A stretch of DNA of 64,000 nt from Ignavibacteriota bacterium (GCA_020437395.1 JAGQWJ010000003.1:2973-66972), one strand, 5' to 3'; numbered from the stretch's first letter, positions 1 through 64,000 are shown. Numbers and translations: made by a program. The notes: generated by a model not told the origin, from the letters alone.

Positions 1-1
1 G

Positions 2-2743
2 ATAGGCGCTACTGTACAAATCAAAGACACCAAACTAGGTGCTATGACTAAAGTAGATGGTAGCTATACTATCAAAAAGATAACCCCTGGTATCTATACA
101 GTTACTTTCTCTTATATTGGTTATGCTAAAACAGAAGTAAAAGACGTTGTAATCAAAGCTGATGAGACAACTAAAGTTGAGATAGCATTGAAAACTGAAT
201 CAAGTATGAGTGATGAAGTATTGGTAACAGCTAAAGCAGTACAAGAAACTGGTGCTGCTCTTCTTAAAGAAAGACAAAAATCTCAATCATTTTCAGATGC
301 AATTGGTTCTAAAGAAATATCTCGAGGTGGTGCTGGTGATGCAGCAGCCGCAATGAATAATGTAACTGGTGCTTCCGTTGTAGGCGGTAAACACGTATTT
401 ATACGTGGTTTGGGTGATAGATACTCTAACACTCAACTTAATGGGACATCTTTACCAAGTGCTGACCCTGATAAAAAATCAGTTCACTTAGATTTATTCC
501 CTTCTGGAATGATAGAAAACATAGTAACTATCAAAACGGCAACACCAGACAAACCAGGTGATTTTACTGGTGGTTCAGTTGATATAAAAACAAAGTCTTA
601 CCCTGATAAATTCAATGCAAGTCTTTCTATGTCTTCTACAGCTAATACAATCGTTACTGGACAAGACGTACTAACTTACAATGGATCATCTACAGATTGG
701 TTAGGTTTTGACGACGGTTCGAGAAGTGTACCTGATGCAGTAAAGAATGCAGATGCAATCCCAACTCTACAAGACATAAGAAGCAAGAAAAAAGATACAG
801 ATGGTGCTGGTGTTGCTAAGCTAGATGACCTATCTAAGCAATTCAGTTCGGAAATGGCACCTCACCAAACTACAGCACCAATCAATGGAAGTATGTCATT
901 TAATATGGGTGACCAATTCCAATTATTCGGTAATTCACTTGGATACTTAGCTAGCTTAAGTTATGGCAATAATATAAATAATTATAATAATGGTCAGTTT
1001 GCTATATATGAGTTAACTTCAGGTGAAGCCAATGAACTTAGATCTAATAAATTGATAAATGACTCTAAGAGTACTTCTGAAGTAAACTGGGGTGCACTGG
1101 CTAATGTGGCTTACGATTTCACGGCTACAGATAGAGTGAAATTCAATTTATTTTATAATCAATCTGGTGAGTCAGTAGCGCAAAGTATTTCATATTTCGA
1201 TGAAACTTATCCTGAAACAGATTTAGTTCGCTCTAGCACATTGAAATATACTGAAAGAAATATACAATCATACCAATTATCTGGTGAGCACAGCTTTGCA
1301 AGTATTTCTAATGCAAAAATTGACTGGAATTTATCAACTGCAAACACGTTACAAAACGAACCAGACTTAAGATTCTTCACTTACGAAACTGATCAAATAA
1401 ACGGTACTGATACTACTTGGAGAGTGGATGAGAATCACTATGATTTACCTACACGATATTTCAGAGATTTGACTGAAACAGCAAATAATGCAAAATTTGA
1501 TTTTGAGATTCCATTAACAGAAGCATTGGGAACAGCTTTCAAATTTAAAACTGGATTCGCATATCAAAACACATCAAGATCATTTAATCAAGATAGATAT
1601 GTTTTAGAAATAGATGACAATAGAACGCCTATGACATTTGATGGTAATGTAAATCAATTTGTTGCTGATAGTACAGGGTATAAGGAGTGGGCTTCTACAG
1701 GTAATTTTAACTATTTCGGTATTTATCTGCAAGACCGTTTTGTACCTAAGGATGCTTACACAGGCGCACAAGATATAACTGCTTTCTATGGAATGGTTGA
1801 TGTAGAGTTAGTAGAAGGATTCAGATTAATTGGTGGAGCTAGGTTAGAAACTACTGATATGTCAATCACTAGTCGTGATACTACACTACCAATAGCATCA
1901 ATTAACGAAGCTGACTTATTACCATCGATGAACGCCGTTTATAGCTTATCTGAAAATCAAAATTTAAGATTCGCTTATGGAAAAACTCTTGCAAGACCAA
2001 CATTCAGAGAATTAGCTGATTTCGATTTCTTCGAGTTTGTTGGTGGATTTACTTTTATAGGTAATCCAAACTTAGAAAGATCGATTATTGACAATTTCGA
2101 TGTTAGATGGGAATGGTTTATGAATCCGGGTGAGATTGTTTCTGTTAGTGGTTTCTATAAGGATTTCACTAACCCAATCGAAAGAGTGATAGTAAATGCA
2201 AACGGAAATGTGCAAATGAAAAACGTAGCTTCGGCACAACTATTCGGGATGGAATTCGAAGCAAGAAAGAACTTAGGTTTCATACCTGAATTAGAAAACT
2301 TTCAGTTAGGTGTTAACTTAACTTTAGTGCAATCACAAGTAGATATTTCGGATCAAGAATATCAATTAATACAATCTTATGACCCGAATGCTTCTCGTAC
2401 AAGACAACTACAAGGTCAATCACCTTATGTTCTAAATGTTGATTTGGCTTATGTAGATTATGAATCAGGAACAGATGTTGGATTGCACTATAACGTATTT
2501 GGTGAGAGATTGTCAGATGTAAGTTTAGGTGGAACTCCCGATGTTTTCGAACAACCAAGAAATATGCTGAACTTTACTTTCAGCCAAAGATTAATTGAAA
2601 ACTTGAACTTAAAGTTCTCAGCTAGAAATATATTAGACGCCCGTATGGAAAGACTTTATCGTTTCAAAGGTCAAGAGTACTACAATACTCAATATGACTT
2701 AGGAACTAATTTCTCATTGGGCTTCTCTTATAATTTTGACTAA
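2..2743 (+). CDS. TonB-dependent outer-membrane receptor (5' end lies outside the window)
   Basis: Frame is open from nt 2. N-terminal IGATVQIKDTKLGAMTKVDGSYTI resembles a carboxypeptidase-regulatory-like domain. A plug-like segment (FIRGLGDRYSNTQLNG) follows, then a long beta-barrel ending ...SLGFSYNFD. Confidence 0.85.
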   Translation: MGATVQIKDTKLGAMTKVDGSYTIKKITPGIYTVTFSYIGYAKTEVKDVVIKADETTKVEIALKTESSMSDEVLVTAKAVQETGAALLKERQKSQSFSDAIGSKEISRGGAGDAAAAMNNVTGASVVGGKHVFIRGLGDRYSNTQLNGTSLPSADPDKKSVHLDLFPSGMIENIVTIKTATPDKPGDFTGGSVDIKTKSYPDKFNASLSMSSTANTIVTGQDVLTYNGSSTDWLGFDDGSRSVPDAVKNADAIPTLQDIRSKKKDTDGAGVAKLDDLSKQFSSEMAPHQTTAPINGSMSFNMGDQFQLFGNSLGYLASLSYGNNINNYNNGQFAIYELTSGEANELRSNKLINDSKSTSEVNWGALANVAYDFTATDRVKFNLFYNQSGESVAQSISYFDETYPETDLVRSSTLKYTERNIQSYQLSGEHSFASISNAKIDWNLSTANTLQNEPDLRFFTYETDQINGTDTTWRVDENHYDLPTRYFRDLTETANNAKFDFEIPLTEALGTAFKFKTGFAYQNTSRSFNQDRYVLEIDDNRTPMTFDGNVNQFVADSTGYKEWASTGNFNYFGIYLQDRFVPKDAYTGAQDITAFYGMVDVELVEGFRLIGGARLETTDMSITSRDTTLPIASINEADLLPSMNAVYSLSENQNLRFAYGKTLARPTFRELADFDFFEFVGGFTFIGNPNLERSIIDNFDVRWEWFMNPGEIVSVSGFYKDFTNPIERVIVNANGNVQMKNVASAQLFGMEFEARKNLGFIPELENFQLGVNLTLVQSQVDISDQEYQLIQSYDPNASRTRQLQGQSPYVLNVDLAYVDYESGTDVGLHYNVFGERLSDVSLGGTPDVFEQPRNMLNFTFSQRLIENLNLKFSARNILDARMERLYRFKGQEYYNTQYDLGTNFSLGFSYNFD

Positions 2744-2781
2744 TTATTTTTTATTATAATACTTTATTAGGAGTTAATAGG

Positions 2782-4476
2782 ATGCAAAAATTACTACAAA
2801 TAATCATAGCAATGATGATAGTAGGATATACATCACAAGCTGAAACTATCACAGTAACTGATAGTTGGATAAATGCTGGTGAGACTAAGACAATGACGGC
2901 AGATAACATCTACGTTCTAGATAGATTCGTCTTCGTTGAAGAAGGCGCGGAACTATGGATAGAACCAGGGACAGTAATACAAGGAAAACCAGGACAAGAA
3001 TCAAACGCATCAGCTCTAATCATCGCACGTGGTGGTAAAATATACGCAGAAGGAACTCCAGATAAACCAATCATCTTCACTTTCGAAGGAGATGATCCTT
3101 ATGATGATACTGACTTCCCAATGGAAGAAACAGGTCTTTGGGGTGGACTTATAATATTAGGAAATGCTCCTACTAATAACCCAGAGACTGTAAGAAATAT
3201 AGAAGGTATCCCAGAAAATAACCAATTAGGTAAATACGGTGGCAATGACCCAATGGATAATTCAGGTGTTGTACGTTACGTATCTATTCGCCACGGTGGT
3301 TCAGATATTGGTGAGGGTAACGAAATCAACGGTCTTACTATGGGTGCTGTTGGTGCTGGAACTACTATCGAGTATGTAGAAGTACTTTACAACAAAGATG
3401 ACGGTTTCGAATGGTTCGGTGGTAATGTTAATACTAGATACCTAGTATCAGCATTCAACGGCGATGATGCATTCGATTATGATGAAGGATTCAATGGTAA
3501 AGGACAATTTTGGTTAGCTTTACAAGCTTCAAACATTGGTAATCAAGGTGGAGAGCACGATGGTGGTAATAAGCCAGATGATTCTCAACCTTATGCTAGA
3601 CCTGTAATTTCAAACGTTACATATATTGGGTCTGGTGCTAACTCTGGTAACAATAAATCAGCTGGTCTAATACTTAGAGACAACGCTGGCGGTAAATACT
3701 ATAATTCTATTTTCACTGGTTTCACTACTTGGGGATTGAACATTGAGGATTTGGAAAATGGTGAAGATTCTGGAAATAGATTAACTACTGGCGACTTAAT
3801 GCTTAAGAACAATATCTGGTGGGATATAAATGGTAAAACCAATCCAAGTCTAACTGACATAGCTCCGGATGTTCCTGATACAGAATCAGGTGGTAAAGTG
3901 ATCAAAGGTTACTCTTTGCAACCTGCTCGTGATTATTTAGCAGATGCTAGCAATAACAACTGGATTACAGACCCAGGTTTAAACAAAATTGACAGAGGAC
4001 AAAATGGATTGTTCAATCCTACTCCTACTCCTAGTTCGGCAGCAGCAACTAGTAAGACTCTAAAACTAAATGACAGTTTTATCCAAGATGTCGATTATAT
4101 TGGTGCGTTCGGACTAGGTGATTACTGGTTAGCTAAATGGACCGCACTTTACTACTTTGGTGTTACTACTATGGATATATCGACTTCAATTTCTAACGCT
4201 AATAATAATAATTTCGATAATAATAGCTCAATCATAATATACCCTAATCCAGTTGAAAAGCAAACAACTTTAGAGTTTGAGTTAACTCAATCAACTAATG
4301 TAACAATGGATGTATATGATGCTACTGGTAACAAATTAGAAGGTTTAGTATCTAAGTATATGACTCAAGGAAATTGGGGATTAACTTGGACTCCTAATAA
4401 TTTAGTTTCAGGTGCATACTTCATACAAATGACAACTGACTACGGAACATTTACTCAGAAAGTAATAGTAAAATAA
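2782..4476 (+). CDS. Secreted protein with T9SS C-terminal sorting domain (function unknown, possibly beta-helix-like)
   Basis: N-terminal signal peptide. C-terminal IIIYPNPVEKQTTLEFEL...GAYFIQMTTDYGTFTQKVIVK matches the Por_Secre_tail pattern. Lies 39 nt downstream of the TonB-dependent receptor. Confidence 0.7.
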   Translation: MQKLLQIIIAMMIVGYTSQAETITVTDSWINAGETKTMTADNIYVLDRFVFVEEGAELWIEPGTVIQGKPGQESNASALIIARGGKIYAEGTPDKPIIFTFEGDDPYDDTDFPMEETGLWGGLIILGNAPTNNPETVRNIEGIPENNQLGKYGGNDPMDNSGVVRYVSIRHGGSDIGEGNEINGLTMGAVGAGTTIEYVEVLYNKDDGFEWFGGNVNTRYLVSAFNGDDAFDYDEGFNGKGQFWLALQASNIGNQGGEHDGGNKPDDSQPYARPVISNVTYIGSGANSGNNKSAGLILRDNAGGKYYNSIFTGFTTWGLNIEDLENGEDSGNRLTTGDLMLKNNIWWDINGKTNPSLTDIAPDVPDTESGGKVIKGYSLQPARDYLADASNNNWITDPGLNKIDRGQNGLFNPTPTPSSAAATSKTLKLNDSFIQDVDYIGAFGLGDYWLAKWTALYYFGVTTMDISTSISNANNNNFDNNSSIIIYPNPVEKQTTLEFELTQSTNVTMDVYDATGNKLEGLVSKYMTQGNWGLTWTPNNLVSGAYFIQMTTDYGTFTQKVIVK

Positions 4477-4490
4477 AATTGTAAGATTAT

Positions 4491-4529
4491 AAAAGTAAGT
4501 CGTACTATATATTATGGTACGACTTTTTT
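4491..4529. terminator. Bidirectional intrinsic terminator between convergent genes
   Basis: Stem AAGTCGTAC (4497-4505) pairs with GTACGACTT (4517-4525). An A-run lies on the left and a T-run on the right. Confidence 0.7.
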
Positions 4530-4537
4530 ATAATACC

Positions 4538-5653
4538 CTACGACGCTTTGGCCATTCTCTCGTCATATTTGCCAGTGCCCAATTGATTTAGCAGTGAAAA
4601 GTGACTTCTTATCGCTCCAAATAGTGTTCTATGCTCGTAATAAGGGACGCCATATTCTTCTGCTGTTGCTTTAATTACTTTCGAAATTTCTTTATAATGA
4701 ACATGGCATATATTGGGGAACAGATGATGTTCAACTTGGTAATTCAATCCACCAACATACCACGAAAGTAATTTACTTTTCTTTGCGAAATTAGCAGTTG
4801 TTTGTAATTGATGTATTGCCCAATTATTTTCTATTGTTAAATTCTCATCTGGCTGTACAAATTCTGTTTCTTCTATTACATGTGCCAATTGGAATATAAA
4901 AGAAAGCATAATCCCGGAAAGAAAATGCATAGATCCGAATCCAATAAGTATCTGCCACCAAGGTAAATCAACAACTATCATAGGTAATACTAACGTTAGC
5001 GCCAGATACCATAACTTATTGATTATTATTTCAGTAGTAGCTTTTTTTAATGTCAACTTTTGACCAGCTAATAGATTTTCTTTATTGTACTTGTAAACTT
5101 GTAGAAAATCTTTAAGCAAAAGCCAGTTAAACGTTAGTAATCCATAAAGGAAAGGGGCATAATATGCTTGAAATCGGAATGCTTTTTTTCTATCTTGAGC
5201 AGGGGATAGACGCATTAAGTTGCTCTCTATATCATCATCGTGACCATCTACATTTGTGAATGAATGGTGCAACACATTATGCTGAATCTTCCAATTAACA
5301 TGGTAGGCTCCTAGAAAATTAACTAGATAACCGAGCGCTTTATTAACTTTTGGGTTTTGCGAATATGCTCCGTGATTAGCATCATGCATGACAGATAAAC
5401 CTATCCCAGACATACCAAAACTCATTAAAAGCCACATTAAAAATACAGGTAAAAAACCAGAGACAATACCCGTCAACATAAGAATAAAGGGTACAAAATA
5501 TAATGAAATCATTACTATCGTTTTGATCTTCATTTCGGTATTAGCGTATTTAGTAATACCATTTTCTTTAAAATATGAATTTACCCTCATTCTCAATTCT
5601 TTCACGAATTCAGGTCTATTTCTTGTATTAAATTTAACTACGTTTATGCTCAT
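4538..5653 (-). CDS. Membrane fatty-acid desaturase family protein
   Basis: Three histidine boxes (HDANH, HNVLHH, QVEHHLFP) plus several hydrophobic helices. Confidence 0.85.
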   Translation of the reverse strand: MSINVVKFNTRNRPEFVKELRMRVNSYFKENGITKYANTEMKIKTIVMISLYFVPFILMLTGIVSGFLPVFLMWLLMSFGMSGIGLSVMHDANHGAYSQNPKVNKALGYLVNFLGAYHVNWKIQHNVLHHSFTNVDGHDDDIESNLMRLSPAQDRKKAFRFQAYYAPFLYGLLTFNWLLLKDFLQVYKYNKENLLAGQKLTLKKATTEIIINKLWYLALTLVLPMIVVDLPWWQILIGFGSMHFLSGIMLSFIFQLAHVIEETEFVQPDENLTIENNWAIHQLQTTANFAKKSKLLSWYVGGLNYQVEHHLFPNICHVHYKEISKVIKATAEEYGVPYYEHRTLFGAIRSHFSLLNQLGTGKYDERMAKAS

Positions 5654-5813
5654 ATATAATAATCTTAATGTAAATACAAAACAGCTATTATCAGTACTTG
5701 AATAGCATTTCTTATACAGCTACAAAATTAACTCTTTTAATTTTACTTTGCAATATCTAGCCCGAATACAATCGAACTGTATCTTTAGTGTTGTTATTTC
5801 AGATAAAAAGATA

Positions 5814-6212
5814 TTAAAGTACGTCTAATTTAATCTTTTTCTTTGACTTTTCATACTTCTCTGCTTGCAATTTTAGTGCTTCTGCGTCATTAGTGATGTC
5901 ATTTTTTACTAATATCTCTCGGAAATAATCCCAAGTATAGATACCTGTATCGTGGCCACTCTTCCACATAACCGCCAATGCGTAGTTGCCAATTGGCTTC
6001 ATATCCTTTACTTCGAAAGCACCGGGCTCTTCTTTTACTTCTATTGGGTGGGAGTAAACTTTATTGCCAACTTTCTCACCTTTGCAATAAGCACATGGGC
6101 ATTCTCGCCTAAGCATCTCTAACGAGATTATTGCTTTTTTACCATCGACCCATTCAGCTTGTAGCAAATATGGTTCGGGTTTATTGATTTTTATAGGATT
6201 GATTCTACTCAT
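5814..6212 (-). CDS. DUF971 (gamma-butyrobetaine hydroxylase-like N-terminal) domain protein
   Basis: LQAEWVDGKKAIISLEMLRRECPCAYCKGE ... VMWKSGHDTGIYTWDYFREI matches the DUF971 pattern. Confidence 0.7.
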   Translation of the reverse strand: MSRINPIKINKPEPYLLQAEWVDGKKAIISLEMLRRECPCAYCKGEKVGNKVYSHPIEVKEEPGAFEVKDMKPIGNYALAVMWKSGHDTGIYTWDYFREILVKNDITNDAEALKLQAEKYEKSKKKIKLDVL

Positions 6213-6385
6213 TATAATATATTTAACTCAATACTTTTTGTTTTTTGCAATCTAACGAATATAAAAATAGTCTATTTTGTTCGAATTAACTAAATCATGA
6301 CATTTAGCAATAATGTATTTTTTTCTTTTCCCAACATTCCTTAGTTTTTAAGCTTGTTGAATTACTTATTTTAATAAAGGAAAAT

Positions 6386-8371
6386 ATGAAAATACGTCTT
6401 ATAATCTCAGCACTTGCTATGATTTTGTTTGTATCTTGTGCCAAAAAAGAAGAAACAAAAGAAGAAGAAACTAGTGAGTATGTTGTCGAATACGAAGGTA
6501 GAAAGGTAGATTTGCAACCTTTTTTCGAAGGGTTTCCCTACTCCAATTTTCAGGCATATTATAAAACTGGAAAGATTTTCTATTACAAAGCTGGCGATAT
6601 AACATCTTTAAATTATACAGATTTAAATAACCCTGATTTTGAGAATGGTACTCAAGTAACGGATATTGATTATTCACTTAGAAATGTATGGTCTAATAAA
6701 TATAACCCTAATGACAATTCTATTTATTGGATGGGTGATGAAGTTAATGACGAAAAAATTGATTTGTTCCGTTTAAATCTGGAAACGAATAAAGTAGAGA
6801 AATTAACAGATGTACCATATATTTTTGGATGGAATTTCAACAAAGATAAGAACCAGATCGCCTATATAGTAAGATTAGGTGAGCTAGAAGATAGAGAAGG
6901 TGAATTGCGAATAATGTCATTGGAAAACGGGACTAGCTCAACAATTATAAAAGATAGTCCGGAATACAGATTCACTTGGGCTAACCCATCAGTATCTCCG
7001 AACAACAATTATATAATAGCATCAGTTCTAAAAAATACGGATAGAACTAAGGCAAATCTGATGTTGATAGATGTTGATAAAGGAAAAGGGAATATAATAA
7101 CTGATACTAAAAAAGGTAGATTTTTTCCTGATATACTTTCAACTTGGATAGATAATGGGAGTAAAGTACTTTACACTTCGGATGAGGATGGTTATAAGAA
7201 TGTATATAGCTATGATATATACAAAGGCAAAACTATGCAGGTTACTAAGTTTACTGAGGATGTAGCAAATGCGGAGATAGCAACTATTGAAGGCAAAGAT
7301 TATCTAGTTGTAAATACTTCTAACCCAATCGAAAGTACATTATACTTAGTTGACCCAATTAGTGGAGATATAGTAACGAATAAAAAATATCCGTTTACAA
7401 TGGAGTTCAAAGACATAGAAGAAGGTAAGCTATTAGCTCAGTTGAACGGTGCTACAACTATGTTCAGAATAGAAGAAATCACTTTATCGCCAACTGGTTT
7501 CACAGAATCTACAAAGGCGGATTTACCGAAAGAGCTAAAAGACAAGATAATAAATGCTGATGTAGAAAAAGTAGAATTCCCTACGTTTGATATAGACCCT
7601 GCGACTGGTAAGCAGAGAATGATACACGCATTCTTGTACAAGCCAAAAGATTCACTACCGAAAGACAAACAAAGAGTACTGATTCAATCATTCTACGGAG
7701 GTAGTAATACATATAACGTACGTGAACAAATACTAACGAATGCTGGAATGTACGTACTTAGTCCATCTCCTCGTGGTAGTAGTGGGTTCGGTAAGGATTT
7801 CTTCGCACTGAATGATAAAGATTTGGGTGGAAACGAGATATTAGATATAATCTTTGCTGCCAAATATATTTCTGAAAAACTTGATATTCCCGCAGAACGA
7901 GTTGGTGTTCATGGTGGTAGCCACGGAGGTTATGCAGTTATGCGTCTATTAACTTTCCCTGGAGAAGTTAACGGACATAAAGACGACTTTAGTTTCGGCT
8001 TTGGTATAGCGCACGCAGGATTCTCTGATATAATCCACTTCTATGAGCATTGTAACATACCAGATTGGGTAACTCTAGAAGCCGGTGACCCAGCTACGGA
8101 AAAAGAAAAATTGAACAGCCGTTCACCTCTTTACAATGCTTATGACATGGAAGGGAGATTGCTCCTTACACACGGTATAAACGATAGCAGAGTCCCAATA
8201 GAGGGTAGCCGATTTATGGCAGACAGTTTACGTAAATATAAGAAAGACGTAACACTCCAAGAATACGAGGGAATGGGTCACCACATAAAAGGACTCGAAA
8301 ACAGCGTCCGACAATACAAAACGTGGTTCGATTTCATCCAAGATGATGGAAATACAGAAGAAAAGAAATAA
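6386..8371 (+). CDS. S9 family serine peptidase (prolyl oligopeptidase/dipeptidyl peptidase type), lipoprotein
   Basis: Lipoprotein-type signal (ILFVSC). Propeller-like N-terminal half. C-terminal alpha/beta hydrolase with nucleophile elbow GGSHGGY and later D/H (GINDSRVP, GMGHH). Confidence 0.85.
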   Translation: MKIRLIISALAMILFVSCAKKEETKEEETSEYVVEYEGRKVDLQPFFEGFPYSNFQAYYKTGKIFYYKAGDITSLNYTDLNNPDFENGTQVTDIDYSLRNVWSNKYNPNDNSIYWMGDEVNDEKIDLFRLNLETNKVEKLTDVPYIFGWNFNKDKNQIAYIVRLGELEDREGELRIMSLENGTSSTIIKDSPEYRFTWANPSVSPNNNYIIASVLKNTDRTKANLMLIDVDKGKGNIITDTKKGRFFPDILSTWIDNGSKVLYTSDEDGYKNVYSYDIYKGKTMQVTKFTEDVANAEIATIEGKDYLVVNTSNPIESTLYLVDPISGDIVTNKKYPFTMEFKDIEEGKLLAQLNGATTMFRIEEITLSPTGFTESTKADLPKELKDKIINADVEKVEFPTFDIDPATGKQRMIHAFLYKPKDSLPKDKQRVLIQSFYGGSNTYNVREQILTNAGMYVLSPSPRGSSGFGKDFFALNDKDLGGNEILDIIFAAKYISEKLDIPAERVGVHGGSHGGYAVMRLLTFPGEVNGHKDDFSFGFGIAHAGFSDIIHFYEHCNIPDWVTLEAGDPATEKEKLNSRSPLYNAYDMEGRLLLTHGINDSRVPIEGSRFMADSLRKYKKDVTLQEYEGMGHHIKGLENSVRQYKTWFDFIQDDGNTEEKK

Positions 8372-8390
8372 GAAAGTTTAGTTTAGAAAA

Positions 8391-8415
8391 GGAGCCGAGT
8401 GGCTCCTTTTTTTTT
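8391..8415 (+). terminator. Intrinsic terminator after the S9 peptidase gene
   Basis: GGAGCC-gagt-GGCTCC hairpin followed by a T9 run. Confidence 0.8.
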
Positions 8416-8499
8416 ACTATTATATAAGGATTTGATATATTTGGTTAAATAAAACCCGACTTCCACATAATATGGACAGCCGATGGGAAAATAGACACT

Positions 8500-10248
8500 A
8501 TGATAAAATGGGTGTATGTACCTGATAAAACTAATCATTCTATCATGTTAGAATATAAAATAATAACTTCATATTACTATGATGGTATGGGGAACAAAGT
8601 TATGACTATAGCAGAAGTTGACCCCGATAGTGTAGGTGCTGTTGGCTACAGATGTAACAACGATACTGAAATGTACTCGCTATATGCAAGCTGTACCGAA
8701 TGCGTAGATGCGCTAGGATTAAAAGCAACTTATTACGGTAGGGAAGCTGGTGGAAAAACCCTAGCACTATATGATACTGATCCAGGTATGACAGACGCTT
8801 ATAGTTATCCTTTGTCTTGTACGTTCAACTACAAATATATATGGCTCGACGATTGGTATGTATATGGTTCGGAAGCAGATGGGCGTATAGCAACAGTTGA
8901 TCCCAAAGAAGTTATAGCTGTGAATGGTTCGAGAATGACAGGCTCAGAGTTCCCACATCCATTGAATGAATATAATTCTTCACCTCCACCAAGCACTCTT
9001 TTACCAGCTGCAATGAAAAAGACAAATATTAGCGGAGTAACGGGAACTTACCAAACGCAACAAAGAACCCCTGATTTCCGTAGATATGAGATAAAAGACC
9101 ACCTAGGAAATGTAAGAACAGTGATAGCGGACTATAAAAATCCAGAGAATACTGCGCCACCAATTACAGCTTGGAGGTATCTAGCCGATGTGAAAAACAT
9201 AAGCAATATGTACCCTTACGGTAAGTCGTACGGCACTAATGCTGTATACAACGCCGCTGAGGATTACCGCTACGGCTTCAATGGGATGGAGAAGGAGAAG
9301 AATATGGATGCTAGTGGAGATATTACCGACTTCGGTGCGAGGGTGTTTGATGCGAATTTTCCTGTGTTTGGTAGTCCTGATCCACAGAGCTATAATTTCC
9401 CATACATTTCTGTTTATGCCTTTGGGAATAATAATCCGATAGCTTCTATAGATCCAGATGGTGAAGCTACATTGTTTATAAATGGTTGGTTTACAAGTGG
9501 TGATGTAGGATTATTTGGGGAAGGATCAGGTGGTAAAAAAGAATACTGGGGAAGCTTTGCTGATGATTTTATAAGTAGAACAGGTGATAAAAATGCATTC
9601 TATATAGACGGTTCATTAGGTGGAACAGGAAACACAGTATCCCATGCTCTTGATGGTGGCTCACAATATGCAACAGTAGGAAACTATTTAGGTCCTTATG
9701 TAAAATATGCTGCAGCCGCAATTATTATTTTGGATGAATCAAACGTAAATTCAGAGGTTAGAAGGGATGCAGGGTATGAATGGGCATTGGCGAATGGTGA
9801 AGATATTATTAATAGTTTGAGGACTGATGCAGATGGAAATATTATTGAAAGTATTAATGTAGTTGGTCATTCTATGGGAGTTGGTTTTGGTAGAGGAGTT
9901 ATAGCTGGATTAATTATGGTTGCTAATAGAATGCATAAAAAATTAATTTTTGAAACATTACTAGACATTGAAACATTTCAAGCAAACAAATTTAATGTAC
10001 CACAAAAAAGTGGAAAGATATCAATGGAAAATATTTTTGAGAATAATTTCTCAAAAGTTGCTGGTGATAATGGCTCTTGGGTTCCTTCTGTTGGACACAC
10101 TCATGGTTCAAGTCCTGCTGGACTCTATCCCGATGCAAGTCACGGAATAGACGATTTTGATGCTTTTGGAATAAAAGCCACTAAATATACTGCTGGTAAT
10201 GAACAAAAGAAGAGTGAATACGGAAATAACAATGTTAAGGGGAAATAA
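8500..10248 (+). CDS. Orphan, 5'-truncated Rhs-family module: RHS-associated core end plus C-terminal alpha/beta-hydrolase (lipase-like) toxin domain
   Basis: YD-type motifs (YYYDGMGNKV, WYVYGSEADGRIA). Core-end motif DYRYGFNGMEKE...DFGARVFD...SPDP...NNNPIASIDPDGE. CT domain after about nt 9463 carries GHSMG at 9865-9879. The frame is open back to the stop at 8446-8448 with Rhs-like sequence (PDFHIIWTADGKIDT) but no long repeat region and no credible start. Confidence 0.75.
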   Translation: MIKWVYVPDKTNHSIMLEYKIITSYYYDGMGNKVMTIAEVDPDSVGAVGYRCNNDTEMYSLYASCTECVDALGLKATYYGREAGGKTLALYDTDPGMTDAYSYPLSCTFNYKYIWLDDWYVYGSEADGRIATVDPKEVIAVNGSRMTGSEFPHPLNEYNSSPPPSTLLPAAMKKTNISGVTGTYQTQQRTPDFRRYEIKDHLGNVRTVIADYKNPENTAPPITAWRYLADVKNISNMYPYGKSYGTNAVYNAAEDYRYGFNGMEKEKNMDASGDITDFGARVFDANFPVFGSPDPQSYNFPYISVYAFGNNNPIASIDPDGEATLFINGWFTSGDVGLFGEGSGGKKEYWGSFADDFISRTGDKNAFYIDGSLGGTGNTVSHALDGGSQYATVGNYLGPYVKYAAAAIIILDESNVNSEVRRDAGYEWALANGEDIINSLRTDADGNIIESINVVGHSMGVGFGRGVIAGLIMVANRMHKKLIFETLLDIETFQANKFNVPQKSGKISMENIFENNFSKVAGDNGSWVPSVGHTHGSSPAGLYPDASHGIDDFDAFGIKATKYTAGNEQKKSEYGNNNVKGK

Positions 10249-10249
10249 A

Positions 10250-11254
10250 ATGAATTATTTAAAACCTTTGTTCATATTCAGTTTTCTTATTTCTTTTGGT
10301 TGTTCTGGAAGAGAAGAAGTAGATCAATCGTTTTATTATGAAGAACCTACAATTAGTCGTGAAGATTATATAAGAGATAGTTTATTGATCACACATATAA
10401 GTAACGAATATTTTAGGTTAGGTATAGATGGTTTTTACGTTAGTAACAAAAGAGAGTATGAAAGATTTTTAAAGGAAAATGATAAATCCTTAATATTCAG
10501 ATTTGTTCCAGTTAGAACCTTTTATAATGAAACAGCTACTAAACTATATTCCTATGTGATAATGGGGGTAGCTTTAGGTGATACTGCAAAATGGCCAGAA
10601 GATTTTGATCATTTCTCAGCTTATAATCTTATGGGTTTTAGAGAATCGAAATGTAATATTTGGAAACTATATCCATATTATAGAATAGTTCTTTTTGGAG
10701 CCCCAACTTTGGATACAATAATCCATGATTTGAATACCTTTTACTTTAGGGATTTGAAGAACTCTTTTTCAGAACTAAATCATAACCCAGATGGAAATAT
10801 GAAACAGTTAAAGTATAATCTGAATGATCCTGGATTTTGGGAAAATTATCCTGATTTAGTCTTAGGTACCACCTATGTCGATAGTTTATACGCATTTCAG
10901 TTTAATTCAAATAAAGCTTATGATGAAAATTTTGTTGAAAAAGGTTTTGACTATTATTTGGATCAAATTGATTTTGCTAAATATTATAAATATGCCAACT
11001 CAAATTTGAAACAAAGAAGTATAGAATGGCAGTTGTATCTATGGCGAAATAAATTACAAGATACTTCAATCACCTACGAACAGATTAGGTTCAAAAAAGA
11101 TAGTTTAAATCTTGAAATTATAAGAAAGTATATCAACCCCAATATATCTATGCAAGATGTTATTAATAAAGGTATGGACTATTATACTTATAAACCCAAA
11201 ATTGATTCTGTAATATATCCAGAGTATTTATTAAAAATGTATGAGTGTAAATGA
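10250..11254 (+). CDS. Putative cognate immunity lipoprotein of the Rhs CT toxin
   Basis: ATG lies 1 nt after the toxin stop. Lipoprotein signal MNYLKPLFIFSFLISFGCSG. Position is typical of Rhs immunity genes. No recognisable family. The ORF-track start at 10199 overlaps the toxin and is less likely. Confidence 0.55.
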   Translation: MNYLKPLFIFSFLISFGCSGREEVDQSFYYEEPTISREDYIRDSLLITHISNEYFRLGIDGFYVSNKREYERFLKENDKSLIFRFVPVRTFYNETATKLYSYVIMGVALGDTAKWPEDFDHFSAYNLMGFRESKCNIWKLYPYYRIVLFGAPTLDTIIHDLNTFYFRDLKNSFSELNHNPDGNMKQLKYNLNDPGFWENYPDLVLGTTYVDSLYAFQFNSNKAYDENFVEKGFDYYLDQIDFAKYYKYANSNLKQRSIEWQLYLWRNKLQDTSITYEQIRFKKDSLNLEIIRKYINPNISMQDVINKGMDYYTYKPKIDSVIYPEYLLKMYECK

Positions 11255-11264
11255 ATGCAATTAT

Positions 11265-11471
11265 GATCACCTAGGAAACGTACGTACGGTGATAGCTGAC
11301 TATAAAAACCCAGACCCGACCTATACTTCAAGTCCAATACAGTTTTGGAGATACTTTGCTGACGTAAAGAATATAAGCAATATGTACCCTTATGGTAAGT
11401 TGTACGGCACTAACGCCATCTACAACGCCGCAGAGGACTACCGCTATGGCTTCAATGGGATGGAGAAGGAG
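11265..11471 (+). pseudogene. Orphan Rhs core-end fragment, copy 2
   Basis: DHLGNVRTVIADYKNP...ISNMYPYGKLYGTNAIYNAAEDYRYGFNGMEKE aligns by eye with 9097-9297. Homology stops abruptly at GMEKE, where a GC-rich hairpin element begins. Confidence 0.8.
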
Positions 11472-11545
11472 CGATTCCCCTCTTTAAGCAACGCGAAAGA
11501 GGGGTGGATCACGCCTAAGGCGTGAGACGGGGTGTTCAATTATTA
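11472..11545. repeat. GC-rich hairpin element E1 (REP-like)
   Basis: Perfect 9-bp stem CCCCTCTTT (11477-11485) / AAAGAGGGG (11496-11504). Second hairpin TCACGCC-taa-GGCGTGA at 11509-11525. Homologous to 12121-12215. Confidence 0.7.
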
Positions 11546-11556
11546 AAATAAACAGT

Positions 11557-11946
11557 ATGAATAAATTCAAACAAAGAATATTTAATCTACCTTCAAACCC
11601 TCAACTAAAACAAAGAGCAAGAGAACTTCGTAAACAGGGCGTTTTATCAGAAGTACTTTTCTGGAATGAAGTTAAACGAAAGAAAATACTTGATCTAGAC
11701 TTCGATAGACAGAAAATAATAGGAAATTACATTGTTGATTTTTATATTAAAAAACTTGGGATTGTAATTGAGATAGATGGTGTAAGCCACAATGAAAAAT
11801 TGGAAGAAGACGAGATTAGAGACAACTATTTAAAAAGTCTTGGTTTGACAGTTATAAGATATTCTGATTTAGATGTAAAGCATAATCTGGATAATGTAAT
11901 CCAGGATTTAAAAAATCAGATAATAACAAATTTAGTGGATATGTAA
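11557..11946 (+). CDS. DUF559 (Vsr/PD-(D/E)xK-like endonuclease domain) protein
   Basis: ARELRKQGVLSEVLFWNEVKRKK...DFDRQKIIGNYIVDFYIKKLGIVIEIDGVSHN...RDNYLKSLGLTVIRYSDLDV fits the DUF559 pattern. Bracketed by a perfect 10-bp inverted repeat: GAGACGGGGT at 11524-11533 and ACCCCGTCTC at 11949-11958. Confidence 0.8.
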   Translation: MNKFKQRIFNLPSNPQLKQRARELRKQGVLSEVLFWNEVKRKKILDLDFDRQKIIGNYIVDFYIKKLGIVIEIDGVSHNEKLEEDEIRDNYLKSLGLTVIRYSDLDVKHNLDNVIQDLKNQIITNLVDM

Positions 11947-12003
11947 ATACCCCGTCTCCCGCTTATAGCGGGAGCCACCCCTTTTTTGGAAAAAGGGGAA
12001 TTT

Positions 12004-12120
12004 CACCAAATAGGAAACGTTAGAACAGTGATAGCTGACTATAAGAACATAAGCAATATGTACCCTTACGGTAAGTCGTACGGCACTAACGCCATCTACA
12101 ATGCCACGGACGATTACCGC
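12004..12120 (+). pseudogene. Orphan Rhs core-end fragment, copy 3 (internally deleted)
   Basis: H.IGNVRTVIADYKN then directly ISNMYPYGKSYGTNAIYNATDDYR. It lacks the roughly 19 codons present in copies 1 and 2. Followed by hairpin element E2. Confidence 0.75.
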
Positions 12121-12247
12121 CAATGGGAATTACCCTCTTTAAGCGTAGCGAAAGAGGGCTTGTCAAGCTGAAGGCATGAGTGGACTTCGAAGCAGGAAGG
12201 GGTCTTCAATATTAATAGTGGTTCAGAGACGTATGCAATACGTCTCT
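12121..12247. repeat. GC-rich hairpin element E2 plus GAGACG hairpin
   Basis: CCCTCTTT / AAAGAGGG hairpin at 12133-12158, homologous to E1. Perfect 10-bp stem AGAGACGTAT-gca-ATACGTCTCT at 12225-12247. Confidence 0.7.
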
Positions 12248-12283
12248 ACATATCAACAAAATTCTTTAAATTCAGTTCAAGTC

Positions 12284-12316
12284 AAAAAAAAGCTGCCCTT
12301 TTAAGAACAGCTTTTT
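12284..12316. terminator. Bidirectional intrinsic terminator (serves the stomatin operon on the minus strand)
   Basis: An A8 run, an AGCTG...CAGCT stem and a T5 run. Confidence 0.65.
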
Positions 12317-12343
12317 AATTTTTCACTATTTCATTTTCAAAGC

Positions 12344-13156
12344 CTAGCTCTTCGAATCGCCATAGTCTTTTATCTGAGCTTCTACTTTGCTAACATTTTC
12401 CGAATTAGTTTTGTTCATACCATCTATAAATGGTTTGAATAAATCGATTGGAATTGGGAATATAGTTGTCGAGTTGTTCTCAGTTGCTATATCACCTAAA
12501 GTTTGCAAGTAACGTAATTGAAGTGAAATTGGGAAATCTTGCATTTGCTTTGCTGCATCAGTTAGTTTCTGAGCCGCTTGGAACTCACCTTCTGCATTGA
12601 TTACTTTCGCACGTCTCTCTCTTTCCGCTTCGGCTTGTTTCGCCATAGCACGTTGCATTTCTAACGGTAAATCGACTTGTTTTACTTCTACTGCAGTAAC
12701 TTTGATACCCCAGTTTTCAGTCTCTTCATCTATTATAGTTTGTAGCTTTTCGTTTATTTTATCTCTTTCGGCCAGAACTTCGTCAAGCTCCGATTGACCG
12801 ATTATACTACGCAAAGTAGTTTGAGCTAATTGATTTGTAGCATATAAGTAGTTTTCTACTTCTATAACTGCTTTATCGGGAGCAACTACTTTGAAATAAA
12901 GTACTGCGTTCACTTTTAGTGATACATTATCGCGAGTGATTATGTCTTGTGATTCCACATCTAATACAACTGTACGCAAACTGATTTTCATTATCTTATC
13001 AATGAACGGAACTAATATGATTAGTCCGGGACCTTTCACCCCTTGCAGTTTACCAAGTCTAAAAATTACTCCTCTTTCATACTCATTGAGTATTTTGATC
13101 ATGGAGAAGAAAATAAAAGCTCCAAGAACTAGAATTACTACGAATGGAATACCCAT
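12344..13156 (-). CDS. SPFH/band-7 (stomatin-like) protein
   Basis: N-terminal TM helix. SPFH core ([30 protein letters not shown]). Coiled-coil [17 protein letters not shown]. Confidence 0.9.
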
Positions 13157-13186
13157 AATGACCTCTGATATAATTATTTAAAAATA

Positions 13187-14461
13187 CTATTCAACTTCTA
13201 AAGTAAGACCATCAACTGATTTGACTATTACCTTATCATTTTTCTGAAACGACTTACTCGATTTTGCTCGCCAAAGTTCGCCAGTTACTTTTACTTTACC
13301 CATAGTTTCAGGTGTAATAGCTGTAAATACGATTGCTTCTTTACCCACTAGTGTATTTACACCGGAGGCGACATTCTTTCTTTGAGATTTTAATGCAAGA
13401 GTTATAATACTAATAAAAAGTGCAGCTGTTACTAATGTAGCAACAATAATTATTTCTATTCCAATTTGCATAAAATCACCTGGTGAATCAATTAACATAA
13501 TAGAACCTAGAAGAAAAGAGACTATACCTCCTAAAGAAAGCATTCCATAGGATACAATCTTAACTTCTAGTATAAACAATACAATTGCAACTATCATAAG
13601 TGCTAGTCCAGCATAATTAACTGGTAACATTTGCAATGAGAAGCCCGCTAAAATAGCAGACATTACACCTATCACACCCGGGAATATAGCCCCTGGGTTA
13701 TATAGTTCTATCATTATACCATACATTGTAAGTAAAATGAATATATAAGCTATATTAGGGTCAGAAATGAAACTAAGTAAGCTCTCTTTCCAATCCTTGT
13801 CTCGAACTACTATTTTAGCACTTTTCGTATTTAACGTTTTTAGTCCTTTCGTTGTCTCTACTTGCATACCATGAATTGCCTTTATCAAAGCATTTCGATT
13901 TTTTGCGATTAGGTCTATCAGGTTGCTATCTAGAGCTTCCGTCTCAGAATAAGAGAGCGACTCACGAACCGTCAGCTCTGCATAATCTTGATTCTTTTTT
14001 CTTTTCTTTGCAATAGAACGTATAAGAGCGGCAGCGTCATTTGTCACTTTCTGAGTCATAACATCGGAGCTATCTCCTGACTCACCACCCATACCTACGG
14101 GGTGAGCAGCACCTATATTAGTCCCCGGAGCCATAGCTGCTATATTTGCTGAAAGAGTAATAAAGACCCCAGCTGAGCCAGCCCGAGCACCTCCAGGAGC
14201 TACATAAACCACAATAGGTACTTCCGATTCGAGAAATGTGCTCACAATATCCCTTGTAGCATCAAGCAAACCACCAGGTGTATTTAGCGTTATTACTACA
14301 GCTTCATATTCGCCTTCCTCAGCTTCTTGGACTATTGTAGCTATGTATTCCGCTGTGAAACTTCCTATTCCCTCGTCTATAGAGGCATATAGAATCTCAT
14401 TACTAGCGTCAGCTATGCCAAATGAGAATAAAAATAATATGGAAATCAGAATTGTTTTCAT
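13187..14461 (-). CDS. NfeD-family membrane-bound ClpP-class serine protease
   Basis: Signal peptide, ClpP-like domain (TPGGLLDATRDI, GGARAGSAGVFI), multi-TM middle region and a C-terminal NfeD OB-fold (GKVKVTGELWRAKS). Classic nfeD-stomatin gene pair. Confidence 0.85.
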   Translation of the reverse strand: MKTILISILFLFSFGIADASNEILYASIDEGIGSFTAEYIATIVQEAEEGEYEAVVITLNTPGGLLDATRDIVSTFLESEVPIVVYVAPGGARAGSAGVFITLSANIAAMAPGTNIGAAHPVGMGGESGDSSDVMTQKVTNDAAALIRSIAKKRKKNQDYAELTVRESLSYSETEALDSNLIDLIAKNRNALIKAIHGMQVETTKGLKTLNTKSAKIVVRDKDWKESLLSFISDPNIAYIFILLTMYGIMIELYNPGAIFPGVIGVMSAILAGFSLQMLPVNYAGLALMIVAIVLFILEVKIVSYGMLSLGGIVSFLLGSIMLIDSPGDFMQIGIEIIIVATLVTAALFISIITLALKSQRKNVASGVNTLVGKEAIVFTAITPETMGKVKVTGELWRAKSSKSFQKNDKVIVKSVDGLTLEVE

Positions 14462-14514
14462 CGTTTAAATATAAGCAAAGTAATAGAATAAACAAGTTTT
14501 AATATAAACTTTGG

Positions 14515-15648
14515 CTATTTAGACCACCAACGACTTTGAGGGAATGCATCTAGTCTATTGATGAATATAGATTCTCCTATCATTGGAGTTGCAATAGGCA
14601 TCTCCATCTCCTTAGCTTTCTTTGTAACACGTTCTATTGGATCAGTCCAAGTATGGAATGCTAACTTGAACGCGGCCCAGTGTATAGGCATTATTAACTC
14701 TGCTTTGAGGTCTATACCAGCTTGTACTGTTTCCTCAGGCATCATGTGGATTTGCTTCCATTGCTCATTGTATTGCCCACATTCTATCATAGCAAAGTCA
14801 AATGGTCCGTACTTCTCCCCTATTTCTTTGAAATGAGTACTGTACCCTGAATCCCCACTAAAATAAATAGAATAATCATTAGATTTTACGACCCACGAAG
14901 CCCATAGTGTAGCTGCATTGTCACCAATTCCTCTACCTGAGAAGTGCTGAGCAGGAGTACAGGCGAATATAAACTCACCAATTTTAACTTCATCCCACCA
15001 ATCGAGTTCTTTTACTTTACTCTGATCTATTCCCCAAGCTATTAGATGATTGCCAACGCCAAGAGGAGTGTAGAATTGCTTTACTTTAGATTTAAGCTTG
15101 GAAATAGAGCCGTAATCAAGATGATCATAATGGTCGTGTGATAATATTACGAAATCGATAAAAGGTAATTTCTCTATTTCAAGAGGTAAAGATTTGCTAA
15201 ATCTGCTATTACCGAGCCAAGGGTGAGGAGCCGGAACATCACCAAACATCGGGTCAATTAGTATATTTTTTCCGTCTACCTGAAGCAGGAATGTCGAATG
15301 GCCGAACCAAATTAGTCGAGGAATATCCGATTCATAGACAGCTATCTCTGTAGAGTCGGAATGCACTACTGGAATAGATATATCAGGTACAGTATTGGGT
15401 TGTGTTCTGAAGAACTTAAATATCATCTCGATATACTGCGAGGCCGTGAAACTAAGTTTCACTTCTTCTTTGTTAACGAATTTGTCTATTCTGTAGTTAG
15501 GAGATTTTGAGTATTCTTTAATTTTTTCAGCAGATGCTTTACCTCCAAATTCCGGACTAAGGTTCACAAAGAGCACACCGACTATCACTAGGAGTACTAC
15601 AATAGTACCAATAATTAAACCTATCATTTTTAATATTCGTATTATCAT
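14515..15648 (-). CDS. MBL-fold metallo-hydrolase (NAPE-PLD-like), membrane anchored
   Basis: N-terminal TM helix. Metal-binding motif SHDHYDHLD. Confidence 0.75.
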   Translation of the reverse strand: MIIRILKMIGLIIGTIVVLLVIVGVLFVNLSPEFGGKASAEKIKEYSKSPNYRIDKFVNKEEVKLSFTASQYIEMIFKFFRTQPNTVPDISIPVVHSDSTEIAVYESDIPRLIWFGHSTFLLQVDGKNILIDPMFGDVPAPHPWLGNSRFSKSLPLEIEKLPFIDFVILSHDHYDHLDYGSISKLKSKVKQFYTPLGVGNHLIAWGIDQSKVKELDWWDEVKIGEFIFACTPAQHFSGRGIGDNAATLWASWVVKSNDYSIYFSGDSGYSTHFKEIGEKYGPFDFAMIECGQYNEQWKQIHMMPEETVQAGIDLKAELIMPIHWAAFKLAFHTWTDPIERVTKKAKEMEMPIATPMIGESIFINRLDAFPQSRWWSK

Positions 15649-15752
15649 TATTGAATTATAAAATTGAGAATATACATTATCAATAATGTCTAAACGCTTA
15701 TCAGCAATAAAGTATTGCTGAAATGAGGATTAAAAAATTATGTGAAGTTAAG

Positions 15753-16139
15753 TTAAGTCTTACTTTTCTTCACAATAACCCACAAAAGAAATACAAAAAG
15801 TAATGTAATAATAGAAAAGAATTTCTCGAATAGCGTTTCAGCAAAGAGATTGCCAATCGTATTCAACCCAAAGAATACTATAAAAATCCACAAAACAATA
15901 TTAACAATTCGTTCAGTGAATATTTCCTTGATAAACTTCCCCTTTATAAGTAGTGCTATGTATAAAATTAGATTCAGCAATATAGAAAATGTTTCAAATA
16001 CATACATCTCACTATCATTTGTCAGCCGACCACCCCAAGTTATATCATAAGGGATAATCTTGAGTAAAATACAAAAGTGGAAAATCAGAATTGCAGTTAA
16101 AAACCCAAGCATTATTTTAATAGCTGTTTGTTTATTCAT
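15753..16139 (-). CDS. Small four-helix integral membrane protein (unknown family); last gene of the nuclease-like operon
   Basis: 128 aa with four hydrophobic segments. ATG lies only 6 nt after the stop of the upstream gene. Confidence 0.6.
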   Translation of the reverse strand: MNKQTAIKIMLGFLTAILIFHFCILLKIIPYDITWGGRLTNDSEMYVFETFSILLNLILYIALLIKGKFIKEIFTERIVNIVLWIFIVFFGLNTIGNLFAETLFEKFFSIITLLFVFLLWVIVKKSKT

Positions 16140-16145
16140 TGTGTT

Positions 16146-16715
16146 TTATATTAGAATTAGAGGTTTATGTAAAACTGTGTATCTTTCTCTATTACTTGAT
16201 CTTGAATTAAATATTATTTCTTCAAGCGATTGACTTGCTTTTACTTCGAGTCTAAGAATATCGATGAGGTTATTCCATTCTTCATTCGTGGCATCAAAAC
16301 TTTTCCAAGATAACATAAAATCAAATTGTTGACCATGCCTAAATAATCTTCCTGGTAAAGGGTCATTCTTCATATTCCCAATAAGTATTCCATAACGCAA
16401 GTAAGGATGTACATTCTTATGTGTTTGAGCTTTATTACTATATGTTATAGAATCATGAGTACTTATCCTACTAATTTTAGCTTCTATTACAACTCTTGGT
16501 GTCCAATTCGTAACTGTCGTTAATTCATAAACTAAAATATCAGTTTCATATTTGATCAAGTGTTCTTGAATTGGTTTACCTTTCTCATCATACTCCAACA
16601 CTTCACTAGAATATGGTAATTTTAAAGACTCACCTACTCTTAGATTTTCATCAAATTCTCTTAGAGCATTCTCAATTTTTTGACATATACTCTTTACCCA
16701 TTCTCTTTCGTTCAT
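16146..16715 (-). CDS. PD-(D/E)xK nuclease-fold protein (unknown family)
   Basis: YETDILVYE...(19 aa)...VVIEAKIS gives a D...ExK signature. The preferred start is the ATG at 16715-16713, which forms an ATGA overlap with the upstream stop. The ORF-track start at 16772 would overlap by 61 nt. Confidence 0.55.
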   Translation of the reverse strand: MNEREWVKSICQKIENALREFDENLRVGESLKLPYSSEVLEYDEKGKPIQEHLIKYETDILVYELTTVTNWTPRVVIEAKISRISTHDSITYSNKAQTHKNVHPYLRYGILIGNMKNDPLPGRLFRHGQQFDFMLSWKSFDATNEEWNNLIDILRLEVKASQSLEEIIFNSRSSNRERYTVLHKPLILI

Positions 16716-17389
16716 TCTTCTTTCTTCTTTATCTTCTTCAATATTTCTCTTTGAATATCTATTTCTATCCATTCTCCATTTGAATTTGCTTTATAAAACT
16801 TTGCAGATTGTGGTGTTGGGTTTTTCTTAGTTTTCTTTATCAATTCAAACGCATCATCTAGGGTTTTTCCAATCACTTTTTTATCTATATCACCATTTAA
16901 CATCAAATCAAGATTTGTATTTTCATCAATTGAAACTTTTAGCCCCATATTTATAGGTGTTGTAATTGTTGAATTAAGAGTCGTTTTATTTAACTTTTTA
17001 GATTTCGTTTTCTTCCAAATTAATATTGTAGTACTCTTTATAACATCCCAAATTGCATTGACTACCAACCCGCTAATTAATGTTTGAGTAATATTCTCAT
17101 TAATAAATAAGGCCACTGTCAAAGTAAAATCCTCTAGATTTGCATAAGGAATTCCAGTTTTATCAAAACTACTTAGTTCAAACCCTTCACTTGATAAAAT
17201 AGTTTGAATGTTTTCAATATCCTCTTTATTTAATAGACCTTCATAATAATCTAAGTGAAGTACATTTTCTCCAGACTTCACTGTAGAGTATTTGTCACTC
17301 ATAAATCTTGCTTGTTCATCTATCATTTTTTCATCCCAAGAAGGAAAATTTGACTCGAATTGATTTTTAAAATATTCATAGTTATACAT
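16712..17389 (-). CDS. Hypothetical protein, 225 aa, no recognisable domain
   Basis: Long ORF 20 nt downstream of the Mrr-like gene. Amphipathic/hydrophobic central segment (LISGLVVNAIWDVIKSTTILIW) and a Lys-rich C-terminus. Confidence 0.5.
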   Translation of the reverse strand: MYNYEYFKNQFESNFPSWDEKMIDEQARFMSDKYSTVKSGENVLHLDYYEGLLNKEDIENIQTILSSEGFELSSFDKTGIPYANLEDFTLTVALFINENITQTLISGLVVNAIWDVIKSTTILIWKKTKSKKLNKTTLNSTITTPINMGLKVSIDENTNLDLMLNGDIDKKVIGKTLDDAFELIKKTKKNPTPQSAKFYKANSNGEWIEIDIQREILKKIKKKEE

Positions 17390-17409
17390 AATTACCTTTA
17401 CATTTCTTG

Positions 17410-18342
17410 TTAATAGAAATCTTGTAGCCCTAAATGCTCTAGTTCTTTTATATATTCTACTTCTTGTGTTGTCTGTTCCCTTGATATGAATGGAAATGTA
17501 TTCAATATTAACTTTCTTATTTTTATATATGCATCATCATCGATGTTGTGGTTTTGTCCCTGCATAAAATTCATCCAAGCCATTATTCTTTTTATGTAAC
17601 CTATAGGTGAAGTATAATCTGAAATATCTATCCAACTATCAATAAACTGCTCTCTTTGTGTATATCTATTCTTTAATATTCTGTCATGTGCTCCTTTACA
17701 ACTAAAGTAAGCTTTTGAGTATGTGGTAACACCAGCAACATCGTTACTTTTCTTCAACATAACAAATATACCACTTTTATTCTCAAGTAAATCCTTACTA
17801 CAATAATCACAATTGATAGAAGATGATTCAGAAAATAACTTTATAGGTTTTGGGTTTTCCTTTATGTAATCAGCATAGCTTTTGGGGAAATAACGGCTAG
17901 CTAGTTTTAGCCCTTGAGGACTTTCTAATAATACTTTTTCAATTTGTTCTCTGTCAAAGGTTTGAGTTTCAATCTTTGATTTCAAACCTTGAATTATACC
18001 TCCTAATCCTGTAGAGGGTAGAGTTGAATAAAAGCCAATAAACCCTTCGCAGTTATAAGTCGTTAATCTGTCTTGAATATTAGGTTCATCAGTATCTGAA
18101 ACGGATTTTCCACTAAACGCTTTATGTTTGCAACTTACTAACCACTTCAACTTAGTGGTACCAGATAAACCATGTCTTAATTCTTGAACTATCAAGTCTT
18201 TCTTACCATCTGCTCCTCTATCAGGTTGCTGAATAATTTCATAACCAAGAACTTCTAAAAAATCTCTTGCAAAAAGTTCAAAGGTGTCTTGATACCCATT
18301 CGCTTTATTTGCTTGTGGAATCTCCTTAAAATCTAATATCAT
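17410..18342 (-). CDS. Mrr_cat-like restriction endonuclease N-terminal domain protein with Cys/His-containing C-terminal domain
   Basis: FELFARDFLEVLGYEIIQQPDRGADGKKDLIVQ...KWLVSCKHK resembles the Mrr catalytic-domain pattern (GxDGGxD ... QxK). The C-terminal half has C178-x2-C181 and C215-x3-H219. Confidence 0.6.
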   Translation of the reverse strand: MILDFKEIPQANKANGYQDTFELFARDFLEVLGYEIIQQPDRGADGKKDLIVQELRHGLSGTTKLKWLVSCKHKAFSGKSVSDTDEPNIQDRLTTYNCEGFIGFYSTLPSTGLGGIIQGLKSKIETQTFDREQIEKVLLESPQGLKLASRYFPKSYADYIKENPKPIKLFSESSSINCDYCSKDLLENKSGIFVMLKKSNDVAGVTTYSKAYFSCKGAHDRILKNRYTQREQFIDSWIDISDYTSPIGYIKRIMAWMNFMQGQNHNIDDDAYIKIRKLILNTFPFISREQTTQEVEYIKELEHLGLQDFY

Positions 18343-18370
18343 ATTTTATTCCTAAAACTTCTACTTCCAA

Positions 18371-18403
18371 ACAAAAATCCCCATTTCTTACGAAACAGGG
18401 ATT
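18371..18403 (-). terminator. Weak candidate terminator after nrdJ
   Basis: On the minus strand, an AATCCC...GGGATT stem (6 bp, 16-nt loop) is followed by TTTTTGTTT. Confidence 0.3.
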
Positions 18404-18421
18404 GTAATTATCATCTAATTG

Positions 18422-21400
18422 TTATGAGCAGCCGCTTGTGGTTCCGCAATCTTCGCAGACGGTACAGCTACCGTTTCGCTTCACCCGAGAGGAGCTACAA
18501 GTGCTACACATCTCGCCAGTATAACCCAAGCTACGTGCCTCGTCTAGCTCGGCTTGTTTCTTAGCTCTACCACCGTCATTAGTCGTTACAGCTTTTAGCT
18601 GCACTAACTGAGGTGCGATTATGTTTTTAGCGATGTCTTTTTCGTCTGGTTGCGAACCGCCTTTATCATCTATATCGTTCGATCTAGATTCTGGTGATTG
18701 CAACTCTGGTGTATCACCACCATTAGGATTGTTCTTGTCTTCATCTACTGCAAATACGTGAACTAGGTCATTTCTTTGTAAGTAGTCGTAGCCAAGAGTA
18801 CGGAACACGTAGTCAAGGATTGAAGTTGAGTTCTTGATTGCTTCGTGTCCTTGTACCATACCTGCTGGCTCGAATCTAGTGAATGTGAACGTATCTACTA
18901 GCTCTTCTAGAGGCACTCCATATTGCAATGCCTTAGATGCCAAGATAGCGAAACTGTTCAACATACCTCGGTATGCAGCGCCCTCTTTGTACATATCAAT
19001 GAAGATTTCGCCTAATTGACCGTCTTCGTATTCGCCAGTTCTTAGGAATATTTTGTGTCCACCTACAGTCGCCTCACGGATAATTCCTTTACGACGCTTA
19101 GGCAACTTGTATCTTTCTGATTTTCTTACAGATTGGCCTTCTATCTGCTCGTGTATTTCTTTAGCACCTAGAGTCTCATCAAGTGTATTTTCGTCACCTA
19201 ATAGTACTGTTTCTTCCAATCCATCATAATTAGCTGAGTTCAACGGTTGTGATAGTTTAGAGCCATCACGATATAGAGCGATTGCTTTCAACATCAGTTT
19301 CCATGACTTCATGTGAACTTCGCTTATGTTGTTCACCGTTGCGCTTCCAGACATATTTACTGTCTTAGATATAGCACCTGAGATAAACGGTTGTGCCGCA
19401 GCCATTATACGAACGTGAGCCATATAAGCTATAGAGCGTTCACCTTTTTTACCACAAGTATTAGCACAATCAAAGATAGGTAGATGTTCATCTTTTAGAT
19501 GCGGTGCACCTTCTATCATCATAGTACCACAAACATAATCGTTAGCTTTCTCAATTTGTTCTGGAGTAAAGCCAAGAGCAGCTAATAGATTAAGTGATGA
19601 GTCAGCTATTTCTTCGTCAGAAAGCCCTAACTTCATCAAGAAATCTTCACCCAAAGTCCATTTGTTGAAGGCAAATTTGATATCAAATACATCATCTAAC
19701 TGATCTTCTACTAATTTGATTTTTTCTTCTGTAAATCCTTTTTCTAGTAAAGTGGCTTTGTTTATTTCTGGACAACCAGCGAATGTACCGTGCCCTTTAC
19801 TATATTTAGTTATTTCTTCTATTTCAGTTTCAGTGTAGCCAAGTTTCACTAATGCTTTACGCACAGATTGGTTTACTATCTTGAAGTAACCACCACCAGC
19901 TAATTTTTTATATTTAACTATAGCAAAGTCAGGTTCGATACCAGTTGTATCACAATCCATTACAAGACCGATAGTTCCAGTAGGAGCTATTACTGTTACT
20001 TGTGCGTTGCGATAACCATAGTGCTCACCCATTTCTAGAGCATTATCCCAAACTTCACGTGCTGCAGTTAGCATATCTTGAGGACAGAATCGAGTATCAA
20101 TACCTTGTGGTCTGATAGTCAATCCCTCGTACTCAGAAGTTTTAGCATTATATGCGGCTCTTCTGTGATTTCGAATTACTCTTAACATGTGCTTTTCGTT
20201 TAGCTTATACTCTGGGAACGAACCAAGTTCTTTTGCCATTTCAGCAGAAGTAGCATAAGCTTGACCACATAATATAGAAGTCAGAGCACCAGTCCAAGCA
20301 AGAGCTTCATTCGAATCATAAGGAATGCCATTTACCATTAGTAAAGAACCTATGTTAGCATAGCCAAGTCCTAAAGTTCTGAATTTGTAACTTAGGTCCG
20401 CAACTCTCTTAGAAGGGAATTGAGCCATTAGTACAGAAATTTCTAATATGACAGTCCAGATACGAGCAGCGTGTTTGTAAGCTTCAATATCAAACTCACT
20501 AGTTTCTTCGTTGTAAAACTTCATTAAGTTCAAACTAGCTAAGTTACAAGCTGTGTCATCCAAGAACATATATTCTGAACAAGGATTAGATGCATTGATA
20601 CGACCAGACTCAGGGCAAGTGTGCCATTCGTTTATAGTTGTGTCATATTGCAATCCTGGGTCAGCAGACTTCCAAGAAGCTAAGTTGATTTTATTCCAAA
20701 GGTCACGTGCTCTTACGCGACGTACGTGCATCTCGTCTGTACGCCATTTTAGCTCCCACTCTTCGTCAGCTTCAACAGCTTTCATAAATTCATTAGTAAC
20801 ACGTACAGTATTATTAGCATTCTGACCGCTTATTGTATTGTAAGCCTCACTTTCGTAGTGAGTGTCGAAGGCTTCTGTTTCTAATGAAGTGAACCCTTGC
20901 TTTACTAGTTCTAAAACTCTATCAATATAATTCAAAGGAACGCCACGATGTGCCGCTCGTTTAATTAATTCTTTAAGATTCTTATTTTGCTCAATTTCCG
21001 CACTATTAGTAATTGCTTCTTCCATTATAGCTTCTAAGAATACTTTATTAATCTTAGAGCCAGTAACTAATGCAGCAACTTTTTCTTCTTCTTTAGCTTT
21101 CCAATCAATAAATTGCTCTACATCTGGATGATCTATATCCACAACTACCATTTTTGCTGCACGCCTTGTCGTACCACCAGATTTTATAGCTCCGGCAGCT
21201 CTATCAAATATTTTTAAGAAGCTCATCATTCCAGAAGATACCCCCCCTCCAGATAACGGCTCTTCGCTACTACGTAAGCGAGAGAAATTAGATCCAGTAC
21301 CACTTCCAAATTTGAATATACGTGCTTCACGAGTAATCAAATCGAAGATACCGCCTTCGTTTAGCATATCATCACTAACCGATTGGATGAAGCATGCGTG

Positions 21401-21940
21401 AGGTTGAGGTCTAGTATAAGCGTCTTTGGACTTTTCTACCTTCCCATTTTCAGGGTTAACGTAGTAATGACCTTGTTTGCTTCCTGTAATGCCGTAGGCA
21501 AAGTTCAAACCAGTGTTAAACCACTGAGGTGAATTAGGTGCAGCAGCTTGGTTCAATAGCATATATGCTGCTTCTTCGTAGAATATTTCAGCATCTTTTG
21601 TAGTATCGAAGTAATTATACTGTTCGCCCCAATGTCTCCAAGTACCAGCTAATCTATGAACTACTTGCTTAACGGAGTTCTCTGAACCCGTAACTTGCTC
21701 GCCATTTTCGTCCTTTATTTTCTTACCTTTTTCATCAAACTGAGGTACACCAGCTTTTCTGAAATACTTTTGTGCCAATATATCGGTTGCCATTTGTGAC
21801 CAACCAATTGGAACTTCTACATTTTTCATATCGAAAACAGTAGAACCATCTGGGTTCTTTATTGTCGATGAGCGGTGCGTATATTTGAATAGATCATATA
21901 CGTTCACGTCATCTTTGGTAAAATGTCGAGAGAATTTCAT
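18422..21940 (-). CDS. nrdJ: Adenosylcobalamin-dependent (class II) ribonucleotide reductase
   Basis: 1172 aa. Class II RNR hallmarks include [21 protein letters not shown]. Cys-rich C-terminal tail [28 protein letters not shown]. Confidence 0.9.
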
Positions 21941-22285
21941 AGTGGGGTACCTATATTAGTGATAAATCATTGAAAACACTTAGCATAAATACAAGAAATG
22001 AATTTGGATGAGTGGGCAATACTGACAAAATAGTGGCTACTCAGCCAAATTAATTTTTTATAAAGACACAACTAAGTGGATACAATTAAAATGCTTTTTT
22101 TTATTCATTACAAGGTGTAATTATCAACACCAATCAATGATAGGACTTTAAAATTATCCACATTACTTAGTCCATATTTTTTCCTATTTGGAATGTAGTT
22201 TATGCTGCTTTTCTAAAATAAAAAATAAATTTGAAATAATCAAACGTAAGATGTTAACTTATATTGCGTTTAGAGATTTTAAATT

Positions 22286-22891
22286 CTAGAAAACATACTG
22301 AAAGAAACCACTAAAGACAGAAAAATCAATCAGAGCTGTAATTACTAATCCAGCTATTGCTCCCCAAAGATGGGCATTGTGATTTATATTATCTTGTGAT
22401 TTTTTATCTGCATACCAACAATAAACCAAATAAAGTATTGCGAATATTGGTGCTGGAATTGGAATCGGAAAGAACATAATATAGAGACTCATCTCAGGAT
22501 CATAGAGTATAAAGCTAAAAAGCAACCCTGATATTGCGCCAGAAGCACCAAGAGCAGCATAGCGAGGGTTATTTTTATTACGAAGATACGTAACCACATC
22601 TGCTAGTACCATAGAGCCCAAATAAACAATGAGGAATTGCAGCCCACCAACATAACTCTCATATTTGAAAGCAAAGAAGTAGAAAGTCATCATATTAAAA
22701 CCTAGATGAAATAAATCGGCGTGGATAAACCCACTAGTTATAAATCTGTACCATTCCTTGTTCTCATTCACAGCAACTGGGATTAACATCAGCTTATTAT
22801 AAAGAGATTGTTTTCTGTACATCACATAAAGCGAAAGAGCTATAGTAAAAACAAATATAGCAGTTGAAAATGGGATTAGACTAATATCCAT
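22286..22891 (-). CDS. Rhomboid-family intramembrane serine protease
   Basis: Multi-TM protein with HADLFHLGFNM, GASGAISGL (GxSG) and a downstream catalytic His region (NHNAHLWGAIAG). Confidence 0.85.
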   Translation of the reverse strand: MDISLIPFSTAIFVFTIALSLYVMYRKQSLYNKLMLIPVAVNENKEWYRFITSGFIHADLFHLGFNMMTFYFFAFKYESYVGGLQFLIVYLGSMVLADVVTYLRNKNNPRYAALGASGAISGLLFSFILYDPEMSLYIMFFPIPIPAPIFAILYLVYCWYADKKSQDNINHNAHLWGAIAGLVITALIDFSVFSGFFQYVF

Positions 22892-22893
22892 AT

Positions 22894-23496
22894 CTATGTT
22901 TTTTTATTTTGGTTCCAAGTTTTGTAATTATTCTTTTGAGTTTTTCTATTAGGTGGAATTTCTCTAAGTGGTTCACAAGGTCTAAGAGTCGCACGAAGTT
23001 CATTAGGTAATTTCTGATAAAGTTTAGTCCCCTCCGTTTTCCAATCTAACATTTGATCCGAAACATCTTTGACAATTTTTGCTGGATTACCCACTACTAT
23101 TTTTCTATCAGGAACTATCATATCTGCTGGAACAAAACAAAGTGCTCCTATTATACACCCATCACCTATTTTAGCGTTATCCATTACTACGGCATTCATA
23201 CCAACTAAGGTATTTCTTCCAATTTCACCCCCATGGATAATTGCTCCGTGACCGATGTGTGCTGATTCTCTAAGCAAGACAGTAACTCCAGGGAACATGT
23301 GTATAGTGCAGTTCTCTTGTACGTTGCAACCATCTTCTATTACTATACCACCCCAATCTCCCCTAATAGCCGCACCTGGGCCTATATAAACATCTTTACC
23401 AATTATTACATTTCCCGTAACTGTCGCATTTGGATGAATGTAAGCAGATTCATCTATAACCGGTTTGAAACCATCAAATTCAAATATGTTTGCCAT
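22894..23496 (-). CDS. Hexapeptide-repeat (left-handed beta-helix) protein, PaaY/CaiE/gamma-carbonic-anhydrase-like
   Basis: Repeated [LIV]G-x4 hexapeptides. The N-terminus MANIFEFDGFKPVIDESAYIHPNATVTGNVIIG is typical of this family. Confidence 0.8.
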   Translation of the reverse strand: MANIFEFDGFKPVIDESAYIHPNATVTGNVIIGKDVYIGPGAAIRGDWGGIVIEDGCNVQENCTIHMFPGVTVLLRESAHIGHGAIIHGGEIGRNTLVGMNAVVMDNAKIGDGCIIGALCFVPADMIVPDRKIVVGNPAKIVKDVSDQMLDWKTEGTKLYQKLPNELRATLRPCEPLREIPPNRKTQKNNYKTWNQNKKT

Positions 23497-24731
23497 TATC
23501 TTGGTATTATTACTGTTACTTTTGTTCCTTTTCCTAACTCACTTTCTATTTCCATACTTCCATCTAACAAATCTAAATTATGTTTTACTATTGATAATCC
23601 AAGACCTGTACCTTGGACTAAACTGGAAATACTATCTTCTCTTTTGAATGCTTCAGTGAGATTGCTAATATTAACTTTGTCAATTCCAATTCCTTTATCT
23701 TTGACCGTTATCTTACATTGATAACCGTTTGCTTTCAATTTCAGTTTTATTTCGGGCGTATTGTGCGAGTATTTTACTGCATTCGAAAGTAAATTATTAA
23801 CTATTTGAATACACAAAATCTTGTCTGAATCCACGAAAATACTTTCCTTTGGTAAATTTAATTTTACAACTCTATTGTAAACCTTGTTCGTTTTCACCAA
23901 ATCTTTTATTTCTTTCGCTATGTCAAATACTTTTTTTGATGCCTTAACTTCTCCATGTTCCAATTTACCTATGTTAAGTACATTCTCCATTAAACCAGTC
24001 ATAGTATCGATAGATTTACTAATTTTATCCAAATTTTTGAGGAACTTTTCGTCGTCTCTTCTTTCATAAGACTTCTCTAACAAGAAAGTAGCAGATTGGA
24101 TTATGGTCAAAGGTGTTCTTAATTCGTGCGAGACCATTGAAATAAATTTTGTCTTAAGTTTATTGAGCTCCATTTCCTTTGCTAAAGATTTTTCTATTTG
24201 GTTTTTGACATTAAATAACTCTTTCTCAGACTCTATTCTTCTTTGATTCTCAATTTGTAAATCATTATTAATTTTTTCTAATTCAATAGATCTCGTATCA
24301 ATTTGTTCTTCAAGTTTAGAAACTATAGTTCTAATCTCATTTTTATCAGTTTGGTTTACAGTTACATCTTCAACAATAACCGTTAAGCCATATATAGTGC
24401 CATCGTCATCTTTAAGTGGATAGTAAGAATCTTTATAAAAAGTTCTTTCTAAATCCTCATCTCCATATTCCTCGATTAAAGTAAAATATTCTCCTGAGAG
24501 TGCACGATGAAAATTATAAAATGCTTTCTTTCTATCTTTCTCAGAATTAATATAATCCATCATACAGTGATTCAACTTTATATCGACCCCCCATATATTT
24601 TTCATTATAAAAAAGTGAGGTTTATTAAAATAGATATAATTGAAGTTTTTGTCTAATGCAAAAACAACAAGATTTGGATGACAATCAAGAATATTAGATA
24701 GTATTAATGTATTATTTGAACTATTCTCCAT
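23496..24731 (-). CDS. PAS-domain sensor histidine kinase (no adjacent response regulator)
   Basis: H-box SHELRTPL. N and G boxes (NLLSNAVKYS, DKGIGI, GTGLGLSIV). ATG at 24731 is preferred over the upstream GTG at 24767. Confidence 0.85.
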   Translation of the reverse strand: MENSSNNTLILSNILDCHPNLVVFALDKNFNYIYFNKPHFFIMKNIWGVDIKLNHCMMDYINSEKDRKKAFYNFHRALSGEYFTLIEEYGDEDLERTFYKDSYYPLKDDDGTIYGLTVIVEDVTVNQTDKNEIRTIVSKLEEQIDTRSIELEKINNDLQIENQRRIESEKELFNVKNQIEKSLAKEMELNKLKTKFISMVSHELRTPLTIIQSATFLLEKSYERRDDEKFLKNLDKISKSIDTMTGLMENVLNIGKLEHGEVKASKKVFDIAKEIKDLVKTNKVYNRVVKLNLPKESIFVDSDKILCIQIVNNLLSNAVKYSHNTPEIKLKLKANGYQCKITVKDKGIGIDKVNISNLTEAFKREDSISSLVQGTGLGLSIVKHNLDLLDGSMEIESELGKGTKVTVIIPR

Positions 24732-24774
24732 AACTGCAATATATAGAATTTCCAATAAATAATACACTTAACAT

Positions 24775-24813
24775 AGAAAAAAAACGCCCCAAACCGAAGT
24801 TCAGGGCGCGTTT
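24775..24813 (-). terminator. Intrinsic terminator (minus strand)
   Basis: Minus-strand reading: GCGCCC-tgaacttcggttt-GGGGCG followed by a T-run of at least 8. Confidence 0.75.
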
Positions 24814-24955
24814 CAACAGGAGGACCTATGAAATATAGGGGTTGTACTTCTCAGTACAATTATAAAGACGGTGACTAGTAATGATAAATTGTAGTTAATT
24901 TTGGCAAAAACTCAATTATTTTGTCGCATATTTGACGTTTGAGTGCTTTTTATTG
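24775..24955 (-). ncRNA. Candidate small RNA (or long 3' UTR of the SIMPL gene)
   Basis: Minus-strand TTGACA (24986-24981), an 18-nt spacer and TATAAA (24962-24957) lie about 180 nt upstream of the terminator. A CCUCCU motif sits just 5' of the terminator hairpin. No ORF of any length on this strand. Confidence 0.25.
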
Positions 24956-25050
24956 ATTTATATTCAATTTCAAAATTTTTTGTCAATTTATCTAATCTGT
25001 AACGCCTAATATTAGGTTATATTACTATTATTTGACTTTCTTTTTAAGAA

Positions 25051-25809
25051 CTACTCAACAGAAAATTCAGCCGTAATTACTGCTTTTATAGTTTTAAGTC
25101 TTGACTGAGTGTCAAAACTACCATAATCAGAAACCTCTGTAGAATTTCGGGAAGTTATCTGAAATACACCTTGAGAAGCACTTTGCAAAGTTCCCACTTT
25201 GCTTCCTGTGTTGCCTGCTAGTTTTTCCGCTCGTTCAAATGCATTTTTACTTGCTTCACCTAACATTTCCAATTTCAAATCCTCTATCTTCGTATAATAG
25301 TATTGTGGCTCGAAAGAACTAATATTAATACCTTGCTGAATTAAATCAGAAGAGGTTTGAGCTATTTCTTCAACTTTATCGAGATTTGTTGATTGGAATG
25401 ATATATTCATAGTCAATTCATATCCTTCAAGTTGGTTAGTTTCTCCGTAACCATTATTTTTCTGTTGATAAATTTCACGTGTATAAATTGCACTAAGCTT
25501 TATCTCATTTTCTGGTACGCCATTTTTTTTCAGATAATCGATTGTTTTAGCTTTGTAATCATTAATCATATTATAAGCAGAAGTCAGTTCTGTTGTTCTC
25601 GCTTTTATCAGTGACATCCATTGCCCCAAGTCCGATTCAATATCTTTTTGAGCATAACCTTTCACTTGAATGGAATTTCTATGAGCATTATCTATTCTTT
25701 TTGCTTCAGTAAAATGAGATCCTAGTAGCCAAGAGCCAACTATAATACCTATTGCTAAAAAAAGACCTAAAGCTGCATTGTTACTTTCCGTATTATTTTT
25801 TTTATCCAT
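25051..25809 (-). CDS. SIMPL (DUF541) domain protein
   Basis: N-terminal TM anchor followed by a SIMPL-like pattern (IQVKGYAQKDIESDLGQW ... IKAVITAEFSVE). Confidence 0.6.
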   Translation of the reverse strand: MDKKNNTESNNAALGLFLAIGIIVGSWLLGSHFTEAKRIDNAHRNSIQVKGYAQKDIESDLGQWMSLIKARTTELTSAYNMINDYKAKTIDYLKKNGVPENEIKLSAIYTREIYQQKNNGYGETNQLEGYELTMNISFQSTNLDKVEEIAQTSSDLIQQGINISSFEPQYYYTKIEDLKLEMLGEASKNAFERAEKLAGNTGSKVGTLQSASQGVFQITSRNSTEVSDYGSFDTQSRLKTIKAVITAEFSVE

Positions 25810-26030
25810 ACCCTTAAATTCCTGTTTTCAGAGATAATTACAATTAAAAAAATTAGTTATTATTTAAGAAATTAATATAGTCATGAATCCTATATTTTAC
25901 AAATAATTTTTTACTATTTTTATTATTCCGTATGAATTAATTCTATTGTTGATTTATAATATAAATTTGGATTGCACCTTCCTGTTTAGTCGAGTATGAT
26001 TCAATTATTTTACAATAAAATATTCAACCC

Positions 26031-26147
26031 ATACGGGGCTGATTGTAGTTGTGGTTTGCGATTAGCTACAGATAGTTAGCCACTCTTTGGCTATAATCGG
26101 ATGTTGAATTATTTCTAACTAGCCCCAGCGGGGCTCTATATCTGTAG
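26031..26147. repeat. Cluster of GC-rich nested palindromes (REP-like element or structured RNA)
   Basis: Hairpins TAGCC-actcttt-GGCTA (26077-26093) and AGCCCC-agc-GGGGCT (26121-26135). Outer inverted repeat CTACAGATA (26066-26074) / TATCTGTAG (26139-26147). GGGGCT also occurs at 26035-26040. Confidence 0.5.
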
Positions 26148-26190
26148 AATAGGATTTAAAAAACAAATAAGCTCGAGAGGAGCGGTATAT

Positions 26191-26224
26191 AAAAAAAAGA
26201 GAATCTTTTTCAAGATTCTCTTTT
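26191..26224. terminator. Bidirectional intrinsic terminator downstream of the hutU-SDR operon
   Basis: An A8 run, the hairpin GAGAATCTT-tttc-AAGATTCTC and a T4 run. Confidence 0.75.
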
Positions 26225-26304
26225 AAATGTAAATAGTTCGATTATTATTTGCCTGGACTCTTCAGTTGCTACGCTCCCTCAGAGTGACGCAGATTTATTC
26301 TAAT

Positions 26305-26913
26305 TTATTTTGGTTCGTAACCATCTACATAGAATACATCGGCACTTTTGCCGCTTTCCAATGCTTTGGAATATGACTTAGCGACTTCGCTTGATTTTGG
26401 CCACGGGTCTGTGGGCATTCCCATTTTTTCTGCTGTTTCTGATAAAAGTGGTGGATGAGCTACCATAATTCGTTTTCCATCTTCCATTTCCAAAGTTGCT
26501 CCTAGAGCAAATCCCTCCAGCCCTTTGTTCACTGCTGAAATAATAGAAGTTGATGGCCATGGAGCATAAGCGAACATACCTCCAGTAAGGATTATGGCAC
26601 CATTTTCTTTCAAATTCTTCATTCCGTATTTCGCTACTCTTAGCTGACCAGCGAATTTGCTGTTCAAACTCGATTGAATTTTCTCTTCGTCCAGTTCACT
26701 TACTGGTGCGAATGCAGCACTTCCTGCCGCACAAATTATAGCGTCAACTTTTCCTGTACTTTCGAAGAAATCGTGAACTGATTCAGGATTATCTATGTCT
26801 ATACTCACAAGTGAATTTCTGTGCCCAGAAATAACTTCATAACCTTTGCTTTCTAATTCAGCTACTATTCCTTTTCCTATTGTGCCTGTAGCACCTATTA
26901 CTATTGCTTTCAT
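26305..26913 (-). CDS. Short-chain dehydrogenase/reductase-like NAD(P)-binding protein
   Basis: MKAIVIGATGTIGKGIV Rossmann motif. The ATG at 26913 lies 1 nt after the hutU stop. The ORF-track start at 26982 overlaps hutU and is less likely. Confidence 0.75.
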   Translation of the reverse strand: MKAIVIGATGTIGKGIVAELESKGYEVISGHRNSLVSIDIDNPESVHDFFESTGKVDAIICAAGSAAFAPVSELDEEKIQSSLNSKFAGQLRVAKYGMKNLKENGAIILTGGMFAYAPWPSTSIISAVNKGLEGFALGATLEMEDGKRIMVAHPPLLSETAEKMGMPTDPWPKSSEVAKSYSKALESGKSADVFYVDGYEPK

Positions 26914-26914
26914 A

Positions 26915-28573
26915 TTACTTACCCATTGGTATATTAATATCGAATTTTTTTGCGTTCTCTGCGGCTCTTTCGTAGCCAGCATCTGTATGTCTTAGTATCC
27001 CCATTAGTGGGTCGTAAGTTAACACTCTTTCTAATCTTCCTTTTGCTTCGTCAGTACCATCTGCTACGACTACCATTCCGGCATGCTGAGATAGTCCCAT
27101 ACCAACTCCACCACCGTGGTGAAGAGAAACCCAAGATGCTCCCCCGATTGCGTTCAAAGCAAAGTTCAAGAATACCCAATCGGAAACTGCATCAGAGCCG
27201 TCTAACATTCCCTCTGTCTCTCTGTATGGCGACGCTACCGAGCCGCAATCTAAGTGGTCACGTCCAATTACTATTGGCGCAGAGACTTTGCCTGTTCTTA
27301 CAAGCTCGTTGAATAACTGGCCTGCCAATGCTCTTTCTCCGTACCCTAACCAACAAATACGTGAAGGCAAAGCTTGGTAACCGATATTTGCGGCAGCATT
27401 ATCTATCCACCTGTGTAATGGTTCGTTATCAGGGAATAAATTTTTGATTGCTTCATCAGTAACTGCAATATCATCAGGATTGCCTGATAGTGCCACCCAA
27501 CGGAAAGGGCCTTTACCATCGCAGAAAAGAGGACGTATATACTCAGGCACGAACCCTTTGAAAGCAAAGGCATCCTTGTATCCTCCATTAACTTGTGCAA
27601 TCCCACGGATATTATTTCCATAGTCGAATACAACAGCACCTTTTTTCTGGAATTCTACCATAGTCTCTACGTGAGTTGCTATGGATTTATATACTTCTGC
27701 TAGGTATTTATCTGGGTCAGAAGCTCTGAGTTTATCAGCTTCATCTTTACTATATCCAGCTGGGTAATAACCGTTTAGTGGATCGTGAGCTGAAGTCTGG
27801 TCAGTCACAACATCTGGTACTATTCCTCTTCTTAAAAGCTCGGGTAGAACTTCTGCCGTATTGCCGATTAGCCCAATTGACTTTGCTTCATTATTATTCT
27901 TAGCTTCGTTCATAACTCGAAGTGCATCGTCCAGATTATCAACCTTAACATCGCAATATCCATCGTGGATACGCTTATCTATTCTTGACTCATCAATCTC
28001 GACTGTGATAGATGCTGCACCTGCAAACTTAGCAGCAAGCGGTTGCGCACCACCCATTCCACCCATTCCACCTGTAAGTAAGAATCGACCGTTAAGAGTA
28101 CCACCGAAATGTTGTCTAGCGCACTCAGCAAAAGTCTCATAAGTACCTTGTACTATTCCCTGAGTACCAATGTATATCCAACTACCAGCGGTCATCTGAC
28201 CGTACATCATCAGACCTTTTTTATCCAGCTCGCGGAAATGTTCCCAGTTAGACCAATTTGGCACTAGATTCGAATTGGCTATTATTACCCTAGGTGCAGC
28301 CGAATATGTCTTAGCAACACCAACTGGTTTACCTGATTGGACTAATAGCGTTTCGTCTATATCCATATTCTTTAGTGTGTTCGTAATAGCGTCAAAGCTT
28401 TTCCAATTTCTAGCGGCCTTACCTAGCCCACCATATACTATTAGCTCTTCAGGTTTTTCAGCATTTTCGGGGTCTAGATTGTGGTGTATCATACGATAGG
28501 CGGCTTCAAGCTGCCAGTTCTTACAAGTTAATTCGGTACCTCTTGGTACAGTTACGGTTCTTTTTGTAGTCAT
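26915..28573 (-). CDS. hutU: Urocanate hydratase
   Basis: 552 aa. N-terminus [28 protein letters not shown], plus [13 protein letters not shown] and other urocanase-typical blocks. Confidence 0.9.
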
Positions 28574-28712
28574 TTATCAATCTCAATTTATTTGTTTTCA
28601 CGAACTTGACGAATAACAAAAATAATAATTTCTAATGACATAAATTTGGCTTCATATTTGTAGGTAGAAAAGAGTCATTATTCGATCGAGCGTTTTTATA
28701 AACGACGATACT

Positions 28713-28759
28713 ACAGGACACTTTCAAACCTCCCCCGTTTGTAGTGTCCTGTTTTTTTT
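28713..28759 (+). terminator. Plus-strand-oriented intrinsic terminator with no plus-strand gene upstream
   Basis: Perfect 10-bp stem ACAGGACACT (28713-22) / AGTGTCCTGT (28743-52), a 20-nt C-rich loop and a T8 run. Confidence 0.5.
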
Positions 28760-28781
28760 ATTTCGTTAAGCTATGGTAGAT

Positions 28782-29450
28782 TTATTTGGGCAGTTGAATG
28801 TGACCTTTCATTTCCATTTCTTCAATTACATCTTCTGCAAATCTTTCAATTATCGTTTCAATATCCATACCTAGCATATTAACTTGAGCAGAGGTACTTG
28901 AGTATCCTTTCCAAGCTACTTTATTCGTAGCTACATCTATTAGGTCAGCTTGGAACTGGTTGTTCATAAATACATCTACATCATTAGTCACATAAGTGTT
29001 CGACTCAGTGATAGTAGCGTCTTTCCCGTTCTTTTTCTTTATGGTTCGCGTCTCGGTATTAGTATGAACCTGAGGTGTGACTCTTTCATTGACGTTTTCA
29101 TCAACTATTTCTACTTTTATGAAACCATCGAAACCATTTTTCAAAAGCTGTGCCTGGAAATCAGCTTCATCCCAGGTCCGAGTAGGTGGGAATATCATAG
29201 AACCCTCAACTGCATAGAGCCCAGCATCTTTGAATTCCCCTGCAAATACTCTTTCAACCAAAGCACGTCTGTTTAGGTTTTGCTCTACCGAATAGACGCA
29301 GAATTTTGAGTATTTCTTATTAATAAAATCTGGGTCGGTATATGATGTTGTCTCAATAGACACGCATGAGGTCGCAACAATTGATAATGTCACTATCAAC
29401 ATTAGGTTTTTATAATTGTTACTAAGTTTAGAAAGTATATTAGTTTTCAT
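28782..29450 (-). CDS. DUF4136-like lipoprotein (paralog A)
   Basis: Lipoprotein signal (LSIVATSC). ADLIDVATNKVAWKGYSS motif. Paralogous to 29522-30124. Confidence 0.6.
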   Translation of the reverse strand: MKTNILSKLSNNYKNLMLIVTLSIVATSCVSIETTSYTDPDFINKKYSKFCVYSVEQNLNRRALVERVFAGEFKDAGLYAVEGSMIFPPTRTWDEADFQAQLLKNGFDGFIKVEIVDENVNERVTPQVHTNTETRTIKKKNGKDATITESNTYVTNDVDVFMNNQFQADLIDVATNKVAWKGYSSTSAQVNMLGMDIETIIERFAEDVIEEMEMKGHIQLPK

Positions 29451-29521
29451 TTAGATCCTTTTGTATTTTTTTAGTTTTGAATTTGAAAATACGAATCACG
29501 AGAGTATAGGTTTCATTGAAT

Positions 29522-30124
29522 TTACTCTATATGACCCTTTTCTTGTAATTCTTCAATAACACTCCTCGAGAATTTCCAGAAAAATCCATCTCTATTAAAT
29601 TGATTTATCTCGTAATAATTAATTGGTTCAGAACTACCAACCCAAGCAATTTTGTTAGTTTTTACATCAATTAAATGAACAGAAAATCTGTACCTTAGAT
29701 TAGAATTAAAATCATTTTGATAATAATTGTCTAATTCAAATTCACTTTCTTCAGGGTAATTGTTAATATTGTCATATACAACTTCAAACTTTAGAAAACC
29801 ATCTGTATTATTATTCAATAGCTCTGATTGAAACTCATTTTCATCTCTTTCTTTAGTAGGTGGGAATAATTCTGAACCCTCAATCGCTTCTACATTGAGC
29901 AGTTGTAGTTCTTCTACCATCATTTTTTCTAATAATGACCTGTAAACTAGATTTTTATCGTATGAATAGATGCAAATTTTGTTATATTTTTTCCCTTTGA
30001 ATTCTCTATCAGAATAGGATGAGGTAGTGACCGTATAGCAGGATGTTGCCAATACAGAGACTAAAGCAATTAAAATTATGTTTTTATAGTTCCCTATTCT
30101 TCTATTTATTATTTTAGTAATCAT
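29522..30124 (-). CDS. DUF4136-like lipoprotein (paralog B)
   Basis: Lipoprotein signal (VSVLATSC). Shared blocks with paralog A: KKY.K.C.YS, EGS..FPPT, LIDV.TNK.AW.G and EE...KGHI. Confidence 0.6.
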   Translation of the reverse strand: MITKIINRRIGNYKNIILIALVSVLATSCYTVTTSSYSDREFKGKKYNKICIYSYDKNLVYRSLLEKMMVEELQLLNVEAIEGSELFPPTKERDENEFQSELLNNNTDGFLKFEVVYDNINNYPEESEFELDNYYQNDFNSNLRYRFSVHLIDVKTNKIAWVGSSEPINYYEINQFNRDGFFWKFSRSVIEELQEKGHIE

Positions 30125-30258
30125 TTTAACTCCTTCATTGAGATGTGGCGATTATTGTTAGGGTATGAGATATTAAAAATAAATTGTTCAATACTACTTC
30201 ATAGCATTAAATACTAATTAAATTAAGAATAGTTTCAAATAAAATAGGATAAATAGAT

Positions 30259-30648
30259 ATGAATTACTCATATAGCACGAAAGTTAAAGGTGATTTCGAA
30301 GAAGTAATAGCGAAAGTAACAGAAGAATTGAAGGCTGAGGGCTTTGGAGTATTAACTCAGATTGATGTTACTAAAACATTAAAAGAAAAAATAGACGTAG
30401 ATTTTAAAAAGTATCGTATATTAGGTGCTTGCAATCCGCACTTTGCACACAAAGCACTTAGCCACGAAGAAAAAATTGGTGTTATGTTGCCTTGTAATGT
30501 AATTGTGGTAGAAGCAGGTGATGACTTATATGAAGTATCGGCTGTTAGCCCTATGGCATCTATGCAAGCAGTAGAAAATGAGAATTTGGGTGCAATAGCA
30601 ACAGAAGTAGAAGATAAATTGAAAAATGTAATTAATAGGTTGAACTAG
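30259..30648 (+). CDS. DUF302 domain protein
   Basis: EEVIAKVTEELKAEGFGVLTQIDVTKTLKEKIDVDFKKYRILGACNP is typical of DUF302. Confidence 0.75.
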   Translation: MNYSYSTKVKGDFEEVIAKVTEELKAEGFGVLTQIDVTKTLKEKIDVDFKKYRILGACNPHFAHKALSHEEKIGVMLPCNVIVVEAGDDLYEVSAVSPMASMQAVENENLGAIATEVEDKLKNVINRLN

Positions 30649-31272
30649 TTGAGAATAATATTTGTAATATTATTAATCTTAATTCCTGGGAGCATTACTT
30701 TTGCCCAAGAGCTCCCCGGGGGTCAGTTTGACCGTTACGAAATTGCCCCACGCAAAACTAATGCTGAGAACAAAGCTATGGTAATTGCTAAGTATAAGCT
30801 AACTACCAATGACAACTATTCTATGAATGATATAGGAATTAGAATAGGAATCTATGCAACCGAAGATTTAGTAATAGGAGCACATTATTTCTATTTATTC
30901 GATAACTCTGTGGTATTCAGTCCTAATAATAATGATCTGAAAGCGGCATTGCTATATGACTTATTTGGTGTAAATGTAGATTATTTCGTTTCTAATAGTT
31001 ATAGCCTACCTATCTCAATAGGTCTGAATTTGGGAACAGGACAAGCTACATTTACAAGCTTTGGAAATTCCCCAGTAAGTGACGACCTAACTGGGGATTG
31101 GCTATTTAGCATTGAGCCAGAAGCAAATATATTTTTTCATCTAACAAATACTTTATTAGTTGATTTCAATGTAGGATATCGCTTAATATCAGATTTGGAA
31201 TATAGCGGAATAGAAAACTCCGATATTTCGGGTTTTGTGGGTGGAATTGGAATTGCTTTAACAATTCAGTAA
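30649..31272 (+). CDS. Putative outer-membrane beta-barrel protein
   Basis: TTG start immediately after the upstream stop. Signal peptide ending TFAQ. Alternating hydrophobic beta-strand-like pattern. No specific family recognised. Confidence 0.4.
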   Translation: MRIIFVILLILIPGSITFAQELPGGQFDRYEIAPRKTNAENKAMVIAKYKLTTNDNYSMNDIGIRIGIYATEDLVIGAHYFYLFDNSVVFSPNNNDLKAALLYDLFGVNVDYFVSNSYSLPISIGLNLGTGQATFTSFGNSPVSDDLTGDWLFSIEPEANIFFHLTNTLLVDFNVGYRLISDLEYSGIENSDISGFVGGIGIALTIQ

Positions 31273-31424
31273 AATTTCAAGACAGACATAATTCTTTATA
31301 CATTAGCAAGATACTTCGAATAGTTAAGAACATTGTTTTGAATTAAAAAATAATTTTTGTTAATTGCTCATTGGATTTTGTTGCAAAATAAAATTCAGCT
31401 ATTTCAAACAACCATAAGGTTAAC

Positions 31425-32135
31425 TTGGATTTATCTATACTCTTTGGATTCATAGTTGGTGTTGTTTTGGCTCTACCACCTGGCCCGGTAGGGGTCTCAG
31501 CTATAGAGATAGGGTTATTCCAAAATAAGAAAGCAGGTTTTCACCTAGCTCTTGGCAATGCCATAATGGATTTTATCTACTGTTTGAGCGTAATTTTCGC
31601 CACTTCAGCGGCTATTTCTACGCTCAGTAGTTTTTCTAAGGATTATCCAGCCGCTTATTTAGTTTTCCAAATTGGTGCTATTTCTGCATTGTTTATTATA
31701 GGCTTTCTTAATTTAAAAGCAAAAAAGAGAAAAATAAAAAAGAGTGAACAAGCGACTAGTGGCTATGCATCAAAATTAGGCAAAAAAGGTCCTTTGTTTT
31801 TGGGAATCGCAATTGCTCTGACTAATCTTGCTAACCCAACATTTTTACCATCATTAGCATTTGTAACTGTATGGGTTCATGAAGCAGGCATGACCTCTGG
31901 TGGAGCTGTTTCAAACTTTTTATTTGCTTTGGGTTTTGGTTTAGGTAATTTATTTTGGGTAAACTTCTTAGCTTCCATAACTAATAAGTATAAGCACAAA
32001 TTCTCATCTAATATGATATTCCGAATAAAACAAGCAGCCGGAGTTACGTTCATCGGTTTTGGTACTTTCCTTGGCTTCAGACTAATATCACTTTCAAAAT
32101 GGCCTGAAATGCTTCGTTTATTGCTTGCCTTTTAA
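31425..32135 (+). CDS. LysE/RhtB-family amino-acid exporter-like membrane protein
   Basis: N-terminal ...ALPPGPV... motif and about 6 TM helices. TTG start. Confidence 0.6.
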   Translation: MDLSILFGFIVGVVLALPPGPVGVSAIEIGLFQNKKAGFHLALGNAIMDFIYCLSVIFATSAAISTLSSFSKDYPAAYLVFQIGAISALFIIGFLNLKAKKRKIKKSEQATSGYASKLGKKGPLFLGIAIALTNLANPTFLPSLAFVTVWVHEAGMTSGGAVSNFLFALGFGLGNLFWVNFLASITNKYKHKFSSNMIFRIKQAAGVTFIGFGTFLGFRLISLSKWPEMLRLLLAF

Positions 32136-32174
32136 TTTCAATAATATATGTGACATTCAACCGCCTAAATAACT

Positions 32175-33332
32175 ATGAAAAATGAGTATGATATAATAGT
32201 TTGTGGTGGAGGTATGTCTGGGCTCAGCTTAATATATAGGGCGTTGAAAGCCAATATTTGGTCTAATAAATCAATAATTCTAATTGATAAAGAGATTAAA
32301 ACTGCAAATGACAAAACTTGGTGCTTTTGGGAAAATACGATTTCACCTTTTGAAGATGTTATTTTCAAAAAATGGAAAGAAATGTGTTTTTTTGATATAG
32401 AAGACAACGGATATTTGCTAAATACTAAAGATTATAGCTATAATATGATTCGTAGCTCTGATTTTTATAACTATACTTTTGATTATATAAAATCTCATAG
32501 CAATTTGAAAATCGTTAGAGAGGAGATTAAAAGTATCAGTAACACTGCAAGTGGATGTGAAGTTCTTACTGATAGCTGCAATTATCATGCGGAATTTGTT
32601 TTTAATTCGGTTTATCAAAAACCAAAACTTAAAGAAAATAATACTTATTTACAGCAGCATTTCAAGGGTGTAATAATTGAGTCAGACAATCTTAATTTAG
32701 ACCCAAATAAAATTCACCTGATGGACTTTAGGACTAGTCAAGAATATGGTGCAACATTCTTCTATGTACTCCCAACTTCTGATAATACAGCTCTTGTAGA
32801 ATACACACTGTTTTCAGAAAAGCTATTAGACCCACATATTTACCATCAAAGATTAAAAGAGTATATAGTTAATATTCTAGGTATAGCAGAATATAAAATT
32901 ATAGAAAGTGAATTTGGCGTTATTCCAATGACTGACTATCCATTTGAAAGAACAACTGGTAGTATTATAAATATTGGTACAATTGGTGGCGATACACGTG
33001 GATCTACTGGATATACTTTTTCCAATACCCAAAAAACAATAAGTAATATAATTCAGAATTATAAATCAAAAGAAACACCTTTAGGAATAGAAGAACATAT
33101 CTCAAGAAAACATAGAATATATGATAGCACGATGCTAAAAGTATTAGCAGGCGGTAAGTACAAGGGGCATCAGCTATTCACAGATATGTTTACTAAATCA
33201 AAAGCTTATGATATTTTGGCATTTCTTGATGCCGAAAGCACACTTTTGCAAGATTTTGGAATTATAAAAAGCTTAATACCTCAGTATTTTTTCAAGCCAT
33301 TTTTTCAAAGTTTATTACAAAGTAAAAAATGA
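32175..33332 (+). CDS. Lycopene cyclase family (CrtY-like) FAD-binding protein
   Basis: YDIIVCGGGMSGLS dinucleotide-binding motif. Length and pattern resemble the FCB-group lycopene cyclase family. Confidence 0.55.
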   Translation: MKNEYDIIVCGGGMSGLSLIYRALKANIWSNKSIILIDKEIKTANDKTWCFWENTISPFEDVIFKKWKEMCFFDIEDNGYLLNTKDYSYNMIRSSDFYNYTFDYIKSHSNLKIVREEIKSISNTASGCEVLTDSCNYHAEFVFNSVYQKPKLKENNTYLQQHFKGVIIESDNLNLDPNKIHLMDFRTSQEYGATFFYVLPTSDNTALVEYTLFSEKLLDPHIYHQRLKEYIVNILGIAEYKIIESEFGVIPMTDYPFERTTGSIINIGTIGGDTRGSTGYTFSNTQKTISNIIQNYKSKETPLGIEEHISRKHRIYDSTMLKVLAGGKYKGHQLFTDMFTKSKAYDILAFLDAESTLLQDFGIIKSLIPQYFFKPFFQSLLQSKK

Positions 33333-33561
33333 AAATCAAATTAGTTGAATTTTTATAAATCTAGACTTATTTGGGCCAAATCCATTAAAATCAAATAATT
33401 AATAAAAATTAATTTAAGCAGTTCAAATATTCCTATGATATTATAATTCAATTACTTATATTGTGAAAAATGATATTTCTAATAAAAAAAAGTAAAAAAA
33501 AATTACATAAACTTGAGACGTTTTTGCTGTTCATGTGTCTTTATAGTTAGAGGAATTACAA

Positions 33562-34128
33562 ATGGACAAAAAGTATAGTAAATATTCCGACTTTGAGTTG
33601 TTCAACTTATTAAGTGGAAATCAATCTGAAGCTGAATTGGCTTTCGGAGAGCTATACTTGCGCTACTCTCAGAATATATATGCTTATTGTCTTAGGGTAA
33701 CTGGTAACAAGGAAGATGCTAATGACATATTCCAAGAAACATTTTGTAATTTTTTCAATAGTGCTAAGACTAAACCCGAGACAAAAAGTGTTTCAGGTTT
33801 GATGATTACAATAGCTCGTAATCTATGTATAAACCACACTCGCAGTAAGAGAATACACATAGATTTGGAAGAGTACAATCTGCAGACTAATGACACTGGC
33901 TATGAGCAAAAAGAGTTACTAGACTTAATATCTAATGCACTTGAGCTATTGGAATTCGAATATAGAGATGCATTTATATTGCGACAATATCATGGTTTTT
34001 CTTATAAGGAAATTGGAGAAATAACAAATGCTCCAGAGTCAACAATAAGAAATAGGTATTGGCGAGCTAAAGAAAAGATTAAGGAGATATTATCCCCTTA
34101 TTTACAAGAGATATCAAATAATAAATAA
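33562..34128 (+). CDS. ECF-type RNA polymerase sigma factor
   Basis: Region 2 (YAYCLRVTGNKEDANDIFQETF) and region 4 HTH (SYKEIGEITNAPESTIRNRYWRAKEKI). Confidence 0.85.
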   Translation: MDKKYSKYSDFELFNLLSGNQSEAELAFGELYLRYSQNIYAYCLRVTGNKEDANDIFQETFCNFFNSAKTKPETKSVSGLMITIARNLCINHTRSKRIHIDLEEYNLQTNDTGYEQKELLDLISNALELLEFEYRDAFILRQYHGFSYKEIGEITNAPESTIRNRYWRAKEKIKEILSPYLQEISNNK

Positions 34129-35382
34129 TTGAGTTTTACAATGTCATATAACCAAATGATACACGAATACTTGGACACGGGTTTAAAACAACCCGAAGAA
34201 GATGCTTTATTTCAAGCTTTAGCGTCGGACCAAGCTCTGAGAAGTGATTTTCAACAACAGCTAAGTATAATGAAAATAGCTTCTAATGATATGGCGAGTA
34301 TTTCGCCACCAATTGAAACTACTAATGCGGTGTTTAGCAGCTTGGGTTTTTCCATCCCTTCCAGTGGGGCACCTAGCATTGCTGTCAATGAAACTAGAAG
34401 AAAACCAGGAGCTACTATTTTCGCTTCTGCAACTGGGGTTGGAATTCTGAATATTCTTAAAAATAATCTATCAACTTTAGTTTCTATTGCCTCGGCAGCA
34501 TTAATCTCTACATTCCTATTTATGACATTTGACAAAGGATTACCTACAATTGACAATGGTGCAACAGGTGTGACTCTGGCTCAAAATTATTATGACGATG
34601 CGTCGCATGCTAAACTACCTTTGTTAAGTTCTGTAGATAAATCGAACGATAATAATCCTACAACTATTCAAGGAAAGAAAGGCAATACACTAAATAAGAG
34701 TACATCATTTGCAACCATTGAATTAGACGATGAAGTGAGCGCTGATAAAAATAAAGCATTTGATGCGATTGAGAATTCGCAAAGTAACTCAAAAAAGAAT
34801 ATAGCTAACAATATTCATAAGATAAATGAGAATGGTTACGCCATAGTTAAAGTAAATAAATTGAATACTAGTAATGATTCACCGATTGGTTTTCAATTTC
34901 CAAACCAAAGTCTTGAAGAGAAAAGTGGTTTTGCATTAGAACTGAGGGGAGCTAACAATCCTGATGAAACAAGTTTACTAAACGATATGATGATTGGTGT
35001 GAACTTTGAGTTCATAGATGATTTTCATGCAATTGGAATGATTGGGAACGAACAATACGTAGTCAGAGTTGCTAATCCGCTTTCGGCGGGTGAGCTAGTA
35101 CAATATTCGAACGAATCGATGGTATCATTTATGGTTGGGTTGCGTTACGCCCCTGATGAACTAATTTTAGACGGACTTATTGTGCCTTATGTACAGGCAA
35201 GTGGTGGTGGTATTTCCAACGGGTTTGCTGGTGGATTTGAGTCTGGTTTGATGTTGAATTTGAGCAATAATTACTCATTCCTTGTTGGCTATGGCAAACA
35301 ATTTGCAAGATATAATTTCGAAGGAAATCTATACAATACTAACAAAGACGGAATAAACTTCGGATTGAGGTATTCTTTCTAA
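34129..35382 (+). CDS. Putative anti-sigma factor / membrane protein with C-terminal beta-rich domain
   Basis: Abuts the sigma gene. N-terminal anti-sigma-like helix, a single TM helix (LVSIASAALISTFLFMTF) and a C-terminus ending ...GINFGLRYSF. The true start may be the ATG at 34141. Confidence 0.55.
   Translation: MSFTMSYNQMIHEYLDTGLKQPEEDALFQALASDQALRSDFQQQLSIMKIASNDMASISPPIETTNAVFSSLGFSIPSSGAPSIAVNETRRKPGATIFASATGVGILNILKNNLSTLVSIASAALISTFLFMTFDKGLPTIDNGATGVTLAQNYYDDASHAKLPLLSSVDKSNDNNPTTIQGKKGNTLNKSTSFATIELDDEVSADKNKAFDAIENSQSNSKKNIANNIHKINENGYAIVKVNKLNTSNDSPIGFQFPNQSLEEKSGFALELRGANNPDETSLLNDMMIGVNFEFIDDFHAIGMIGNEQYVVRVANPLSAGELVQYSNESMVSFMVGLRYAPDELILDGLIVPYVQASGGGISNGFAGGFESGLMLNLSNNYSFLVGYGKQFARYNFEGNLYNTNKDGINFGLRYSF
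35314..35382 (+). repeat. Direct repeat, left copy (authentic 3' end of the anti-sigma-like gene)
   Basis: About 63 of 69 positions are identical to 37834-37901 by hand alignment, with one 1-nt indel. Confidence 0.85.
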
Positions 35383-35442
35383 TCTTTATGGGTATTGTAT
35401 ATATAGGCTAAGATGGATTTGAGAGTAAAACGAAAGGGAAAG

Positions 35443-36096
35443 TTAATTATTCGCTTTTTCTTTAATATTAATAATTTGTAGTATAGAAATTATTATGATT
35501 ACAAAGGATAAGATGTGAGTTACTCTTACATCATAAATTTGCATAACCCATTCATATCTATGAAATTCTGCAATGAATCTAAGTGTAAAATATAAGATAA
35601 AGTAAATATAAATTATTATACCTCTAGTTTGTTCATATATATAATAGATTGTATGTATAATCACAGCAATTATTAGTATTCCATGTATTTCAAAGAGTTG
35701 TAACGGTAGTTTTTTAGATACCAATGGTATTTCAATAAACCCAGAACAACAATTAGCGAAATAACAGCCAATTTTACCTACAAACTGAACAATAACTAGT
35801 CCCAAAGCGAAGAGTTGGCTATTAAAGTTTAACTTCCAGTATGAGACAACTAATTCAGTTATTAATAGTCCAGTTAAAGAAAAAAATGCAGACTGACTTA
35901 AAAATTCCCAGTTACTAGGAGAAGGGTTATAGAACAGGTTAAATCCAATATTTCCTATAATATAAATAAAAACCAACACTCTAAAAAATTCTAAAGTGTT
36001 GGTTAATTTACTTTCGGTTTTTAATCTGCTATATGCAATAATATATATAGTAGCCAATATTAGACCATACAAAACCCACAAATTATACTCATTCAA
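35443..36096 (-). CDS. Lgt-like (prolipoprotein diacylglyceryl transferase family) membrane protein, short paralog
   Basis: Motifs YGL (N-terminus), GKIGCYFANCCSGF, PLQLFEI and YFTLRFIAEFHR resemble Lgt blocks. At 217 aa it is shorter than typical Lgt. Confidence 0.5.
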   Translation of the reverse strand: MNEYNLWVLYGLILATIYIIAYSRLKTESKLTNTLEFFRVLVFIYIIGNIGFNLFYNPSPSNWEFLSQSAFFSLTGLLITELVVSYWKLNFNSQLFALGLVIVQFVGKIGCYFANCCSGFIEIPLVSKKLPLQLFEIHGILIIAVIIHTIYYIYEQTRGIIIYIYFILYFTLRFIAEFHRYEWVMQIYDVRVTHILSFVIIIISILQIINIKEKANN

Positions 36097-36112
36097 CTTT
36101 GTATTTCTCTCT

Positions 36113-36952
36113 TTAGTCAGTTAAGAGAAATGAAATTCGATGAGTTGACTCGCCAATGACCAAAATTTGATTTCCATTACTTAAATTGAGATAATGTGGC
36201 TCAAAAAGTGTAACTGACAAGTCAAAAGTCCCATTCACATTTATGTTTGATAAGAAATGCGAAATATCTACACTTCCTGAATTATCTTGATACCAAGAAG
36301 CCCCACTAACAACTGAATCAGGTAAAATTTTGGGATCAAAGCTATTAGTATGTGAAATTCTAATAAAAGCTTTTGTGGCACTTACACTCCCTGACCAATT
36401 AAGAGTAAAGCCAGTAGATTTAGATATAGTATCACCTCGATCCAAATTCGTAATAGAAATTTCTTGTCCCAAAGTAACACTATCTTGTAATCTATTGAAT
36501 AAGCTATTACTATCTATTTCTATTCTATTAACACCTGTTCCGAAGCGTGTGTCAAATTCGTCAGGTTTAGAATTACTATACTTTCCTTTAGAGTTTCTAG
36601 ACATGTCAAAAGCATTAATAACAAAATCATTAACATCAAAGCCAGAAAAAGCAGAAGTAAACAAACCCGCATTTGCAGAGTAAGATATTCCTTCATAATC
36701 AGACGAATCTACAACATTGTTAATAGTAAATATTTCATAAATTTTGTTATTTTCTTTTTTAAGGAAAATAACACCATTTAATGAGCCATTATCCCAGTCA
36801 TCTTTTATTTCTTCAAGAGAAGTTACATCTCCACTACTCAATTAACCAAAGAGATTTCCCTCTGGTTGTGTACTTTTATCTTTTTTACATCCAATCAACA
36901 AAAATATTGGTAGTAAAACAGCTAATGCTATTAAGTTATTTTTATTTTTCAT
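36113..36952 (-). pseudogene. Lipoprotein gene interrupted by one in-frame TAA
   Basis: ATG at 36952 encodes MKNKNNLIALAVLLPIFLLIGCKKDKSTQPEGNLFG. A TAA at 36844-36842 follows, and the same frame then continues as the 242-aa ORF 36113-36841. Confidence 0.7.
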
Positions 36953-36967
36953 TTTTGATACCTTTAT

Positions 36968-37711
36968 TTAATAATTTGAGAAACAATGAGGACAATTATC
37001 CGAAATTTCTATTTCAACATTATGCGGATTATCACAAGGATCAAAATCCTCTTTATCTAATTCTATTTTTTTAACCTTACATTTCCCACCATTTGGAAAT
37101 TCAATTACCCCATCTATTGTGGATTTGTCATAATCCATATCTATACAGTATTTAGTATGCTCTTGATTAATACACTTAACATCTCTCGGAGGATCATCTG
37201 ATAACGGCCAAGACCTTTTTACGGTATGTTTTTCCTTGAACCACCTTTTAGCATCTTCACAAGTCATGTTATCTAATTCAGATTGAGTGGAGTCTCTTCC
37301 ATGCTTCCATCTAAATATTTCTTTATAACTGTATTTTCTATACGAGTCTTTTGACCAAAAGCCTTAGTTTATTTCATACCCTTCAACGTACCTAGAAGTA
37401 GTATTACTATTATCAACTACTGCATTGGTCGAATGGATAACCCCACCTTTGGGTTGATAGAACTCAAATGGATGGTTTACATCAGGGAAATCTTGAACCT
37501 CACCAGTTGATGTATTCATATACTTCTTTTCTTCTCTCAGTTCTGATAAATGAAACTAACTACCACTTAAATTCTGGTTTGGACAAGATTCTGGCTTCAT
37601 TGTAAAACAAATTTCAGGATCTCCACAACCTTCATCACAACTTGATGATAATATTAATACAGTTATCGAAAAAATTAAAAGTAAAATTAATTCTACAATT
37701 CTTCTTGCCAT
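36968..37711 (-). pseudogene. Cys-rich putative lipoprotein gene interrupted by two in-frame stops
   Basis: A single frame runs from the ATG at 37711 (MARRIVELILLLIFSITVLILSSSCDEGCGDPEIC...) to 36968. It contains a TAG at 37558-37556 and a TAA at 37366-37364. I checked it codon by codon by hand. Confidence 0.7.
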
Positions 37712-37765
37712 ACACAACACCATTTAATTTTTATTAAAACAACCCATATCTATGACAAAAATAAA

Positions 37766-37807
37766 ATAAGATAAGATAAGATAAGATAAGATAAGATAAG
37801 ATAAGAT
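37766..37807. repeat. Pentanucleotide microsatellite (ATAAG)8
   Basis: Eight perfect ATAAG units plus a partial unit, 55-96 nt upstream of the ATG at 37711 (minus strand). Confidence 0.95.
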
Positions 37808-37833
37808 GCAAATATAAATCGTTAATAAATTTG

Positions 37834-37901
37834 AATTTGAGGGAAATCTATACAATACTAACAAAGATGGGATAAACTTCGGATTAAGGTATTCTTTCTA
37901 G
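37834..37901 (+). repeat. Direct repeat, right copy (duplicated gene 3' end, ...NLYNTNKDGINFGLRYSF*)
   Basis: Aligns with 35314-35382. It keeps the reading frame and a stop codon (TAG instead of TAA). Confidence 0.85.
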
Positions 37902-37934
37902 GGGATCTTTTGAAGATTGTATTTGCGAATAAAA

Positions 37935-38732
37935 TCAACAAGAAATGATATTATTTATTTCTATCATATCCCTTAGCAAACGGACATTGTGTACTCTTAA
38001 CACATCTATTTTACAATTCAAAAGTTGCTGATGAATTAGTACTGTGTATGCGTCTCTGTCTTTTGCATTCTCAATTCCGAAGAGCATATTAATAAACGCT
38101 TTTCGACTGATACCTAACAGTTGTTTACCAGTTATTTGGTTAAACTTTTCTAAGTTATTGAGTAAAGTAAGATTATGATTCAAATTCTTTCCAAATCCAA
38201 TACCAACATCTACATAGACATTGTTGATTTTTTTTGCTATGCTCGATTGTGTCGTTAGAAAATCAAAAACCTCTTTAACAACGTCGTCATATTGTGGATT
38301 ATCTTGCATAGTTTTGGAGTTCCCTTTTCTGTGCATAATTACGAGTTCTGCTCCATACTCAGCCGCTAAGTCAACAAATCTTGGTTCTTGAGTGAGTCCG
38401 CTTACATCATTTATAATATTAGCACCTTTTTCAAGTGCCATCCAAGCTACATCATATTTTGTTGTATCAATAGATATTGCAATAGTAGGATGAATCTTCC
38501 TAATACCTTCTAATACAGGAACAACCCTGTTTAACTCTTCTTCAAGTGGGACGCCATCACTTCCAGGTCTTGAACTTTCACCACCAATATCTATTATATC
38601 AGCTCCTTCTGCAATCATTCTTAAGCCATGATCAATAGCTGATTTTGTAGTTATATACTCTCCCCCATCCGAAAATGAATTCGGAGTGACATTCAATATC
38701 CCCATTATTTTTGGTTTCATTCTTAATCTCAC
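37935..38732 (-). CDS. folP: Dihydropteroate synthase
   Basis: IMGILNVTPNSFSDGG, IIDIGGESSRPG and other DHPS blocks. The start is either the GTG at 38732 (GTGA overlap with the upstream stop) or the ATG at 38720. Confidence 0.9.
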   Translation of the reverse strand: MRLRMKPKIMGILNVTPNSFSDGGEYITTKSAIDHGLRMIAEGADIIDIGGESSRPGSDGVPLEEELNRVVPVLEGIRKIHPTIAISIDTTKYDVAWMALEKGANIINDVSGLTQEPRFVDLAAEYGAELVIMHRKGNSKTMQDNPQYDDVVKEVFDFLTTQSSIAKKINNVYVDVGIGFGKNLNHNLTLLNNLEKFNQITGKQLLGISRKAFINMLFGIENAKDRDAYTVLIHQQLLNCKIDVLRVHNVRLLRDMIEINNIISC

Positions 38733-39349
38733 CTTGGTAGATAGCCATCGTTCCGTATAATTTTCTCTATTTCAATAGCTTTACTAACAGATGGTTTAAT
38801 ATTTAATAAATGATTTCTGAGATAGTCTAATCTAAGATTTTCAGAGTTCAATTCAAGTAAGTGTTGTTTTTGTTTACCAATTAATCCTACTTTCTGAGCA
38901 AAATAATAACTTGCTCTAACACCTATTAGCTCATCTTTAGTAGTTTTTTGAACCCTAAATACAGGAATTTTATTAGTTATAAAGTTGAATAAATCTATAC
39001 AATCATCTAGCAATTCTTCATCTATCGTTTCAGTAATATCATCAACTATTTCAATATCAGCTTTAGAATAGCTTGTATTATCTTCTTCTAAAGCAATAAG
39101 TTTGAATCTATCATATCCCTTCACGCTGATATCAATTTTGCCATCAGGATATTTTTTGATAATTTGATGTACCTTAGCAGTACAACCATAGCTAGCTAAT
39201 TCTATTCCACTTGAAAAAACAATACCAAACTTTTCATTTCGAGAAATGCACTCATTCACTAACAACTTATATCTTTCTTCAAAAATATGAAGTGGATAGA
39301 TTGACTCTGGAAAAAGTACAAGATTAAGTGGAAAAAGCCCTATTCTCAT
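38729..39349 (-). CDS. LON N-terminal (substrate-binding, PUA-like) domain protein
   Basis: MRIGLFPLNLVLFPESIYPLHIFEERYKLLV matches the start of the LON domain. 206 aa, with no ATPase or protease part. Confidence 0.75.
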   Translation of the reverse strand: MRIGLFPLNLVLFPESIYPLHIFEERYKLLVNECISRNEKFGIVFSSGIELASYGCTAKVHQIIKKYPDGKIDISVKGYDRFKLIALEEDNTSYSKADIEIVDDITETIDEELLDDCIDLFNFITNKIPVFRVQKTTKDELIGVRASYYFAQKVGLIGKQKQHLLELNSENLRLDYLRNHLLNIKPSVSKAIEIEKIIRNDGYLPR

Positions 39350-39557
39350 TTGTTGAAATTTTCTGTTTTATTTACTAATACTAAGATAAGAATATAATTT
39401 AATTAAATAATGATTTGTGGGAATGTAAGATATTAAAATTTCAAATCAAATCAATCTTGGATTGACTAACTATAGACTTACAATAAATAATAAACTTTTT
39501 CTTTACATAAGATTAATTATATTTGTATTCTTATGTATAAACTATAAAGGATAAAAA

Positions 39558-40556
39558 ATGAAAAAGATTACAATCTCCTTGTTTGCACTATTGGCTCTAG
39601 CGTTTATTTCATGTGGCGAAGATGGTCCAGAAGCACCAGAAGCGGGTGAGTTAAAAACTTATAAAGATGATGCAGCGAAATTCTCTATTGATTACCCTGG
39701 TAATTGGGAAGACAATAAGTTAGAAGGTAAGCAATTCCAAGCATTCTCGATGCCAGAAGCAAAAGGAAGATTCACTTCATTTGACACAAAAGGATTACCG
39801 GTGGCAAGAGTATCTTACACCGTAATGATACTAGATTCAACTCAAGATTTGCAAAAAGCACTTGATACAAGTAAAGTTTTTGAACCTGAGAATTATACAG
39901 CACCAGTTGACATCAGCGTTGACGGTACAACAGGAAAGAAAATCACTTACGGCTTCCCATTATCAGATGGTGAATTCAATGGTGAGATTATTGTAGCTAC
40001 AAAGGATAATAAATTATATAATATAATCAAGTTTGAAGCATTTGCTGGGACTATGGAGCAATATAAACCTTCTTTTGATAAAATAATAAAGTCTGTAAAA
40101 CTTGGTGTTGCGCCTGACCAGAATGTAGTTGTAGGTGAAGCAGAGGAGCTACCACCACCATCTAAAACTATGAAGACAGTCAAAGGCAACGGCTATTCTA
40201 TATCTATACCTGATAACTTTGAAGCAATTCAGAAAGGCGGTGCAACTATGTACGCAGGTGAAAGAAGAGGTGATTCATACGTTTCTGTTTCATCAAGTAA
40301 AACTTCATCAAAGAATTTGAAAGGAACTGCAGAGAGAAATGCCAAAAAAATAGGTACTGACAAAATAACAAAATTGAAAATTGGTGGTCAAGAGGCATAT
40401 TTGGTATCCTACGATGCTACTGCTAAAATCCATAGAGATATATATTATGTAATTAACAATGGTATATTGTACCAAATTGTTGTTGATTATTTCAAAGATG
40501 AAGCAGATCTTTATAAATCTGTATTAAGCAAATCAGCTACGAGTCTTAAGTTTTAG
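39558..40556 (+). CDS. Lipoprotein with two tandem PsbP/DcrB-like domains (hypothetical)
   Basis: Lipoprotein signal (LAFISCG). Internal duplication signalled by FSIDYPGNWE and YSISIPDNFE. Confidence 0.5.
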   Translation: MKKITISLFALLALAFISCGEDGPEAPEAGELKTYKDDAAKFSIDYPGNWEDNKLEGKQFQAFSMPEAKGRFTSFDTKGLPVARVSYTVMILDSTQDLQKALDTSKVFEPENYTAPVDISVDGTTGKKITYGFPLSDGEFNGEIIVATKDNKLYNIIKFEAFAGTMEQYKPSFDKIIKSVKLGVAPDQNVVVGEAEELPPPSKTMKTVKGNGYSISIPDNFEAIQKGGATMYAGERRGDSYVSVSSSKTSSKNLKGTAERNAKKIGTDKITKLKIGGQEAYLVSYDATAKIHRDIYYVINNGILYQIVVDYFKDEADLYKSVLSKSATSLKF

Positions 40557-40583
40557 AACAAGAGCCTAGTAAATTTCGTATAG

Positions 40584-40617
40584 AACAGAGAGTAATTTCA
40601 ACTCTCTGTTTTTTTTT
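40584..40617 (+). terminator. Intrinsic terminator
   Basis: AACAGAGAG (40584-92) / CTCTCTGTT (40602-10) followed by a T-run. Confidence 0.8.
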
Positions 40618-40714
40618 GGTGCTTGTGATAAATTCCACAAAGAAATGAAAATCGAAATAAATACTTTAAATTGCACAAAGTACAAAAACCATTATTTATT
40701 TAATATTAGAAAGA

Positions 40715-42226
40715 ATGAAAAATCTGTTAGAACTCAACGCTTGGCAATCACTTAATGAACATTTCTTCAATATAAAACATTTGAAAATGAAAGATATGTT
40801 CCAATATGATGAAAAAAGAGCAGAAAAATATACTTATGAATTGAATAATATATATTTTGATTTGAGTAAAAACAGAATAAACTTTGATACTATCTCATAT
40901 TTCGTAGATTTGACTAAGTCTTTAAAATTTCACAACCGCATAGCCGAACTATTCGATGGCGACAAAGTAAATAACACAGAAGACAGAGCTGCACTACACA
41001 CTGCTTTGCGTGCTTTTGACGAAATCAAATTCGAAAAAATTGCTCAAGAAAGAACAATGTTCTTAGAAAAAGCAGAAAATATAATAGCAGACAATGGAAT
41101 AGATCACATAGTTCAATTAGGAATTGGTGGTTCATATATTGGTCCAAAGATGGTGAACGAGGCACTTAGCAGCTATTCGAACGGCCGATTCACAATAGAT
41201 TACATAGCAAACACAGATACGACGGACTTCGATAAAGTATTCTCGAAAATAAACATCGAAAAGACATTATTTATTGTTGCATCAAAATCTTTAAATACTT
41301 CGGAAACGCAATATAATCTAAACAAGGTTATTAGTAAATTAGGTTTATCTGCACCAAATGAGAAATTCTATTGTTTGACGGCAAACCGTGAAAAGGCAAT
41401 TCAACTTGGTTTCAACCCTGATAATATTTTGACTTTTTGCAACTCAATTGGAGGAAGGTATTCGCTTTGGTCTTCGATAGGGTTTACGATAGTTTTGAAT
41501 ATCGGTAGAAAGAACTTCGAAGAATTATTAAAAGGTGCAGAAATTGCAGATACACATTTTGCAGAAACTGATGACTATTTCCATAATATTCCTTTCCTAT
41601 TAGCTTATATAAATATTTGGCACCGTAATTTCTTTGATTTGAGAGCGAAAGCAAATATCCCTTATTCCGATGCACTAAAGTACTTGCCTGAATATATGCA
41701 ACAACTTGAAATGGAAAGTTTGGGTAAGTTGATAGACAAACAAGGAAACAAAGTAAAATATGCCACTGGTGGAACTATTTTTGGTAATATAGGAACTAAT
41801 AGCCAACATTCTTTTTTCCAGATGCTGCATCAAGGTGTAGATATAATTCCTGTGGAATTTATAGCAATTGCAAATTCTGACTCAAAATTAATAGCAAATT
41901 GTTTTGCTCAATCAAGAGCACTAATGTTGGGGCAAGAACTTTCTGATTTAAATAGTAATAACGATAACCATCGGTTCTTCCCTGGCAATATACCGTCTAA
42001 TACTATTTTATTTGATAAATTGACACCTTCTACATTGGGTTCTTTTCTTGCAATCCAAGAACATAAAGTCTTTGTACAGTCAGTAATTTGGAATATTAAC
42101 CCATTTGACCAATTTGGTGTTGAATTAGGTAAAACTATAGCTCGTGAAATTGAATCTAATTATGAAACTCAGGACCATAGTTTTGATAGCTCTACTAACA
42201 ATCTTTTGAAAAGAATAAATAATTAG
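40715..42226 (+). CDS. pgi: Glucose-6-phosphate isomerase
   Basis: PGI blocks GIGGSYIGP, SKSLNTSET, GGRYSLWSSIG and QHSFFQMLHQG. Confidence 0.9.
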   Translation: MKNLLELNAWQSLNEHFFNIKHLKMKDMFQYDEKRAEKYTYELNNIYFDLSKNRINFDTISYFVDLTKSLKFHNRIAELFDGDKVNNTEDRAALHTALRAFDEIKFEKIAQERTMFLEKAENIIADNGIDHIVQLGIGGSYIGPKMVNEALSSYSNGRFTIDYIANTDTTDFDKVFSKINIEKTLFIVASKSLNTSETQYNLNKVISKLGLSAPNEKFYCLTANREKAIQLGFNPDNILTFCNSIGGRYSLWSSIGFTIVLNIGRKNFEELLKGAEIADTHFAETDDYFHNIPFLLAYINIWHRNFFDLRAKANIPYSDALKYLPEYMQQLEMESLGKLIDKQGNKVKYATGGTIFGNIGTNSQHSFFQMLHQGVDIIPVEFIAIANSDSKLIANCFAQSRALMLGQELSDLNSNNDNHRFFPGNIPSNTILFDKLTPSTLGSFLAIQEHKVFVQSVIWNINPFDQFGVELGKTIAREIESNYETQDHSFDSSTNNLLKRINN

Positions 42227-42303
42227 ATCTTCAGAAAACTCTCTTGCATTAGACAAAAGAAAAAATTCTTTCCCATTGCTCAAAATAATAGTTAAATTAT
42301 ACT

Positions 42304-43983
42304 ATGAAATTATTGACAACACTAATTTTGTTATATATTTTAACAAGCTGTGCTAATATCCAAAGTCCTCCGGGTGGAGCTGGAGACACATTAGCTCCAG
42401 AAGTTGAATATACTACCCCAGAAGATAGAACCATCAACTTTAGTGGTAGTGAGCTTACTATTGGTTTCGATGAATATATGAACAGAGCGAAGGTCATCGA
42501 AAATCTACGAATTACTCCTGATGCTAAAATGTCTTATGATTGGTCCGCGACTGACTTAAACATTACTTTCGAAGAAGATTTACAGCCGAATACAACTTAT
42601 GCTATTAACATAGGTACTGAATATAGCGACTACTATAATAACTCCCCTAAAAAAGGATTCAGTATGATATTTTCAACTGGCAATGAGTTAGATAGTGGTA
42701 GTATTTCTGGGTTATTATCTGCTCCTGATACTAAAGGGAAGTTCGTGTTTCTTTATAAGGAAAAAGAAGGAGTATTCCCCGACTTATCATCTACTCAACC
42801 CGATTATTACGTAAGTACGGGGAGTTCTGGAGAATATAAATTTGTTGCCCTGAAACCTGGTAGATACAGATTATTGGCAATTGATGATAAATTTCAGAAT
42901 AGACTCTATGATGACCAAGTTGACAGCTATGGAACGGCATTGAAAGATATAGTTCTAACAAAAGATAGCTTACAAATAGAAGGAATTAACTTACATATTG
43001 GGTCAAAATCTGATTATTTAGGGCCTCAACTAATTAGTGCGAGCTCGCAATATGCAGGATTAGTAAACCTATTATTTGATGAGAACTTGGACAAAAACAC
43101 TATTCTAAAAGACAATTTTAAACTAACTAATTCAAGCGAAAATATACCTATTATTGCAATTGGACAAAATAGTAAGAATAGTTCGGAAGTTCTATTGACT
43201 TATGACCCCAACTATATGGGGAAAGAATTAGATGTATTTGTTTCGAATATTGCTGATTCAACTGGCAATAAAGTAAGGGATACAGCTTCTACTTATAAGT
43301 TTATAGTGGACAGTACTTTTAATAACACTGAATTTTCAATTATTTCAGCTAATCTGAACGATAGCACACAGAAAAATGTAACACCATTTTTTAATATAGA
43401 AAGCGAAGAAGCAACATTTAAAGTAAAATTCAGTAAAATTCCTGATTTTAATTCTTTGGAGAATTGTGCATATTTAGAAACCGAAAATAGTAAAGAAAAA
43501 TTAAGTTTATACAGTAAAAACTTATTGGACTTTTTTTTCATATCTGAGAACCCGTTAAATGAAAATACAGAGTATAAATTAGTTTTCGAAACTAAAAATA
43601 TAAAGGATTTGTGGGGACAGAAATTATCAAAGGATACGGTTTACAGAACTAAATTCAAAACAAAATTTGCTCCCAAATACTCTAAAATTGGAGGAGAAGT
43701 TACTGTTCAAGAAATATGTAAAGGTGATTTGGTCATCAGAGCAATAAATACTACTGATAATAGTAGATATGAAGCTAAAGCTATAGATTTGAAATGGCAA
43801 TTAGAAAAAGTAACTGCCGGCGAGTACGTATTCGAAATTTTTTGTGATGAAAACGAAAATGGTAAATATGATTTTGGAAAGGTAAATCCGTTCAAATACA
43901 GAGAAAAATACTCGAAAAGTAAAGTCTATACTATAAAAGAGAATTGGGAATACAATGAGATAAAGCTATCACTTGATGAGTAA
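42304..43983 (+). CDS. Ig-like domain lipoprotein (conserved FCB-group family)
   Basis: Lipoprotein signal (ILTSC) followed by SPPGGAGDTLAPEV...INFSGSELTIGFDEYM, typical of this family. Confidence 0.6.
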   Translation: MKLLTTLILLYILTSCANIQSPPGGAGDTLAPEVEYTTPEDRTINFSGSELTIGFDEYMNRAKVIENLRITPDAKMSYDWSATDLNITFEEDLQPNTTYAINIGTEYSDYYNNSPKKGFSMIFSTGNELDSGSISGLLSAPDTKGKFVFLYKEKEGVFPDLSSTQPDYYVSTGSSGEYKFVALKPGRYRLLAIDDKFQNRLYDDQVDSYGTALKDIVLTKDSLQIEGINLHIGSKSDYLGPQLISASSQYAGLVNLLFDENLDKNTILKDNFKLTNSSENIPIIAIGQNSKNSSEVLLTYDPNYMGKELDVFVSNIADSTGNKVRDTASTYKFIVDSTFNNTEFSIISANLNDSTQKNVTPFFNIESEEATFKVKFSKIPDFNSLENCAYLETENSKEKLSLYSKNLLDFFFISENPLNENTEYKLVFETKNIKDLWGQKLSKDTVYRTKFKTKFAPKYSKIGGEVTVQEICKGDLVIRAINTTDNSRYEAKAIDLKWQLEKVTAGEYVFEIFCDENENGKYDFGKVNPFKYREKYSKSKVYTIKENWEYNEIKLSLDE

Positions 43984-45925
43984 ATTACTAATATATATAA
44001 TCCTACTTTCTGCATCGCAGTTATTATTTTCTTCGAATATAATGTATTTGGAACCAGTGAATGTAAGTATTATAAATACTTCAAGTGATGATTTTGCACC
44101 TTCTTGGAACAAATACACTTCAACACTATATTTTACTAGTAAAAAAGATGGAAAGGAAAAACTATATACAACTCAGAAAGATCCAGATGGTTTTTTCCAA
44201 GAAAGTAATTATTTAGACTCTCCAATAAACAAAACACACAACAATTTAAGTTATATAACTTTTTTATCAGAAGACAAAGCGTATTTTAGTACTTTTCGTA
44301 AGACAAATAGTCAACCAATATTGCAACTTTTTTACTCAAACTATAAGAAAAAAGCATGGTCAGAGGGTTTCCCTTTAGAAGAATTTATAAACGACAAATT
44401 TGTAGGACATAGCAGCATATCTCCTGATAGAAACCAATTAGTATTTTCTACTCAAAGTAATGATGGTGATTTAGATTTAATGGTAAGCTATCGATTGGAA
44501 GATGGTACTTGGAGAGAACCAATAGCACTAGAAATCATGAATAGCATTGGCGATGAGATTACACCTCATTTCGCATCTGACGATACTCTGTATTTTGCAA
44601 GTAACGGCCAAGGTGGGCCTGGTGGTTATGATATATATTTTTCAGTAAAATATGAGGGCAATTGGCAAAGACCGAGTCCTCTTTTTGAATTGAATACTGA
44701 ATATGACGAATCTGATATTTGTACCCTGCCTAATGGAGATATATTATTTGCAAGTAACAGACCTGGTGGAAAAGGGGGGCTGGACATTTGGTTAGCTAGC
44801 AACAACAGATTACCTATTGCATTCAAAGAAGATAGAAAATTAGATATTAATTTACAAAGTTATATTACTAATATAATTGTCAATAATAACTATGAATATA
44901 GCAATTTGCCAGTAAGTAGTATTTTCTATTTAGCCGATAGTACTTCAGAATTGAGTCCAAAGCTTTTTCAATATAAATCAGCACTAAAGTTGCAAGAAAT
45001 CAATACCCTAGAAGAGTCTATAAGTAATAGTTTGAATTATTTTGGGCATAAATTATCTAAGATGAAAAATACCAAATTGATAATAAAAGCACATTATCCC
45101 AGTCTATTAGAAATTGATACGACTTCAAAGAGAAACTCTAAATACTATGCTGATTTGAATATTAAAAAGATATACGATTATTTGACAACAGAATTCAATG
45201 TTAGTACTTCTCAACTATCCATCGAATATGAATTCTTTCAAAACAAAGATGAAAAGCCCTATATTACATTATTTTCAAGCAATCCCGAATTGTTTGCACA
45301 AATAGAAATTAGAGAAGATAAAATAAGAGTAGAACAAAAAGTATTACCAATAGACGTAAGGATAACACCTAAAGAGAACTTGAGTCATTGGCTTGCTATT
45401 ATTGAAATGAATGGGGACGAAACGATTGTTTACGAGGACAAAAGTTCCGAGAATAGATTCACTATCGATTTACTAAAATACAAAGAGCAGCTTTTTGAGT
45501 CTGATTTTATAAATATTTTTATCAAGGCGTTTAGTTTCGACGGCGATAGTACAACTCAGGTTATTCCTCATAGTATCGAACATCATTTCTCAAAAAAACC
45601 GAAATTAAAAGTTGAAGGAAATAATTCTTATGAATATAATTATATAATTGTAGGTGATAAGACCGATATTTCAGACCCAATATATACTGAAACATTAGAA
45701 AAAACCTATAGTTCTATAACAATGTGTAGATCAATTCAAATCTTATACAACAAGAAACAAAATTTTGCTAAAGAGCTATCAAAGAAACTTCAATCCAAGA
45801 TAGTAGATCCTAACTTGAAAGTTGAATTAGTTAAAACTAACAATCAATTGCAAGATAGGCAATTAGACAACAATTTAGTAACAATTAAAGTTGAGAAATA
45901 TCTAACCAAGTCATCGAGCAATTGA
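43976..45925 (+). CDS. PD40/TolB-like beta-propeller repeat protein
   Basis: Repeated PD40-like units (DDFAPSWNKYTSTLYFTS, SISPDRNQLVFST, EITPHFASDDTLYFASN...GYDIYFS, LPNGDILFASNRPGGKGGLDIWLA). The ATG at 43976 overlaps the upstream gene by 8 nt. Confidence 0.65.
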   Translation: MSKLLIYIILLSASQLLFSSNIMYLEPVNVSIINTSSDDFAPSWNKYTSTLYFTSKKDGKEKLYTTQKDPDGFFQESNYLDSPINKTHNNLSYITFLSEDKAYFSTFRKTNSQPILQLFYSNYKKKAWSEGFPLEEFINDKFVGHSSISPDRNQLVFSTQSNDGDLDLMVSYRLEDGTWREPIALEIMNSIGDEITPHFASDDTLYFASNGQGGPGGYDIYFSVKYEGNWQRPSPLFELNTEYDESDICTLPNGDILFASNRPGGKGGLDIWLASNNRLPIAFKEDRKLDINLQSYITNIIVNNNYEYSNLPVSSIFYLADSTSELSPKLFQYKSALKLQEINTLEESISNSLNYFGHKLSKMKNTKLIIKAHYPSLLEIDTTSKRNSKYYADLNIKKIYDYLTTEFNVSTSQLSIEYEFFQNKDEKPYITLFSSNPELFAQIEIREDKIRVEQKVLPIDVRITPKENLSHWLAIIEMNGDETIVYEDKSSENRFTIDLLKYKEQLFESDFINIFIKAFSFDGDSTTQVIPHSIEHHFSKKPKLKVEGNNSYEYNYIIVGDKTDISDPIYTETLEKTYSSITMCRSIQILYNKKQNFAKELSKKLQSKIVDPNLKVELVKTNNQLQDRQLDNNLVTIKVEKYLTKSSSN

Positions 45926-48673
45926 TACTTTTTTGACTATAAATCTATCGTTAAATTCAAATTTTAATAAATATACACCTTGATTCAAATTGTTTAAATC
46001 AAACTTGCTATCTAGTGAGCTCATCACTAATCTACCATCTACTCCGTATATCTCGACTCCTTTATAAGAAATATTATTTACTTCAAAAGAATTATCCCGA
46101 GAGTTAAATTCGATTAAATCACTATAATCAACCTGAACAGAAGTCACATTGGAGGCACATTCGCGAAGGGCTTCAGTTAGTGCCGCTTTATCTTCTCCGC
46201 CTGCTACACAAAGGTAACAAGTTTTAGTCTCAAAGGGCTGGAATTCTTTTGTAAACCTCATACCGATAATATTGAATATATCTTCTACAGCATCTGTGAT
46301 AGTTAGTTTTCCTAGTTTCAATGAAGTAGCATAGAAATTGGAATTGACAGTAGTTTTCGAAGTATATCCTCCAGCTTGTGCTATTGCGTCATCTTCGAAT
46401 GAATAGAATGCAGTACCAAATACTTGACTTGAATCCTTATGTCCTGTATAAATAGCCGAAAATTTCTCAAATGGTATGTTTTCTGGTCTTGCTTCTTCTA
46501 AAAAGTCAGTCACATTCCATTTATAACGATATTCTACACCCATATCCCAATCGAACTGATAACCTAATGAATATCTGCTTCCTAATTGAGCACTGTCAGT
46601 AACATCTAGTTTGATTCGTACCCAATGTCCTTTTTTCGGAAGTTCAACAGTCTGATTAATTAATGCTCTTGTAGTTTCAATAGGATCTGCTGTCATCAGT
46701 GAAGCCGTATATCTTGGATTGTAGAAACCCTTCAGTGGCATAAAGCTACTTGTAGCAGTATTTAACTTGAAAGAAGATAATACGACATTGTCATTTTCAA
46801 CCAAAAACATTCCACTTGAATAGAGTGCATCACCATAACTTTTATCAATAAAACCAAATCCTTCTCTTCTTCTACTAGAGCCCTCAAATGGAGAATAGCC
46901 GAATGAACCTAAATCAGAAATGGAGAATTTTATATCAGAATTTTCAAAAGTTGTGACAATTGGTATTGTTTTATAGTCATAGAGTATGAAATCACGGTAA
47001 TCATTACTGCCTGTAATATCTAATCTGAACGTAATATAGTCATTATAGTGATTAGAGATAACATATTGAAAGCCAGATATTTTGATTGTTTCATTCGTTT
47101 CAAGGTTCAGTCCTGAGTATTTTGAACTTAAGAAAGTCAAAGGGCTAAATGATTCAGGGTTTGCGATAGATAATTCAATATCTAAGTTCTCTGCTTTTCC
47201 CAACACATTCTTTAATTCAAATTCCACATTAACTGTATCACCTAAGAAGAATCTGTCTTGAACTGCACCAGATTTATCCTTTAGAATAACCTTTTCTAAT
47301 GTAATTCCTGGTATCGACATTGGATCTGTTGTGACCATCTTCAACATATTTAACCTACCAGGAGTCATTTTTTTGTACGAAGTTCTGTTTTCACTCAAGT
47401 CATCTACTGATTGCCTAACAAATTCCAAAACTTGAATAGCATTGAGTTCTGGGTGCTGACCTCTAGCTAAAGCTACTGCACCTGCTACTATAGGCGAGGC
47501 AAATGAAGTCGCACCTGATGGACTATCATAATTATTATTCAGAGTAGTAGTGAAGTTACCACTTGCTGGCGCCATAATTCTAGTTTGAGGACCTAGAACC
47601 GAAATAGATAGGAAATTATCTGTTGTGGAAACAACACCTACTCCGAGAACACCCTTATAACCAGATGGATAGAATTTTGTAATTTGTTCTACACCACCTT
47701 CTTTATTACCCCCTGCCGCTACAATAGCTACATCGTTGGCAACTGCATAGGTAACAATCATTTGTTCAAGTTCAGAATAAACATTCTCTTCTCCCCAACT
47801 ACAATTCAAAACATCAATTCCTGTGTTTGCAGCATAGATCATCGATTCATAACCAAATGCAGTGAACTTTATCCCTAATTCTTTGTTGCTAATCTTAATT
47901 GGATAGATTTTAGAATAACCACCAGTGCCAGCAACTCCTATACTATTATTAAAATCTGCACCTGCTATTCCTGCAGCCAAAGTACCATGATTGTCATTGA
48001 CGTAAGTGTTGCCCCAGATTTGATCTTCATTTCCACCATCTAGGTTGAAGCCATTGTAATCATCAATAAAGCCATTATTATCGTCATCAATACTATTATT
48101 TGGGATTTCTTTTTTATTTATCGCAATATTGTTTCTTAGATCTGGGTGAAATTGGTCTATTCCGTTGTCGCTAATTCCAATAACTACATTCGAATCACCC
48201 TTATATATTTCCCAAGCATCGAAAGCTTTGATTAGTTCTAGTGCTTTACTTTGGTTTTCTATAAACTCATCGTTCGGTTTGAAGGCTTGTATTCTTTGCA
48301 GTCTATATGGTTCAGCCAAATCCACTTCACTATGATTTTTCATTAACCGCTCACAAAAACTATAAGGAGTCTGGTTACCTTCATATTTCACAACAAAGGT
48401 ACGTAAGACTGGTTCTTCCGCGTTCAAAATTTCTCTGTATCTGTTGCTATTAGATAATTTATACCGTGTAGAATTTCCGAATCTTAGTGAAGATTCAAGT
48501 GGCATAATCCTTCTTGAGATTTTTGCATTTGAAGTTTCTAATAACTTATTAAAATCGCTTATATCTAGTTTCAATTCTTTAAATCTAACTAATACAGTAT
48601 TTTCTAAGTATTCAGCTGCGTTTGTGCTTAAAGAAAAAATAATAAACAGAATTAAAATTTTGATGGTCTTCAT
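45911..48673 (-). CDS. S8 (subtilisin-family) serine peptidase with T9SS C-terminal sorting domain
   Basis: Catalytic triad contexts GISDNGID, NHGTLAAGIAG and SGATSFASPIVAGAVAL. C-terminal VEIYGVDGRLV...GVYLLKFEFNDRFIVKKVSIAR. Confidence 0.85.
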   Translation of the reverse strand: MKTIKILILFIIFSLSTNAAEYLENTVLVRFKELKLDISDFNKLLETSNAKISRRIMPLESSLRFGNSTRYKLSNSNRYREILNAEEPVLRTFVVKYEGNQTPYSFCERLMKNHSEVDLAEPYRLQRIQAFKPNDEFIENQSKALELIKAFDAWEIYKGDSNVVIGISDNGIDQFHPDLRNNIAINKKEIPNNSIDDDNNGFIDDYNGFNLDGGNEDQIWGNTYVNDNHGTLAAGIAGADFNNSIGVAGTGGYSKIYPIKISNKELGIKFTAFGYESMIYAANTGIDVLNCSWGEENVYSELEQMIVTYAVANDVAIVAAGGNKEGGVEQITKFYPSGYKGVLGVGVVSTTDNFLSISVLGPQTRIMAPASGNFTTTLNNNYDSPSGATSFASPIVAGAVALARGQHPELNAIQVLEFVRQSVDDLSENRTSYKKMTPGRLNMLKMVTTDPMSIPGITLEKVILKDKSGAVQDRFFLGDTVNVEFELKNVLGKAENLDIELSIANPESFSPLTFLSSKYSGLNLETNETIKISGFQYVISNHYNDYITFRLDITGSNDYRDFILYDYKTIPIVTTFENSDIKFSISDLGSFGYSPFEGSSRRREGFGFIDKSYGDALYSSGMFLVENDNVVLSSFKLNTATSSFMPLKGFYNPRYTASLMTADPIETTRALINQTVELPKKGHWVRIKLDVTDSAQLGSRYSLGYQFDWDMGVEYRYKWNVTDFLEEARPENIPFEKFSAIYTGHKDSSQVFGTAFYSFEDDAIAQAGGYTSKTTVNSNFYATSLKLGKLTITDAVEDIFNIIGMRFTKEFQPFETKTCYLCVAGGEDKAALTEALRECASNVTSVQVDYSDLIEFNSRDNSFEVNNISYKGVEIYGVDGRLVMSSLDSKFDLNNLNQGVYLLKFEFNDRFIVKKVSIAR

Positions 48674-48751
48674 AATTTGTTTTCTTTTTTATAATTATAC
48701 TATGTCTAAATAGACAATATAAGTAAGAAAAAAGTAACAAAATAACTGAAA

Positions 48752-50383
48752 TTAGTTTATTATAATTTTTCTATAAATAATATTATTCTCAAAATAGATT
48801 TTTAGGAAATATACACTCGACCCTAAATTTGTAATATTAATGGTATTATTAAAAAATTCATTAGATGATTCAAAGACCTTAATCCCTTTTGAATTATAGA
48901 TTTCTACCGATTTAATTATTTCAGCACTTTCTATTACAATTCTGTCAGATAGTTGTTCTACATTTAAATTTGATTGATTATTACTTCTGACGGAGGTTTC
49001 ATTATCATACAAATCACAAGTAAATTCGGATCCACTTTCCAAATAGCCCATAGGCGAAAGGTCTTTGTTTAGGAATGCTGGAAAGTCTTTTGCGAATCTT
49101 TCCACTCTAAAAACTTGATTGCTATTGCTAGTCTCGCCTTGCTTTAGCAATAAACCATTAAATCCAGCTGGGTTTATATATTCCCATACTCTTTCTTTTT
49201 TTGAATTTATCTCTGTAAATCGACCGCTCCAACCTTCACAAATCAATGTGTTTCCATTTGGTAACCTCTGAGATCCAGATAGATTCTTACTGAAAAAATC
49301 ATCTTTATTCACATAAATCCAATAAGGTAAACTCGGTCCGAATTTTCCATCTTTAATCAGATAGTTATTATCTTCGTCAACTTCTGGGTCAATTATGTAA
49401 ATAGCCGAATAGTCAAGATCTTCTGTTTGCCCAATCATATTATTAAATACCATAATCTTACCTCCATCAGGTAAAGAGTCAGGTATCCAATGAGGATCGT
49501 GCTGAGTGTATAATTTAATGTCATCTTCTGTTCCTTGACCATAAGATGAGGGGTTCCCCCATCTATATAGTATGTCACCTCCAAAACCACTTTTCCCACC
49601 TTTGTCAGTTCTTGCTTCTTCAGTTGTTGTCGAATGATCAATTATAATTATCTCGCCGAAGTTGTGATTACTTAACATAATCTGATCCAAACTTGGGTTA
49701 TAATCTAAAGAGTTAAAATGAAGCCAATCCTTATTATTGAATCCTCTTGTACTATAATTTATATTCATTTTTCTTGGGTTGGTTATGTCACCATAATTAT
49801 CTAATTCTTCAGAAATATTCTGAACATAATGGTCCCAGCTATCCCATTCCCAAACTATTTCACCACCTCCATTAATTAAATCAGGTTTAATCTCTACTAC
49901 TTTTTCAGACCATAGTTCATTTGGAGTAATCTCTCTACCTGCTTGAATAGCCTCTTCTTTACTGTGAGTAACCCAAAGCAGAGCAAGAATATTTCCATTA
50001 GGCATAGGTTCAATATCGTGATGCTGACAAAAAGTAGAATCAGAGAGGTAATATTCCCAAATTAGGTTACTGTTCCAATCTAACATTTGAATGAGTCCAC
50101 CATTGCCACCAGCATTAAAAATTTTATTATAAGATTTTCCAGTTCTTACGATTGTACCATTTTCCAGTAAATATACAGTGTTTCCAGGATTAGTATTAGT
50201 AACCCAAGAGTGCACTTTTTCGCCACAATTATTAATTAGATACGTAGTATCACTTGACAAAGGAGCAAACAATGAGTATCCATCAAATGATTCTGGAGTA
50301 TTATAAAACAGCCCAACTGTTTGCTGAGAGTAAATAACATAATTGGTAGATAATAAAAATAATGTTAGTAGTGCTTTTATCAT
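48752..50383 (-). CDS. Arylsulfotransferase (ASST)-family beta-propeller protein with T9SS C-terminal domain
   Basis: ASST-like blocks (CQHHDIEPMPNGNIL, VWEWDSWDH, LHFNSLDYNP, TQHDPHWIP). C-terminal VEIYNSKGIKV...SVYFLKIYFENNIIYRKIIIN. Confidence 0.6.
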   Translation of the reverse strand: MIKALLTLFLLSTNYVIYSQQTVGLFYNTPESFDGYSLFAPLSSDTTYLINNCGEKVHSWVTNTNPGNTVYLLENGTIVRTGKSYNKIFNAGGNGGLIQMLDWNSNLIWEYYLSDSTFCQHHDIEPMPNGNILALLWVTHSKEEAIQAGREITPNELWSEKVVEIKPDLINGGGEIVWEWDSWDHYVQNISEELDNYGDITNPRKMNINYSTRGFNNKDWLHFNSLDYNPSLDQIMLSNHNFGEIIIIDHSTTTEEARTDKGGKSGFGGDILYRWGNPSSYGQGTEDDIKLYTQHDPHWIPDSLPDGGKIMVFNNMIGQTEDLDYSAIYIIDPEVDEDNNYLIKDGKFGPSLPYWIYVNKDDFFSKNLSGSQRLPNGNTLICEGWSGRFTEINSKKERVWEYINPAGFNGLLLKQGETSNSNQVFRVERFAKDFPAFLNKDLSPMGYLESGSEFTCDLYDNETSVRSNNQSNLNVEQLSDRIVIESAEIIKSVEIYNSKGIKVFESSNEFFNNTINITNLGSSVYFLKIYFENNIIYRKIIIN

Positions 50384-50416
50384 AAATAACTCTTTCTTTT
50401 TTCTTAATAAATATTT

Positions 50417-52540
50417 TTATTCACAGATTAAAGTACAAATAAGCTTTCCTGATTTGTTCTTCTTCCATAATTGATTCTTCACATAACCATTCCCACTAAC
50501 CTCTATGGCAATTCCATTCGATTGTAATACAGAGATAGCTCTCCGCAATGAAAACCCCAGAACATTATGTTTTATATCAGTATCCTTAAGTGTAGTGTCT
50601 TTCATATCCACAGGAAATCCAGTAGTTAACACTAACTCCTCGTTCCCCTTGACAAGTTGATTGGGTTGAGGGTACTGATTATAAACAAATTTTCCTTTTT
50701 CAACTTCCGTATATTCAAATTGATAAAATGATAATACTCTGTTTGCCTCATTTGCTTTCATACCAATAATATTTGGCATCATTATACTGTCATTAGTGGC
50801 AATTAATGGATTGTGAATATTTTCATATCCTCGTGAGAGCATCCATCTGGAAGCAATATTCTTAAATATGGGGGCAGAGTTAAATCCACCATAAATACTT
50901 CTACGAGGATTTTCAACAATCACAATCATTGCAATTTGAGGGTCATCGGCAGGGAAAAAACCTGCAAATGATGCATTGTAATCGCTCTTAGAATATCTCC
51001 CATTTGTTATTTTTTGTGAGGTACCCGTCTTTCCAGCTATTTTCATTCCTTCAATCTGTGCTCTTTTGCCCGAACCACTATCCACAACACTAACAAGCAA
51101 ATCGGTAACTCTTTTCGCAGTTTTTTCGGAAACTACTTGTCTTACTTTTTCGGGCTTATTCTGTTTAATGACTTCACCTGCAGCCGTCGTAATCTCTTTA
51201 ATGATGAATGGTTTCATCAAATTCCCACCATTAGCCAAAGCGGCATAGGCATTTACTACTTGCAAAGGCGTTGAATTAAGACCATAGCCATGCCCTAGAT
51301 ATCTTTTCGTATTTACATGGAATTTTTGTGGTTTTGGAACATATCCAGACACTTCACCTGGCAAATCAACATCAGTCGGCAAACCAAATCCGAAGTCTCG
51401 AATATATTTGTACAATAATTCACTTGGTAGTCGGTTTGCAACCTCACCCATAATTATATTAGAAGAATTTTGCATTGCTTCTCTGAATGTAACTTTACCC
51501 ATTCCGTGTACGTCTGCAATCCTAGCACCACCGTGATAAACCGCAACACCATTGTGTCCGTTTAGGATTTCTTCTTCGTTTACAACCCCTTCTTCTATTC
51601 CCATAGCTGCGGTAACCATTTTAAAAGTTGAACCGGGTTCTAGTACATCCGTTATTCCTCTTAGTCGCATACCCTCATTTGAATTTTCATTAATATTGTA
51701 AGGGTCAAACATCGGATAAGAAGCAATTGCTAGAATTTCACCTGTTTGTGGTTTTACGGCAATAACAGTTCCTGCTTCAGCTAATAGCCGCTCCATACCT
51801 GTTTTTAATTCATATTCGACTATTCTTTGTAACTCAATATCAATTGTTAATTCAATATTGTTCCCATGTACTGGTTCGACTATTGGCAAATCTGGAGAGG
51901 GCCTCAGTCTTCTCAATCCATCTCTATACATGTGCATAAAACCACTTCTGCCGTGCAATACTGAATCGTATTGCATTTCGAGACCACTAATACCTTTATT
52001 ATCAATATTAGTAAATCCAATTATTTGTGAACCAGTGGCTCTGTATGGGAAATTTCTTTTAGGTTCCTCAATTGTTAAAAGCCCTTTATCGTTAAGCTGT
52101 AAAGTATTATTCAGCAAGTCGGGTGAAACTCCTCTTTCTAACCAAACAAATGACCCTTTAGCTCTATTTATTTTTGATTTGTATTTACTAATTGGGCTAC
52201 CCAAATCTTTAGATAATGCGGCACAAAGCTTATCGATATTTTCAATCAACGTAGGGTCAGCTGCAATAGAAATTGTCTTGAAAGTAGTAGCTACTAACAT
52301 CCCATTTCTATCATATATATTGCCTCTGTCAGCTCTTAAATCAATTTTTGATTCATGCTGTCTCTTTGCAATCTTTTCATATTTGTCATTATTTATTATT
52401 TGAATAGAAAACAATCGCACAACAACCATCACAAATCCAATAAGTATAACAGTCATTAGTGACCAAAATTTCCAAAATTTTCCTTTTGGTCCCTTGTATT
52501 CGCTATTCTCTTTGAAATATGTATTAATCTTTTGTTTCAT
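50417..52540 (-). CDS. ftsI: Class B penicillin-binding protein (FtsI-type transpeptidase) with C-terminal PASTA domains
   Basis: STFK, SSN and KTGT motifs. N-terminal TM anchor. Lies immediately downstream of ftsL. Confidence 0.85.
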   Translation of the reverse strand: MKQKINTYFKENSEYKGPKGKFWKFWSLMTVILIGFVMVVVRLFSIQIINNDKYEKIAKRQHESKIDLRADRGNIYDRNGMLVATTFKTISIAADPTLIENIDKLCAALSKDLGSPISKYKSKINRAKGSFVWLERGVSPDLLNNTLQLNDKGLLTIEEPKRNFPYRATGSQIIGFTNIDNKGISGLEMQYDSVLHGRSGFMHMYRDGLRRLRPSPDLPIVEPVHGNNIELTIDIELQRIVEYELKTGMERLLAEAGTVIAVKPQTGEILAIASYPMFDPYNINENSNEGMRLRGITDVLEPGSTFKMVTAAMGIEEGVVNEEEILNGHNGVAVYHGGARIADVHGMGKVTFREAMQNSSNIIMGEVANRLPSELLYKYIRDFGFGLPTDVDLPGEVSGYVPKPQKFHVNTKRYLGHGYGLNSTPLQVVNAYAALANGGNLMKPFIIKEITTAAGEVIKQNKPEKVRQVVSEKTAKRVTDLLVSVVDSGSGKRAQIEGMKIAGKTGTSQKITNGRYSKSDYNASFAGFFPADDPQIAMIVIVENPRRSIYGGFNSAPIFKNIASRWMLSRGYENIHNPLIATNDSIMMPNIIGMKANEANRVLSFYQFEYTEVEKGKFVYNQYPQPNQLVKGNEELVLTTGFPVDMKDTTLKDTDIKHNVLGFSLRRAISVLQSNGIAIEVSGNGYVKNQLWKKNKSGKLICTLICE

Positions 52541-52871
52541 TGTATTCTATTACCAGAGGTGCCTCGTCCGAGAGACTCATATTAAGTTTTTCTTCAGCAA
52601 TTCTAATTATTCTCTCAGGAGATTGCAGTCTTTTTACTCTTCCATCTACAATCTTTCTTTTATTATTTAGGTCGTCTATTTTCTTTTCTAATCCTCTTAT
52701 CTCGCTAAGAAGCTGCGTAGTATCGTTTACATTTCCAACATAAAACACGCCAGCTGCTGCTATAACAATAAGATATAAGACTATAACCCAACGATTTAGG
52801 TTCAGCCAATTCTTAAAGAAAGCTGTGATTTGTGACTTATTATTATTAATATTTATACTGCGTTTTTCCAA
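52524..52871 (-). CDS. ftsL: FtsL-like cell-division protein
   Basis: 115 aa with a single TM helix followed by a coiled coil. Overlaps the ftsI start. Confidence 0.6.
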   Translation of the reverse strand: MEKRSININNNKSQITAFFKNWLNLNRWVIVLYLIVIAAAGVFYVGNVNDTTQLLSEIRGLEKKIDDLNNKRKIVDGRVKRLQSPERIIRIAEEKLNMSLSDEAPLVIEYNETKD

Positions 52872-53117
52872 TTTCTTAAAGCTTCTCCCCCCGAAGAAGA
52901 AAATTATAAATGCAAAATATCAAATCAATTAGAACAAAAAAAATTCTTTTTAATTTTTGAAATTACAAAAAAAATTATAACTTGCCTTCGAACGAACACA
53001 CCGAGTGACCTATTTATTCAAAATAATAGACAATTAAGACTACAAATCTCGTAGAAGTTCAATTCAAAAATAGATCCAATAAATGAATATTATAAATTAT
53101 TTCTTTACAAATACGTT

Positions 53118-54503
53118 ATGAAACAACGAGACAATAGAAGACCAAAGAGAAAATTCTCTTCTGGCAGGGACTCTAATAGTTATAAAAGAACTAGCCGTAT
53201 AACACCATCGCAATCACCACCTCCTGTTCCTCTAATAGACATAGATGAGCTAAAAACAAAAAAAATCTCTGAGCTCAACGAGATCTCCAAATCATTGGGA
53301 ATTACTGGCATAAGCGGGCTACGCAAACAGGACCTAATACTTAAGATTGTAGAAGAGCAACGCAACAAGAGAGAGCAATCTGCTAATGACGATGGGTTAT
53401 TAGCGAGTGGAGGTGTATTAGAAGTATTACCTGATGGTTATGGTTTTTTGCGTTCGCAAAGCTATAATTACTTACCTTCGCCAGATGATATTTATGTCTC
53501 GCCTTCACAGATAAAAAGATTTGGAATGCAAACTGGTGATACGGTCACTGGTATGGTTCGTCCACCCAAAGAAGCTGAGAGATTTTACGCTTTATTGAAA
53601 GTTGAAACTATCAACTTCTCAGCTCCTGAAACAATAAGAGATAGAATATTATTTGATAATCTAACACCTCTATACCCTGACCAAAAACTAAACCTGGAAT
53701 CAATTCCAACTGATTATTCAATGAGAATTGTTGATTTACTATCACCAATAGGAAAAGGTCAAAGAGGGCTAATAGTAGCACCTCCTAAATCTGGTAAAAC
53801 TGTTATTCTTCAGAAAATGGCAAATGCAATAGCACGAAATCATGCTGAAGTAAAGTTAATAGTATTACTTATAGATGAAAGACCAGAGGAAGTAACGGAC
53901 ATGGAACGTTCAGTGAAAGCAGAAGTTGTCGCTTCTACTTTCGATGAGCCACCAGAAAGACACGTACAAGTTGCTGAAATGGTAATAGAAAAATCGAAAA
54001 GATTAGTTGAAGCTGGACAAGATGTAGTTATACTCCTAGACTCAATTACTCGTCTTGCACGTGCGTACAACACTGTTATTCCTCATTCTGGTAAAATACT
54101 ATCAGGTGGTGTGGATGCCAATGCACTTCACAAGCCAAAGAGATTCTTTGGTGCCGCACGTAATATAGAAGGTGGAGGTTCGCTTACTATAATAGCAACA
54201 ACACTTATAGAAACTGGTTCTAAGATGGATGATGTTATCTTTGAAGAGTTCAAAGGTACTGGTAATATGGAGTTAGTCTTAGACAGAAAGATTTCGAATA
54301 GAAGAATTTATCCTGCTATTGAGGTTAATAGATCTGGAACTAGAAAAGAAGAGCTTTTAATAGACGAAGACAAACTTCGCCGTATATGGGTACTTCGTAA
54401 AGTGCTTAACGATATGGAGTCTATCCAAGCAGTTGAGTTCCTACTGGACCGATTACGCAACACTGAGAGCAATGACCAATTCCTAAATGGTCTGAATTCT
54501 TAG
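53118..54503 (+). CDS. rho: Transcription termination factor Rho
   Basis: Rho_N ([13 protein letters not shown]), OB/CSD ([14 protein letters not shown]), P-loop APPKSGKT. Basic N-terminal extension of about 45 aa. Confidence 0.95.
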
Positions 54504-54530
54504 AGACTATAAGAAATAGAAATCGAAATG

Positions 54531-54562
54531 TGGCTGCCCGAATTAGGCGGCCATTTTTGTTT
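54531..54562 (+). terminator. Intrinsic terminator after rho; copy 1 of a repeated hairpin
   Basis: TGGCTGCC (54531-38) / GGCGGCCA (54546-53) with one G-U pair, followed by TTTTTGTTT. Confidence 0.7.
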
Positions 54563-54700
54563 GTGTTAAATGCTATATAAATAAATAGTTAATATACATT
54601 CCTCCTTAAAGTAAACAAAGGTCTATATAAAAAAGTAGATTTGGGAAGTTTGTATAAGAAAGATTAAATATAAGACTGTTGATAACTTTTATTTGGAATT

Positions 54701-54718
54701 GTGTGTGTGTGTGTGTGT
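54701..54718. repeat. Dinucleotide microsatellite (GT)9
   Basis: Nine perfect GT units, 48 nt upstream of the ATG at 54766. Located between TTGGAA (54693-98) and TAATTT (54718-23). Confidence 0.95.
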
Positions 54719-54765
54719 AATTTAGCTCATTAAAACGATTTTTTATTAATTTATGAGGTGTTTAA

Positions 54766-55209
54766 ATGAAGTATTACATAATATTTATGTTTTTTACTTG
54801 TTGTAGTTTGTTAGCACAAACTCAAACAAATATAGCACATTTAGATAGTGGACTTGTAATAAGTGAACAAGTTCTTATTGATGCTTTTGAAGAGGAAACA
54901 GGGGATTCGATAAATTCAGTAAATTTCTATCATGATCCTTTCGATGGTAACTATTACCTAGAGGCGACTTCTTTTGTAATAGGTGATATAAAGAATGTTT
55001 ATTATTGGAAACTCTCCATTTCAATATCATCTGGTTATGCAACTGCAGAAGCAGACCCAACTCATGGTAAATATACAAACTGTAAAATGACAGGATGTAC
55101 ATGTGCACTACCTTGCGGACCTTGTGTCAATGAGAACAGTTCAGGCACTTGTACATCAACAGCAATTGACAAACAACTTTTAGATGGACACATTGGTACA
55201 TTTTTCTAA
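54766..55209 (+). CDS. Small secreted protein with Cys-rich C-terminus (hypothetical)
   Basis: GAGGTG RBS. Signal peptide MKYYIIFMFFTCCSLLAQ. C-terminal NCKMTGCTCALPCGPCVNENSSGTCTS. Confidence 0.55.
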   Translation: MKYYIIFMFFTCCSLLAQTQTNIAHLDSGLVISEQVLIDAFEEETGDSINSVNFYHDPFDGNYYLEATSFVIGDIKNVYYWKLSISISSGYATAEADPTHGKYTNCKMTGCTCALPCGPCVNENSSGTCTSTAIDKQLLDGHIGTFF

Positions 55210-56323
55210 GATTATATTAATTTTCGTATTAATTAAAGTATCTTTAATTGCAAATCCATTCAATATTAAATTTGATTCAACATATAGTGATACAATTTAT
55301 ATATATAATGGTATTTCTTCTGTTTATGGTCAAAACCCTGACCAGTTTATTGGTAAGTATTTTATTAAAGATAGTTTAACAGTTGACTTGAATAATATAG
55401 AGAACAACATATCAATTTTTTTTCCATCTACCTCGACATATTTAGATTTTAATAGTGATTCTTTTTCGGAGATAATACTAAAGGATAATTCAGATGGAAG
55501 TTACTATTTTGTAAATAAAGAAAAATTGAAATCTTCAGAAGCCGATATTAAAAAGTCTCAATTTCGAAGCCAATTTGAAAAAGAATGTGCCAATGATACA
55601 TCGTTAGTTGATGCAGATTACTTGAAATTTATTTCTAAATATTCTGAAATAAGTAGGGAACAATTTACAATTGATGATTTGTATTTTATAAGTGGTATAT
55701 TTTTCTCAAAATTGGAAATGGGTTATAGAGATTTCATTAATTGGATTTTGAATGATTCAAAAAATAATAGATTCAACGAAGCATTATTACATTTACTTTA
55801 TACTGATATTATAAATAGTCAACTAAAATTTGTTGAAAAAGATAAATTGATTAAACAAATAGAAAACTATACCTTTACTGAAGGAGGATTGTTCTCATTA
55901 AAACAAAAATCAAGTTACTCTAATGTTCTAAAAGGCGAATCCGCCTATTCAAGTAAGTTACTTGATAGTTTATTGGAAAAATCAAATTATTCGATTCTAT
56001 ATTTTACAGCTAGTTGGTGTGGGCCTTGTAAGCTTTATGTTGACTCTATAAAAACAAGTATAGAGTTATCCAAGACGTTGGAACATGTAGATTTCTATCT
56101 ATTTGCAATGGAAGCTAGCCAGAATAATGTTAGAAAAACAATTGAAGAATATGGATTTGATGCTACTATTTACTTAAAAGGACTAAATTCAAATCCTTTA
56201 TGTAAGGAATTCTTTATTCAAAACCTACCTTCAATGTTAGTTTTAAGAAATGGGGGTTTAATTCATAAGAATTGGATTTCTCCATTGGAATTACCAGAGT
56301 ATATAAGAAGTTTACAGCTCTAA
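55184..56323 (+). CDS. Membrane-anchored protein with C-terminal thioredoxin-fold (TlpA/redoxin-like) domain
   Basis: N-terminal hydrophobic anchor. C-terminal ILYFTASWCGPCKLY (WCGPC active site). Confidence 0.65.
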   Translation: MDTLVHFSKIILIFVLIKVSLIANPFNIKFDSTYSDTIYIYNGISSVYGQNPDQFIGKYFIKDSLTVDLNNIENNISIFFPSTSTYLDFNSDSFSEIILKDNSDGSYYFVNKEKLKSSEADIKKSQFRSQFEKECANDTSLVDADYLKFISKYSEISREQFTIDDLYFISGIFFSKLEMGYRDFINWILNDSKNNRFNEALLHLLYTDIINSQLKFVEKDKLIKQIENYTFTEGGLFSLKQKSSYSNVLKGESAYSSKLLDSLLEKSNYSILYFTASWCGPCKLYVDSIKTSIELSKTLEHVDFYLFAMEASQNNVRKTIEEYGFDATIYLKGLNSNPLCKEFFIQNLPSMLVLRNGGLIHKNWISPLELPEYIRSLQL

Positions 56324-56373
56324 AATTATTATTGATTAACAAATTTTTAAATTAAATTTAGGAGATAATCAGA

Positions 56374-56839
56374 ATGAGTACAAGAAATAGAATAATAATA
56401 TTGCTACTCGCTTTTGTTACCATAAGCTATGCCTCGTTTGCTTATAAATCTAAGATAATAGGTGTAGGTTTTGGATACACAGCTTACGCAATTGATTTAG
56501 ATGAAGATGGATTTTGATTTGGAGACATGGCAGTTCGGAAATGGGACACAAGTTTCTTGGGATTGGTGTGATGGACCATACTCATCAGTGATTTGCAATA
56601 CAGCAAAAAAAGCGAATGTGAATACAATAGATTTTATTGTAATAAATAATATAATGCGAATAAATGACAATAGTTTTTCATCTTACGAAGTAATTAATAT
56701 TTCAGGACAAGTCATAATGAAAGATATGTTATTAGATAAAACAATTAATTTAGATTATCTAGAAAGCGGTATTTATGTAGTAAGACTATTTGATGAAGAT
56801 GGAAATGAAAACAATGTTACTCTAAATATAATGAAATAA
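56374..56839 (+). pseudogene. Small T9SS-sorted secreted protein gene, frameshifted at a T4 run
   Basis: AGGAG RBS plus an ATG at 56374 encode the signal peptide MSTRNRIIILLLAFVTISYA... This frame ends at the TGA at 56515-17. The +1 frame continues (DLETWQFGNG...) to a Por_Secre_tail-like C-terminus. Loss of one T in 56512-56515 would fuse the two frames. Confidence 0.65.
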
Positions 56840-56849
56840 GGTATATAAA

Positions 56850-57536
56850 ATGAAAAAAATAATATTAATAATGACGATAATAATTATAAGCCCTATTCTT
56901 TCTTATTCTGGTTACCCTGAAAGTGTAATGTTCTTAGGTGACTGTAATTCGTCTAATCCTGAGTTAGATTATCTTAAATTCGAGTTTTTAAATACAGATA
57001 CAAATCAAGCAATTTATAAGTCTGTACTATATGTTGATTGTTCAGTATCACCAAATTTTTACTATCTAGAGAAGAAAGCTTCAGAATTAAAAGACACTGA
57101 TACAACATATTCTTTCGATGATGTAAATATTAAATTGATTAGAAGTTCTTTGGACACTTCCACTTCACATTTCGAAGTTGTAGGCGAATTATATTATAAT
57201 TTAGATTCAGACTCAAAAGGCCTATTATTCTTGGATTCTAGACTAGCAAGCTCTGATACAGTAAATATAGTTGATCCTAATAACCCTATGTCTATATTTG
57301 AATATAATGTTAAAACATCGAAATACAATGGTTACATTTTATCATGGACTGGGGAAACAGATTATTTTAATGAATATACAATTCTTGAGATACAAGAAGT
57401 ATTAGTTTTTAATGATGGTGATAACTATTTATACAGGTTAGAAGATACTGACAGAGGTAATAAATTAGTAGGTCTAAAATACTATAGTAATAATAATTCT
57501 ACTCTTTACACAAGATATTTTGAACCAAATAATTGA
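56850..57536 (+). CDS. Hypothetical secreted protein
   Basis: Signal peptide MKKIILIMTIIIISPILSYS. No recognisable domain. Confidence 0.45.
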   Translation: MKKIILIMTIIIISPILSYSGYPESVMFLGDCNSSNPELDYLKFEFLNTDTNQAIYKSVLYVDCSVSPNFYYLEKKASELKDTDTTYSFDDVNIKLIRSSLDTSTSHFEVVGELYYNLDSDSKGLLFLDSRLASSDTVNIVDPNNPMSIFEYNVKTSKYNGYILSWTGETDYFNEYTILEIQEVLVFNDGDNYLYRLEDTDRGNKLVGLKYYSNNNSTLYTRYFEPNN

Positions 57537-57584
57537 TATTTATCAATAGAAATAAAAAAACATGTGCTAAGCGAATACAAAAAA

Positions 57585-57606
57585 TGGCTGCCCAATTGGG
57601 CGGCCA
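57585..57606 (+). repeat. Copy 2 of the TGGCTGCCC/GGGCGGCCA hairpin
   Basis: TGGCTGCCC-aatt-GGGCGGCCA. Same arms as the rho terminator hairpin at 54531-54553. Confidence 0.7.
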
Positions 57607-57645
57607 ATATTGTAATAGGAACTAATAAATCTTAGAAAAAAGTGT

Positions 57646-57830
57646 CTATTTCACATGCCCCTTGGCTTGCAATTCCTATATCACATCTTCTGCAAATTTC
57701 TCGATAATTGTTTCTATGTCCATACCCACCATATTCACCTGAGCAGTGGTGCTTGAGTATCCCTTCCATGCCGTTTTATTAGTAGTCACATCTATTAGAT
57801 CAGCATAGTATCGTTGATTTGTCAGGCAAA
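57646..57830 (-). pseudogene. 3' remnant of a DUF4136-like lipoprotein gene
   Basis: Minus-strand reading: LTNQRYYADLIDVTTNKTAWKGYSSTTAQVNMVGMDIETIIEKFAEDVI*ELQAKGHVK*. It aligns with the C-terminus of 28782-29450. There is no start codon, and an in-frame TAG lies at 57678-57676. Confidence 0.75.
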
Positions 57831-57965
57831 GTTATCATCAATAATAATACTGACCTCACCACAAGTAATACTATAAATGTAAGCACTCTTCAATCTGGAG
57901 TTTATTTCCTTGAGCTAACCGACACAAAAGGTGTCAAATATTCTAAGAAGTTTGTGGTGGAGTAG
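57810..57965 (+). pseudogene. 3' remnant of a T9SS C-terminal sorting domain
   Basis: IVDLSGKVIINNNTDLTTSNTINVSTLQSGVYFLELTDTKGVKYSKKFVVE*. No upstream coding body and no start codon. Confidence 0.7.
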
Positions 57966-58037
57966 TATTTATTTCCTAGATTCTTCTAACGCTTGCAGCG
58001 TTATCAGAATGACTGGACTTTTCTTAGGCTGTCGGCC

Positions 58038-59120
58038 TTACCCTCTTTTCCCTTTTAGAGAGAATACATAAGCAAGTACTTGGGCTACGGCTTTGTATAG
58101 GTTTTCTGGGACTTCCATATCTACTTCTACATTGAAAAATAGTGTTCTTGCTAGTGGTGGGTCTTCTATTATCTCTACTCCGTTCTCCCTTGCTACTTCT
58201 CTTATTCTTGCTGCTAGGAAGTCCGCTCCTTTTGCAATTACTCGAGGAGCACCCATTTTCTTGTTGTCGTATTTGAGTGCAACCGCAAAGTGAGTTGGAT
58301 TTGTTACAACTACATCTGCTTCGGCAACATTCTGAACCATCATCTTTCTAAATCTAGACCTAATTAATCCCTTCAGTTTACCTTTAATATGAGGGTCACC
58401 CTCAGTCTGCTTAGTCTCGTCTTTTACTTCCTGTTTTGTCATCTTCATATCTTCCTTATGCTTCCATTTTTGGAAAATCAAATCGCTGACAGCAATTATA
58501 ATATAGACTAAACCAACCGCAAGAACAATTTTAAAACTTAACTCACCCATCATTTCGATAAGGGCTGTATAATTCTGCAAAGGTATTGTAACTATTGACT
58601 CTAAATCATTATAGATAATCCAAATAATAACAGATCCCAATAATAGAACTTTTGCAATACTTTTTAGAAGTTCGAAAAATGATTGAGAGCTAAAGAATAT
58701 TCTTTTCAAGCCAGAACCAATTTTGAATATTTTTTTATAGGTTTCAGGGTCAGTCCATTTTTTTGTGGCAACAGTAAGACCAACTTGGCTAATTTCTGCA
58801 GCAAGTATCAGAAAAGTGAATAGTAGCAAAAGCGGGAGAATCAAAGCTGCAATAAATGCAATTAAATCAGGATACATTTTTAGAATATTTGATTCGGATA
58901 AATTAATGCTCCAAGCGTTTCTAAATGAATAGTCGAAGAATCTTATTAGATTAGAATAGATGTTAGCACCAAAAACGAACAGTGACATACCGCCAATCAG
59001 TAACATTACTGAAGTGGTAATATCAGTACTCTTTGAAACTTGACCTTTTTCTTTTGCTTCTCTAAGCCGCTTGGGGGTCGCGGCTTCGGTTTTTTCTTGT
59101 CCTTCCTTATTCTCAGCCAT
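58038..59120 (-). CDS. flhB: Flagellar export apparatus protein FlhB
   Basis: MAENKEGQEKTEAATPKRLREAKEKGQV N-terminus, 4 TM helices and the NPTH autocleavage motif (VVTNPTHFAVAL). Confidence 0.9.
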   Translation of the reverse strand: MAENKEGQEKTEAATPKRLREAKEKGQVSKSTDITTSVMLLIGGMSLFVFGANIYSNLIRFFDYSFRNAWSINLSESNILKMYPDLIAFIAALILPLLLLFTFLILAAEISQVGLTVATKKWTDPETYKKIFKIGSGLKRIFFSSQSFFELLKSIAKVLLLGSVIIWIIYNDLESIVTIPLQNYTALIEMMGELSFKIVLAVGLVYIIIAVSDLIFQKWKHKEDMKMTKQEVKDETKQTEGDPHIKGKLKGLIRSRFRKMMVQNVAEADVVVTNPTHFAVALKYDNKKMGAPRVIAKGADFLAARIREVARENGVEIIEDPPLARTLFFNVEVDMEVPENLYKAVAQVLAYVFSLKGKRG

Positions 59121-59920
59121 TACGGTACCCTCATTGGATTAAGAGAAATAAGAGCATCGAGAAAGTCTCCTTGAACTACTGACAGTGCATTTTTACTAAT
59201 AAGAACAAATGCAGGCAACGAGACTGTAAGCATTATTAAACCCACCATAACTTTCATCTGAAAACTAAGAACAAAGACGTTTGTTTGTGGGGCAACCCTC
59301 GCTAATAGTGCTAGGCCTAGATTAGTAAGAAACAAAGCAATCAATAAGGGTGAAGCCAATTTTACAGCTAAAATAAAGATTGAGATTGCTGTAGTCCCCA
59401 ATAAATCGAAGGTAGTTTGGGTGAAGACCATAGAATCTAAAGGCAATACTTTAAAACTGTAATAAATACCTTCAATTAAAAAATGATGACCGTTCATTAT
59501 CAGAAACAACATAAGAATAATTAGCTCATTGAACTCACCAACTAAAGTTGGTGTTGATGCTTCTCTATCAAACAGAGCACCCGTTTGATAGCCCATCTCC
59601 ATATCGACTAATCCTCCAGCAAATCTTGCTGCTACAAACGGTATATTCGCTACAAATCCGAGTAATGCTCCGACCATAAACTCTTTGATCACAATCATTA
59701 CTAAATTGAAAACGTTTAGTGCAATTTCGGGTTGTTCTTGCCAGAAAGCCGAAGTTATTATTACTGATAAAAGAAGAATAAGGAAAATCTTCATCTGTGG
59801 AACAATAGATGAATTCTTGAAGAAAGGTCCTGTTGCAAAAAGTCCACTTACTCGGACAAGAATTAACAATCCTATTACAAACTTACCTTCTAAGTAAAAA
59901 AGTGTTAATGAATCTAGCAT
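59120..59920 (-). CDS. fliR: Flagellar export apparatus protein FliR
   Basis: 266-aa polytopic membrane protein located between fliQ and flhB. Its stop overlaps the flhB start. Confidence 0.8.
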   Translation of the reverse strand: MLDSLTLFYLEGKFVIGLLILVRVSGLFATGPFFKNSSIVPQMKIFLILLLSVIITSAFWQEQPEIALNVFNLVMIVIKEFMVGALLGFVANIPFVAARFAGGLVDMEMGYQTGALFDREASTPTLVGEFNELIILMLFLIMNGHHFLIEGIYYSFKVLPLDSMVFTQTTFDLLGTTAISIFILAVKLASPLLIALFLTNLGLALLARVAPQTNVFVLSFQMKVMVGLIMLTVSLPAFVLISKNALSVVQGDFLDALISLNPMRVP

Positions 59921-59932
59921 TTAACACTCCAC

Positions 59933-60202
59933 TTAGGGGCCCATTTTTTCTATCATCGAAAACATTTCTATTGTGAATGTTTTCATACTAGATATCATAA
60001 ACGGAAATATAAGAATTGTGACAAGAAAGACTGCAATAACTTTTGGAACAAATGTTAAAGTTTGTTCTGAAATTGAAGTGGCGGCTTGGAAAATTGAGAT
60101 AACAAGACCCACAATAAGCGACACAAGTAAAATAGGGCCGCAGACTATCATAATATAATAAAATGCCTTACCTGCTATTTCTGTTACCATTTGGTCAGTC
60201 AT
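59933..60202 (-). CDS. fliQ: Flagellar export apparatus protein FliQ
   Basis: 89 aa with two TM helices. The block GPILLVSLIVGLVISIFQAATSISEQTLTFVPK is typical of FliQ. Confidence 0.85.
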   Translation of the reverse strand: MTDQMVTEIAGKAFYYIMIVCGPILLVSLIVGLVISIFQAATSISEQTLTFVPKVIAVFLVTILIFPFMISSMKTFTIEMFSMIEKMGP

Positions 60203-60210
60203 TTAATCAC

Positions 60211-60996
60211 CTATTGTTGTATAATACTTTTCATTAGTGAATCAATCACCAAATACCACCCATCTACTAATATAAATAACAGTATTTTAATCGGTAGCGA
60301 AATTAATTGTGGTGGCAACAAGAACATACCGAGTGACATTAGAATACTTGCAATAATCATATCGAGGACAAGAAATGGGATAAAGAGTAAAAATCCGATT
60401 TGAAAAGCTGTTTTTAGCTCACTAATCGCAAATGCAGGGATAACGCTCCAAGTGGAGACTTCTGAAATATCATTTGGTTTATCTGCACCACTTAACTTGA
60501 TAAATAGTCCTAAGTCCTCTTCACGAGTGTGTTTCAGCATAAAAGTTCTAAATGGCAAAATCACTGCATCCAAAGCTTCATCTTGTGTTATTTGGTCACT
60601 CATATATGGCTGAATTCCTTTTTCGTTTGCCTCGTCTAAAACTGGTTGCATAACGAAAAAAGTGAGAAACAGAGCTAAACCTGTAAGTAGTTGATTCGGG
60701 GGTTGCGAGTGAGTTCCGAGTGCTTGTTTGAGAAAACTGAAAACTACTATTATCCTAGTAAAACAAGTCATCATTATAAGTATAGAAGGCGCAAGTGCCA
60801 ATACTGTAATAACACCGAGTATCTGTAAGGTAAGTACTAAATCATCCTTATCATTAGAACCATCTACGCTAACTGATAGTTTTGGTAGTGAAATGCCTTG
60901 TGGCTGATTTTGTAGTGCAGTCGCTTCCTTTACCATCGTTGCCGAAAGTAATAAAAAAACCGTAATGGCAATTATGTATCGAAAAAAATAGTTCAT
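60211..60996 (-). CDS. fliP: Flagellar export apparatus protein FliP
   Basis: Signal-like N-terminus. FliP blocks TRIIVVFSFLKQALG, PPNQLLTGLALFLTFFVMQPV and PFLVLDMIIASILMSLGM. Confidence 0.9.
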   Translation of the reverse strand: MNYFFRYIIAITVFLLLSATMVKEATALQNQPQGISLPKLSVSVDGSNDKDDLVLTLQILGVITVLALAPSILIMMTCFTRIIVVFSFLKQALGTHSQPPNQLLTGLALFLTFFVMQPVLDEANEKGIQPYMSDQITQDEALDAVILPFRTFMLKHTREEDLGLFIKLSGADKPNDISEVSTWSVIPAFAISELKTAFQIGFLLFIPFLVLDMIIASILMSLGMFLLPPQLISLPIKILLFILVDGWYLVIDSLMKSIIQQ

Positions 60997-61028
60997 CCTG
61001 AATATTAGCTTCCTTTAAGCTATTGTTT

Positions 61029-61043
61029 ACAATTGATGTGCCA
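61029..61043 (-). promoter_or_regulatory. Sigma-54-type (-24/-12) promoter candidate upstream of fliP
   Basis: Minus strand TGGCACATCAATTGT, compared with the consensus TGGCAC-N5-TTGC. It lies 33 nt upstream of the fliP ATG, with AAAGGAAG between them. Confidence 0.4.
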
Positions 61044-61046
61044 AAT

Positions 61047-61073
61047 AAAAAAAGCCCCGATAAACAGGGCTTT
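61047..61073 (-). terminator. Intrinsic terminator after the cohesin/dockerin-like gene
   Basis: Minus strand AAAGCCC-tgtttatcg-GGGCTTT followed by a T-run. Confidence 0.7.
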
Positions 61074-61130
61074 TCACGGTATTCTTCCTTTTTACGCTGA
61101 GCTAACAAATAGCTTATTGTTCAATATTAA

Positions 61131-62549
61131 TCATTTTAAGATTTGTATTGTCTTTATAGATACTTTATCATTTTCAATTAATAATAAGTAGGTACCAGAT
61201 TCCAAATCATTTTGAAAAGTAAAATTATTCGATTTTATAGATGATTGTTTAATTAATCGTCCATTGATATTATATAGCTTAACTACTTCCGTCATATCAG
61301 AAGTTGTGATTCGTATATCATTTGCATCAATTGAAATTGCTATATCATCTTTATCAGTTGCATCTATACCCGTAATTATACTAACAGGCAATAATCTATT
61401 CTCATTATTCAGTATTGTAGCTTCTTCTACTATTATAGGGTCAATCAGATCAACGTCTTCTTCTACTAATAGATAAGCAATAATTCCAGATTGATTTATC
61501 TCAAAATCACTTTCAAAACTACCAATAGTAAACTCTAAAATATTGTCATTAACTGTTTTGATAATATGAGCTTCTGTGCCTTCGAAAAGATCACCAGCGA
61601 TAACTGCTTTGACAGAAATACCTTCCGGTAATTTCGCATTTGCTGTCATAGCTCTATAATTATTAGTTACTGAGCTGAAAACAGGTATTTTTCTATATTT
61701 TGATTCATCTATAGGTTCTACTAGACCACCTCCAGTGTTTTCACCTATTAGTCCAGTACCTTCAGTGTGAGTTTTAGCATCATTGTGGAATACAACCATA
61801 CCGTCAGCAACAGTGATTACACCATCTCCATCGCAATCTGCAAATGTTGCATCGGCATTGTCCCAAACTAATACTTTCTGACCAGTCCACATTATTGAAG
61901 AGTTTTTACGTTTGAAAGTACGACCATTATTCTGAATTGTGTTACCTTCAAAGTAAAGACCAATTTGATTGTAGTCTCTAGTATCAACAAGACCATCATT
62001 ATTACTATCACCTGGCCATACATTGATAAAGCTATGAATGTTCAAGGTTAAAGGTTCTGTAGAGATTTCAACGTTCGTTTGGCTACTATCAATAAATGCA
62101 GTTGCAAAGAAATTTACGAATGTGAAATTAAGCGATTCTCTATTTGGGATGTCATTAGAAACTGCAAATTCGAGATGAAGTAGTTTGGGTGAATCAAAAT
62201 CATTTTCACCAATCGTAGTACCCGAAAATATACCAACATTCATAAACTTATCGCTAGTTCCTGCAATTATTTTTGGAGGAGTTATATAAACTGTACCATT
62301 ATCGCCAAAATCACCGATTTTATATCCAGAAAAATGAACATAATCGCCGAAATTCCATTGCAGTTGGAAAGAGGAACTATTTACATTTTCTAAATCATCA
62401 ATATAAATATCAATCCCAAATTTGAAATTTGCAGTCACATGTCCGTATCTAGCGGAGTCCACGTCAGTTCTCTCTATCCTTAGAGTCTGTGAATTGGCAG
62501 ATAGAACAAAAGTTGCCAAAGCAGCTATATAAAGTATAATATTTTTCAT
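61131..62549 (-). CDS. Secreted protein with dockerin-like Ca-binding repeats and T9SS C-terminal domain
   Basis: Signal peptide. GDSNNDGLVDTRDYN and DCDGDGVITVADG repeats. C-terminal VKLYNINGRLI...GTYLLLIENDKVSIKTIQILK. Confidence 0.65.
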   Translation of the reverse strand: MKNIILYIAALATFVLSANSQTLRIERTDVDSARYGHVTANFKFGIDIYIDDLENVNSSSFQLQWNFGDYVHFSGYKIGDFGDNGTVYITPPKIIAGTSDKFMNVGIFSGTTIGENDFDSPKLLHLEFAVSNDIPNRESLNFTFVNFFATAFIDSSQTNVEISTEPLTLNIHSFINVWPGDSNNDGLVDTRDYNQIGLYFEGNTIQNNGRTFKRKNSSIMWTGQKVLVWDNADATFADCDGDGVITVADGMVVFHNDAKTHTEGTGLIGENTGGGLVEPIDESKYRKIPVFSSVTNNYRAMTANAKLPEGISVKAVIAGDLFEGTEAHIIKTVNDNILEFTIGSFESDFEINQSGIIAYLLVEEDVDLIDPIIVEEATILNNENRLLPVSIITGIDATDKDDIAISIDANDIRITTSDMTEVVKLYNINGRLIKQSSIKSNNFTFQNDLESGTYLLLIENDKVSIKTIQILK

Positions 62550-62713
62550 ATCTAATTTACTATCAAGTCTTGTGCCAAATGGATTCCAATTTATTCTTAT
62601 GTTTTTTTACTATATACATTAGAATTATTAATAAATAAATTTAGTTGTTTGTTAAACCAAAATTACGACCACAGCGTCTCAGGACAGAAATTATTTAACT
62701 AAAAATGAGATAA

Positions 62714-64000
62714 ATGAATCGATTAATACTTTTATCTTTTTTCATAGCAACTTTAACTTTATTTTCTCAAGAAGAATACACTTTGAGTGGCTATATCAAA
62801 GATAAATCATCAGGAGAGAGCTTGATAGGTGCAACTATCAGCATCAAAGATACAAAATTAGGAGCAGTAACAAATGCTTATGGCTTCTACTCCCTCACCC
62901 TACCAAAAGGTAAATACACTTCTGTAGCTTCGTACATTGGATTTGAAAAATCTGAGAAGACCTTTGAACTTAATAATGATATGAAGCTATATATAGAGTT
63001 AAGTACTTTGGACATACTTTCGGATGAAGTATTAGTGACTGCACAGAAAGCAAATAATAATGTAGTTTCTATTGAGATGAGTACGCTAGAGTTAAGTGCA
63101 CAAACACTAACTAGAATGCCTGCCCTATTAGGTGAGACCGATGTAGTTAAATCCATTCAGTTATTACCAGGCATAGCTTCTGTAGGAGAAGGTTCAACAG
63201 GATTCAACGTACGAGGAGGTGGAATAGATCAGAACTTAGTGTTATTGGACGAGGCACCAGTTTACAATTCATCGCATTTATTTGGCTTCTTTTCTGTATT
63301 CAATCCAGATGCTGTAAAAGATGTAAAGTTAGTTAAAGGCGGTATTCCAGCAGAGTATGGCGGTCGATTATCATCTATACTTGATGTAAGGTTAAAAGAA
63401 GGAAATAGCAAGAAATTCAATATTGACGGTGGCGTTGGTGCTATATTTAGTAGGTTGGCCATAGAAGGACCAATCATAGAAGATAAGCTTTCTTTCCTTG
63501 TTGCTGCACGAAGATCATACATTGATGTGTTAGCAAAACCGTTTTTAGATGATGACTTAAGTGGTAGCCAGTTCTATTTCTATGATTTGACAGCAAAAAC
63601 AAACTGGAAGGTTGATGAAAACAATACAGTTTTTGCCTCTGGTTACTTCGGTAGAGATGTGTTTGGAGCGGGTTTCGGATTTGACTGGGGTAGCCAAACA
63701 TTTACTACTAGGTGGAATCACTTATTTAGTGATAAACTATTTTCAAACCTAACTTATTACTATAGTAACTATGACTATAAATTACAGTTTGGAGATGATG
63801 ACCAAGATGTATTCAAATGGCAGGCGAATATTGTTACTCAATCATTGAAGTATGATTTAGAATATTTCTTTAGTCCTAACAATAACATAGACTTTGGTTT
63901 AGAAGCCATATATTATGACTTTGTACCAGGTAATGCAGAAGGAATAAGTGATGGTATATCAGTACCGATTAGTTTAGATGAACAATTCGCAGGTCAATTA
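62714..64000 (+). CDS. TonB-dependent outer-membrane receptor (3' end outside window; not in the ORF track)
   Basis: The ATG at 62714 opens a frame that runs to the window end. It encodes a signal peptide, a CarboxypepD_reg-like region (YTLSGYIKDKSSGESLIGATISIKDTKLGAVTNAYGFYSL) and a plug (GFNVRGGGIDQNLVLLDEAPVYN). Confidence 0.85.
   Translation, partial: MNRLILLSFFIATLTLFSQEEYTLSGYIKDKSSGESLIGATISIKDTKLGAVTNAYGFYSLTLPKGKYTSVASYIGFEKSEKTFELNNDMKLYIELSTLDILSDEVLVTAQKANNNVVSIEMSTLELSAQTLTRMPALLGETDVVKSIQLLPGIASVGEGSTGFNVRGGGIDQNLVLLDEAPVYNSSHLFGFFSVFNPDAVKDVKLVKGGIPAEYGGRLSSILDVRLKEGNSKKFNIDGGVGAIFSRLAIEGPIIEDKLSFLVAARRSYIDVLAKPFLDDDLSGSQFYFYDLTAKTNWKVDENNTVFASGYFGRDVFGAGFGFDWGSQTFTTRWNHLFSDKLFSNLTYYYSNYDYKLQFGDDDQDVFKWQANIVTQSLKYDLEYFFSPNNNIDFGLEAIYYDFVPGNAEGISDGISVPISLDEQFAGQL

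Follow-up and report, generated by a model that had tools for sequence, protein, structure and literature searches.

The analysis of a 64,000-nt stretch of DNA from an Ignavibacteriota bacterium (GCA_020437395.1 JAGQWJ010000003.1:2973-66972; the whole stretch is called the window, and all coordinates are counted within it) points to a small chromosomal gene-turnover hotspot, which is likely to hold three genes (A, B and C) that are unrelated and individually mobile, two of them candidate single-gene defence nucleases. A, B, C and the neighbouring gene D are not one inherited system or evolutionary unit. The first-pass annotation had read all four as an uncharacterised defence-type system; what stands of this is that A and C possess nuclease folds of uncharacterised families with relatives in defence or mobile contexts, while the single four-gene unit does not stand. 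A supposed novel four-gene system is thus replaced by a simpler, testable picture.

All four genes lie on the minus strand, namely A (17410..18342, 310 aa), B (16712..17389, 225 aa), C (16146..16715, 189 aa) and D (15753..16139, 128 aa). A and B are separated by 20 nt, B and C share a 4-nt ATGA overlap, and C and D are separated by 6 nt, confirming the co-directional, tightly packed arrangement (gaps of 20, -4 and 6 nt) described before. The flanks were also correctly named, as ORF and Pfam annotation placed nrdJ, encoding a class II ribonucleotide reductase (18422..21940, minus strand), as a conserved anchor upstream, and the genes of an MBL-fold hydrolase, NfeD and stomatin (Band_7) (12344..15648, minus strand) as a conserved anchor cluster downstream of D. 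Hydropathy analysis detected four hydrophobic segments in the small membrane protein D, in agreement with its description as a four-TM protein. No methyltransferase domain was found in A to D or in the flanking genes, so the statement that the four genes are no classical R-M system holds, as does the description of A and C as two unrelated PD-(D/E)xK nuclease-like proteins.

A blastn comparison with the sister genome L020 delimited the variable insert, with homology ending at position 18368 and restarting at 16142. The insert (16143..18367, minus strand) measures 2,225 bp and consists of genes A, B and C. Its right edge is 3 nt ahead of the start codon of gene D, and its left edge lies directly after the intrinsic terminator hairpin of nrdJ, AATCCCTGTTTC...GAAATGGGGATT followed by a T-run (18376..18403, minus strand; terminator scan). 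Five related genomes share this hairpin without variation, and their similarity ends directly after the T-run; in the genome L018 a second, duplicated 42-nt copy of the terminator flanks a different insert. The slot is about 1-3 kb in size across the related genomes and its cargo differs among them. In L020 it contains an IS200-like Y1 transposase with REP-like palindromes, and A, B and C are absent; in L018 it contains four other genes plus a transposase of the same family as that of L020 (Pfam Y1_Tnp, 98 bits); and in L012 it contains a relative of A (A'), C and a lipoprotein gene, with no B. The anchors are well preserved, with NrdJ proteins 95-96% identical in L012, L018 and L020 (95% in L012) and MBL, NfeD and stomatin proteins 86-96% identical and syntenic in L020. 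At least six further assemblies from this population show an identical A-B-C order, and three of them cover all three genes. The insert is horizontally acquired and variable, and its AT-richness had earlier been called compatible with such acquisition; the reported contrast of 22-35% against 43% G+C was exaggerated, the real contrast being modest, with 30.2% in the insert versus a window mean of 34.0% and 39.9% in nrdJ (5.5th percentile of same-size windows).

A repeat scan revealed no terminal repeats or target-site duplication around the window insert, and an 8-nt repeat in L012, considered as a target-site duplication, proved to be a chance similarity at ATG contexts. No RAYT transposase or REP elements occur inside the insert, with one REP-like match located outside it (26122-26147). 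An ncRNA or tRNA integration site was ruled out by the absence of Rfam matches in 11000-24000 and of any tRNA in the window. An integron-cassette array was likewise rejected. The attC recombination sites are about 55-140 nt long, too long for the gaps observed here, and no integrase was found in the flanks. Moreover, no attC-type hairpin emerged from the repeat scan, where the arms of inverted repeats were hundreds of nt apart save for two short palindromes in coding sequence.

Co-occurrence was assessed by tblastn and profile-HMM searches over about 190 fetched loci. A, B and C were found together only in the window's own population, with A and C also together in L012. Neither A nor B lies beside C at any of 90 other C loci, neither B nor C at any of 11 other A loci, and neither A nor C at any of three other B loci; the three families did not co-occur in about 104 loci outside the lineage. 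Nor are the genes gained and lost together among the sister genomes. The first-pass annotation had joined nuclease, partner and small membrane protein in one system and had itself named the lack of co-occurrence elsewhere as a finding against it, which is what was observed. Two apparent linkages were discarded: in L188 a B homologue is followed by a 190-aa ORF that is not a C relative, and a conserved small ORF (DUF7672-like) upstream of C was rejected because the upstream ORFs of the different loci are not homologous.

Gene D, previously counted in the acquired operon, is a core membrane protein gene belonging to the MBL/NfeD/stomatin block and not to the insert, since it stays with that block in L020, where A, B and C are missing. 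It is 70% identical and syntenic there, its start is also present in L012 after the extra lipoprotein gene, and it has no PADLOC or PHROGs match. Gene B had been taken as a component of the unit, yet it is missing from the closest relative carrying both A and C (L012). Though a word-indexed search returned only 2 distant homologues, a profile search retrieved 274 representatives at E<=1e-3, so B is not an orphan; its family comprises divergent, uncharacterised proteins of about 200 aa. B has no Pfam or PDB match and no TM segment, and its family profile gave nothing meaningful against solved structures. B is regarded as a lineage-specific addition between A and C.

The N-terminal domain of A (approximately residues 1-160) is an Mrr-type PD-(D/E)xK nuclease domain, and the C-terminal domain (approximately 165-310) carries a CxxC...C...H pattern and is probably zinc-binding. 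The earlier assignment of A as an Mrr_cat-like endonuclease is thus upheld, with the Pfam support marginal (PF04471 Mrr_cat, 22.7 bits against a cut-off of 21, covering profile positions 7-62 of 115) and the fold search supportive. Many A homologues bear a precomputed PF04471 match, and the AF2 model (pLDDT 87) has its best Foldseek matches in the catalytic domains of MspJI (E 1.5e-4) and AspBHI (3.1e-4), followed by EcoT38I, AF1548 and Rpb5 N-terminal domains. The family profile of A gave nothing meaningful against the sequences of solved structures, and no relatives of the C-terminal domain were found in the Pfam, NCBIfam, PDB-sequence and Foldseek searches. No known modified-base reader (Mrr_N/winged helix, SRA, PUA, YTH or similar) was found fused in A. 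The family contains 1,338 clusters (about 1,300 at 90% identity), with conserved motifs at P40-D41, D45, D49, E54 and S70-C71-K72 in addition to C178, C181 and C215; P40-D41, D45, D49, E54 and K72 are invariant. An invariant Ser occupies the place where the (D/E/Q)xK motif of Mrr has an acidic or Gln residue, which may count against A as an active nuclease, although an acidic residue might be supplied from another position, and A is best termed a candidate. The C-terminal domain diverges much faster than the N-terminal one, as the window A and the A' of L012 are about 86% identical in the N-terminal and about 40% in the C-terminal domain, with a break in nucleotide identity near nt 450, and family-wide identities are 69% and 47%, respectively.

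No methyltransferase is annotated beside A in the window insert, L009, L011, L012, L189 and L192, nor was one present among the checked A neighbours in L102 and L104. The exceptions are L191, where A adjoins a C5 methyltransferase, and L105, where A sits inside a type I R-M operon between hsdS and hsdR; such neighbours would not be tolerated by a broadly methylation-dependent enzyme unless its specificity differs. The gene in L191 belongs to an integrase island with Vsr, a restriction enzyme and the C5 methyltransferase. Other A relatives include one in a P2-like prophage, where the gene is flanked by gpA and gpQ and adjoins the PADLOC candidates PDC-M03A/B, one on a 4.9-kb MOBQ plasmid, and one in a region where resolvase and AbiEi_2 genes occur at a distance of about 6.5 kb. 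The P2 gpA-gpQ site is an anti-phage hotspot (Rousset et al. 2022, PMC9122126), and fusions of a nuclease and a sensor that lack a methyltransferase are generally read as modification-dependent enzymes (PMC11037411). We read A as a putative solitary nuclease for restriction or defence, similar to type IV enzymes.

C, in turn, is a canonical PD-(D/E)xK nuclease by fold and motif and represents an uncharacterised family of unusually high conservation. The 754 homologue clusters (about 750 at 90% identity) have lengths of roughly 189 aa, and their alignments begin at the Met of the proposed start (16146-16715), supporting the 189-aa protein; the longest ORF, 208 aa, which equals the public gene call on the contig, is too long in comparison with the homologues. 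The signature of D59, E78 and K80 noted earlier is invariant in 36 homologues, among which 55 positions are invariant and the mean column identity is 64%, and C is 53.5% identical to the copy on a Desulforapulum plasmid. In the AF2 model (pLDDT 86, pTM 0.81) the order of secondary-structure elements fits an alpha-beta-beta-beta-alpha-beta core. The top Foldseek matches in the PDB were BbvCI subunits, with Mus81-Eme1, BsmI, MspJI and BamHI chains lower down among unrelated folds (TM-scores 0.42-0.50 at 12-17% identity), and the matches in a viral structure library, uncharacterised PD-(D/E)xK-like proteins of phages, were all weak (TM about 0.5). The family has no Pfam, NCBIfam, PADLOC or PHROGs match, and its profile gave nothing meaningful against the sequences of solved structures.

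C is nearly always solitary among the fetched loci, and none of the five recurrent neighbour families checked at the 90 C loci resembles a methyltransferase. Its relatives were found in an integrase-C-AbiH order in a prophage, in phage lysis-module accessory sites, in the accessory region of a plasmid, together with a resolvase and toxin-antitoxin genes, at a locus close to GmrSD and HsdR-like genes, and in arrays with Mrr and other nuclease-like genes. Scans against PADLOC, Pfam, NCBIfam and PHROGs did not assign A, B, C or D to a named system, returning the marginal Mrr_cat match of A alone. PADLOC-DB v2.0.0 gave zero matches at E<=1 for all four proteins, which counts against the defence reading of A and C, and distant A and C homologues matched it only weakly (PDC-S02, E 0.004; PDC-M58A, 3.9e-5; NsnC, 1.1e-3).

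A single multi-component defence system uniting two nucleases, a partner and a membrane protein (A-B-C-D, or at least A-B-C) is very improbable, since it has largely failed the tests of co-occurrence and synteny. The compact co-directional arrangement speaks for it, as do the recurrence of the A-B-C order within the population and the absence of a terminator-like site between any two of A to D, where the only match in the block is weak and within gene A. The tight spacing and the ATGA overlap of B and C fit co-expression and are compatible with functional interplay in this genome; they are not proof of shared function, for both can arise secondarily in a turnover slot. Against such a system, L020 keeps D with its MBL/NfeD/stomatin neighbours although it has no A, B or C, L012 has A' and C with no B in between, the three families never meet outside the lineage, and relatives of A and C occur alone on plasmids and prophages. 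A second explanation restricts the partnership to A and C as a facultative pair (sensor and effector, or a heteromeric nickase like BbvCI), with B as an intruder. BbvCI subunits work as a heterodimer, and BbvCI is the best structural match of C. The A-C adjacency is kept in two genomes with otherwise different insert cargo, and five metagenomic loci contain a distant C homologue preceded, at 63-71 nt and in the same orientation, by the gene of a canonical Mrr protein (Mrr_cat, 80 bits). However, the Mrr proteins of these five loci are 76-100% identical and four of the five have contig ids of one series (Ga0315...), which may reflect one or two events; Mrr-like genes are common in defence islands, making chance adjacency plausible. 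About 84 of 90 C loci lack an Mrr-type neighbour, C is absent from all 11 other A loci, and in the window A and C are parted by an inserted gene, so we regard this pairing as unlikely.

An absence of any defence role, with A and C being selfish or addiction nucleases, repair or recombination nucleases, or inactive remnants drifting through a recombination-prone intergenic site, is likewise given a low probability. Besides the missing PADLOC matches and the Ser that replaces the acidic residue in the catalytic motif of A, this explanation could draw on the strong conservation of C, which resembles that of a housekeeping enzyme, is unusual for fast-evolving defence nucleases and might reflect a cellular or structural substrate that is itself conserved. 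A plasmid C homologue beside resolvase and toxin-antitoxin genes is compatible with plasmid maintenance, and the slot also draws non-defence cargo, such as the RAYT-like transposase and the lipoprotein gene. Yet the full-length ORFs and the many invariant residues across hundreds of A and C clusters indicate purifying selection, defence-type contexts recur (the P2 gpA-gpQ hotspot, a type I R-M operon and AbiH), and the distribution is patchy and non-syntenic, which differs from that of repair genes.

The turnover hotspot with independent nucleases may be pictured as follows. The slot opens directly after the nrdJ terminator and closes at the start of the D-MBL-NfeD-stomatin block, and D is probably read from the transcript of the insert, because the insert adjoins the D start codon. 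A, with its N-terminal Mrr-type catalytic domain and a Cys/His C-terminal domain that may act as a DNA or target sensor, would cut non-self DNA that is modified or otherwise marked, operating without a methyltransferase like a type IV enzyme. C would be an independent single-gene defence or exclusion nuclease. B may be an uncharacterised passenger gene, inserted between A and C in the present lineage along with the swap of the A C-terminal domain.

With about 1,300 and 750 clusters, respectively, the families of A and C are large nuclease families that lack annotation. PADLOC and PHROGs cover neither, and C belongs to no curated protein family, while members of both are found repeatedly at known defence hotspots. 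If A or C alone protects against phages or plasmids, compact one-gene systems would be added to the defence catalogue, and the C-terminal domain of A might prove to be a sensor of a new type. We tentatively put forward a broader possibility, which is rather doubtful taken as a whole: that each of the two families consists of new and widespread nucleases which act as single genes against phages or plasmids, that A is a type IV-like enzyme and its swappable Cys/His domain a new class of DNA-modification or target sensor whose domain-level replacement between near-identical genomes reflects an arms race, that C is an unusually conserved stand-alone PD-(D/E)xK effector which can also cooperate with nucleases of Mrr type (A in this lineage, canonical Mrr elsewhere), and that the nrdJ terminator serves as a dedicated attachment site for such cargo in Kapaibacteria-like bacteria.

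Among known systems, Epona is an Mrr_cat fusion with a holin-like TM domain from Vibrio chromosomal integrons (bioRxiv 10.1101/2024.07.02.601686). A resembles it as a compact one-gene Mrr_cat fusion carried as mobile cargo, but lacks a TM or holin domain, and the window has gaps that cannot hold an attC and no integrase nearby. C shares with stand-alone PD-(D/E)xK restriction-type nucleases the core fold, the D59 and E78-x-K80 signature and top PDB matches that are restriction endonucleases, whereas it has no methyltransferase partner and shows much stronger conservation than type II enzymes usually do. In comparison with Mrr/MspJI-type (type IV) enzymes, A passes the Mrr_cat threshold, is structurally nearest to the MspJI and AspBHI catalytic domains, joins a nuclease and a second domain in one polypeptide, has no cognate methyltransferase here and in most contexts, and occurs in restriction and defence neighbourhoods. 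Nevertheless, its domain order is reversed, with the nuclease N-terminal, a Cys/His domain replaces the Mrr_N winged-helix or SRA-like reader, and its motif is S-C-K instead of (Q/E)-x-K; A is a candidate member of this group. As for the chromosomal and prophage defence hotspots of Rousset et al. 2022 (PMC9122126), compact loci of high turnover flanked by two conserved genes, the slot differs in being chromosomal beside housekeeping genes, and not on a phage or satellite, and in that some of its cargo elsewhere is non-defence (the IS200-like transposase with REP-like palindromes and the lipoprotein gene), the defence role of A and C in it being putative. It is like them in lying between conserved anchors with cargo that differs in each related genome, and a homologue of A sits in the P2 gpA-gpQ hotspot itself.

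The four minus-strand genes, A (17410-18342, 310 aa), B (16712-17389, 225 aa), C (16146-16715, 189 aa from the ATGA start) and D (15753-16139, 128 aa), were confirmed by their ORF coordinates to be co-directional, with 20 nt between A and B, -4 nt between B and C, where the B stop overlaps the C start in ATGA, and 6 nt between C and D. Annotation likewise bore out the flanks proposed in the first-pass annotation, with nrdJ (18422-21940), encoding the class II ribonucleotide reductase, and its strong 3' terminator hairpin (18403-18376) on one side and an MBL-hydrolase/NfeD/stomatin block on the other. The AT-richness ascribed to the genes had been exaggerated, as the windowed G+C of the A-C segment was 30.2%, compared with a window value of 34.0% and 39.9% in nrdJ; this is the 5.5th percentile among same-size windows and only mildly unusual. 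No tRNA gene was found in the entire 64-kb window, and no Rfam match (E ≤ 0.1) was obtained around nrdJ (11000-24000 scanned), so that no cobalamin riboswitch was recognized in the 345-nt region upstream of it.

The window was traced to a metagenome-assembled genome (GCA_041391585.1). The nearest NrdJ proteins came from MAGs that carry the labels Ignavibacteriota, Chlorobiota or Candidatus Kapaibacterium, and three related genomes (L012, L018 and L020), whose NrdJ proteins are 95-96% identical, were compared at the nrdJ-MBL junction, as the first-pass annotation had proposed; the junction proved variable, with different cargo in each. The blastn homology to L020 spans nrdJ and its terminator, ends at 18368 and restarts at 16142, 3 nt ahead of the D ATG, delimiting a variable insert of 2,225 bp (16143-18367) that carries A, B and C. 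Past this boundary, the amino acid identity to L020 was 70% for D, 86% for MBL, 89% for NfeD and 96% for stomatin. Because homology resumes before D and continues through stomatin, D is a core gene of the MBL/NfeD/stomatin block and lies outside the insert. The slot of L020 harbors a RAYT-like, IS200-like Y1 transposase of 149 aa with GC-rich REP-like palindromes such as GCCCCAGCGGGGC on both sides (L020:13574-14628). A transposase of this family (Y1_Tnp, 98 bits) occurs amid such palindromes in the slot of L018 (L018:16850-17600), together with four unrelated genes of 488, 112, 180 and 254 aa, the 112-aa product having a weak DUF4325/STAS-like match. A match to the REP-like sequence was also seen in the window at 26122-26147, outside the A-D locus.

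The 3.2-kb insert of L018 is bracketed by two 42-nt copies of the nrdJ terminator region (13540-13580 and 16793-16834; compare 18370-18410 in the window), which are ~90% identical and look like an attachment-site duplication, suggesting that the nrdJ terminator is the insertion target. In L012, the slot order is nrdJ, the A counterpart (A'), C, a gene for a 126-aa lipoprotein and D, with B absent. L012 and L020 retain the native sequence ahead of D, AATCACRAATATCTAACAATG, which is missing from the window, where the C end abuts D; the 6-nt spacing is thus a secondary juxtaposition, and co-transcription with D may take place.

Co-occurrence was scored with tblastn and with a profile HMM for each of the families. 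Beyond the loci already described, the survey covered 90 loci of the C family, drawn from genomes, viral contigs and 80 metagenome contigs, as well as 11 of the A family and three of the B family. Among the fetched loci, the trio A, B and C turned up only in the window's own population, on identical contigs recovered from other samples, and A with C also in L012, while D was detected at none of the 90 C loci, the three B loci or the seven A loci searched for it. The genes thus fail to co-occur elsewhere, an outcome that the first-pass annotation itself had named as refuting its proposal. With D being core in L020 and B missing from L012 as well, the candidate novel four-gene defence system is not real, and PADLOC v2 matched none of the four genes to a named system.

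The gene call recorded on the contig gives C as 208 aa (longest ORF), overlapping a 204-aa B by 61 nt (16712-16772). The C homologues (~750 clusters) are roughly 189 aa in length and their alignment begins at the ATGA Met, so the ATGA start and the ~189 aa first read for C are favored. For B, three aligned close homologues (225-227 aa) fit 225 aa, with lengths varying across the family.

Homologues of A form 1,338 clusters, mostly of 310-320 aa, in Bacteroidota and also Proteobacteria. The Mrr_cat-like endonuclease domain first read in A was upheld by a Pfam Mrr_cat score barely over threshold and by the AlphaFold model (pLDDT 87), whose fold is closest to the catalytic domains of MspJI and AspBHI, both modification-dependent enzymes, with EcoT38I, AF1548 and Rpb5 next. 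Invariant residues include P40-D41, D45, D49, E54, S70-C71-K72, C178, C181 and C215, and as the fourth putative metal ligand this lineage has His where most homologues have Cys; the (D/E/Q)xK position is occupied by Ser, a main uncertainty for the proposed nuclease role. Profile, PDB-sequence and Foldseek searches detected no relative of the C-terminal half, which diverges far more rapidly, with a mean pairwise identity of 47% across the family against 69% for the nuclease domain. When the window is set against L012, identity is ~86% over the N-terminal domain and ~40% over the C-terminal one, and in the 3' half of the gene (17410-17890 against L012:7390-7887) the nucleotide identity shows a sharp drop at about nt 450, from 0.77-0.91 to 0.56-0.70, with nrdJ and C on either side at near 0.85. 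From this drop, the A C-terminal domain and B seem to constitute one replaced block, running from mid-A through B to the C start codon.

The homologues of A were located in diverse accessory contexts. In one P2-like prophage (L104:7995-11271), an A homologue has gpA (Phage_GPA, 426 bits) on one side and the portal/terminase genes on the other, in the gpA-gpQ site known as an anti-phage hotspot (Rousset et al., PMC9122126), with an ASCH-domain gene and a two-gene pair, of a HipA-like kinase and a HIRAN-domain protein, matching the PADLOC candidate PDC-M03A/B (E = 1e-121 and 3e-93). Others were found in a baseplate-proximal accessory site of another P2-like element, between hsdS and hsdR inside a type I R-M operon, on a 4.9-kb MOBQ Acinetobacter plasmid as one of five annotated genes, on an integrase island that also encodes Vsr, a C5 methyltransferase and a NotI-like enzyme, and in Pedobacter directly downstream of a DACNV-domain gene, with resolvase and AbiEi_2 genes ~6.5 kb away, while further copies adjoin an IS element or have a SUKH-type immunity gene ~7 kb upstream. 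These contexts indicate that A is a self-sufficient, mobile, defence-associated gene.

C (754 homologue clusters) matched no curated family in Pfam, NCBIfam or PADLOC scans. Its model has a PD-(D/E)xK core (pLDDT 86, pTM 0.81), with BbvCI subunits as the best PDB structural matches (E = 6e-4, TM 0.42-0.50), and Mus81-Eme1, BsmI, MspJI and BamHI chains ranked lower in a list mixed with unrelated folds; the viral structure library gave weak matches alone, to nuclease-like proteins. The D59...E78-x-K80 signature held, all three residues being among 55 invariant positions in 36 sequences, which also take in a long block at residues 86-137. This conservation is atypically high, a main uncertainty for the reading of C as a defence nuclease. 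C is nearly always solitary, with unrelated neighbours. Its settings include a prophage with the order integrase-C-AbiH (AbiH, 119 bits), accessory sites of phage lysis modules, and a site beside an integrase near GmrSD and HsdR-like genes. Two copies lie on the Desulforapulum autotrophicum plasmid pHRM2a (L190; NC_012109.1, 44.4-59.0 kb), in a tandemly duplicated unit in which C is preceded by a 279-aa hypothetical gene and accompanied by a serine recombinase and a RelE/ParE toxin-antitoxin pair.

B has two distant homologues by word-indexed search and 274 representatives by exhaustive profile search, with no relative of the family in Pfam or PDB and no TM segment predicted. Genomic context could be recovered for three homologues, all of them solitary and one on an integrase-bearing element, and at this locus B is a lineage-specific passenger.

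We propose that this part of the chromosome is a hotspot of gene turnover with the nrdJ terminator as its anchor, in which A and C would be two independent single-gene nucleases of restriction or defence type. In A, the variable Cys/His domain would recognize a foreign-DNA feature and the Mrr-type domain would cut; because no methyltransferase is present, A may be modification-dependent or otherwise self-sparing, as stand-alone nuclease-reader fusions are usually read (PMC11037411). Methyltransferases adjoin A homologues in two loci, a main uncertainty for modification dependence. C would act as a compact endonuclease that depends on Mg2+. That A and C instead form a facultative partnership is improbable, and is kept alive by the recurrence of Mrr-type genes next to C. 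In a distant C sublineage (50-54% identity), long co-directional arrays of 150-350-aa genes, shuffled in order between metagenome contigs (L144, L154, L157, L159, L160, L161, L162, L167, L170 and L182), include Mrr-C-N276-N204, C-N253-N354-N276-N204 and Mrr-C-N253, with a canonical Mrr (Mrr_cat, 80 bits) 63-71 nt upstream of C in five arrays, and, downstream of C in 9-11, a 276-aa protein with weak similarity to restriction enzymes and its 204-aa partner. These arrays resemble a cassette-type or mosaic defence island. Two near-perfect hairpins with 29-34-nt arms were also seen in L182 (1209-1291 and 3114-3197), each in an intergenic gap.

On the reading of A and C as independent nucleases, the locus matters for its two candidate single-gene nuclease families, both uncharacterised, housed in a slot where genes turn over. 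The nearest known kind for A is the Mrr/MspJI-type type IV enzymes, although A carries no recognized reader domain of the described type IV families and its domain order is reversed. C, lying outside the curated families, is nearest to stand-alone PD-(D/E)xK restriction-type nucleases, and the locus as a whole comes closest to the small defence hotspots known from sites flanked by conserved anchor genes.
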